Below are positions 1 through 64,000 of a stretch of 64,000 nt of DNA, in pieces. The DNA lies in NCBI GenBank assembly GCA_951406725.2, contig OX597817.1, positions 123,938,001-124,002,000 on the forward strand, given 5' to 3'. The number at the start of each line of letters is the position of its first letter. Position 1 is the first letter of the stretch. The translations under genes and the position numbers were made by a program. Source of the stretch: Octopus vulgaris. Lineage: Eukaryota. The notes beneath the pieces are model-generated. The model did not search any database, was not told where the DNA came from, and was given only the letters and a program-made list of their open reading frames with translations.

Positions 1-167
1 GAGCAAATCGACCCCAGGACTTATTCTTTGGAAGCTTAGTACTTATTTTATTGGTCTCTTTTGGTGAACCGCTAAGTTACAGGAATGTAAACTCACCAGC
101 ATCGGTTATCAAGTGATATTGGGGGGACAAACACAGACATACAAACATACTCACACACACATACATA

Positions 168-224
<57 letters not shown>

Positions 225-353
225 GATGGGCTTCTTTCAGTTTTCGTCTACCAAATCCACTCACAAGGCTTTGGTCAGCCTGAGGCTACAGTAGAAAACA
301 CTCACCCAAAGTGCCATGCGGTGGGACTGAACCTACTTACCACACAGTCATGC
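1..353 (-). mobile_element. tRNA-derived SINE, family A (internal (TA)n), cut by window start
   Basis: Same body as full copies at 3632-4050 and 13026-13430 (ttggtc.gcc.gaggcta..gtagaa.acact.gcccaa.gtgcca.gc.gtgggactgaacc); deletion within the head. Confidence 0.85.
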
Positions 354-1154
354 TTTCAAAATATTCTGTACTTCCCTCGACTTTCATTTTCTTTAAACAT
401 AACATTCACAACTCTTCTCTTTTGTATTAAACCCTCAGCATCAATTCAACAAAGAAGCTCCTACACAGTCACTCAGCATGCTAGAAATAGTATCTAAATC
501 CTCTAACACAACCTACATTTGTTGACTATTGTTCTGTTCAATGATATCAACAATAGTATAAATGCCTATCTGTCCATGTTCCACGGCAGTCCCTTAATTC
601 CATAATTCTGATTCCATAATTCTGATGTGTCCCTTTTCCCTCTCTTCTCTCTCATTTTTGGGAAGAATCTCTCTCTATTCACTCTCTTGCACACTCTCTA
701 CTCTTTCTCTTTCTAATATCTCTTTCTCTCTCTATTTCTATTCTATCTCTCTTTCTACTCTCTCTGTACTATCCCTCACTCACTCTCTCTCTCTCTCTTT
801 ACTCTTTCTCTTTCATACACATGATATTAGTCAGACAAATTCAAAGTGTTGCTCTCTTGAGGTTTACTGCATGTAAGAAGAATTTGCTCCATTTTGTCTT
901 GCCAGACAAACACTTTTGAGGGATGAATAAACAGTAAAACTGTCTGAAGATTTTTTGTCTTGACCCCACCTCATCAATTAACAGGTTCAACTTCATGCAA
1001 ACAAAATTTACTTTCCCATATTGCCCAACCATGAAAAGGGCATTAGAAGGTATTGATCTTTATATCAATGCCTAAAAAACAAAATACATCTACAATCAAT
1101 TCATTCAATCAAAACCCTCTAAAAGTTGTTGAATCTTTCCTATAGTTAAGCAAT

Positions 1155-1305
1155 ATTTATTTCTTTATTGCCCACAGGGGAGCTAGACATCGAGGGGACA
1201 AACAAGGACAGACAAAGGGATTAAGTCAATTACATCGGCTCTAGTGCATAACTGGTAATTATTTAATCGACCCTGAAAGGATGAAAGACAAAGTCTTCCT
1301 CGGCC
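1155..1305 (-). mobile_element. SINE family B, 3' part
   Basis: Reverse complement of the 3' two-thirds of 17636-17863 (ggacaaacaaggacagacaaa, gaaaggatgaaag.caaagtc). Confidence 0.8.
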
Positions 1306-1576
1306 ACAGTAATGTACGTAAAACACGGGTTGTTCTTTATGATACCAGTGTAATCTGCAAGTCATTACTATGAGATGATGTTAAAGAGAGGCTTCTTTTC
1401 CACTGTGGAATTAGTGTGGTTATGGGTCTTCTGCATGGACACTCTTACAATACTTAGAGGCAAGGCTTGTTGGTGCCTACACCTGTCTGTGATGGGATGT
1501 TCTGAACATTTCCTGAATAAAGAATCTGACCATAAGCAGGAACTCGTTAATGATGCTTGACTATCGACACCCTAAA

Positions 1577-1627
<51 letters not shown>

Positions 1628-3631
1628 TATATATGGTTCAATTTTCTCACAAAACCCGTTATCAATTAGCTGTATAGCAAGTTGCCCTTCTTATCTTCAA
1701 ATTCTGTATAGGATTGTGACACATGGTGTGACTGTGTTGAGCAAACCTGAGCTTGCTCAACTCTATATATGTATGCAAGCTTATGTGTGTGTGTGTGCAC
1801 ACGATATGATATATTATCTGATAGCTTTCATGTAATATATGATAATATATTCAAACATCTGATAATTTAAGAGGCAACAGGCTCGGATTGTCAGCTAAAA
1901 GAGAATTGATACAAAACTCAGTGGACTGGTATTTTGGGGGTCATTCAGTTGAGATTTGTTGAATAATACTCTACTTTTATATATTGAGTTTTGTAATCTA
2001 TTGCTTCTTGGTGGATAAACACAAATTAATGCAAATTAATCCTAAGCTAAAAGTACTATCCTGTATAAAGATTGATAAATATAACAGTTTATCAAAAAGC
2101 ACCAGTTTGATTTCCAAGCTAAGAACATCACAGTTTTGCTGAGTATATATTACATGAAACATGTAATAGAAATAAAACAGAAGATTTTTATAAGAAGATT
2201 GAAGTAGTGTGTATATTCACTTGAAAAAAAAAAAAAAGAGAGACTAGACAATATAAGGATGGTAAATTTGGCTTCAGAACATGCAAAAGTTCACTGCATA
2301 ACAAAGCCAGAGAAAAGTTGAAGAGGACTTTTTAAACATCTTGAAAGGAATCAAATTGCATAAAGTGCACAACAGTCTTAAAAGTAAGTTGAATGAACAC
2401 TTGACATCTTAAGTAAATCTAATAAGTTGCATGCTTTCTCAGATAAAACAAGGATTCTGTATAATACAGACGGTAATACAGAGAAAAGGCTTTTATCATC
2501 TAACATAACAAACGTCTATAAGAACTCTAGAAACGTGATTTATAAGTCTATTAATCTAGAAACGAAATAGTTTGCAGCAAAGCTAAAGATAGATGACAGG
2601 GCAGAAAGCTTGGCACCCAATTCTCCTTGTACATTTAGAAAGCACAATTAAAATTTGAAAGTAACCCTCGGTGTTGATTAATTAACCCAGTAGCACCATA
2701 GTCAGGTATAGTTAGCAAAAGAATATTAGAGAATGTCATTTTCACAGTAAAAGCAATTTTCTCCCTAAAATTATGGTGCAATATGTAAGAAGTGCTAGAA
2801 TGGTTAAATGAGATAAAAGAGTAGAAAAACTGCAAATTCATGCAATTTTATACTTTGATAACTAAGCCATTGTTAATGAAAACCCAAGATTTTGTGTAAA
2901 CAATTACTGGTATTAGTTAGTCAAATACTAATGTGAATATGACGGCAAGAAATTTAGTCCTGTTTTTTTTTTCAATAACAAAACATAGCTTTAAAAAAGG
3001 TGACTGAATTGTTTGATGTATATAGAAGCATATGATGGTGCTTGGGTGAGTGATATTGTATACAAGAATAAGAAAGGAAAAGGAGAACTTTATCATATAA
3101 TATAACATTAAATCTAGCAGAAAATGCTAATATAGCTTGGGAATTCCTAAATTTAATAGATTATTTTTTCTTGTTATTTACATAAATTGGAACTGTCTTA
3201 ATGTTAGTTATTCAGCATTTATGAATTTTGGTTCTTATATCAAAGATTATAATGTTACATGGCTGAATGAAACAGCGAGGTAAGCATCTAGCCAATGCCA
3301 ATATTGTAACTATAAAATTTGTAAAATTTGCCCTCTAGATGGTAATTCTTCAGCAAATTTTGTTATATGTAGCACTAAAGTTAAAAACCAATAGCAGTAA
3401 TGAAATAAAAGTATATATTGGGGCAACAAAACTAACTTACAGAATTGATTTTATGTGCAGAAACATAATTTGTTAGCCCTGATAAACATGTGTTCAACTT
3501 TGTCAAAATTCATATGTTACTTGCAAGAGATAATACCACTTGATTTCAAAATTATTTGGTCAGTTGCAAATAAGACACAAACCTACAAGAGCATTACTTC
3601 AGATAAAGAAAAGAAATGGTGTAACCTTTAT

Positions 3632-4050
3632 CTCTTTTACTCTTTTACTTGTTTCAGTCATTTAACTGTGGCCATGCTGGAGCACCACCTTTAGTCAGGC
3701 AAATCGACCCCAGGACTTATTCTTTGTAAGCCTAGTACTTATTCTATCGGTCTCTTTTGCTGAACCGCTAAGTTACGGGGATATAAACACACCAGCATCG
3801 GTTTTCAAGTGATGTGGGGGTGACAAACACAGACACACAAACATGTACACACAAGCATACATACATATATATATATACATATATACGATGGGCTTCTTTC
3901 AGTTTCCATCTACCAAATCCACTCACAAGACTTTGGTTGGCATGAGGCTATAAGTGGAAGACACTTGCCCAAGGTGCCATGCAGTGAGACTGAACCCAGA
4001 ACCATGTGGTTCGTAAGCAAGCTACTTACCACACAGCCACTCTTATGCCT
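3632..4050 (-). mobile_element. SINE family A, full length
   Basis: Minus strand: head aggcataagagtggctgtgtggtaag...ggttcagtctc (A/B-box-like), caccttgggcaagtgtcttc body, internal (TA/TG)n, tail ggtgctccagcatggcc...gaaacaagtaaaagag. Confidence 0.9.
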
Positions 4051-4620
4051 ATATCTGTGGAAGAAAATAAACATTTTCCTCTGAAATAGAAAAAATTTGA
4101 ACAACTGTACCAAAAGAGTTAGCACCTTATATTTACTAAACAAAACCTCTCCTGTCCACAAGCCAATCTCCTTGATTTCTTTCATCTGGTCCAAATCCAA
4201 GATCTCATGCAAATGTATGCATATGGACAAATTTATTTTGGTGAACTGGAGGACACCACACATTCCAGATTGAGCAACTGACTTTGGACTTCTCTATGTT
4301 GAATTAGCCATCTACAACTAGCTTAGTTATGGCTTTATATTAAAAAGGACAATACACTAATTTTCTTTCTTTTCTCTTTATATTTTTCTTTCACTCTTTC
4401 AATATTTGCATCTAACTTCTTGTTTTTTCTCATTATTTCTCTTGGACCAGTGTCCTGATTTTCAAATTAAATACACCATATGCTCAGAGACAGAAGGTTG
4501 CTTGGAGACACAAGACATGTTATAAAAGCCTGCCTAGATCCATGTCTCCAAGCAAGAAACTAATAGTAGCTTGAATCTTTATTCTGTAAACGTTAAATGA
4601 TAATTATCTTTTACTGGATA

Positions 4621-4811
4621 CTCTTTTACTCTTTTACTTGTTTCAGTCATTTGACTGCAGCCATGCTGGAGCACCACCTTTAGTCGAGCAAATCGACCCC
4701 AGGACTTATTCTTTGTAAGCCTAGTACTTATTCTATTGGTCTCTTTTGCGGAACCGCTAAGTTACAGGGACGTAAACACACCAGCATCGGTTGTCAATCG
4801 ATGTTTGGGTT

Positions 4812-4849
<38 letters not shown>

Positions 4850-5421
4850 GTACATATACATATACTAGCAATATCGCCCGGCGTTGCTCGGGTTTGTAAG
4901 GGAAATAACTATATAAGCATTTTTAGAGATGTAAAGTATAATAGCCATCTCAATATGGCTAACCACAAAGTGGGGGTGTTACTGTAGCTTTTTACGTCCT
5001 TATATATGAGTCCTTATATAAGAGTTACTTCCCTTATATATGCCAAAAATGCATTAAAAATGGGAAAAATTGATGGTAAATTTTTTTTTAAATCGTAGAC
5101 TCATCGTAGACGCGCACTAATACCCAGAAGGGCTCGATATGAATCACGACTATAAGATACCCGGTTTTGGTTAAACTGCACCGCAAAATGTGGGAGTAGT
5201 TAGGAATCTAAATCGTAGGAGACAGACAGCACACAACCTCTCTTTTATATATAAAGATATGACGGGCTACTTTTAGTTTCTGTATACCAAATCCACTCAC
5301 AGGGCTTTGGTCGGCTCGAGGCTATAGTAGAAGACACTTGCCCAAGGTGCCACACAGTGGGACTGAACCTGGAACCATGTGGTTGGTAAGCAAGCTACTT
5401 AACACAGCCACTCCTGCGCCT
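4621..5421 (-). mobile_element. SINE family A interrupted by a Helitron
   Basis: 3' half 4621-4864 and 5' half 5258-5421 are collinear with other family A copies. Confidence 0.88.
4865..5257 (-). mobile_element. Non-autonomous Helitron
   Basis: Minus strand starts TCTTTATATATAAAAG, ends with hairpin CCCGAGCAACGCCGGG then CGATATTG-CTAG; inserted between A and T with no TSD. Confidence 0.85.
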
Positions 5422-5719
5422 GTGGAATACTTTTTTATTGAACTTTCTTTAACTGAACATTAAAATGTGTGTGAGTGTGTGTCTGTTTGCTTTTATGTTC
5501 AGTTAAATGATTTTAAATTTGTCTATATTTTTGTTGAGTACACATTTGTTATTCTTAAACAATGAATGTTGTTGTCAGTGACTTCAAGGTTTCAGTTTGC
5601 TAAGCCATTGTTGAAGTCTAAACCATGTCTAATCAGACTGCAGTCTGGTGTAGGCCCTCAGTTTACCAGCTTTGATCAAATCGTCCAACAGACATTACAT
5701 GTTGATGATGATGATGATA

Positions 5720-5888
5720 TATATGTGACAAGTTTCTTCCATTTTCCATCTACTAAATCCATGCATAAGGCTTTGTTTTCTCTAAAGATATAGTAGAAGG
5801 CACTCGCTAATGGTGCCACACAGTGGGACTGACCCAGAATCATGTGGTTGGGAAGCAAGCTTCCTACAACACAGCAACGCTTACACCT
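5720..5888 (-). mobile_element. SINE family A, degenerate 5' half
   Basis: ggtgccacacagtgggactgacccagaatcatgtggttgggaagcaag matches the family A head. Confidence 0.75.
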
Positions 5889-5925
5889 ATATAAATGTTT
5901 ATATATATGTGTGTGTGTGCATGTG

Positions 5926-5963
<38 letters not shown>

Positions 5964-6022
5964 AGGAAGGAAGGAGAGATAAGTATATATATATATGCAT
6001 GTGTGTGTGTGTTTGTACACGT

Positions 6023-6456
6023 TCTTTTACTCTTTTATTCTTTTACTTGTTTCAGTCATTTGACTGTAGCCATGCTGGAGCACCACCTTTAGTCAAATAA
6101 ATCGACTTTAGGACTTATTCTTTGTAAGTCTAGTACTTATTCTATCGGTCTCTTGTACTGACCCACTAAGTTACGGTGACATAAGCAGACCAACTTCGGT
6201 TGTTAAGCAATGGTGCGTGTGACAGACACAGACACACAAATACATATATACATATATGTATCTATATGTATATATATATATATATACACGCAATAGGCTT
6301 CTTTTAGTTTCCATCTACCAAATCTTCACTCACAAGGCTGTAGTTGGCCTCAGGCTATAATAGAAGTCAATTGCCCAAGGTGCCATGCAGTGGGACTGAA
6401 ACCAGAACCCTTTGGTTGGGAAGCAAACTTCTTAGCAAACAGCCACTCTTGTGCCT
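6023..6456 (-). mobile_element. SINE family A, full length
   Basis: Collinear with 3632-4050 from tail to head. Confidence 0.88.
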
Positions 6457-6729
6457 AAATAAATTTAGGTGTGATGATATCTGCAGTCTAATTGGAGAAT
6501 ATATTTGATGAATGTCTTCTTCAGATAATTTTGCAAACCATATAACTACATATTCAGCAATTCAGTCGCACGCATTCATATACACCAAGCTATGGCATTA
6601 GAATTAATTTTGCCCGTTAATCCTTAATGAATCCATAATGAATCAAATAGATGAATTGAATCAAGCTGTTTATTTTATGAAATGTTATTTCCCTGTTTGT
6701 TATACAAAATTTGGCTACCTGCAGCTGTA

Positions 6730-6923
6730 CATATACATATATACAGACATATATATTATATAATATATATAATATATATGTGGCAGGGTATGCATATATA
6801 TACATATATATGCATATATATATATACATATATATGTGCATATATATGCACACATATATATATATATATATATGTATATACATATATGTATATGCATATA
6901 TATATATATGTGGTGGGGTATGC

Positions 6924-6954
<31 letters not shown>

Positions 6955-7029
6955 ATACATACATATATATGTATACACACATATATATATACATATATAT
7001 GTATATATACGTATACATGCATATATATG

Positions 7030-7066
<37 letters not shown>
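6730..7066. repeat. Compound (TA)n/(TG)n/(TATG)n microsatellite
   Basis: Seen directly; explains the YI-rich ORFs. Confidence 0.95.
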
Positions 7067-7068
<2 letters not shown>

Positions 7069-7689
7069 GGATTGCAATTTCAAAGGGATTAATCAAAAGG
7101 ACAAGCATTTATCTTAGTCCTATTTGTGTGAAGTTCCTCCGACATGCTCGGATTTGTTATCGTAGTTATTGCTTTTATATGATGGAAAGAACTCATTATT
7201 TGTTTCTTAATATTGACGGGTATTATTTGAAACAAAACAAAAAAGAAAAAAAAAAACTAATGATAGATTTCCTTACTTAAAAAGGAAAAAAAAAATCTCA
7301 TCATAAACATTCATGCAAATAATAATAATGACAATAACAACAACAGCAGCAACAACAATAATGATAATAATAGAAAAGTAAAGTACACAACAACAAACCA
7401 AATGAAAGGAATATTATCCTAAGTAAAATGATGTAACAAGAAAAAAGTGAATAAATGAATAAATGTATAAATATATAAATTTTAAAGTTGTAAATGAAAT
7501 GTTTTTTGTAATTTTCTTGTCTATGTTTTTCTGTTTTTTTTTATGAGAAATAAAACAAACAGCCAATCTGAATTAGCTTCTAAAATAACAGTATGGGGGG
7601 AAAAAAATGAAAGTGAGTGCGGAGGGAAAGAGATATGAAGCAAGAGAAAGAGAGGAAAGAGAGGGAGAATATATATTTAGAGTGAGTGA

Positions 7690-8000
7690 CAATGTACATA
7701 TGTATATGCACACATATATATCATATATATATATTGTATATATGTATGTTATATGTCTATATATATATATATATATTTATATATATCGTATTTATAAACA
7801 CACATGTACATACATATATATATACACATATATATATGTATATATAAATGTGTGTATATATATATATACATACATACATATATACATACACATATATACA
7901 CATATATATATGTATATATATATTTATATATATACATACATACATACATATATATATTTATGTATGTATGTATGTATGTATGTATGTATATATATATACG
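7690..8000. repeat. Compound (TA)n/(CA)n/(TATG)n microsatellite
   Basis: Seen directly. Confidence 0.95.
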
Positions 8001-8611
8001 GAGAAAGAGAGTGAAAAGAACATAAAACAAAATTAGGTGCTTTTTTTATTTTATGTTTTTTTTTTCATTTTATATTAGTGAAAGCAATTTATATAAAATT
8101 ATGTGGTCACAATCTGATCTTCTGCAATCATCTTAAAAAATAATAAAGTAACATGGGGAATTTAAAGAATTGGACAGTCACTGTTTCTATGCCAACACAA
8201 AAAGAGAAGACAATAGCATAAAAAGAAAGGTAGAAAAAAAGAAAAAAAAACTAGAAAGAAAGTGAAAATGGAAAAAAAAGCAATAAGGAAGAATGAAGGA
8301 AGGAAAGACAGATAAAGCGTCACAGCTATTGTTTATGTGCATCAATTACTCTGGTTCTAAGAAGACAGTAGAAGCGTCTCTACATGACAAATGACCACTT
8401 CTATTATGCAATCCATCCAGCTTATAGCACCAAGAAGAGCTGAATGGCTGGAATGGATTATTTGCTAAATCAGGGATGAAGAAAAAATATTATTCATATT
8501 CAGATTCCTGTCTAAGTATCATTAGATGATGATGATGAGAATGATGATGATAAGGCAGAAGAAGAAGATGTGGAGGATTGGGAGGGAAATAATGATATAT
8601 ATATGTACATA

Positions 8612-8657
<46 letters not shown>

Positions 8658-8659
<2 letters not shown>

Positions 8660-9180
8660 GGTGGCAAACTGTCAGAAACGGTAGCATGCCGGGTGAAATG
8701 CTTAACAGTATTTCGTCTGTGTTCTGAGTTCAAATTCCGCCATGGTTTTCTTTGTCTTTCATCCTTTCAGAGTCGATAAATTAAGTACCAGTTATGTACT
8801 AGGTCGATCTAATCGACTGGCCCTCTCCCCAAAATTTTGGGCCTTGTGCCTAGAGTAGAAAAGAATAAAATAAGTACCAGTTGAAGACTGGGTCAATGTA
8901 ATTGACTTACCCCTTATCTTGAAATTGTTGGCCCCGTGCCAAAATATAAAACTATTATCAATATTATTAAGGTGATGACCTGGCAGAATTGTTAGCATGC
9001 CAAGAAAAATGCTTAAAAAGATTGTCTGTCTTTATGTTCTGAGTTCAAATTCTACCAAGGTCAACTTTGCCTTTTATCCTTTGGAGGTTGATAAAATAAG
9101 TACCAGTTGAGTACTGGAGTCAATGTAATTGACTTATCCTCTCCCTCACAATTGCTGGCCTTGTACCAAAATTTGAAATC
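8658..9180 (+). mobile_element. Tandem SINE family B copies (alternative-tail subfamily) in (ATT)n context
   Basis: Heads aaggtggcaaactgtcagaaacg (8658) and aaggtgatgacctggcagaattg (8969); cctttcatcctt...gtcgataaattaagtaccag core (resembles the Nin domain); extra tail fragment ~8870-8960. Confidence 0.82.
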
Positions 9181-9195
9181 ATTATTATTATTATT

Positions 9196-9750
9196 GAGTG
9201 AGAGAGCAGTGCATGCCATAAAAGTGACATTGAGGTAAAATATACGAAGCCCAGTATACCCATCATGACTACCTGTCTGATAAGGGTACACCAGGCACAT
9301 GCATCGCAACCATATGTGCATGACATGGTGATCTCATATTAAGTTAAACAGCACATGACCTTGCAGGTGGGGCCCAGTTAGAATTTTCTTCTGGTCGAGT
9401 AGCCCATCTCTCTCAAAAGGTCTTTGAATAAGGGTTGTTTAAGGATGTCAAACAAAACACCCATGTTTCCAGAGGTGAATTATCCAAACCCCAAAGAATT
9501 CCTCTCAACACATGACTATGATGCTTCCCCACTACTTCTGCTCGTGATCAAAGATGCACATATCGTTAGCTACTAAAGGACATGCTCAACTGGTTAAGAT
9601 CAAACAACTGACAAGCAAATCTGTGGTATTAAGTAGAATATTTGCTGTAGCCCATTTTTAATACCAAGACAAAACAGTGTACATAATAACATTCCAATCA
9701 GTCAGGATCAGAAGCCATGAGAGCCACTGTCTGGTACTGCATCAGGGCAT
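9196..9750 (-). mobile_element. Repeat family C (~555 bp non-autonomous retro-element with (AAT)n tail)
   Basis: Collinear copies at 59156-59709, 58685-59137 and 14068-14585; flanked by (ATT)n on both sides; strand inferred from tail. Confidence 0.8.
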
Positions 9751-9827
9751 TTGTTATTATACGTATTATTCTTATTCTTATTATTGTTATTATTATTATT
9801 GTTATAATTATTATCATTATTATTCTA

Positions 9828-10027
9828 TGTTTGATTTTGCTTTATATTTGTACAAGTTGGCTCCAAGTCTCACCCAGAGACCTCAAGAGACAACAGGTTG
9901 GAAGTTCATGCTGTTGTTTTGTCTAGTGTGCCATATATTTGGGTTTGTTTTGGTGTTGTACTAGTGAATGTCCAAAAATAAATAAAAAAATAAAGATAAA
10001 AAAAATTATTTTTGTTTTAAATCCTGT

Positions 10028-10084
<57 letters not shown>

Positions 10085-10260
10085 ATTATTATTATCATTA
10101 TTATTATTGTTGTTATTGCTGTTGTTGTTGTTATTACTATTATTATATGGTTGGCTTTTGCTTTGTATTTGCACAAGTTGACTCCAAGTCTCACCCAAAG
10201 AGCTCAAGAGACAACAAGTTAGAAATTCAAGTTGGTTGTTATTAATGGCTCCATTTAGGT
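9828..10260 (-). mobile_element. Two R4/Dong-like LINE 3'-end fragments in (TAA)n arrays
   Basis: Repeated module cttgag.tct.tgggtgagacttggag.caacttgt.caaata.aaagcaaaa followed by (TAA)n at ~9835-9960 and ~10155-10230; TAA targeting is known for Dong elements; clade assignment is inference. Confidence 0.55.
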
Positions 10261-10439
10261 GAAAGAGCTCAGAAAGATTTGTAACATAAAGATTTGGAAG
10301 AAATTTGTAAAGCAACTCTGCCAGTCCACTAACCAAGAGGTGCATATAATACATAGCATCAGACTGCTAAGTTTTTTCCTTCAGAAATATAAAAGAAGCA
10401 CTATAATGTAATGAGGCTTTAGGCCAGATGGGATAAAGA

Positions 10440-10683
10440 ACCTTCCTAAGTCATATAGACTCATAAGGGCTGGTTTTCCAGTTTTAGTGGTGCATATATT
10501 CCCCATCTGGATGGGATGCCAGTCCATTGCAAGATTACTCATTTTTGCCAGGTGAGAGAATTGAAACATCGTGAAATGAAGTGTTTTGCTCAAGAACACA
10601 ATACATTGTCCAGTTCAGGAATCGAAACGACAATCTTACGACCATGAGACCATCACCCCTAACCACTAAGCATGTGGCTCCAG
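10440..10683 (-). mobile_element. tRNA-derived SINE family D
   Basis: Shares ttgtgttcttgagcaaaacacttcatttc and gc.atggactggc.tccc.tccag modules with 23545-23820 and 35895-36150 (resembles Meta-/V-SINE domains). Confidence 0.78.
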
Positions 10684-10759
10684 AATGAAGCTTTATTTTA
10701 AAATAATTTTTATCATATATCAACATAGTTTTTTATAGAATGAAATAATTCATTCTGCT

Positions 10760-11408
10760 GAAGGAACAAAACCTGAAATTTTAGGGAGGTGAGGTTGGGC
10801 TAGTTGAATATATCACCCCCAGTGGCCAACTAGTACTTATCTTATCCATGCTGAAATGATGAAAGCAAAGTCAACATTAGCAGAATTTGAATTCAGAACA
10901 TAAAACTAGAAGAAATGCCATTAAAGATTTTGCCAGTTTGGCGCCTTGTAGAATGAAATATTTGTTTCAGATTTTGGAACAAAGCCAGAAATTATGGGGA
11001 AAAGGCCAAGTAGATTAAATTGACTCCAGTGTTCAACTGGTAGTTATTTCATTGATCCTGAATGGAAGAAAGGCAAAATCAACCTCGGTGGAATTTGAAC
11101 TCAGAATGTAAAGGTGGATGAAATGCCACTAAGCATCATGCCCGGCATACCAATTATTCTGTCAGTTTGCTGCCATTTTGTAGAATGAAATATTGATTTC
11201 AGATTTTGGCACAAGGCCAGCAATTTCAGGAGTGAGTTTAAGTCAATTAGATCAACCCCAGTGCTCATCTGGTATTTATTTTACTAACCCCTGAAAGGAT
11301 GAAAGACAAAGTCGACCTTGGCAGAATTTGAACTCAGAAGATAAAGACAGATGAAATGCTGCTAATAATTTCACCCAGGGTGCTAATGTTTCTGCCAGCT
11401 CACCACTT
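10760..11408 (-). mobile_element. Three tandem SINE family B copies
   Basis: Three repeats of caactggta.ttattt...gatgaaaggcaaagtc.acc..ggc.gaatttgaactcagaa separated by tagaatgaaata linkers. Confidence 0.82.
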
Positions 11409-13025
11409 TTGTAGACTGAATTATTAAAAGACTAAAGTGTTTAGGTCATCTCTATGGATTATCATCAAATATATATCTTTTTAGCAGTTGTAAAACACTG
11501 CATTATACATGCTATTAATACATTTTTAAGACAATAAAGACCCCAAAATTAAGACACATATTATATATGAACAATCATAAATGGACTTTTATAGTATTTA
11601 CATCATTAATGATTACATTTTGACAAATGTCTCATTGTTGCATTTTTATGTTTCCTTTCTCAAATGAAAAAGAAACACAATTAAATACTTAAAAACGTGA
11701 ATCTTTGTTCATTATTTGTTCATCTCAAAGAGCAATGAATTGAAGTTACACAGGAGCAGTGGACAAAATACCTTTGTGCTAATTAGTTATATGTCTTTAA
11801 ATTTTGAATTTAAGTCCCACATGATGATGATCAAATCAGCATGCTCCCACTTGTCATCTCCCTTAAAATTTGTGGCCTGTTACCAATATTTCAGAATTAA
11901 TTATTCTTTCAAACTCTCTATCTCTCTCTCTCTCTCTCCTCCATACCTCGCTATTACCCTATCTCTTACTCATATAGTAGTAGATTTTAGTTCTTTAAGA
12001 ATTGTAAAGAAAACAATTATCAATGCTCAATCACATGAAAAAAATAAAATAAAAGAATAAAATAAATTAATAACAAGATCCAAGATGATGACAAAATATA
12101 TATGTTAAAAAGAAAAACAATATAAAACCACAAAAAAAATTTCATTTAATGATCAAGAATTTGAAATTACAAGACCATAATACTTTATATTGTTTTATTT
12201 GAGTTCATTCCAGAGAGATGTTGCCAAAATTATTACTTTTATTTTATCATTTTTATTTCAATATTTTCTTGTGTGAACAAAAAAACAAAATCTAATCAAA
12301 AGTAATTTTCAATATAAATCCAGAGGGAAGTGATACTGCAAGTATTAAGATAGGAAAATAATTAGAATTTAAGAGAAAAGAAAGAAACAATTATTTATCT
12401 ATTATGTTCCTTAACATCTAAACATCAATAGAAAAGAAAGAACTGAAGGAAAGTTATGCAGACTTTTTTATTTTTTTTAGAATTACATTAATGTTATCAT
12501 TATTGCTGTCATAAAGGCAGCCAATTGGTTCTGTTGTTAGAGCTGTAGTTAGAATGTTTTACAGTACCTCTGTACTCTGAGTTCAAATCTATTTGCATTT
12601 TTTGACAAATAAAACACCAGTTCACTACTGGAGTAAGTTCTTCTTTCACAACAAGGCCTTTCATCATTTTTGAGGGTTGATAAATAATGTGCTGACATAG
12701 AGCAGTGGATTAGCAGAAATATTAGAGCATCAAATGGGATATCTGACAGTATCATCTTTCTGATCATTGCATTCTCACCAGAACATTTGCAGCATTAGTA
12801 CAAAACTGTATCATCCCTAAGACAACATCCATAGCATGAAGAAGAGAGATTATATACATGGATTACTTACAGGTTTGCATATAAGAGTAAAAAAAAAAAT
12901 AACTGATCCTTACCTAGGATTGCATGTTGGAGAAGAAATTTTCTGGTATAGACCCATAACACTATGAGATATAAAGAGTCCCCTTACATGCCTGGAACAT
13001 TATCTTCATTAGGAAAAGTGACTGA

Positions 13026-13430
13026 AGGCGCAGGAGTGGCTGTGTGGTAAGTAGCTTGCTAACCAACCACATGGTTCCAGGTTCAGTCCCACTGCATGGC
13101 ATCTTGGGCAAGTGTCTTCTGCTATAGCCCCGGGCCGACCAATGCCTTGTGAGTGGATTTGGTAGACGGAAACTGAAAGAAGCCTGTCGTATATATGTAT
13201 ATATATATATGTATGTGTGTGTGCTTGTGTGTCTGTGTTTGTCCCTCTAACATTGCTTGACAACCGATGCTGGTGTGTTTATGTCCCCGTCACTTAGCAG
13301 TTCGGCAAAAGAGACCGATAGAATAAGTACTGGGCTTACAAAGAATAAGTCCCGGGGTTGATTTGCTTGACTAAAGGCAGTGCTCCAGCATGGCTGCAGT
13401 CAAATTATTGAAACAAGTAAAAAAAAAGAA
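13026..13430 (+). mobile_element. SINE family A, full length
   Basis: aggcgcaggagtggctgtgtggtaag (A box), ggttcagtccc (B box), cttgggcaagtgtc body (CORE-like), internal (TA)(TG), tail ending gaaacaagtaaaaaaaaagaa. Confidence 0.92.
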
Positions 13431-13882
13431 TTAGTGGAATGCTAAATGAAAGGTTTTACTTCATTTCGTTATGACTGCTTAGCTTCTGGGCTCAATTCTT
13501 GCTGAGGTTCATTTCCAGGATCAATAATTGTCAGTTGAATTTTGTCCTGTTTTCTAAAAAAGAAATCCTTACTGTACAGTGCATCAGTTATCTGTGTCCA
13601 CCATGTTCACTGGAGGATTTTTGTAGCACGCAGGAAAAGAAAAAGTCATGGCCTTCATATAGTGCAGCATAGACAGCCATGAAAGTGTGAGAAAAAAAAC
13701 TAGAAATGTAAGAGAGAGAGAGAAAGAAGAATCTACTCCAGTCCTTGAGTGGTAGTTTATCTTTGATCCTGGAGGAGTGAAAGGCAATGTTGATCACAAA
13801 TAGATTTAAATCCAGAATGTAAAGACCAGGAACAGTAACACTAGGTCTTTGACCATTATTCTTATGATTAAGTTGATTTATT

Positions 13883-14067
13883 AAGGTGGCAAGCTGGCAG
13901 AATTTTTGGCACTCTGAGTGAAATGCTTCGCAGTATTTTGCCCATCACTAAGTTCTGAGTTCAAATGCCACTGAGGTCAACTTTGCCTTTCATCTTTTCA
14001 GAGTCGATTATACCAGTTATGCATTAGGGTCGATGTAATTGACTTACCCACTCCCTCCAAATTTCTG
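13883..14067 (+). mobile_element. SINE family B
   Basis: aaggtggcaagctggcagaa...ttctgagttcaaatg...gcctttcatc. Confidence 0.8.
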
Positions 14068-14585
14068 CAGGTTAAGTAGCCCATCCTGCTCAAAAAATCC
14101 CTGAATACGATTTGTTGAAGGATAATGGACTTATTCAAATCCCAAAGTATTTTATTCAACACATGGCTATGATAATCCTCCACTATCCATGCTCATAATC
14201 AATCATGCACATATCATCAACCACCTAGAGACATGCTCAACTGGTGAAGGTCAAGTAAATCTAAGGTATTGTGCAGAAAATTCGTTGTAGCCCATCTTTT
14301 ATACCTATTTCTTTATTACCCACAAGGGGCTAAACATAGAGGGGACAAACAAAGAGTGACATAGGTACTAAGTCGATTACATCGACCCCAGTGCATGACT
14401 GGTACTTAATTTATCGACCCCGAAAGGATGAAAGGCAAAGTCGACCTTGGCGGAATTGAATTCACAACGTAACGACAGGCGAAATACCGCTAAGCATTTT
14501 GCCAGGCATGCTAACGTTTCTGCCAGCTTGCCATCTTTTATACCAAGACAAAACATGTATATGATAACACTTCCAATCAGTTGAA
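14068..14585 (-). mobile_element. Family C fragment interrupted by SINE B
   Basis: Matches 9394-9705 on both sides of the 14305-14530 insertion. Confidence 0.72.
14305..14530 (-). mobile_element. SINE family B with 13-bp TSD
   Basis: ccatcttttatac at 14292-14304 and 14531-14543. Confidence 0.9.
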
Positions 14586-15253
14586 ATCATTTGTTTTTGT
14601 CTTTCTTTAAGTCAATCCTGATAGAGAAGATACATTGGAAAAGTCCTGTTATCTTAAGATATTGAACAGAAGTGTAGGCATTGCTGTGTGTTTATGATGT
14701 GTGCTTCACAACAATGTGAAGCATGGCACCCTCAGCCAGTAAATGTCTTCTACTGATGTGAGTGAAATTTATTAGGTGAAAATTGTATGGAAGCTCATCA
14801 GGCATACACAAACATACATATTTTTGTCATTCCACCACCCACAATTAGACTTAATGTTAAATACATCATCATCAAAATCGTCATTGTTGTGTAGTGATGC
14901 CATCTTGGAAATCTCCAGCATGCATGCGCCAAGTTGGATTCTTCTGGGAGGCCTGCTGGAAGTTCCCACATGTGCATGTGCAGAAAACCAGCAGCAGCAA
15001 AATCCCCTTGTATCATTCTCTCAAACGTCATCAGTTGAACAGGACAGTCGTGTTTTATCAGCTCTCTCAAGCTGCTACTTCGTGGCATATCTCTGCTATG
15101 CTTGAACGGACAGGATTTGGCTCACTCCACTTGACTATTGCGATAAGCTCCTAGGCTACTAATTTGCCAGAAAGAAGAATGTATATATTACAAATCAAGA
15201 AATAAATATTTATACTCAAAAGCCATTCGATTCACTTCAACATTTTAGTTTAA

Positions 15254-15304
15254 TTTGTCAAAATATTTTCGTTGCTTTAAAATCGCGACCTGTTCACTGA
15301 TAAA
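15254..15304 (-). ncRNA. Minimal type I hammerhead-like fold, G3-C8 variant (inverted copy)
   Basis: tttatca GTGAACA g gtcgc gattttaaa gcaac GAAA atat TT tgacaaa; one mismatch each in stems I and II. Confidence 0.5.
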
Positions 15305-15326
15305 AATCCGAGATGCAGCACGGATT

Positions 15327-15377
15327 TTTGTCAGTGAACAGGTCGCGGTCTTAAAACGACGAAAATATTTTGACAAA
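15327..15377 (+). ncRNA. Minimal type I hammerhead-like fold, G3-C8 variant
   Basis: tttgtca GTGAACA g gtcg cggtcttaaaa cgac GAAA atat TT tgacaaa: 7-bp stem I, 4-bp stem II, palindromic stem III (AATATT). Confidence 0.62.
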
Positions 15378-15632
15378 TTAAACTTAAATGTTGAAGTGAA
15401 TCGAACAGCTTTTGTGTGTTTCTTAAATGGCTTACAAACACCTTCCACGCTGCAATTGTTTTCGTTTCAGCGCACAATCTCAGATCAAATCACTTGCTAT
15501 GCAAGTACATCTCCGTAATATTCATACTGTTGAAGTTAATTGGAAGTCTTGACTCTTTCCTTCGATTAATATTTAATGTAAAGGATGCGAGCTGCACCCT
15601 TCCAGTGCGGGGACCTCTCATCCTGTTACAAT

Positions 15633-15669
15633 TGGTGACCCTGACGTGATTCGAACATGCAGCCTTCTG
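15633..15669 (-). other. 3' half of tRNA-Trp including CCA (extended primer-binding site on + strand)
   Basis: Minus strand CAGAAGGCTGCATGTTCGAATCACGTCAGGGTCA-CCA; two G>A changes versus the conserved metazoan tRNA-Trp 3' half as I recall it. Confidence 0.85.
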
Positions 15670-15732
15670 GAAGAAACCAACTCTGCACATGCGTGCTGGA
15701 GATTTCCAAGATGGCATCACTACAGTTGCCTT

Positions 15733-15940
15733 TGTCATCATGATTTGTCTGCTTTCCATGCTAGCATGGCTCAAACACATTGTCTTGATTCAAGTCATTT
15801 CTTATTTGGAGTTATTTCCCTCTTAGATGGCTCTTAGTCATATGTTTTAATGTTTGGAATGGTTTCTATGGCTAAATGCCCTTCCTAATACCAACCACTT
15901 TGTAGAGTCTACTGAGAGCATTTTATCATGGCGCCAACAC
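15733..15940 (-). mobile_element. Family F SINE-like fragment ((ATG)n tail)
   Basis: ctgctttccatgctagcatgg...atgcccttcctaataccaaccact matches 26152-26340 and 63757-64000. Confidence 0.6.
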
Positions 15941-16382
15941 TTGAGGGGTTGTTATGTCTTTGACAGGCTCTCTTAACTCTGTGGTGGGGGTCTCCATCAA
16001 TTCAGGATAGCATGATCTAGAGGTGGGTAAATAGTAAGGAGAGTATGGGCAGAAAGACTTAGGTGAGTGAATGAGAAGAGCAACGATATGAGAGAATAAA
16101 GCAGATTGATCAAGTGTGAATGTAGTAGAAGTATGAGCAATGGAAAAGTGATAGTGTGTAGAGATTAATGGAAGAGAGACAGTAATGGCAACAACATTGA
16201 TTGTATTCATCGCTCAAGTAGATAAAATAGATTCAAAAATGGATAAATATTTGTTTGTTCCATATGTTTGGAATGAAACCATATCCTTTACTAATGTGTT
16301 TCTGTCAGTGTGCAATTGACCCAGTTCAAAGCATTATCATATGATTATCATTTGCATTAGCAGAGTATGTAAAACATCTATA

Positions 16383-16615
16383 TATTTCTTTACTACCCAC
16401 AAGGGGCTAAACACAGAGGGGACAAACAAGGACAGACAAACGAATTAAGTCGATTGTATCGACCCCAGTGCGTAACTGGTACTTAATTTATCGACTCCGA
16501 AAGAATGAAAGGCAAAGTCGACCTTGGCGGAATTTGAACTCGGAATGTAACGGCAGATGAAATACGGCTATGCATTTCGCCCGGCATGCTAACGTTTCTG
16601 CCACCTCGCCGCCTT
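16383..16615 (-). mobile_element. SINE family B, full length
   Basis: Reverse complement of 17636-17863; possible TSD acatctata / acatctgta. Confidence 0.9.
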
Positions 16616-17635
16616 ACATCTGTAATCATAAAGCAAACTTCATGCACTCATTTAGTCCACTGGAGGGTGGGGGGGTGGGGGTTAAGAAGCCAATGAGAGA
16701 GCCTCTATATGGTTGTTGTGCAATTTTCTAGAAATAGCAGTCAAATCTCCTCAGATCACTTGTCATTGCAGAAGAAAATAATACTTTGGATTATATGGTT
16801 TTGAGTTCTCTGCACATTGGAGAAATGTGGAATGGTTGTGGCTTGGATTTTCTTTGATCCTAAGTCTGCTTGATTATCATTTAACTGGGGCTAGGTAATG
16901 ATAATAGCAACTTGGAAATTAATAGAAAAGTGTATGGCTTTTGTCACACTAAATACAAAATTCTTACTGTAAAGTGTCATCACCTACAAAGAATAGAATT
17001 CAACTGTCATGCAAATCACATTTACCATCTTAAAAAAGAACACAGACTGTAGGTTGATAGTCATAAATATACTGTTTGTGAAAGAAAATTGGATGGCTAT
17101 GACTGGAAGGTCTTTGACCATAGTTCTAGTTGAGCAGAGCTGATCTGGAGTTAAATGTATTACCAGCCTATATGGACAAAGTAAACAAATCATAATTCAT
17201 TTCCCTCACAAGTTATTGATCAATTCAAAGCTCCCAGAAGACATTTGTCTAAGGTGCTGTACTGTGGGATGAATCCTGGTATCGTGTTTGAAGGGAAAAC
17301 TTCTTCACTACACCACTATGCCTTCACCCACTTGATTGAATGAACTTTAGTATATTAGTTGGCTCGATGTTATCACTCTGTAAATGGATGAACAACACAT
17401 CAGCAACAGCCAGAATTTAGATCTGCTAAATGAACCTGTAAAAATCCATGTAAATTATTTTCACTTGTATCTTTTTCTTAACATGCGCTATCTTATATTC
17501 ATTACACCTCATCATTCAATTGACTACTGAGGACCCATAATTCTGCTGAATCAAGTATGATCATGAGCTATACAACATCTATAACAAATGCAGAAGTTAA
17601 CCCAAGCAGCACTCTCTTTTCAAGGATATATATAT

Positions 17636-17863
17636 GGCGAGCTGGCAGAAACGTTAGCACGCCGGGCGAAATGCTTAGTGGTATTTCGTCTGTCGCTACG
17701 CTCTGAGTTCAAATTCCGCCGAGGTCGACTTTGCCGTTCATCCTTTCGGGGTCGATTAAATAAGTACCAGTTACGCACTGGGGTCGATTTAATTGACTTA
17801 ATCCGTTTGTCTGTCCTTGTTTGTCCTCTCTGTGTTTAGCCCCTTGTGGGTAGTAAAGAAATA
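17636..17863 (+). mobile_element. SINE family B, full length, CpG-rich (young)
   Basis: ggcgagctggcagaaacgttagc (A-box-like), gagttcaaattcc (B box), tail ccccttgtgggtagtaaagaaatag. Confidence 0.92.
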
Positions 17864-18214
17864 GATATATATATGACTAATATCTTTTTTTCTTTCATTA
17901 AAATATAAGAGTAAATTTTGGGGGAGATTTGGTTGCTATTTCTAGCAATCCGAAAGACCATCTAGAGTTCCTTCAGTAGATCATACTAAACAATACATCA
18001 AATTGCTGTCTTGTAACTTACATTTGAAATGTTTCAGCCATCTCTCATGTATATAAAATTTGATTAAAATCGAAACTATATTTTCCCCCATGTAATCAAT
18101 ATTCATGAGATCTATTACTCCAGAAACTCTTCTCTCATTACAAGCATTTCCACAATGTATAACTTTATTTTTTTATCTTGTAAGCTTATTTTTTAGTGAT
18201 ACCAATGATAAACT

Positions 18215-18440
18215 GTATCTTTATCTTTTACCATTTACTTATTTTTCAGTCATTGGACTGCAGCCATACTGTTGCACCTTCTTGAAGGGTTTATTCAAAG
18301 AAGCAAACCCCAGTACTAATATTTTAAGTCTGGTACTAATTCCATCAGTGTCTTTTTGGCCAAACTGTGAAGTTATGGAACATAACCAAACCAACATTGG
18401 TTGTCATGCAATGATGGGAAAAACATAAACACAATGACAC
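18215..18440 (-). mobile_element. SINE family A, degenerate 3' half
   Basis: tttcagtcattggactgcagccat...caccttc and ccaacattggttgtca modules. Confidence 0.6.
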
Positions 18441-21074
18441 ATATATATAATTACATATATATATATACATGTGTGTGTGTGTGTGTGTGTATTATCTAAA
18501 AAACATAATACATGTTTTTATGTGCTACTATTAGCTTCATGTGTTGAGAACAAGCCAAACATTGTTTTATAACATGTCTGACATCTCGGCACAGTCATCA
18601 GGCACTGCCCATATTGCACAATGAATTAAAAATGGAATGAGAGAAGAAGCGAGAAAAGGTGAGAAGGTAGTATCTCACCTTATACAAGCACATACACATG
18701 TGGTTTGGCACACACATTCGTACACAGAATTAAGTAGATATTAATTCTGTGTGGAAGCATATGTGCACTAAACCACATGTGTGCATACTTATATGTGCAT
18801 GTGAGTTTGTATGAGTGAGTGAACATGTGCCAGACCCCGTATGTGTGGGCATTTGTACATCCATATCTACTAACAGTTATATCTAATGCTTTTTTCCGTT
18901 ATATTGCATATTTGTTTATTTTTGTATCTGATGTTTGTTATGGATCTTCTACAAGAAGGAAGCTGTATACCTTAATTTGCCATTTTTGTATATGAAGACC
19001 AAGAAGAGATCTTGCAAAATAGAGTTTATTTTAATGAGATACCTCTTGAAATCACCTCAGGAGATACGTGTACATTTTCTATTTTCCAAAAAATTTAGCA
19101 AATATTTTTACTCAAAATCTACAAATATCATACAGTTTACTATTCCCTGTTCTTGTGGTTGCCCCTGTAACGAAAGTTCAATGCAGTAATTTGAGTTGAA
19201 GTAAGTGAAATGGCTTCAACTCAAATTGACTTGAGATTTGGAATTTCTGGAGAGAACTTGATCATGAGAACAGTGTCTCGATCAAGTTTAGCAGAATAAG
19301 TTGGATTCGATTCACAAAATATTTTCAGATCAAAAATGCTACCCCCACTGGAACCTAGTCTATAATTTCCCTCGCCTTTTTGAAAGCTTTATTTCATCTT
19401 CATATTCTGTTTATGTGATGATGGTGCCTACCTATGTAAATGTAAAATAATGTTGGTTTTTTTGTCTCGATGAAATACATTAGGTAATACTTTTTTTCCT
19501 GTTACAACCTCGTAGAGTTACTTTATTCTTCTCTCTGTTCCAGGCATTTTGTTCCAAGAATTGTTAATTTTCATTTATTTCTGTTTGTATACATTCCATG
19601 GCCACTCCTTTCATCCACCATCTCTTCAACTACTGATACTTCTTCCTTCAATGGCTGCCATCTCTTTCAATGTCAACTAATGTAGAAATACTTCAGCTGA
19701 AGGTGACTGCCATCTTGTCAACACAACATTGCCAGTAAGCAGTTAGCAAAGTTTCTATATATATATATTATCATTTACAGGAATATTTTTATGCTTGTGT
19801 TTTCCAGAATAAATTGTAATGGTATCTTAATATGTAGGTTTTCCTTTTTCATTTTATTCCTTGTGTCTATGTTTAGAAAACTTATAAAACTTGTTATCTA
19901 ACAGTGAGCTCATAAGACGTGCTATTCGGCTAATAATAATGATAATAAAAGCTAGTAATGTTAAATAGAAATAAAGGCACTGGCAAATGTTAGAAAGAAA
20001 AAAAACATGTCTTTCTTTATAAAAGAATGTCAAGGCTTTTCACTCTGCATCAGTTACATGGAGTATGGTGAGGAGCGTAGATATTTCTATATGTGTTTTA
20101 TTGAAACAACATAAGAGAATAAGCTGATCATGTTTCAAATGAAAGGAATTACAGTAGCAACTAAAGTCTTATTCACTATACAGCTGCCAACTGCAAACTG
20201 AACAACACAGAAACTGTTTTGAATTTTTGTAATTTTCTATAGTAAGTTATGTTTGATTGAAAGAAAATCAGTATATTACTGGTACCTTGAGGTAAGAATA
20301 GTAAACTCAGCTAAGATACAGTCTGAACATAGAAAATAATGTGAAAGGACTAAATACTTACAGGTGTTCAGTCAACTAATAAACTAGTATTTTATATAGT
20401 AAATCACATCCACTGCCATATCAGCAAAGAAAATAATTCAACAAAAGATAATCAAAGCACACATGAAAGATAACTGTATTAGTTGTTGCTTAGCACCAAC
20501 CAAGAACTCCAGTCTTTTATTATTCAGGCAGTATATATAAGACTATGTTATGCAATTATCTTTTTTAAAATGATTTTATAACGTAATTTGAATGAGATTA
20601 GGTTGCCATTTCTAATTGGCTGAACTAGCATGTTGATCTGTTGATTCAAAGACAAGAGAAAACTGTATATTACTGATGCAATATTATGTTTTGTTTCAAT
20701 GCTGTACCATATTACAGAATATACTGAGACATTAGCCAACACCATGTCAGTGTATACAATATCTTCGCTGACAGAGAAAAATGGGATCGGCCATATTAAT
20801 TTCAATCATCCATTGAGATTTTATTACTGATTGAGTAACCTTTTCCACTGTTCATTAAGACACTGCTATTATTAAGAGCTTAAGTACATCCATTAGAACA
20901 TATTCACAGAATTCATGGTATCTAATCTCAATAAAATACTGGTATGTTAATAGAATTTTATTTCATTTCAGTAATGTACTGCAGAATATATCTATAGATC
21001 TTAGCCCTCCCTACATGTAAGAGACATATATGATTATATTGTATAAACTTTCTGTGAACAGAAAAAATAGGATA

Positions 21075-21118
21075 AACTGGACTAGTTTCAATCCTTTTTG
21101 GGGATTTTATCATCAGCT
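21075..21118 (-). ncRNA. Minimal hammerhead-like fold with non-canonical 3/8 positions
   Basis: agctg ATGATAA aatcc ccaaaaa ggatt GAAA ctag TC cagtt: 5-bp stems I and II, palindromic ACTAGT stem III, GUC site. Confidence 0.5.
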
Positions 21119-21704
21119 GAGTACTCACTTCAACTGTTGATGGAGAGACCACATATAAACTCATTATCACAAAGCGCTTAAATAAACTAGATAGAATAGA
21201 CTAATTTACTTTTTAAATTCACTCCTAATAGCAACTTCATCTAATTAATGTCTGTTAAGTTAACTGTTTGTTTTAGTGCTATTCTTTATATCTGGATATG
21301 TCTGAATAGTTTTAGTCAATACTGCATGTCAATGATTCTGAACTGGTACATCCTAGTAAATAGATGCACTACTAGGGTATCTAGGGTAAAATATAAGTTA
21401 AGGCTTTAGAATATCTGTACTAATGTTTGACTGTCATGAAAAAAATGTTATTTGTTATTCTGTTTATAAAATAGGCATGACTAATTAACCAAGGTAATCA
21501 TTTCAAAAATTTTAACTTCAAGCTGCTTTCATTTTTTGTTTTAAAACTTTTTGGGTGATGTTCACCTGTAATTTTTTTTATCTGATCTCTCGAGAGCTAC
21601 AAAATTAAAACAACTGAAAACTAATACAATACAAAATAGACAGATATAGTACAATATAACATAAAAAGAACATATAGAACTTTGGTCAGTAACATGACTA
21701 TAGG

Positions 21705-21915
21705 CACATGGCCATAAATTTTAGGGGACAGCCAGGGGTGAAGCTAATTGACTATATCAACACCAGTGCTTGACTGGCATTTATTTTTAATTGATCCTAA
21801 AAGGATGAAAAGCAAAATGGACCTTGGTAGAATTTGAAATCAGAATGTAAAGCCAGAAGAAATACCATGAAGCGTTTTGTCCAGCATGCTAGCGATTCTG
21901 TTAGCTTACCACCTT
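21705..21915 (-). mobile_element. SINE family B, degenerate
   Basis: aaaggatgaaaagcaaaatggaccttggtagaatttgaaatcagaa. Confidence 0.7.
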
Positions 21916-22204
21916 AACACTGGTAAAAATAACAAAGTGGGATTACATGCTTCTAGTAATGCAGTTTCTGTTTGGACTTCAAAAAAAAAAACAAAGAAAA
22001 ATAATTTAAAATGTGAGCTTCTCATACAATTCTCTAGATATTCTATATTCTTTGTTATATAGTTAAAATATGAAAAAAATTTCCTTTAGTTCTTCACTTT
22101 TAATTCAAATGATTAAGTAAGGCTTTTGCAATGTCAAAATTTATTAAGTAATTAATTATAGTTAATTAATTAAATAACATGTTTTGTTTGTTTGCTTTTT
22201 TTTC

Positions 22205-22490
22205 AATTATTAAAAGAAAACTTAATCAACAAACTCAAATGTTTACAGAAAATTCTTCCCTGTTTAATCCTTTTTTCCTTGTTTTTGTTCTTATTTTCGT
22301 CTAATTATTTAAAAACTTAATCAACAAATTCAAATGTTTACAGAAAATTCTTCTCCATTGAATTTTTTTCTTTGTTTTTGATTTGCACCCTTTTATCTAA
22401 TTATTTAAAAAAGTAATTGACAATTTCAAATGTTTACTGAATATTCTTCTTCATTTCACCTTTCCTTTTTCTCTTAGTTTTGGTTGTAGC
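22205..22490. repeat. Imperfect ~96-bp tandem repeat, 3 units
   Basis: tcaaatgtttac.gaa.attcttc recurs at ~22235, 22330 and 22427. Confidence 0.8.
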
Positions 22491-22793
22491 CATGTTTCAG
22501 AACATGTATATTTTACTAGGGTGAGTGAGATATTCACATGATTCTTAGCATTCTTCTTGCAGCTATCACCTTTTTTCCAGAATATGTAATGATCATTATC
22601 GCACAATAGCCAAAAACCCACACAACTGTGTCAAATGATGACTGAGACACCTTCGTTTCTATAAACATTGTTTTGATTGATCTGTAGATTCTTGTGATGA
22701 GTAAGTCTCCACCACTACCATCACATGAGTAAAGATTCATAATCAACAAACAAACTGGTAGTTGTGACAGAATTAGAAACAATGCATTCAATA

Positions 22794-23251
22794 AAGGTGG
22801 CAAGCTGGCAGAAACGTTAGCATGCTGGACGAAATGCTTAGCGGTATTTCATCTGCCATTACGTTATGAGTTCAAATTCTGCCGAGGTCGACTTTGCCTT
22901 TCATCCTTTTGGAGTCGATAACTTAAGTACCTATTTCTTTACTACCCACAAGGGGCTAAACACAGAGAAGATAAACGAGGACAGACAGACGGATTAAGTC
23001 GATTATATCGACCCCAGTGCGTAACTGGTACTTAATTTATCGACCCCGAAAGGATGAAAGGCAAAGTCGACCTCGGCAGAATTTGAACTCAGAACGTAAC
23101 GGCAGCCTGGCGTGCTAACGATACTGCCAGCTTGCCGCTTTATAACTTAAGTACCAGTTGCGTACTGGGGTCGATGTAATCGACTTAATCCTCTTGTCTG
23201 TCCTTGTTTGTCTCCTCTGTGTTTAGCCCCTTGTGGGCAATAAAGAAATAA
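22794..23251 (+). mobile_element. SINE family B (host copy) split by an antisense SINE B
   Basis: 5' part 22794-22930, 3' part 23142-23251. Confidence 0.9.
22931..23141 (-). mobile_element. SINE family B nested in antisense, 13-bp TSD
   Basis: ataacttaagtac at 22918-22930 and 23142-23154. Confidence 0.92.
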
Positions 23252-23544
23252 GAAACATTGTATTCAAACCTTATTTGAGGATTTGTTTTGAATGGAGAAA
23301 AAATATGGCATCTGAAGCTAACTGGAGAATAAACTGATTGATTAGGTGGCACATTGTGCCTTTGAGCTAGAAAGTTTTCACTACTCAATTGTAAATGAGT
23401 ATCAACTGAGTACTGGTGCAGTTCTCTTTTCAACTGTCACACTGTCAGTGTTCTGCTGAGTCAAGAGAGGTAAGCTCAAGAGGGTGTTTATGTCTCTTTG
23501 AAACAATATAGGCATCTAAAACAATTAACAAAATGCATTGTGTT

Positions 23545-23820
23545 TGCTGTGGTTAGGTGCCAGTATCATGAGTGTAAAATTGTGATTAGGGTGCCAGTAT
23601 CATGAGTGTAAAATTGTGATTTCGGTTCCTGGACCAGGTGATGCATTGTGTTCTTGAGTAAAACACTTCATTTCATGTTGCTCCAGTCCACTGAGCTGGC
23701 TAAAGTGAGTAATGCTGCGATGGACTGACGTTCTGTCCAGCTGGGGAACACATACGCTATTGAAACTGGGAAACCAGGCCCATGAACCTGACTAGGCTTT
23801 AAAAGGGTGCGTTTATTTAT
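23545..23820 (+). mobile_element. SINE family D with ~33-bp duplication in the head
   Basis: ggtgccagtatcatgagtgtaaaattgtgatt twice; body matches the reverse complement of 35895-36150. Confidence 0.78.
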
Positions 23821-26149
23821 TTATTATTGTGTTTGCTACCAGTCATACTCACTTCCAAGTGACAGTTATGCTTCTAAGATTGCACGTAATTTTTTCTGCG
23901 TATATATATACATATATGGATTAGTATACTTTGCCGATGTATATCATTGAAATATACATGAACCTAACTATTACCTCTTCGAAAATTGAGGTCTATTGGA
24001 TTGTTTGCTTTGCATCAAGTTACAGATCTCCCTTATCACCTTTACTTTTAGAAATGCAGTGAATCAGTAATTAGAAATTTGTAACAACTGAAACTACTGT
24101 TCACCAATCGGTATATAAAACATATAAATAGATAGTAAGTGACAATCAATGCCCTTACAGCAGATTTTGTAGCTGTTTCTACAGATTTGCTTTATATTTT
24201 TCTCCTCCCCGCCCTATCCTGCCAACTGCTATATTCACTTTCTTTTCACACTTTCCTTAAACATTCTCTTCTCACCCTTTGCTTTTTATACTTTTATAAT
24301 TCAGATGAATACATCCCTAGTTTGCCAGTCACTTCAGCATTCAGTATTGTTGTGTCAATCTTCCTAATATTTTCCCCATTTATTACCTGTTCTTCTATAT
24401 TTTTATCAATCTTAGCACATTTATTTTGTGACATTTTTCTATGGATATTCCAGCTTCAACCAAATTGCTGACATTTCAGAAAGAATTGGCAGTGTGTTAT
24501 ACGCTTTGTTAGACCAGTTGCAGTGAATTAAGAAGGAAAGGAATTTATTTATTTTACAGTTCCTGTACGTACATACTGATTGTGTCTTAAACTATTAGGT
24601 CAACTTGAGAGGAATGCCAGATTTTATAAGGAATATTTTCAGTTATCCTCTGGAATATTTTCAATTTATATGGCTAGCTTTTCAAATTGAGTAATACTGA
24701 TGTACAAAACCAATTTCAGACATGCTTGACAAAATCATATTCACATGTACTTGTGTTTGTGCATTATTCTCTGAATGTGCATGCAGTGAATTAGCAGAAA
24801 TATCTGAGCATAAAACTGAATGTCTTGCAGTAATTTTTCTGACTTTTCCTCCTCATTTCTTGGCAGATCAACTTAATTCATCAGTCAGTTTAACATCATT
24901 GTTTGACCTTTAGGTACGTGTCATAAACAATCAGATAAGTGCTCCAATTTCAAGATAACATTCTTCATTCTTCCCTTCAGTCTCAGAAACTCTGAAAACA
25001 AAAAGGCTATGGGTACTGCCTTTCCCATTGACAAAGCATTAAAAATACAGTAAATATGAAGCAGAAATTTTTTAAAATTTCAATATATCTTCATGTTGCT
25101 TTTTCAGCTTCAGGTTAGCCAGGATGGGGTAGACTTATGATTAAAAGTATTTTGGCCTTGACCAGCTCATCATCATCATCTCATGTCATCTTGTTATGCA
25201 CTTGTTAAGAATATGACTGGTGAAAGCAGTGAATAATCAGACAAGTAGGTAAGAGATGAATGGTTCTTATCCAGTATATTTAAAGTATTTACCTCTCAAT
25301 TTCTGACCAAATAGTACGCAGTACTATCTCTAAATATTGTTTGATTTACACCTGATGGAGTTGCAGAAAGGATTCTCTACGTCTGACCATAGGTAAATGT
25401 CTTCTGTAAGGATGAGAGCAAGAGAAAGGGGGAGAAAGAAGAAGAAAGAAAGAGGATAAAGAGAGAGAGGAGGAGTAAGAGAGATATAAAAGGGGTGAGA
25501 GTGTGAGAGAGAAGAGAAGAATTGACCTCAGCACTAGACTGTTATATTACATATCAATTCTAAATGTATCAGTGGTAAAATGGACATTGGCAGGTTTTTA
25601 AATTCAGAGCACAGAGAAATGGAATAAATGGTGCTATATATTCTAGTCAAAAACTAATGATTTCAATCAAATTGATACCTAAAATGATGTTTATATCATA
25701 CTGTTACCAACATTCTTGCCTTGATTAACACACCCATCTTTAAAGCAGTATCCTGTGAATAGAAGAAAATAAGAGCAAGTTACAATAAATGTAATCCAAA
25801 AGTGTTTATACATTGCTATAATTTAACTTTATGATTTGAATAAGTTACATTACTCCACACCATCTCTTACCGAAATATCAAAGGTGCTGTGAAACATAAT
25901 AGTCAATGCTGCTTGCAAAACTGTTGACGAAAAAACACTAGAGACAAAAATACAATTTCACACATACATATATACATACGTGTATATATACACACAGAGA
26001 CATACATGCAAACACAAAAACATATATATATATATTTGAATTTGTTACTTTAACTCCTCCGATGAAACTTGATGCATATGGGTGGGTGGGGGGCTTATGA
26101 CCATATGGTCACTTATGCACTTGGAATTTCAAAAAAATCGTTAATTTTT

Positions 26150-26151
<2 letters not shown>

Positions 26152-26183
<32 letters not shown>

Positions 26184-26340
26184 GTTTAGCATCCGCTTTC
26201 CATGCTGGCATGGGTTGGACGGTGCAACTGGGGTCTGGGAAGCCAGAAGGCTGCACCAGGCCCAGTCTGATCTGGCAATGTTCCTACAGCTGGATGCCCT
26301 TCCTAACACCAACCACTCCATGAGTGTAGTGAGTGATTTT
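26152..26340 (-). mobile_element. Family F SINE-like 3' part with (ATG)n tail
   Basis: (cat)n cgtttagcatccgctttccatgctggcatgggttggacgg; shared with 32575-32846, 37535-37762 and 63757-64000. Confidence 0.8.
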
Positions 26341-27189
26341 TATAAATTCATTAGGACATTTCGATGCAAATTCTCATACGAATCTCATTTTCTACCATAA
26401 CTTTTAAAGTTTTCAACTGATTTTCTTGAAATTTTATACACAGATACAAATGCACTAAGGATGAGTTGAGCCAAATAAATTTTTACTTAGGCCACTCAAG
26501 CAAAGCGTAAGATGATTTTTGATTGACGGATTAACGAAATTTGGCCTAAATTGTTGTGGGGTTAAAATGTTCATCAATTATTTCAGCATTCTCAGGTTGT
26601 TGTAACATGTATTTTCGTAACACCTGCACTTAAAACTATTCATTCTAAACAATGTAGCATTGTATGCTAAAACATTTAACATGTATTTTCTTAACACCTG
26701 CACTTAAAATTGTCAGTTCTAAGTGTTGCAATCTACATATGCTTCTCACAATTAGTGGAACTATACCCATGAAACAGAATCATCAAATTGAGTGCCATTT
26801 CTCTAAATAAATTTTTGTTCACTTTTCAAACATTTATGTTCTTTTTTTTTCATAGCACTCCTTTACAATTCCCTTCTTGATGTTTCCATTGATTATATAT
26901 TTGCAGCTTTCCACTCATCTGACCAAAAGATTGTCATTTTCCAATTTTACACGTATTTATTTTATTATTGTTTCGTGAATGAATTTGCTCATGCCTTCTA
27001 TTATCTGTCCTATGTCTTGATTTCATTTTTTTTTCTGAGAGTAATTAGGTATTGTAATGGGTACTGGGAATATTCCTACTCCCGAGTATTACCAGGTACC
27101 TCAGCTACCGTTATAATAATAGCAAATTTTACATTGAACTGAATGATCACTTAATACTTTTGGTAGAGTATAAATGTATTATTCTTTAT

Positions 27190-27481
27190 AACTGACACTC
27201 TGTTGATTACGATTTCAAGGGTTAAAGTTGAGTTGATCAACAGAATAACCTGCTCATGAAATTAACGTGGTTGGGCACTCCACAGATACATGTGCCCTTA
27301 ATGTAGTTCACAGATGATGTGACATGGCTGACCCTTTGAAATACAAGTACTACTTGGCAATGGACTGGAGCAATATGAAATAAAGTGTCTTGCTCAGAGA
27401 CACAACACGCCACTGGGAATTGAACTCATGAGTTTACAATCATCATCCAAATACTCTAGCCACTAAGTCATGCACCTTCAC
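27190..27481 (-). mobile_element. tRNA-derived SINE related to family D (different 3' part)
   Basis: tggactggagcaa..tgaaataaagtgtcttgctca...gggaattgaactc...ccactaag head/core. Confidence 0.65.
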
Positions 27482-28187
27482 TAGCATTCTTAAATAAGTG
27501 TTATTGTGGATATTTTACCTGTATGTATTGAGAATGGTGTGGTTAGTATAAAAATTTGTTTCTCTTATGCTTTAATGTTCACAAAAGGATAATATCGAGG
27601 AAGCTGACAGGCTTTAGTTGTGTTTCTACTTTAATGGAATAGCCCACATTTTAAAAGAAAGTGATGTATTTCTTATCTACATTTATTGGGGTTTTTGCAG
27701 GTTGTAATTTCTTAACAGAAGTACACCCTGTATGGAAGCAGCCATTGATGCTAACGGTGGATTCTTTGAATAGGTGTGATCAAAGAATTCTCAAGATTAT
27801 TTGTACCCATTTGTTTACAAGAGAGCTTTTCGTAGGCGAGCTACGTGTCCATTTCTAAATTCATGCAAATGACCTCAAAAAGTTTAGACACCTTGTTTAT
27901 ATATTTACAGATATCAGCACCATCATTGTCATTTAACATTTACTTTTCCATGCTGGCATATGTTGGACAGAATTTGTTGAGGTGCAATTTCTACAGCCAG
28001 ATAACCTTCCTGTTGCTAACTCACATCTGTCTTCAAATAAGGTAATATTACCCACGACCAGAAATATTTTCCACAGAAGAATGGAAGCAAAGGACACTGT
28101 TTGCCACACAATGACATTTGTTCACAACCATCACATGAAATCGAAGCAAGGAGACAGTAATATACGCAGACATAAATCTACATATAT

Positions 28188-28698
<511 letters not shown>

Positions 28699-28762
28699 TA
28701 TGCACATATACATACATATACATATATATACACGCACATAGGTATGTGTGTATATATATATC

Positions 28763-29355
28763 CCAAAAGCAGAATAAAAACATAACGGACAACAATAAAA
28801 ACATACGGACAGACAGACGATACAAAGACAGACAGGACAGAACGTTCGTGGCTTTCTTTCATCAGTCAAGCTTCCAATTATCATTACAGTTTCAGTCTGT
28901 TGTACTTGAGACTTCACCATTGGTAGGACCCAAAAATCTAAGCTAAAGGCAGTAAGTTTTTGGAAGAAAGCAAGCAAATATGTGCAACAACATAGACAAA
29001 AAAAATGAGAAAACAGAGTAAATGCTACACAATTTCAACTACAAAGTGCAACAACAACAACAGGCATCTTTCGACTAATAAGGAAATGTGAATTGGAGCT
29101 GGCGTATAAAGTGAAAGCCTTACAGCACAAACATAGATGAAAGTGAGAAGACAGGAAAATAATGAGATGTGCGGGCAGCAGTCAAGCCAACAAGGAAAGA
29201 TCATACTTGGCCGAACACCAATCCTGTGGGAGGCACAAAGAGAGGTAGGAGGCAGAGGGATTGAAGAATTAGGAAAGGAACTAGAGAGAGGAGGAAGGGA
29301 CAGAGGGAAAGGTACAAGGGAGATAACAGATGAAAGTATAGAAATTAAAGAGAAT
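28763..29355 (-). repeat. TA-embedded repeat remnant, possibly Penelope-associated
   Basis: Flanked by (TA)n; composition and layout resemble 32880-33460 and 48593-48790; no coding evidence. Confidence 0.3.
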
Positions 29356-30440
29356 GCCATATATATATATATACACACATATATATACATATATACACAT
29401 GCATACATATATACATGCATATACATATATAAATATATATGTAATCATTCAAAAGGAAGTAAGATACCATTCCTTAATGAGAATAAATTTAACCTCTAAT
29501 TGAATGTATATATATATATGACGAGTTTTTTTTTTCAGTTTCTATCTGAGGCTATACTAGAAACACTTGCCCAAGGTGCCACTGTATGTCACCATGTCTG
29601 CACCTATATATGTATAAGTAATGCAAAAGTGAGCATAACATTTTTGTTAAAATCACGCATATTGATTATATTACTCTTCTATACTAACGCTTTTTCTTTT
29701 CTTCTTCATTTCAAGTAAGAAATGACTCCCAAGTAAAAGCCAAGCACCATCATTGAGCCTTGATGAAGGAGGGCTGCAGGGTGTTGAACATGAACAAAAA
29801 GATTACTTTGTCTATGAAGATGATGCTATTGACAAGAGCTTTGAGCACAGAAAAAGGAAGAAAGGGAAATAAGCTCTGAAGAAAACAACACAGTGAGTGA
29901 GAAAATAGATTCGTTTGGACAGAAGAGTCAGAATCCATAAACACGCTGGACAACTGAACTGGGACTACAATGTGTCACAGAAGACGGTGGAAAAATTTGG
30001 GTATTTTAGGAAGTTTGAGTAAAAATATGTAACAATTCAATGGAGAGAATGGTGGAAGATGGCTCCAATCTGCTGGAAGCATTTCAAGCTAATTCACTCA
30101 AGCACAAACACATGCATAATGAGCTTGCACACAGTTTCTGCCTGACAAATTTAGACAGCAAGACATTTGTTGGTTATAGAGGAAAACCTTTGCCCAATGT
30201 ACCATGCTGTGGGACTGACCCAAAACCACATTGTTGCCAAACAAACTTCTTAACCACAAAGCCATGTCTGCACCGATATACAACCAAAAAGAACTAGTAC
30301 GGTGATTCATATTTCTCTGAATTTTTGCTGTGTATGTGTCTGACTAAGCAAAAATCAAGGTTACCTTAGTTTTCAGTCATAAACAGCACTTTACTACATA
30401 CATACGTACGTACATATATACGTATGTACGTACATACGTG

Positions 30441-30472
<32 letters not shown>

Positions 30473-30961
30473 CATGTAATATGTATGTCAACAGTACTTA
30501 GATGTTCAGACTAGATAACAAATCTGTTGGGAATGTTAATTGCAGTTTATCAATGGTTCTGTTTAGTGTAAGATGTAACTCTCATTTCTCTTATGGTTAT
30601 TTCTAGAACAATTATCATAATTCAAATGACAATGATTAGTAAACAACGTTAAAAAAAAAAAAAAAAAGAACCGGTTGCTTCATTTTGTAATTTTTTGTAA
30701 AAAAAATTCTGTTTTGTAAGCAATTTATTGATAATATATGTTGTACAAGCTATGACATATGAAAAACAAAATCATTCACTTATAGGTGCAGCTATGATTG
30801 GTTGGGTAAAAAGTTTGCTTTACAATAATACAATTCCAGGTTTCATTCGCACTCCACTGCTTCTTTCAAGAATTGCATGTGAATGGAACTTGCAGACAGA
30901 AACAATGATAAAGAGAGACTAAGAGATAGACTGATTGATATATATGATGATGATGATGATG

Positions 30962-31100
<139 letters not shown>

Positions 31101-31399
31101 AATAGTGTACATTTAAGCACAAGAGAAAACTACCTTTAACAGGTAATTTTTACATGCTAGAAGAAGCAGTCAAAATGACCAAAACTACATTTAAGATCAA
31201 TTTTCAAAGGGAATGAAAAATAAAAACTTTTACCTTGTTATTCTTTTACGTTTATACTTAGGTTTCAGATTTCTTTAGCAAATAAAATAATTTGCTTGGC
31301 GAATCTGCATCAGTAACCATGCCATAACATTAACATATAATTTAGAGACAAATAACGCGTCTCTCATCCTTATGTGTTATCATTTTTCATAATTCATCG

Positions 31400-32014
31400 C
31401 ACAAGCACAGTTTCAGTTGGTAGTAAGTGAAAACTGTCGAACTGATCTTCGAAATACTGTAGGTGTAGTTGTAGGTGCTGGGAAGGGGTCAGTGCTAGTG
31501 TGTGCGGAGTGGTGTGATGTGGTGTGGTATGGTATGGTGGTGTGTGGTGTGATGGTGTGGGGTGTGGGGAGAGAAAGGATAGGGATTTATGGGATGGGGT
31601 GGGATATATAGGGATGTGGGGTGGAATGTGTAGGGGTGGGGTGACGAGGGAGGAGGTGACGATGGAAGGAGAGGGTGGAAGGGAGAAGGTGGGTAGGAGT
31701 GAAGAGAGGAAGTAGGTGCCAGAGCAAGAGAGGAGAGGTGGGTGGGAGGAAGTAGGTGTAAGAGGAAGAGAGGAGAGAGGAAGAGGGTTAGATGAAGAGG
31801 GGAGGAGAGTTGAGCCCATGTGGTTCAAAGGAGCGAAGAGAGAAGATTAATCTCTGCTCACAGCAAAGACAGGAGTCCAGATAGCCCCTGCACAAGGACA
31901 ATCCAAAGACAGACAGGTGTTGTAAAGAGTGACCGGTAGAGCGGTAATCGCATAAAACCAGGTTGTCATTGCCGAGTCGGATGTCTCGGAGGTGTTCCGT
32001 GAACCAGTCAGCCA
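31400..32014 (-). mobile_element. Penelope-like element 3' remnant (GIY-YIG C-terminus + pyrimidine-rich UTR)
   Basis: ORF 31788-32015 LADWFTEHLRDIR...STGHSLQHLSVFGL...EQRLIFSLRSFEPHGLN fits the R-EH...H...E-WI-L-T-P-GLN pattern of PLE endonucleases. Confidence 0.8.
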
Positions 32015-32029
32015 ATATATATATGCATA

Positions 32030-32120
32030 TATTATTATTATTATTATTATTATTGTTCTTCTTCTTCTTATCATCATCATTATTATTATTATTATTGCTA
32101 TTATTATCATTCTTCTTCTT

Positions 32121-32201
<81 letters not shown>

Positions 32202-32212
32202 TATTATTATTA
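32030..32212. repeat. (ATT)n/(CTT)n microsatellite
   Basis: Seen directly. Confidence 0.95.
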
Positions 32213-32414
32213 CCTTTTTTATGCATTTTACAGAAGTGCCAATCAGATATTTTCTTCAGAAGAAAATCTTTGATTTGAAACTTTAGTACTTCAGCAAAAC
32301 TCATAAAAGAAACAAGAAATAACAAAAAGTAATCACTATCCCACTACATTCCATATATTGAATTCTTTAAAGTCTGCTAGGTCTGCTTAACCTGAAAATT
32401 AAGATAACCAACAG

Positions 32415-32468
<54 letters not shown>

Positions 32469-32574
32469 TGTATATTGTATGCATATATATGTATATGTGT
32501 TTTTATATTTTATTTATATTATTATATGATCGAATGCCATGCATCTTTTTCCAAGTAAGTTTTATCTCAATCAG

Positions 32575-32846
32575 TGCCGCTGAACTGGCTCCTGTGCAGG
32601 TGGCACCTAAAGAGCACCATTTGTGCATGGTTGTTGCCAGTACCACCTGACTGGCCCTCATGCCGGTGGCACGTAAAAGCACAGTACACTCTCGGAGTGG
32701 TTGGCGTTAGGAGGACATCAAGCTGTAGAAACTCTGCCAGATCAGATTGGAGCCTGGTGCAGCCATCTGGTTCATGAGACCTCAGTCAAATCGTCCAACC
32801 CATGCTAGCATGGAAAGCGGACGTTAAACGATGATGATGATGATGA
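32575..32846 (+). mobile_element. Family F SINE-like element
   Basis: ggtggcacgtaaaagca...ggagtggttggcgttagga...catgctagcatggaaagcggacgttaaacg(atg)n. Confidence 0.82.
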
Positions 32847-33867
32847 ATTACGATGTGCACTCTTCTATGTCTACTATCTCTTCTTTGTCTATCTCTCTCC
32901 CTCTCTTGTTCTTCATCCTTTCTGGTTTTCTCACCCATCCTTCCCTATTCTTCTCCTCTCCTCTTCTCCATTCCCTCCCTTTCACTCTTCCTCGACTCTC
33001 TCGCCGCTGACACATGACAAAAGAGAATCTATCTTTCTGCCCATTATCCTCCTAAAGACAAAACTTGCTTATACTCTCATACTCTCCTCTTATAAGCTCG
33101 TCTTCCTAGCATTCATAATAATTTTTCTATCGTCTTGGCTTAACAACCCTCATCGTTTGTTTTTACTGTTTTGTTCTCACTGTCCTGTTTTTGTTTTCGC
33201 CCTCCACAAAAAAATCCCAAATTTTATTTAATTTGCTTTGCGGGAAGGACTGTTTCAATGAAGTGGTGTATTGTCCTTGCCTTTGAAATACGGAATAGAT
33301 GGAATAGGGACAACTGAAGGAGAATATTCTTTATGTTGCATGTCTCGTTTCTCTGTTTGTTTTTTTCGTTGTTCGAAAAAAAAGTTTGTTTCTATGTTTT
33401 TGTTTTTATATTTTTGTTTCTCATTGTGATCAACGTTCTTTTGATGTCCTGAACCCATATATGTATATATATATACATATATATGTAGATATGTACATAT
33501 ATGTATGTATATAAGCATATATCATTTATATTATATATATATATACACACACACACTCACACACTCACATTCACACAAATACACACACATATATATTTGT
33601 GTGTGTGTGCATGTGCATGTGTGTAATATGTACATATTCGTAGAAGCAGCTCCACTTCTTTAAAGTTGAGTAATTGGTAATGAAGAAAGTAGCAAACACT
33701 TAAAAAGAAAATAATTGCTCCTACATCAATAACTATGAAACAAAAACTTTCAGAGCATAGTAACATGGGAAGAAATAGTTGTATAACTATTAAAACAAGA
33801 GTCATACCAGGTGTTAGTGACTTCCCTTTCTGTTTATGGATCAAAATTAGTACCAGTGATATACTGT

Positions 33868-33965
33868 AATCATCATCATCATCATCATTATTGACATAGT
33901 GATCATCATCATCGTCATCATCATCATCATCATTAACATCATCACCATCATCATTATCATTATTG

Positions 33966-34014
<49 letters not shown>

Positions 34015-34270
34015 AATCATCATCATCATTGTCACCATCATCATCATCATTGTCACCATCATCATTTTCCATGCTGGCAGGGGTTGAACAGCTCGACAGG
34101 AGCTGGCAAGGTCAGGGTCAGCACCAAGTTCCCATAGTCAGGTTTTGGCTTGGTTTCTACCCCTGGATGCCCTTTCATCCTAACACCAAACCACTTTACA
34201 GAGTGACTGGGTACTTTTTTAAACAGCACCATCACCATTGCTTTATGCATGGTACTAGCACCAGTGCTTT
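33868..34270 (-). repeat. Expanded (CAT)n tail plus family F fragment
   Basis: (cat)n 33868-34064 followed by ttccatgctggc.gggttg.ac...ggatgccctt...cctaacacca. Confidence 0.8.
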
Positions 34271-34739
34271 TTACATAGAAGCAGTACCAACACACCACTA
34301 TACCCAAACACTTAAAATAAATACTCATGCATTCGTAGAAACTGACTGTATTCTAGTTTTACTCTTAATTATATACCTCAATGAATGTGGCTGAGCATTC
34401 ATTGCCCAATGTTTAATGCATGTTCTAAGAATGAAGGAATAATATTAGCCAGACAGTGAGATCTGAGAGAAATTATAATGTCATCTTTCCTAAAGTCCTA
34501 AAGAATTAATTTGAGTGCTTTTGTTTCCATTTTATTTGTGTGAAATATATTTATAAAGCAAATAAGGAAGACAAAGAATGACATTAAATGCATGAGAAAC
34601 ATAACAAGACATAATTTCATTTTTGCTGTAGACTTTTATATTTCTTATCCACTGTTGTTGGATTTTAACAAACCACATACACACACACACACACTACACC
34701 TCCTATACATATATGTGTGTATTTCCATATGTGTTCATA

Positions 34740-34747
34740 TATATATA

Positions 34748-34838
<91 letters not shown>

Positions 34839-34846
34839 GTATAAAC

Positions 34847-34879
<33 letters not shown>

Positions 34880-35025
34880 CATACATACATATATATATAT
34901 ACACACACAGACATACACATAAATACGTACATACATACATGCATACATACATTTCTACATCATCATCATCATCATAATTGTCATCATCATCATTATCATC
35001 ATCATCATCATCAACATCATCATCC
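34740..35025. repeat. Compound (TA)n/(CA)n/(CAT)n microsatellite
   Basis: Seen directly. Confidence 0.93.
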
Positions 35026-35894
35026 TAAGGCATATGTATGTATGCATACATACACATGCACAAACACTTTATTGATTTCTAAAATCCACTAATGCAATAA
35101 AATTTTTAAAATATATACTTGTCACAAGATGCAATATTTTAGATGCCAATCCAATATCCTGTACCTCTAGCAACAATATCTGTAATGAAGACAGTCATAT
35201 ATCTTTGTATTTTTCTTTATTTTCCATTTTTTTTTTCTCGTCTTTTCTTGTTTGTTTTTCCTCAAATATTTCTCTTTCAAGCATTGAATTCTGAAAATTG
35301 TAAATTTACTAATATGGATATACTGACATCTGTAAATAAACTGCTGTCTCAGCATAAGGCAGGAGCCTATCTGTGGTGATGCATTTGTCACCTGTAAAAC
35401 TAAAGAAGAATGAATCTTTCAGAATATATTTCAATGACTTTGTATATTTTTTTGTTTTTTTTTTGTTTTAATTTCCCATCAATGAAAATATTTAGATTGT
35501 ATTTGACAATTCATAATAATGTTTGTTTTTCATTGACTGTGAATTTCTTAAAGAATTCTTTTGACATCAGTCAATGATCTTTGTCTTAAACTGTCTTGGT
35601 TCCTCACAAACAAAGGGAAGAAACAAGAAACTATGAAACAATAGAGACTGGTAGCAGACATTGCATGCAACAGTTCGGAACCACTGTAAAACATCTAGTG
35701 GACTGACAATGCTATTTCTCATTAAGAACATTCAACTAAGGTAAGACACTATCCAACTACAAAATTGCAACAAGAAAGCTTGGATTTTAAATGTATCAAA
35801 GCACATCAAATAATGAGCTGGCCATCCCATGTATCCTAGTATTAAAGCACTGTAGAAATTTAAAGGCAGCATCCTCACCACTATTAAAATAAAA

Positions 35895-36150
35895 TAATAA
35901 ATGCTCCCTTTTAAAGCCTAGCCAGGCTCATGAGGCCCAGTTTCCCAGTTTCAATAGTGTATGTTTTCCCCAGCTGGATGGGACACCAGTCCATCGTAGT
36001 GTTACTCATTTTTGGCAGCTGAGTGGACTGGAGCAACGCGAAATGAAGTGTTTTGCTCAAGAACACAACACATCGCCCGGTCCAGGAATTGAAACCACAA
36101 TCTTATGATCATGATTCTGACACCCTAACCACTAAGCCACGCGCCTCCCA
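35895..36150 (-). mobile_element. SINE family D, full length
   Basis: Minus strand tggaggcgcgtggcttagtggttagggtgtc...gtggtttcaattcctggaccggg tRNA-like head. Confidence 0.87.
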
Positions 36151-36257
36151 CATCACTAGTGGTATGATAAATTTTATAACCAGTTTTGATTTTACCACTT
36201 CCTTTATCAGTCCAATGAGCAAACAACATATAGAAGGAAACTTTGATATGTTGATGA

Positions 36258-36491
36258 AAGGTGGCGAGCTGGCAGAAACGTTAGCACGCTGGGCAAAATG
36301 CTTAGCGGTATTTCGATTGTCTTTATGTTATGAGTTCAAATTCTGCCGAGGTTGACTTTGCCTTTCCTCCTTTTGGGGTCGATAAATTAAGTACCAGCCA
36401 ATCACTGGGGTCGATCTAATTGACTTAATCCCTTTGTCTGTCCTTGTTTGTCCCCTCTATGTTTAGCTCCTTGTGGGCAATAAAGAAATAG
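36258..36491 (+). mobile_element. SINE family B, full length
   Basis: Collinear with 17636-17863. Confidence 0.9.
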
Positions 36492-37534
36492 GAAACTTTT
36501 AAATTCCTTAGTAAATTCAGTTATCAACAGTGATTTCAGAAACCAAGATGTTGTCATAATCCTTCCCATTGTTGTTATTGTTGTCATCGTCACCATCTTT
36601 GTCATCATCACCATCCTCATTTCGCCAGTTTTAGCAGGCTTCTATAGATTGGACTAGTCCTCTTGAACACAGCATCCTACTATTTGTTGCCTTCCTTTGT
36701 CATCTTCATTTTAAAGTACACCGTTTCTTTTTTCAGAGATCAACCTCCACACTTCACCCTATGTCTTCTTGATCTCCCTTCTTCATTGGTTTCACCCACA
36801 TAAATACTTTGTCACTTCTTACAGATGCTGTTGCTCTTGCACACTACAACTGATTCTTCTCCTACCCAATTTACATGTCAACTCATCTGTGTCTTGTTAT
36901 TCATGCACACTCATATTTACACATCTACCAAACTATGCACAATTCATTTCTTTCCAAACTTTACAAATCTTCTGCATTTAGTAAACTATATATCAGACGT
37001 TTGGAAAATAACTTCTGCAAAGAAACTGATTAATTATTTTGTCTGAAGCCATTTATATAGTAATGATAGGTGCACTTTCATGTAATCAGAAAGGCAGTCA
37101 CCCAGGAAACAGTAGATACGTGGTTCAATACCCATTCATTTTCCTATTATTCTTTCTACCTCAAATTCATATTTGAAAGCTTGATATTATTTTATAATGA
37201 AAATATTATTAATAGTTAATTTCTTATTTTGGGCAATGCATCATATATATTTTCATATTCTCATATTCGCTTCTCATATTTTCTTAAATAATCAAATAAA
37301 ATGTTTGGTCCAATATTAAGGATATGCTTAAAACTGAAACTCAGACCCAGGAAGATGTGGGAGGGAGTGGTGAAAAAGGATCTACTGATATTGGGACTCA
37401 CAGAGGGTATGGCAAGGGACCTGGAGGTTTGCTGTGCTTTAAAAGACACATCAAGCTAAGTAAAAGTGTAGTTGTCCTTGCATACAGGCTTATCTCCTGT
37501 AACCCTCTCCAGCTGATCATCCCTAATATTGTGG

Positions 37535-37762
37535 GCTCGTAAGTGCTGGTAACATGTAAAAAGCACTTGTGCTGGTGCTGCATAAAAACGCCTAGTACAC
37601 TCTGTAAAGTGGTTGGTGTTAAGAAGGGTATACAGCTGTAGAAACCATGCTAAAACAGACAAGGGGCCTGAACGGGCCTTCAGCTGGTCAGTTCCTGTCA
37701 AACCATCTAACCTGTGCCAGCATGGAAAACGGATGTTAAATGATGATGACAATGATGATGAT
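37535..37762 (+). mobile_element. Family F SINE-like element
   Basis: gtggttggtgttaagaagggtatacagctgtagaaacc...gcatggaaaacggatgttaaatgatg. Confidence 0.75.
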
Positions 37763-37786
37763 AATTATATACACATGTATAAACAT

Positions 37787-37838
<52 letters not shown>

Positions 37839-37855
37839 GTATATATGTGTGTGTG

Positions 37856-37887
<32 letters not shown>

Positions 37888-38026
37888 CATACATATATAT
37901 AGATAGATAGATAGATACATACATACATACATACATACACATATATACATGCGTAAAAAGCTACATACATACATACATATCTTACAATGGTACCTGTAAT
38001 AAAACACATGTCATTAAAGAATATTA

Positions 38027-39332
38027 CAGCCAGATAAAGAAAATTTGGACTTCAGAGCTCACTGCATTCAATTAAAAAGTGGCCCACAATGTGTTTGCAG
38101 TGCCAGTATTCATACCAACATTTGGGATGCTAGATGAGATCCAAGCCATTGATGCGAAAAGCTAAAAAAATACTAACAAGCACACATAATTTCCACATAA
38201 ACAGTGATGTAGACTGTTGCCACATAATTTCCACATAAATTATTTCCACATAAACAGCAATGAAGGTAGCTCCTTGAGTAACATTTCTTATCCAATAATC
38301 TAGAATACATGCCCAAAGAAGTCAAACAACTTAACTGCAATGTATCATCAGATGAAAGGATGAGTCTATATGAGTAGAAGATTATGCATGGATAAGTTAA
38401 TAGAAAGCTCCAAGATGATAGTAATATTGATCATCAAATCAGTCTATCATGGACCAATAACCAAATTACTACCTCCCACTTTGAAGGGCATGCGTTTGCA
38501 ATCCAGGAACAAGAAATATCAACCAAATACCTGATGCACAAAAGGGATAGAGATGCAGGAAGAGCAGTAAAATGTGACAACCGATGTAGACATTACGGAG
38601 TTAACACCAAAAATATCTCCCACATCATTAGCAGTGTCTGAAAATGTCATCACGGTATTAGCTACCAATGAGACATTATGTTGTAGCTAGGACACTTTAT
38701 AATGAAATCCATCGGAAGAATAACCTTAAGGACAAAGAAATAAAAACCAACAGTATGGGAGAAGCTATAACCACTCATAATAAAAAAGAGTACTGATGGA
38801 ATGTCCCAGTGAAAACCTCAATAAAATGTAAGCACAATAGACTTGATATAAGGATTTGGGATAGAGTAGAGAAGCTGTGTATAGTTGTGGAAATTAGCTG
38901 CCCAGTAGATGTTAACATAAAGCTAAAGATCAATGAAAAAGAGAATACCTACACTGAACTACTGAGAAATCTGGAGTTACTCTATCCTGATTACAAGTTC
39001 AGGTTTATACCTGTAATTATTGGGGCCACTGCTAAATATTAGAAAGGAGAAAGCTAATTCGAAGACTACAGATACAATCCATCACTGGAACTAAAAATCT
39101 GTACAACTGTCCAGAAGTTTATCATTTAAATATATATAAGCATGTCTAGATATGCAACTATATGCATGAGAATACATACATAAAAGAAAACATACAAATC
39201 AGCATGTATACTTACATACAAATAAAAATACCCTCGTGTTGATGTTGAAATTCCTATGAAGAAGCCTTGGATCTAGATTAGAAGCCGATTCTTTTTCTGT
39301 TGGCAAGAAATCTTGAAATAAACTGAACAATG
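38027..39332 (+). mobile_element. Decayed R4/Dong-like (RLE-type) non-LTR retrotransposon, 3' portion
   Basis: Frameshifted peptides HNVFAVPVFIPTFG, NFHINSDVD, SHFEGHAFAIQEQEISTKY, degenerate CCHC knuckle (CDNRCRHY...HIIS), RLE motif HNRLDIRIWD...VVEISCP...EKENTY...IPVIIGA; 3' UTR then (ACAT)n. Confidence 0.88.
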
Positions 39333-40501
39333 ACATACATACATACATAAAAACATACATATATGCATACATATATACATGTATGTGTGTAGAGAGAAAG
39401 AGACATGATTATAATTACAAATGAAAAAATGTTACTCAGTACATTCTGTAGAGCTGAAATTTCTAATTAAGCCATTAATGACTCACTGTCACATTACATT
39501 ATGTTTCAAACACCATGTATAATACATTTGTTATCTTTCAGATTTTGGTTCATGAATGAAGTTGCAACTGTATGTTGCTGGTAAAACCACTCATTGTTCA
39601 TGGTTTGAAAAGCCAGTTCTTGCTCTTCAGGACAGGTCATATGGTTGAAAATACAGATAGTTCTATGTCCGGACCACTATATTATAAAGAAAACTATGTG
39701 GCCAATGAGAATATTCATTGATAAGGGAGAGTACTCTGCATAGCTCTTACTAAAATATTTCTCAGATTTCTTTGGCTTGAGATGTACAACTAACTAAAAT
39801 TACCCTGGGAGAAATGGTTGCCTGGAGCAACAGATAAAATTAGGATTTTCTAAAGAAAAATACCAAAGTTTGTTTCAGTATTTGAAACTTTTCAGAAAGA
39901 CAAAGTCTACAGATGCATAATCTGTTAGAATGTAGATTACTACCAAATAATTATATCAGTGTCAGTCTCAAAAACCTATTGTTTTAAGTGCAGAAAGTGA
40001 CTTAGAACAGATGAAATAGGCAAGTATGTGTTCACTGTGTAACATTTCACCAATTTTGTCATCTAACTTCAAGGGATAGAAATTTGCTTCATCGTTAAAA
40101 AGTAGTTTCTTCTTTATAGGAAATTAAATAAGTAAAAAAAAAATTTAAATAAAGAAAGAAAATTATCTTTTAAATCCAGGTGTACATACATACATATATA
40201 TATTTACATCAAGCTGCTGAGTAACAGCTAGTGCAAACTGAAGATCCTAGTTTTTGACATTAAATATGCTACCGGATTACGTTGTAAACTGTCTTTGGGT
40301 GTAAGCAGGTGGGAGTAACAGAGATCAGTTACTGTGAAATGAAGCCATAACTAAAATGGATCACCTTCTTTTAGAAGTACTTTGAAAGACCATGAAAAAT
40401 TATCAGATACTTGAATATTACCATTAGTTGCAAAGGAAATTATAAATTCCAATAGAACCAGTTTATGAGATGTCTTAGCAGGAAACTTCCAGAAGTACTA
40501 A

Positions 40502-40935
40502 TCTATATTCTTGAGATAAGAAATTATGTACATTATTTACAATGGACGGATAAGTGTCCTCACCTTGTTTGTTGTTACCACAATATTTTGGCTGATGTAC
40601 GCTCCAGCCTTTATCAGGTGTTCTGGTGGAATTTCGAACCCAACCCTTTATTTGACTAATGGAGTACTTTGTTTTCATTCATAAGGTATTCTTTTTTGCT
40701 GGTGTTATTTTTTCTGTTGATATTATTTCCCATGTCCCCTGCCAGGGATTGAACTCAGAATCCAAGGGTTAGCAGCCGGTGCTCTTATCCACTACACTAT
40801 ATGCCCATGGATACATAATCATAGTGGATAAGAGTGTGGGCTACTAACCTTCAGATTCTGAGTTCAATCCCAAGCATTGTGGTAACAACAAACAAGGTGA
40901 GGGACACCTATCTGTCCATTGTAAATAATGAACAT
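40502..40935. mobile_element. Fold-back element with tRNA-like heads and a degenerate hammerhead fold
   Basis: Outer inverted repeats 40526-40585 / 40876-40935; inner inverted tRNA-like segments ~40741-40806 / 40809-40875; imperfect TSD ccagaagtactaa / ccagaaggttactaa. Confidence 0.72.
40579..40620 (-). ncRNA. Degenerate minimal hammerhead fold
   Basis: cac CTGATAA a ggctg gagcgtacat cagcc AAAA ta TT gtg; perfect stem II; G8 and G12 changed to A, so this copy is probably inactive. Confidence 0.5.
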
Positions 40936-41589
40936 CCAGAAGGTTACTAAAAACAGTTCCTTAAACGAACTATGAGTGGTAAGTAAAAAATCTTGTTATC
41001 ACAGAAAACAACAAGATATAAGACTATAGATTATAAGTTTGCATGAAACACACAAAATTGACATTGTTGCATGAAAGGTCATTTCATGAAGGTTTAAATA
41101 CACTTCCCTGAAATAATTTGAAACCATAATTTTGAATATATATATAAAGAGTTTAGCTGCAATGCAACATGATTAAAGAAACATCATAATGAATACTATA
41201 GAAATATCTCTTCTGAAACATGTAATATAAATAGCTAAACACTTGTTATAGTTTATGTAAAACTGTCAATTGGAAAATTATGTGGAAGAGACTTGATGCA
41301 AAGATCTCGGTTAAAAGAGATTCATGCTCATTAAGAAAGCCCTTATTAACCTGATGCAAAATAGAAGTCATGTGAAAATATGACTAAACGATAATATCTG
41401 ACTCTGTCCACATGCTCATAGATGTTAGATGCACTGTACCTCAAGTTTCCATCTAGCATTATCAAACCTCAAAGAGCTAAAACAATTACCATAGTCACAA
41501 ACAGAATAGTCCTGGGTGACAGGTATTTTTGTGTTGCTACTTGTCCTAGAAGTGGACAACTTGATAGACCTGATAAGGAACTAGTACAC

Positions 41590-41714
41590 GACTGTTGTTT
41601 TTTTTCATTGGCCCAAAGCTATAGTAGAAGACACTTGGCCAAGGTATCACACAGTGGAAGTGAACCCAGGGTCATGTGGTTTGGAAGCAAACTTCTTACC
41701 ACAAAGCCACACCT
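41590..41714 (-). mobile_element. SINE family A head fragment
   Basis: ctatagtagaagacacttggccaagg...gaacccagggtcatgtggtttggaagcaaacttcttaccac. Confidence 0.72.
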
Positions 41715-42381
41715 ATCAGATCAAACCAATAAAAGTGATAAAAATATCTCTAAACTACCATGCTGTGATAGAAAATGTAGATTGTGTTATACTACTATGG
41801 GAGATATCAGATAATCAATCCACAAAACTTCCACAGGGTACTAACTTCCCCTGAGATATAAAACTATTCCAAAAACTATTCAAAATACTTTCTATAGAAA
41901 GGATTGTCAGCATAGAAAGGATGGTCAAGCAAAAAGTACACCGGAATCATAATGTATCAATGCCTTTAATGATAAAGAATCCCACTGAAACATTCCAATT
42001 ACATCAGCAATCTGATTCAAATGAATCAGAACTGGTATCGCTCTGTGGTACAAGGAACAAATGTGAACTACTGTAAAAGCCTGCTGCATGCCAAATGTGA
42101 ATATTTATATGTATGATATATTAAAATTGAGGAAAGAGATAACAATTTATGGTGAAGTAAAGTAGAATTAACAACTATCCTGGTTACAGGGTTCATTTAC
42201 ATCTGTTATTTTAGATGCACTTATAGACACATTTACAGATAATAGTAATAGATTCACACAGAGACCTGGAAATGGATTAGTTTTCTAAAATCAAACAAAG
42301 CAATCTGATTTGCAACACCCAAATATAATCGATTAGTGCATCAGTGAAGATGTGTGTGCATATGTATGTGTGCATGTGTGC

Positions 42382-42426
<45 letters not shown>

Positions 42427-42599
42427 TACACTATACACAAACATATATACATAAATATATATGTGTGTTCATTTTTTGATGATCCATCTTCGTTGAGCAT
42501 CAAAATGCACTTGGAGCACTTACTGCAGGGCTCTATTCAACCACAATGATTAAATGCACATATGAACTATAATATAAACTTGTGTTTGTCCTTACTTCT

Positions 42600-43210
42600 C
42601 ATAGTCTTTTATTCTTTTATTCCTTATACATTTCGGCATTAGGTTATGGCCATGCTGGGGCACCACAAGTATTATTACCTTTGCAATGCCTATTATTATG
42701 TGAATAACTTTTGGCGAAGGAAGAAGTTCAATATTGTAGCCCTCTTTTTGAGTTTCTTGCCATGATGTAGGCTCATCTTGGGCCTTGAACAGCAAGAGAT
42801 CAAGCTGTTTCTTGAAAGCATCCACCCTAACTCCTTACATATCTCTCAGATGTTTTAGCAGGTTATTAAACAGCCACATGTCCTTGAGTCTTAAGCTATT
42901 GCAGTACATGTTACTCACACTAAATTGGATGGCTGGGACCATTGGAACTGTGCAATGACGTATAATTTGGGAGCTGGTATAGCTATTGATGCCAAAGTTT
43001 AGTGCCTACCCCTCCAGGATATCACTGCATATCCCTCTCATCTTCACTCTAGGGAGTAGAGTCATAACTCTTTCCATTTCTCCAGTAGTTCAGCTGTTCT
43101 ATTGAAGCTGGTGTAGTACCACTGAACTACTTCGAGTTCCACTATTAATTTGACACTGTGAGGTGACCACGATTGAGAGCAGCAGTCCAGACAGCTGAGG
43201 ACAGATGGGT
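42600..43210 (-). mobile_element. CR1-like LINE 3' fragment (second copy ~50670-51280)
   Basis: Decayed peptides LYSLE*R*EGY, WLFNNLLKHLRD, DAFKKQLDLLLFKAQDEP; tail ggtgccccagcatggcc...aataaaagaataaaag. Confidence 0.75.
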
Positions 43211-43227
43211 ATGATTATATATATATA

Positions 43228-43616
43228 CTAGCAGTATCACCCGGTCCTGCTTGGGTTTGTTTCGACCCTTTAGAATTGAAAATTTTGAAAAGTAAAAATT
43301 TTGCATTATGCAACTTGTTATTCTCTTCAAGTGAACATTTTTCCAGTTGAAATACACCGAAAAATGGTGACACAGCACTCAAAAATCGTAAAAAATAAGG
43401 ATTTTCATTGGAAAAAAGCACCTTTTTGATGTAAATAATTTTTGGTGTTAACATGGTCCGATTTGAATTTTATCTCCTTCAGAATGAAAAGCAAGCCTTC
43501 TTCTATCATACGCTCAATTTTGGTCAACTTGCGCTGCAGGGTCTCGAAGGAGATAGTGTTAGTTGAAGGCTACCAAACCTGCCACACACAGACAACCTCA
43601 GCTTTATATATAGAGA
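43228..43616 (-). mobile_element. Non-autonomous Helitron (second copy 51296-51684)
   Basis: 5' TCTCTATATATAAAG; 3' CCCAAGCAGGACCGGG hairpin remnant + CTAG; 3' end homologous to that of 4865-5257. Confidence 0.82.
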
Positions 43617-43665
43617 TTTGCTACACACTACTTTCCATCCTTAATAATGAAACTTGGTAGATCCA

Positions 43666-44345
43666 AAAGTTAAACACACAGACACACACACAGATACACA
43701 CACAGACACACAAGTTGAGTTTTATATATATATAGATTTCTCAACGGGGATTTCAGAGGAGAGTTTCAGGGAGTCGCTGGTGATGTATCGTGATGATAAA
43801 AAATCAGGCCTGCTAAAATTTGGTTAAAGTGATTCAAACTGCAGACTCAATGCAAAATGGTCACATTGAATTCAAAGCGTTAAAAATGTTATGAAAACAA
43901 TTGATATGTGTTCACAAAGTCCAAACGATTAATACGAAAAAACCCTCCAGGCTACATCCCGAAAATTGATTTCTTTGCCGAATTTCTACAATGTTTACGG
44001 CGATTCGTTTTTATATCTTGATTTTTTTATTTTTCATGCAATTTATGCATGCTTGCACACGTGGTGAACACAGTTCACATCAAACAGCTGACTGAGTAAA
44101 GTTCACTATTCAATGCATGGGATAAGGCCTAAACAAACACATTAGCGATTTTTACACTTGCGAGATGAATTTCGGAACAGAAATAATGCAGTTCAATTTT
44201 CATTCACCTAAACTTTAAGTGACCCATTTTTAGTGGTTCTACGATTTGTTGACTAGGAGGAGATGTGCCAGGAAGTTAAACACACAGACACACACACAGA
44301 TACACACACAGACACACAAGTTGAGTTTTATATATATATATATAT
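43666..44345 (-). mobile_element. Helitron-like fragment with duplicated ~65-bp 5' end
   Basis: aagttaaacacacagacac...aagttgagttttatatatatata at 43667 and 44273; the first copy reads TCTATATATATATAAAA on the minus strand; no 3' hairpin-CTAG identified. Confidence 0.5.
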
Positions 44346-44833
44346 ATTCAATCACAAACACATACAAACATACATATATATACACATACATATTTATACA
44401 CAGGTATATATATTTACATGTATTTGTGTGTGTGAATACCTTTACACATTTGCATTAAAAGATTTACTACACAAGGTTTTGACATGACTATAGTTCGGTA
44501 CCCTGCCAACTTTGTTTCCTCATAACTTTTTGAAGAAGCATTATGTTTTAATGAAATTTTGCTGAAATACTCAACTAGAAAGCTAAATGAAAAAAGGGAG
44601 ATGAAGACAGATAAAGAGAGTGGGGTGAGAAAAGGAGGGAGGGAGAGGAAGAGAGAGTTAGAGGAAGAGAGAGAGAGAGAGAAAGGGAGGGTGAGAGAAA
44701 TTGGAGAAGAATATTGTGTGAAAAGAAAGAATCAATGAATGGGAAAGGAAATTGAAGAGAGAAGCTTCATTGTTATGTTATTCATATGATATTGATTTCA
44801 GAAGGAGATTGACAGAGAGAGAGAGTAGTAGAT

Positions 44834-44898
<65 letters not shown>

Positions 44899-47097
44899 TA
44901 GGAAAGAGAGAGCATGAGAAAATTAGGACAGAAGACTCATTTATGATAATGAATGTCTTTGAATTACATAATTGCTACATTGAATCTAATTTATATATGT
45001 TCTGTAAGATTCTATAGAAAAAGTAAATAATGAAACAATATCATTATATTTTTTCATTAGTCTTATTGTTATTGCATACTTTCTCTGCACTAAACGCCAC
45101 CCTGGGTGCCTTGGGTATGTACAGTATTTTATTCTTTTTTTTTTTTAAAGCTTTTCTATTGAATCAAAAATGCTCTATGTAATAGGTGTGCAGTGCCTAG
45201 TAGTGTTATTTTTTGGAATGTTGTGCTCATTCATAATTCCTGAGGTTTTGGTCTTATATGTGTCTGCTTATTTTTTTAGTCATTTCCAAAGCACCTATTA
45301 TTATAATAGTGACTATTTCTGTTTTCGGTTTTCACATTCTGGTTATCTTTGTTTCCAAATCTTTACACTTGGCTGATTTCTTTATTTCTTTGAAAAATTA
45401 ATTAACATTTGTTTGGACCTGCCATGCTCAGGCCCTTTTTTCTCTTTCTACCCCTTTTGAATATGGCTTTGTAAAAAAATAATTTATCTTCACAGAATAA
45501 ACCTTTAAAGCATCCTTTCTGTTCATCTTGAAAAAGTTTTTCTATTATTTACACATTATAACAATATCCCTCTACTACAATTCAATACCATCCAATTTTT
45601 AATTATGCACTCATAACATCTCACATGACAGGTGAAGTTCTGAGTACAAGTTTGATATGGATGACTACTAACCTCAGTACTCTACTTTAAGTGACTCTGT
45701 GATGTATCACCTCTTAATTTTAGTTATTGATCCAACTTTTCATTTGCAACTTTAACCATATTCAGATAGGTACTCTTTATGCTCCATGTAATCTCTGTAT
45801 CTCCACTTTGTCTTCAGTACCCATATGAAAATGTGCATGGTACCCTCTAGAGGGGAGTATTATACACTTTCAGAAGCACTAAACTATAGCATCAATGTAT
45901 TCTTCCTGTTTCACATGGTGAAGATATGTCTAGCAGAAATGAAATTTTGGCTGCTATTTCTAGTCGGTTGACTGTGAAGGGCCCTTTGTTCAGAGTTTCA
46001 TTAGTTATTTGGTTTGATGTGTGTGTGTATGCATGTGTGTGTACATATGTGTATGTGTGCACGTGTATGTATGTGCTTGTGTGTCCAAACTACACATATT
46101 GATGCAGACAGAGACACTTTGATGTGAGTTAAGGCTTTTATGTACATGCAAACTGTATGAGTTCCTGTGAAGTTAGATACATGATAGAATATGTAACCTT
46201 GGATTATTCCTTTTTTTTTTCTCTTTTGAGACCTTCTCAAGGGATGTAATGTTTACACTCGAGTATTAACGCAAAGGAATGAGCAACAAAACTGATATTT
46301 TATTCCGTATCCCTAGAGAACTTACCTCCTTACCAAATAAGCTTTTATCAGAAGTGTATATTGATTATATAGCTATTATTTTCACATTAGTTGGATTACG
46401 TCTGCATTCAGACTTGTTTATCCCATGAGTAAATTCTCTTAGATAATGTTTTCTCACTTTCAGAAGTTGTGTTTATGCAATTACTTTGACTTATATTTTC
46501 TGTTGTTCATTAATTTTTATAGCAAATTATTAGTTTAATATTAAGACTGTTTGCTAAAAATATTTGCTTTGATTTTTTTCTTCTTCTTTTTTTTTTACCA
46601 GTTTTTATCCTTCATTTCATATCAGGCTTTTGAAAAGGGTTTTGATACAGAATGAATAAGAGAAGACGCCATATATCTTTTTTTTTTTAATGTTTTTCTT
46701 ATTTATTTCGACTTCATTGCATTAGTTTTACTTTAGTTATTAAAGATTTTGTGTTGGCAGAATGAGTAGAATATATAAATATGAAATGTCATCATCATCA
46801 TCATTATCATCATCAGCAGCAGCATCCTCATCATAGTTGCTGTCATCATGAAAGGTTATCATTATTTACATTACCGCTTCTTCCATTATGCCACAGGTGT
46901 GATATGGCCATGTATCAGACTAAACCTGAATGCAACCAAGTTATTCTAAATATAACTTGTACTTAATATAAAAGACGTTATTTCATAAATGAAATACATC
47001 TCAATATAGTGCATAACAAAATACAGATATAAAATTTAAAACGTAGAATAGGATTTGTACTTAATTTGTAAATTTAACACTATTTTCTTCCACATAC

Positions 47098-47396
47098 CAG
47101 TGTGTGTGTATGTGAGTGTGAAAAATTTTTTTGATATTATATATCCACCATTACACATGTTTCATTTGTTAATAGGAGCTACAAAATTAATATTTGGATG
47201 AAGCTTTTGCTTCATTAATAAAAGCTTCATCAAAATGTAAATTTTATTTTACTTGATTCTTTGTCTGAAAAATTTCTAATAAGAAATATTTTACATATTT
47301 TTTCTATATGTACAATTTTGTAACTCCTATTAACAAATGAAAAATGTGTAATGGTGAATAAATAATGATACCCATTTTTTTTCTGCCACTCACCTG
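47098..47396. mobile_element. MITE-like fold-back element (second copy ~55162-55460)
   Basis: caccattacacat.tttcatttgttaataggag.tacaaaatt (47146-47188) inverted at 47314-47356; internal hairpin gatgaagctttt...aaaagcttcatc. Confidence 0.7.
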
Positions 47397-47849
47397 TTTT
47401 GATATGTAATTACTGTGCAAAAATATTTTCCAGTATTTTTCAACTCTTATGCATATCTCACACAATTATAACATCCACATAGAACCTTGTAGTACTGGAC
47501 TAAATAGATGTGCCTGGAGATAACACAGCTTGGATTATAACCATATTCACATGCTCTTTGTATGTATATATATATGTGTGTGTGTATATATATATACATA
47601 TTTATATACACACACACACATATACATATATACATACATACAAACACACATGCACACATATATGTGTGTGTATATATATATATATACACAACAAAGGTGA
47701 GATTCACATTTGAAAAAGAAATGATGCAAGTAACCAACTGTGGAGTCCCCCAGTTGAAGGACATGAATTAAGTGAGCAAGGGGCAACCAAAAAAGACTCA
47801 AGAATGGAATTAAAAGGAATTAAAAGTAAATGCAAGCATAATTTTCAAA

Positions 47850-48112
47850 ACAAAAGACCTCATCTACTGCATCACATGCCTACAGTGCAATGAAAACTAC
47901 ATTAGGAAGACAGGAAGGAAACTGACCAGCCGTGTAAATGTGCATAAACAACAAATTAGGGATTCATCTCTTAGGAATGTTCTATGCAGTGAACATCTAT
48001 ATACCAGTGCAAATGGAAAATTAAAAATATTCCCATTTTACAAAATAAACGATGAAAATGTACAACTACAAAAGAAGAAGAATTTATAAGAATTCTAAAT
48101 CTGAAATTAAAC
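47850..48112 (+). pseudogene. Penelope-like GIY-YIG endonuclease remnant (second copy ~55913-56175)
   Basis: TKDLIYCITCLQCNENYIR(K/E)TGRKLTSRVNVHKQQIRD...CSEHL...KIFPFY, frameshift, KEEEFIRILNLKLN. Confidence 0.85.
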
Positions 48113-48592
48113 CCAAAATAGCCAACATGCCATATAATAAACAATGGTAAAAGAATATTTATGACTAAAACCATAAGTCCAAAAATAAACCAGAAATAAT
48201 ACGACCACTAGCACAAGAGTAACGACTTCCTCTTTAAGAGCGTGTGTGTTTGAAAAGGTTTGTTGAAAGCACTCACACACTAGAAAAAAAACTTCTTCCC
48301 AGAAAAGGTTAGTAACATCCTCATAAAAGATTTCATAACATTATTTAAGAAAATAATCTTTTTAAGAAATCGTCTCTGCACTTCAAAAACTGTATTAAGT
48401 AATCCTCATGAACTTTCATATATATATATATGCCCTCTATAAATAAATTAAATATGTTCAATAAGAAAGAATTATTTTCGAAATTTTTTCTCTTATGAGG
48501 TTTTTTCACGCTATCTACCTGATAATTTCTTGTTAAGATTCCTTATTAAGAAGTTATCCTTAATTGTTAAATTTAATATATATATATATATA

Positions 48593-48790
48593 GCTAATCC
48601 AAACAAGAAAACACAAAAAAAAACACTACAATGCGAGGACGTGGAACAAATACAGTATTATTGGACGCTCAGGAAAGAAGGAAAGAAGGAGGGTTTAACG
48701 TTTCGAGCGGAGCTCTTTGCCGGAAACATAGGAGAAGGAAAGATCCAGAGAAGGGAAGAAGACAGAGGAAAAAAATCGCCAACGGTACAC
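48593..48790 (-). mobile_element. Short TA-inserted element with degenerate hammerhead fold (second copy ~56583-56790)
   Basis: Bounded by (TA)n; 48693-48727 minus reads gttt CCGGCAA a gagc tcc gctc GAAA cg TT aaac. Confidence 0.6.
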
Positions 48791-48809
48791 ATATATATAT
48801 ATGTATATA

Positions 48810-48960
<151 letters not shown>

Positions 48961-49445
48961 TATACCTAATCATATCAAAGGGAAATGGAAATTAATTAAA
49001 ATTTTTATTTCCAGTGGCCTAACGTGTAAAAATTTAGTCTATGTATTAAGACTATGTATTAGACATAAAATACAGTGTACATTTAAACACATAAGGAATT
49101 CACTATATATACAGTAGTACCTTGGCTTTCAAACACCTCTGATCACGAATAAATTGTGCTTTATATATATATATGTTTGTGTGTTCATGATTGTGTGTTT
49201 GTATGTGTGCGTGTATTTGTATGCGTGTGTGTATTTGTGTGTGTACCTCTGTCTTCTTGTGTGTGCATGTTTGAGTGTGTCTTTGTGTATGGGTTTGTCT
49301 ATGTACATGCATCTGTTATGTATGTATATGTGTCTCCATATGCGTTCTTGTGTGTACGTGTGTGTGCTGATCTGTATGTATTACCTATGTACCTATCTAT
49401 CTGATTATCTATGTTAACTCAGATATCCATTTACCTACATATATA

Positions 49446-50073
49446 CATGGTGCATAAGATAATTGAGGACAGATATATGTTTATAAAAAAAACCCAGATA
49501 TATAACAGGTAATAACTTTGCTTATCAAAAAATGCTATGAGGATAAAAATAAACCTTCTTTTCTATAATCTTATTCAATAAAGCCACCTACAGCATCAAC
49601 AATTGCTTCTATATGAAATCTACATCATCTACATGCTTGAATCAATTTGTTCTTGTTCATTTTAGACATTTCTCTGACTATGGTAGCTTTCAAGGAAACT
49701 TTGGTGTTATGGGCATGTTCATTGATCTCTTTCTCAACAATGCTCCTCCTGTAATAGTCCAATAGATTGAGATCTGGAGAATTAAGGAGAATGTTAAGGG
49801 TTATGTGATCATAAAACTTTTCAGCCATCCATTCCTGTGTCACTAGAGCCATGTGTGATAGTGCAGAGTCTTATTGAAACACATATGGCCTTCCATTGCA
49901 TACAATATCTATCCAGAGTTTAACAATTATTTCCAGGACCTCAATGTAGGCGGGAGAGTTAAAACTCTAAGGCCTTGTGGAAAGAAGTAAGGAGGCATCA
50001 CATGTCCTTCATTGCTGACAACCTCTAAAACCATCACTGTTGCAAGAAATTTTGTATACTTAACACCTGGAAC
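49446..50073 (-). mobile_element. Tc1/mariner maT (DD37D-like) transposon remnant
   Basis: VMVLEVVSNEGHVMPPYFF, GRPYVFQ*DSA, LNSPDLNLLDYY motifs; terminus at TA|catggtgcataagataa. Confidence 0.8.
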
Positions 50074-50173
50074 NNNNNNNNNNNNNNNNNNNNNNNNNNN
50101 NNNNNNNNNNNNNNNNNNNNNNNNNNNNNNNNNNNNNNNNNNNNNNNNNNNNNNNNNNNNNNNNNNNNNNNNN
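50074..50173. other. Assembly gap (100 N)
   Basis: Exactly 100 N, a typical placeholder length. Confidence 0.99.
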
Positions 50174-58051
<7,878 letters not shown>

Positions 58052-58168
58052 TTCAGAAGGGTCTGCATATAACCATCTGCTATTATTTCCTGAAACAAAG
58101 ATTATACAGAGTTAGCAAAAAATGCAGCAATGACCCAAAAAAGTATATCCTCAAATACCTTATGCACC

Positions 58169-58221
<53 letters not shown>

Positions 58222-58329
58222 TGTGTGTGTATATATATATATATACATCTACATAATAGCCTACTAACAACTCTACCTGTGTATATATAAACTGTGGGTA
58301 TAGTGGTATGACTACCTTCTACCTATATT

Positions 58330-58684
58330 TCCTAAGTAAAAGAGTGGAAATCGAGCTAGTGAGTGTGTTAGATAATAAGGTACCAAAACAGAATTACTCT
58401 CCCCAGACACAATAAAATATCTCTTTACATTCATACTAAAAGGCTTCAGATTATCCATGTAGAGCAAATGGCTGTAATTTTTCCCTTACTATTTCTGAAC
58501 TGATACCCTGCCTTTAACTTCCTCAATACTAAACTGGGGGGAGATCAAATATGAGACAAATATTAAAGGGGACAACGAGTCCCCCTGGAAAATTCCCCTT
58601 TCAATATTAACTTTCCCTAAGAATGCGTCATCTGAGTAAAGATCTACTTTCCACTTCTTCATGCTAATGCTAATTAATTCTCTT
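58330..58684 (-). pseudogene. R4/Dong-like reverse transcriptase fragment
   Basis: IERGIFQGDSLSPLIFV, then after a frameshift SHLLYMDNLKP (YMDD box). Confidence 0.88.
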
Positions 58685-59709
58685 ACATGCATCACAACCA
58701 TTTATGCATGACATGATGATCTCATATCATGACAGACAGAGCATGACCTTGCAGATGGGGCCCAGTTAGAATTTTCTCCAGGTCAAGCAACCCATCCCAC
58801 TGAAAAGGTCCATGAGTAAGGGCTGTTTAAGGATGTTGAATGAAACACCTATGTTTCCAGAAGTCAATTATTCAAATCACAAAGAATTCCTCACAACACA
58901 TGGATATGATGCTCTCCCACTATTTCTGCTTGTGATCAGAGATGCACATATCGTCAGCCACTAAGGGACATGCTCAAATGGTTAAGGTCAAGCATCTGAC
59001 AAGCAAATCTGTGGTATTGAGCAGAGTATTTGCTGTAGCCCATTTTTTATACTAAGACAAACATGTACATGATAAGACATCCAATCAGTTAAGTTGAGAA
59101 GCCATGAGAGCCAGTGCCTGATACTGCGTCAAGGCATATTATTATTACTGTTGTTGAGTGAGAGAGCAGTGCATGCCATCAAAGTGACACTGGGGTAAAA
59201 TATATGAAGCCCAGTATACCCATCATGACTACCCACCTGATAAGGGTACACCAGGCACATGCATCACAATCATATGTGCATAACATGGTGATATCATATC
59301 AAGATTAACAGCACATGACCTTGCAGATCGGGCCCAGTTAGAATTTTCTTTTGGCCGAGTAGCCCATCCAGTATAAAAGGTCCTTGAATAAGGGTTGTTT
59401 AAGGATATTGAACAAAACACCTATGTTTCCAGAGGTGAATTATCCAAACCCCAAAGAACTCCTCTCAACACATGTTGATGATGCTCTCTGCCCCCTACTT
59501 CTGCTTGTGATCAGAGATGCACATGTCGTCAGCCACTAAGGGACATGCTCAACTGGTTAAGATCAAACAACTGACAAGCAAAACTGTGGTATTGAGCAGA
59601 ATATTTGCTGTAGCCCGTCTTTAATACCAAGACAAAACAATGTACATGATAGCACTTGCAATCAGTTAAGATTGGAAGCAATGAAAGCCAGTGCCTGGTA
59701 CTGCATCAG
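58685..59709 (-). mobile_element. Two tandem family C copies
   Basis: 58685-59137 (truncated) and 59156-59709 (full) match 9196-9750; (ATT)n linker. Confidence 0.85.
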
Positions 59710-60485
59710 TATTATTATTATTGTTGTTGTTGTTGTTGTTGTTGTGATCATAAGAGCAGTGGATTGACAGGATTGTTAGAACATCATAAAATAATATCAT
59801 ATGGTATTTACTCTGGAATGTAACATTCTGAGTTCAAACGATATGTATGTCAGCATATGCTTTGCTTTCATCCTTCTACATCTCATAAAATAAAATAAGA
59901 TATGAGTGCTGGCATTGATTTGATCAAATAATCTCTTTCCTTTAAACTTCTGGATTTGTGCCTGTGCTTGAAACACTTACTATTATTGTTATTGTCATTC
60001 CTATTGTTATCATTTCTGTTGTCATTATCGCTATTTCAACTAAAACATGCACATATTTTAGAAAACACGTAGCAAGTGGAGATGAAATATAATTCATTTC
60101 CAGAGCTTTCACAGCGACATTCCATAATGGAAAAGCATTGCGTTGATGAGAAGGCTTAAGCTGAAAACCTCTACTGGGAAAAAGCCCTTGCAGCAAAGAT
60201 AATCAGCACCACCAGCAACAACAGTGACAGCAGCAGCAGTAGCATTACCAAAGGCTAATTCTTCACTTATTTCTCTCCAGTTACAGTAAATCTTCTGCCC
60301 AGTCTCTGTCCCTGTTCCCTTTTCAATTTTCATTGATCATTACACATATTTCGATAAAAGGTGCTGTATAGCAAGTGAATAAATTGCTTGCCATTAGATG
60401 CAAATAATCCTCTTAGAATTCTTTCACTGGCCTCACATGCTGCACTAATAAATAGTCCCTGCTTACAGTTCAAATTATGCATATA

Positions 60486-61159
60486 CAAAGGTGGACTGAA
60501 AAGTTCACAGGCTGACTATGAAGGAATGATGATAGAGTTGTGAGATCTTGCATACATTAATTTCAACTAGTTTTATTAATAATTGCATTGTTTTGTTCCA
60601 TGTAAACTGACATCTGACTGTTCAAAGAAGACTGCAAATGTAACTAATAGAAACTTCTCTTCAAAATAAACAAAATTTGGCATTGTGGTGTCATCAAAAA
60701 GAGTTTGGTCCCCAAGGACATACATACTGACACTTCAAAAGTGGGCAACAGAATTTGGGAGGTGAACAATGAGTCTTCCTACCCTGATGTAATCTCCAGG
60801 GATACAGGCATCCCACTCTCCTACCCTGATGTAATCTCCAGGGATACAGGCATCCAGCAACAGGACCTCCGTAATGCTATGATGGACCGTGAAGTCTGGC
60901 GTAGCATGGTAAATTCCATTGTCTCAACCACGGTCGAACAATGATGATGATGATGAGTCTTGAAGATGACCCAAGGTCCAGATGTCCTGCAACTGCCATT
61001 ACTGAGGAAAACATTGATTGTGTTCACCACATGGTGATGAATGACAGGCAATTGACTAGAAATCAAATAACTAATGCTGTTATCATATTCTGTGAGAGAG
61101 GTGAGAATATTTTGTTCAATGAATTTGGCATGACAAAAGTTTTTGCTGGGTGGGTGCCT
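60486..61159 (+). mobile_element. mariner transposon 5' remnant, interrupted by an RTE fragment
   Basis: TA + caaaggtggactgaaaagttc TIR-like start; peptide EDDPRSRCPATAITEENID...DRQLT...GMTKVFAGWVP (WVP motif). Confidence 0.82.
60778..60952 (+). mobile_element. 5'-truncated RTE-like LINE 3' end with (ATG)n tail
   Basis: SYPDVISRDTGIQQQDLRNAMMDREVWRSMV...EQ*; TSD atgagtctt at 60769-60777 and 60953-60961. Confidence 0.8.
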
Positions 61160-61377
61160 ATAATAGAAAAGATTATTATTATTATTGTTCCTGGTATCAT
61201 TTGTTTTATTGTTGTTGTTAATATAAGAATTCTTTCATTGTGCCGGATAATTATTTTTATTTGTGATTTACTACTGACCTCTTTATCACCTATGGATTAT
61301 CTGTACTACTAGTACCAATGAGATCCCATGTTAAAGATCATGTTGTCTTCCTCTTCTTCTTCTTCTTCTTCTTCTTC

Positions 61378-61406
<29 letters not shown>

Positions 61407-61408
<2 letters not shown>

Positions 61409-61665
61409 GATGGCAAGTTGGCAGAATTCTTTTCGACCCTAGGCTCAAGGTCCAAAATTTGGTGGGAGGGGGCCAGTCGATAAGATAGAGCCCAGTATGC
61501 AACTGGTACCTAATTTATCGACTCCGAAAGGATGAAAGGCAAAGTCGACCTCAGAAGAATTTGAACTCAGAACATAAAGACAGGCGAAATACCACTAAGC
61601 ATTTTGCCGATGAGCTGTCAGAATTGTTAACATGCTGGATGAAATGCTTAGCAGTACTCTGCCCG
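61407..61665. mobile_element. Rearranged/nested SINE family B pieces in (ATT)n
   Basis: Plus-strand head pieces at ~61407 and ~61610 flank a minus-strand copy ~61437-61608. Confidence 0.7.
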
Positions 61666-61702
<37 letters not shown>

Positions 61703-62429
61703 CATTATTATTATTTTATTTGTCTTGATTTTATCTGTATTTATTTCATCCTTTTTTCATCCTATTTTATACTTATTGTCTTGTTTCCTCCCTCTGTAAG
61801 CAACAATAGATGTTCCTTGCATAACGTATGAACATGGGACTTTATGCTAGTCTGATAAAGTTTCACTCCAATATAATCAGTCATGCATATTATATAATTT
61901 TTTACATGAAATCTTTTACATGCAGTTGCATTAGAACTAGAGTGGCACAGAAACAATTGTAACTAATAACCAAGTTGTACTAAATTCATTCTTCATTTTT
62001 TAATTATAAGTTACACTAATGCTCCCAGAATTCCTGCACTAATGGAACTTCAATTTTTTCATGATTCCAATATAATTCTGTACATAGCCAGGATTTTGAG
62101 TTGAGTACCAGATTGGAAATACACTGATTTGTCTTCCTTGTAGAACCATCACGATTATATTAGAAGGAATAAACATCGGTATTTCTGGTGCCATTGGTCT
62201 TATTTGGGTTGTCAGTATTGTTTTCATTCTTTCAATATAGCTGTGAAGGTTGAAAGAATAAAAACAATACTAACCGTTGATATGACATCATCATCACTAC
62301 ACTTGAGATATCTTGTCCAAGAACAAACAAGCAAAAAAACATGACTGAAAACAATACCTCCGCCTTAGCAAAGGTGGAGGTAAAAACGAGAATGGAAATA
62401 AGACAAGAATAAAGAAATGATAATGAAAA

Positions 62430-62655
62430 CAATCCTTTCTACTATATGCACAAAGTCTGAGATATTAAGTGGTGTGGAGGCTAGTCGATTATATCAAACC
62501 CAGTTCTTGACTGGTACTTATACCGTCAGCCCAAAAAGGATAAAAGGATAAAAGGCAAAAGTTGACCATGGCAGAATTTGAACTCAGAGCCTAAATCCAG
62601 AAGAAAAGTTGCTAAGCATTTTGTCTGGTGTGTTAATGATTCTGCTATCTCACCA
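62430..62655 (-). mobile_element. SINE family B, degenerate
   Basis: ctggtactta...aaaggataaaaggcaaaagttgacc.tggcagaatttgaactcaga. Confidence 0.72.
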
Positions 62656-62674
62656 TTGTATATTTCTACAGCTC

Positions 62675-62716
62675 TACTGCTACAACTACAACAACAACAA
62701 CTATCACCACCACCAC

Positions 62717-62750
<34 letters not shown>

Positions 62751-62820
62751 AGAAGAAGAAGAAGAAGAAGAAGAAGAAGAACAACAACAACAACAACAAC
62801 AACAAGAGGAGGAGGAGAAA
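62675..62820. repeat. Compound trinucleotide microsatellite (CAA/GAT/GAA/GAG)
   Basis: Seen directly. Confidence 0.93.
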
Positions 62821-63756
62821 GAACTAATTAAAATAAGGGTTTACTAAGACCATTAAGGAACAAAAGCTAGAGATAAGTAAAAGCATAAATAATGAGGATG
62901 ATGATGATGAGGTTGGGTTGCAGTGTTGAAAGGAGAAAATTAAATAAGCATTAGTGTGAGGACCCAGTAATAGTGAACCTAGAGATCTACTAGGGGAAAG
63001 GAGAAGTTACTGGCAATAAAACTCAAGTGTTTGTTAGGTTATTGGTAAAGATAATGATTCTTCATTGAAATGACTAGAGCCTAAAATTAGGTTTAGGAAA
63101 GGAAAGATGAGGAAAAGTAGGGAAAGAGAAAAGGAAAGATGAGGAAAAGTAGGGAAAGAGAAGGGGAGAGAAACTATTCAGACATACATCCAAATACTTA
63201 GCAATGACCCTCAACCTAAATAATGGAAGGAAAAGGTGAAAAAAATCACTGTTTATAAAAACAAGTGTGCCAATAAATAACTAAATAAATAAATTAGATG
63301 AAAATAAATTAGGATAAGGCTTAATTAAAAATTCCAATTAAGTATCAGAGTGAAAATGTATTAAGAAAATAAATAGCTTGTTGCAAGGTGGTTCATGTGT
63401 TAGTTAAATCTACTGTGTCATAATGATAGAGAGTAGAATATGCTACCACTTGAATGGATGCAAGAAGGTGATTTAAGAGGCCATAGTGAGATGAAATTGA
63501 AAGTAGTCTATTCTAGTCCAAAACAAGTACCTCATTGACTGCTGTTAGTTAATTGAAGAAAGGGAAATGTAATAATGCTGGAATACAATTATATAACTTA
63601 GAAATCCATAAAATAAGAAGCTGATACCCGATGCAGTCAGAAATGAACAAAGCTATACAAGGAGAGTAGTTGCTAGTGAGTTAATTCGACCAAATATAGA
63701 GGAAAATTACAAGCAAGCATTCAGGATTAAGGATAAAGGAACCCAAAATTTAGGGT

Positions 63757-64000
63757 CATCATCATCATCATCATCGTTTAACGTCTGCTTTCCATGCAAG
63801 CATGGGTTGGACGATTTGATTGAGGTCTGGCGAACCAGATGACTGCTCCAGACTCCAATCTGATCTGACAGAGTTTCTACAGCTGGATGCCCTTCCTAAT
63901 GCCAACTACTCCGAGAGTGTAGTGGGTGCTTTTACGTGCCACTGGCACGAGGGCCAGTTATGTGGTACTGGCAACAGCCACGCACAAATGGTGCTTTTTA
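63757..64000 (-). mobile_element. Family F SINE-like element, runs off window end
   Basis: Reverse complement of 32610-32846. Confidence 0.85.

What the first reader, a model, noticed from the sequence alone, without database searches (positions are those of the whole stretch)
14890..15724. Single LTR + tRNA primer copy + inverted LTR end, integrated as one TIR-bounded unit
Seen: the element starts TGTAGTG and ends CACTACA, with ~55-63 bp inverted termini and GTTG duplicated on both flanks. Removing the nested insertion leaves a ~430-bp segment 14890-15630 that looks like an LTR (TGT...TACA, AATAAA at 15201). It is followed after 2 nt by a tRNA-Trp PBS and then at once by an inverted copy of the LTR's own 5' end, with no internal region or second direct LTR. 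Known: CsRn1-type Ty3/Gypsy elements use tRNA-Trp and make 4-bp TSDs, and Ginger-type DNA transposons have TGT termini, short TSDs and Gypsy-like integrases. Inference: this is either an aberrant plus-strand strong-stop product that folded back and was integrated, or a member of a non-autonomous family that turned an LTR into a MITE-like integrase substrate.
Basis: partly seen in the sequence, partly recalled or inferred. Interest (0 to 1): 0.8.

Follow-up and report, generated by a model that had tools for sequence, protein, structure and literature searches.

The report
Primer-overshoot LTR with two identical ends
A single retrotransposon terminal repeat is followed by 37 letters copied from a tryptophan tRNA and then by an upside-down copy of its own start, all between a duplicated 4-letter target; it is most likely a dead, one-off copying accident, which would show one way a retrotransposon end can take on the shape of a DNA transposon.

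Summary
The unit 14890-15724 has TGT...ACA ends, GTTG on both sides and inverted arms. The tRNA-Trp copy, however, is 37 nt (CCA included, 15633-15669), not an 18-nt PBS. Its last 8 nt overlap the inverted arm and can pair with LTR positions 56-63, so the true arm is 55 nt. In contigs of a related run the LTR pieces lie 21-526 times deeper than the flank, a copy without the nested 312-nt insert exists, and the PBS/arm junction bin reaches only 14-20% of LTR depth, most of it explained by LTR-end letters and, probably, tRNA genes. The LTR family is therefore ordinary and this form is rare. Best reading (0.68): plus-strand synthesis ran past the primer stop, the unpairable tail switched onto a U3 end, and the product, with two U3 ends, was integrated once. 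Over-long tRNA-Trp copies behind LTR-like ends also turned up in 5 of 122 metagenome matches, none with an inverted end. No internal region or parent element was seen, and a small TIR-bounded subfamily is not excluded.

The parts
14886..14889 (+). left copy of the 4-bp target duplication GTTG
   Evidence: chance 0.0038
14890..15216 (+). LTR-like repeat, first piece (U3 end TGTAG, AATAAA at 15201)
   Evidence: X1 contig depth 1,232-25,653 against 51-65 in the flank; U3/R/U5 roles inferred from position
14945..14952 (+). [quoted passage not shown]
   Evidence: rank 1 of 417 sites by a 3'-anchored score counting G-T as half; third by duplex energy with a 12-nt tail; X1 contigs mostly read C at 14945
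15217..15528 (.). later nested insertion of a very high-copy repeat, with a 102-nt-arm palindrome (15214-15417) and a 12-nt duplication (15205-15216 / 15517-15528); Penelope-like by layout only
   Evidence: depth up to 3.3 million and a joint skipping 312 nt in X1; layout as in PMC8557442 passages
15529..15630 (+). LTR-like repeat, second piece, ending GTTACA
   Evidence: X1 depth 21,232-30,441 at 15555-15624
15631..15632 (+). 2-nt spacer AT between LTR end and PBS
15633..15650 (+). 18-nt tRNA-Trp primer-binding site (starts TGG, the complement of the added CCA)
   Evidence: control L122 has exactly this 18-nt length
15651..15669 (+). 19 further letters complementary to tRNA-Trp, standard positions 58 to 40 (primer read-through)
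15670..15724 (-). inverted copy of the first 55 nt of the LTR (second U3 end)
   Evidence: keeps AG at arm positions 41-42, the letters that X1 contigs show at 14930-14931
15725..15728 (+). right copy of the 4-bp target duplication GTTG

Best explanation
The unit is one LTR-like repeat, a 37-nt copy of mature tRNA-Trp and an inverted copy of the repeat's first 55 bases between a 4-bp duplication, and it is most likely a dead-end reverse-transcription product of a tRNA-Trp-primed Ty3/Gypsy element that was integrated once. Inferred steps: (1) plus-strand synthesis copied U3-R-U5 and the 2-nt spacer, then ran past the usual stop at tRNA position 58 to about position 40; (2) the PBS part could still pair with the minus-strand end and so build a normal left U3 end, but the 19-nt overshoot could not be extended there; (3) that tail paired through about 8-11 bases with U3 positions 56-67 of a displaced plus strand and was extended to its 5' end, making a second U3 end; (4) integrase joined both ends with a 4-bp stagger, and host repair trimmed the flaps and filled the gap; (5) the copy then decayed and received the 312-nt insertion. 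It has no PPT, second direct LTR or ORF, so it would not replicate again by the LTR route.
For: Shown: 37-nt tRNA-Trp copy with the non-encoded CCA (TGG precedes 0 of 108 gene-like loci), so the template was a mature tRNA; an ordinary PBS stops at 18 nt (L122; PMC8599865 passages, which also state that read-through leaves a non-complementary tail that blocks plus-strand completion). The tRNA copy overlaps the inverted arm by 8 nt, and the site ranks 1 of 417 in a 3'-anchored pairing scan. Both ends are exact LTR termini with a 4-bp duplication, the length reported for tRNA-Trp-primed CsRn1-like elements (PMC2582038). The LTR is a multi-copy repeat, the junction bin is 14-20% of LTR depth, and ends sum to about one per copy. 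Displaced dead-end plus strands accumulate in Ty3/Ty1 particles (PMC5371799 passages). The read-through step recurs elsewhere: 5 of 122 metagenome matches carry TGG plus 29-50 nt of tRNA-Trp, and two are followed by gag or protease-like coding sequence (L038 DUF7041 E 1e-11; L045 weak, E 0.003).
Against: No full-length parent, internal region or second direct LTR was seen, so 'LTR of a Gypsy element' rests on termini, AATAAA, spacer plus PBS, TSD and copy number. The switch site is only third by duplex energy with a 12-nt tail, second with a 15-nt tail, and not among the top four with the 19-nt tail; the rank-1 result depends on my counting G-T as half a pair and on an 8-nt length chosen after seeing the overlap. 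Contig depth is not a copy number (tool warning), the split of the junction bin is arithmetic on one 35-nt bin, and the two raw-read runs laid only 3 and 44 reads. No empty site was displayed (15 of 78 joints shown). None of the 5 TGG loci, nor L078, shows an inverted LTR end in the 229-600 nt held upstream, so the full structure has no second example here.
Confidence: 0.68

Rival explanations
1. The same structure arose once by the overshoot-and-switch route and was then copied as a small non-autonomous, TIR-bounded family, for example excised and moved by a Ginger-type transposase that accepts TGTAG ends.
For: Ends fit the TGTNR pattern, the arm length lies within the 40-270 bp given for Ginger1 and the TSD is 4 bp (PMC2836005 passages). 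After subtracting LTR-end letters, about 11 flank-depth units remain in the junction bin of X1.
Against: A similar remainder (about 14 units) is present in X14, which has zero depth over 15030-15169 and so seems to lack this copy; tRNA-Trp genes probably account for it (inference). Junction depth is at most 14-20% of LTR depth and ends sum to about one per copy. GTTG is neither CCGG/CCGT nor within RTATAY. There is no second copy in the window and no hit for the end in metagenome or viral contigs.
Confidence: 0.12
2. Intramolecular fold-back: one free, over-long plus strand folded its tail onto its own U3, filled in to a panhandle, and this hairpin was inserted with help from host repair.
For: It gives the same top-strand sequence; the strand folds into a panhandle that pairs both ends through about position 70; displaced plus strands are abundant in Ty particles.
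Against: A panhandle has one double-stranded end, while a 4-bp duplication with two exact termini is the mark of two-ended integration (established knowledge; inference for this case). The sequence alone cannot separate this route from the best explanation.
Confidence: 0.1
3. Two independent events: an LTR with an over-long primer copy, and a second family member inserted nearby in the opposite orientation, later joined by a microhomology-mediated deletion, with GTTG matching by chance.
For: The family has many copies, and one X1 contig shows an inverted LTR start joined to internal LTR sequence elsewhere (joint 15724 to 15178). The arms differ at 5 of 55 positions, all beyond position 31. PMC2836005 proposes such opposite LTR pairs.
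Against: It needs a 0.4% coincidence for the duplication, plus a deletion ending exactly where the tRNA copy ends. The CAT triplet phase across the site is kept with a 4-bp duplication. Two of the five arm differences are CpG-type, and two adjacent ones are private to the left arm.
Confidence: 0.08

Closest known systems
Plus-strand strong-stop read-through of the primer tRNA (retroviruses; PMC8599865, passages read)
   Same: [quoted passage not shown]
   Different: There it is described as blocking completion and integration; here the product appears rescued by a switch onto U3 and was inserted with a clean duplication.
CsRn1-clade Ty3/Gypsy elements (PwRn1, AgCR; PMC2582038, passages and section 6 read)
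   Same: tRNA-Trp PBS directly after the LTR, 4-bp TSD without sequence preference, LTR length of the same order (146-381 bp in the entries I saw; 429 bp here), TGT start.
   Different: No gag, pol, PPT or second direct LTR; 37-nt tRNA copy; ends TGT...ACA where that paper reports TGT...AAA/ATA.
Dead-end plus-strand strong-stop DNA of Ty1/Ty3 (PMC5371799, passages read)
   Same: U3-R-U5 plus a copy of the primer's 3' end, displaced as a free strand.
   Different: 12 nt of tRNA there against 37 here; not described as integrated in the passages read.
Ginger1 and Ginger2 DNA transposons (PMC2836005, abstract and passages read)
   Same: TGTNR termini, TIR of 40-270 bp, 4-bp TSD.
   Different: No transposase; target is not CCGG/CCGT or RTATAY; the inside is an LTR plus primer copy; no evidence of a family with this junction.
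TRIMs, including Helenus (PMC10886601, abstract and passages read)
   Same: Short, non-coding, LTR-derived, with a PBS; animal Helenus makes 4-bp TSDs and carries tRNA-like sequence.
   Different: TRIMs have two direct LTRs and a PPT, and the Helenus tRNA-like part lies inside the LTR; here there is one LTR, no PPT, and the tRNA copy is the primer itself outside the LTR.
Abnormal provirus junctions with partial PBS (PMC2797772, passages read)
   Same: PBS-derived letters kept beyond a U5 end in an integrated copy.
   Different: 2-15 nt of PBS joined to host DNA, with an otherwise whole provirus; no inverted U3 end.

Membership tests
CsRn1-clade Ty3/Gypsy | PBS complementary to the 3' end of tRNA-Trp next to the LTR | tested here: met
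CsRn1-clade Ty3/Gypsy | 4-bp target site duplication | tested here: met
   GTTG on both sides
CsRn1-clade Ty3/Gypsy | Two LTRs in direct repeat around gag-pol, with a PPT | tested here: not met
   no second copy of the LTR pieces in the window; the only frames of 100 aa or more over the unit are two chance-like ones at 14776-15121 that cross its edge
CsRn1-clade Ty3/Gypsy | CHCC Gag motif and RT phylogeny of the parent element | not testable with these tools
   no genome held; internal region not displayed
LTR of an LTR retrotransposon | Dispersed multi-copy repeat with TG...CA ends, poly(A) signal and adjacent PBS | tested here: met
   multi-copy state read from contig depth only
LTR of an LTR retrotransposon | Occurs in direct repeat around an internal region in some copy | tested here: inconclusive
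   one search showed only 17 of 830 loose ends, none at 15630-15650
Ginger1/Ginger2 non-autonomous element | TGTNR termini, TIR 40-270 bp, 4-bp TSD | tested here: met
Ginger1/Ginger2 non-autonomous element | Target preference CCGG/CCGT (Ginger1) or RTATAY (Ginger2) | tested here: not met
   target is GTTG in a TTGTTGCC context
Ginger1/Ginger2 non-autonomous element | Several copies with the same two ends and different TSDs, or an autonomous partner with these ends | tested here: inconclusive
   depth argues against it being the main form; copies could not be listed
TRIM / Helenus | Two direct LTRs with PBS and PPT between them | tested here: not met
Penelope-like element (nested insert only) | Inverted 5'-truncated copy beside the pseudo-LTR | tested here: inconclusive
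   palindromic layout fits, but no RT or named family was linked

The most novel reading that the evidence does not exclude
Primer overshoot followed by a switch onto U3 is a repeatable route by which a Gypsy element makes a linear DNA with two U3 ends, that is terminal inverted repeats. This unit belongs to a small family of such LTR-derived, TIR-bounded elements that went on moving as DNA, a living model for how Ginger-type DNA transposons could get their TIRs from LTR retrotransposons.
Probability: 0.12. Interest if true: 0.8.

Novelty: new variant of a known kind. Interest (0 to 1): 0.42.

Why it matters
The paper defining Ginger transposons says that the chain of events from LTR retrotransposon to DNA transposon is unclear, and offers only two chance LTRs in opposite orientation (PMC2836005). 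This fossil suggests a one-step alternative: an error at the second strand transfer yields two integrase-ready U3 ends in inverted orientation. It also suggests that overshot cDNA, usually treated as a dead end, can still be integrated, and that such fossils record where reverse transcriptase stalls on the primer tRNA (end points beside positions 37 and 26 in L069 and L026). As a single decayed copy it has no shown function, and its weight depends on whether more copies or more such products are found.

Tried and rejected
Exact scans for the left end found 0 stretches in metagenome contigs and 0 in viral contigs; the long tRNA pattern found 0 in viral contigs. ARAGORN finds 0 tRNA genes in the window. 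Rfam over 14700-15900 gave 16 matches, all below gathering score and nearly all on the palindrome, with none for tRNA; I treat them as hairpin artefacts. Raw runs X21 and X22, added by species label, laid 3 and 44 of 12.9 million reads each and are uninformative. Of the 24 runs listed only 4 were laid; the shares of the others are not used as evidence. The nested repeat filled most rows (110 difference rows, 63 joints and 813 loose ends not shown), which hid the empty site and the internal region. Autointegration was considered and rejected, because the internal junction lies at U3 position 55-63 rather than at a terminus. An antisense tRNA-derived SINE was considered and rejected, because only the 3' half with CCA is present and it starts exactly 2 nt after the LTR end. 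Literature searches for this structure: six terms, 0 papers; 4 of 6 terms, 0 papers; listings only, nothing describing an LTR plus over-long primer copy plus inverted U3; from these listings only PMC2797772 was opened. The library lacks most subscription papers, older retrovirus work on tRNA copies at circle junctions is recalled only, and no supplements were opened, so absence from print is not established. Look-ups of earlier findings by sequence or place, and two by words, returned nothing.

Full report
Observation. It starts TGTAGTG at 14890 and ends CACTACA at 15724, with GTTG on both sides. The inverted arms are 63 nt and 87% complementary, and the first 31 nt are identical. From local composition GTTG would follow the right end by chance with p = 0.0038. 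The unit sits in a decayed CAT-type tract whose triplet phase is kept if the duplicated length is 4 or 1, and broken for 0, 2, 3, 5 or 6; this is weak, independent support. AATAAA lies at 15201, the LTR-like segment ends GTTACA at 15630, and AT and then TGGTGACC follow. The window is repeat-rich animal DNA with no other copy of either LTR piece; its common repeats look like those of octopus genomes, which is recall and comes from no call.

ARAGORN called tRNA-Trp(CCA) in 54 of the 60 loci I gave it. Of 122 matches, 108 are full-length gene-like; window 15636-15669 matches them with 2 mismatches in 26, 3 in 26, 4 in 55 and 5 in 1, and the next 11 letters match at only 1-3 positions. Against the closest genes the two differences are CpG-type. 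TGG, the complement of the added CCA, precedes the copy in the window and in 0 of the 108 genes, so the template was a mature tRNA. The copy covers standard positions 76 to 40, 19 nt beyond the usual stop. A retrovirus-like record with an ordinary tRNA-Trp PBS (L122) matches for 18 nt only. PMC8599865 (passages) states that plus-strand synthesis stops after 18 nt, one base before m1A58, and that read-through adds sequence that cannot pair with the minus strand.

The junction. The last 8 nt of the tRNA copy (15662-15669) are also the inner end of the inverted arm, so the arm proper is 55 nt (15670-15724) with 5 mismatches. Read as a primer, the tail pairs with the plus strand from 14945 with G-T pairs at the mismatches. 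This site ranks 1 of 417 in a 3'-anchored score that counts G-T as half. By nearest-neighbour energy it is third with a 12-nt tail, second with a 15-nt tail and outside the top four with a 19-nt tail. X1 contigs mostly read C at 14945 (5,461 of 6,339 depth), which would make the terminal pair a standard one. The microhomology is real but modest, and my scoring was chosen after seeing it.

Family or one-off. No genome is held. I laid 4 of the 24 listed runs on 14785-15834 at 80% likeness. The two raw runs laid 3 and 44 reads and say nothing. In X1 contigs the left flank has depth 51-65, and one contig spans the left junction (14785-14929, 4 differences). The LTR pieces lie at 21-526 times the flank depth, so they belong to a dispersed repeat. 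One contig skips exactly the 312-nt insert. The bin holding the LTR end, PBS and overshoot (15625-15659) has depth 4,181, which is 14-20% of the two bins before it. Six LTR letters at the previous depth would give 3,640 of that. The remainder, about 11 flank units, is close to the 14 units in X14, where tRNA-Trp genes are the likely source (inference). The two outer end bins sum to 0.66-0.95 of LTR depth, as expected for one U3 end per copy and not two. The tool warns that contig depth is no copy number, so this shows only that the inverted form is not the main form of the family. In X14 (another species label) the flanks are covered while 15030-15169 has zero depth, which suggests that this copy is absent there; the empty-site joint was not among the 15 of 78 joints shown. 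Loose ends at the PBS, which would have shown the internal region, were not among the 17 of 830 shown.

Read-through is recurrent. In 5 of the 122 metagenome matches TGG precedes the copy, behind a non-tRNA end that in some cases resembles an LTR end (AATAAA or ATTAAA 49-73 nt upstream in 3 of 5), and the copy runs 29, 37, 39, 49 or 50 nt. L069 ends just before G37 and L026 just before G26, and L045 has a mismatch opposite G37; that these positions carry RT-blocking methylations (m1G37, m2,2G26) is recall. L038, and L078 (which has TCG instead of TGG), continue into DUF7041 coding sequence (E 1e-11 and 8e-6), and L045 continues into a weak gag-protease match (E 0.003, below cut-off). My pattern required 25 tRNA letters, so it cannot give a rate against normal PBSs. 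None of these six shows an inverted end in the DNA held.

Mechanism. Shown: the anatomy, the mature-tRNA origin of the 37 nt, the overlap with the arm, the duplication, the multi-copy LTR and the later insert. Inferred: an over-long plus strand paired through its PBS with the minus-strand end, which built the normal left end. Its unpairable tail caught a displaced plus strand at U3 56-67 and copied it to the end; such strands accumulate in Ty particles (PMC5371799 passages). The molecule then had two U3 ends, which integrase joined with a 4-bp stagger. An intramolecular panhandle gives the same top strand but only one double-stranded end. Two separate insertions need a 0.4% coincidence. Without a PPT or second direct LTR the unit should not replicate again through RNA, and moving as DNA would need an excising enzyme, for which there is no evidence.

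Comparison. It works like a rescued dead-end strong-stop product of a tRNA-Trp-primed Gypsy element. Primer and TSD length fit the CsRn1 clade (PMC2582038, passages and section 6), but the Gag motif and RT could not be tested, so clade membership is open. It has the outer shape of a Ginger element but not the target preferences given in PMC2836005, and no transposase. It is not a TRIM or Helenus (PMC10886601 passages). Proviruses with 2-15 nt of PBS at a junction are known (PMC2797772 passages) but lack the inverted end. My searches found no description of this exact structure, within a library that lacks most subscription papers; no supplements were opened. Two earlier AI notes from other genomes describe the halves separately, a primer overshoot (e1-7804496) and an integrated copy with an inverted LTR (e1-7271599); I did not check them and do not count them as support.

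Verdict. Real and well-formed, most likely a single fossil of a reverse-transcription error, and a new variant of a known kind. Its interest lies in offering a concrete route from an LTR end to terminal inverted repeats, a step that PMC2836005 calls unclear. Interest 0.42; it would be about 0.8 if the junction proved to be shared by copies at different sites (probability about 0.12).

Noticed in passing
L026, L038, L045, L069, L117, L078 (metagenome loci): Over-long copies of mature tRNA-Trp (29-50 nt) behind non-tRNA, partly LTR-like ends in other organisms; end points fall beside tRNA positions 37 and 26, and L045 has a mismatch opposite G37.
   Followed up: partly
L038, minus strand, about 530-660 of the reversed locus: Three successive PBS/tRNA-Trp copies of different lengths in front of a DUF7041 (gag-like) frame.
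   Followed up: no
window 15217-15528: Nested very high-copy repeat with a 102-nt-arm palindrome and a 12-nt duplication; the layout fits a Penelope-like insertion with an inverted truncated copy, but the family was not identified.
   Followed up: partly
window 42385-48463 and 50454-56525 (also 48567-50073 and 56557-58051): A 6-kb near-tandem duplication at 99.4% identity; the window also holds 100 N whose place I did not look up, so an assembly artefact is possible.
   Followed up: no
X1 contig, joint 15724 to 15178: An inverted LTR start joined through 27 other letters to internal LTR sequence, probably a nested opposite-orientation LTR or another switch product at a different locus.
   Followed up: no
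window 14855-14889 and 15730-15834: The insertion site is a decayed CAT-type tract at the edge of another dispersed repeat (depth 1,200-7,700 in X1 and X14).
   Followed up: partly
runs X21 and X22: Runs with the same species label as X1 laid only 3 and 44 reads on a stretch holding a very high-copy repeat, so the label probably covers a different or distant organism.
   Followed up: no
L122:366-383: A retrovirus-like record with a gag-like frame and an ordinary 18-nt tRNA-Trp PBS; used only as a length control.
   Followed up: partly
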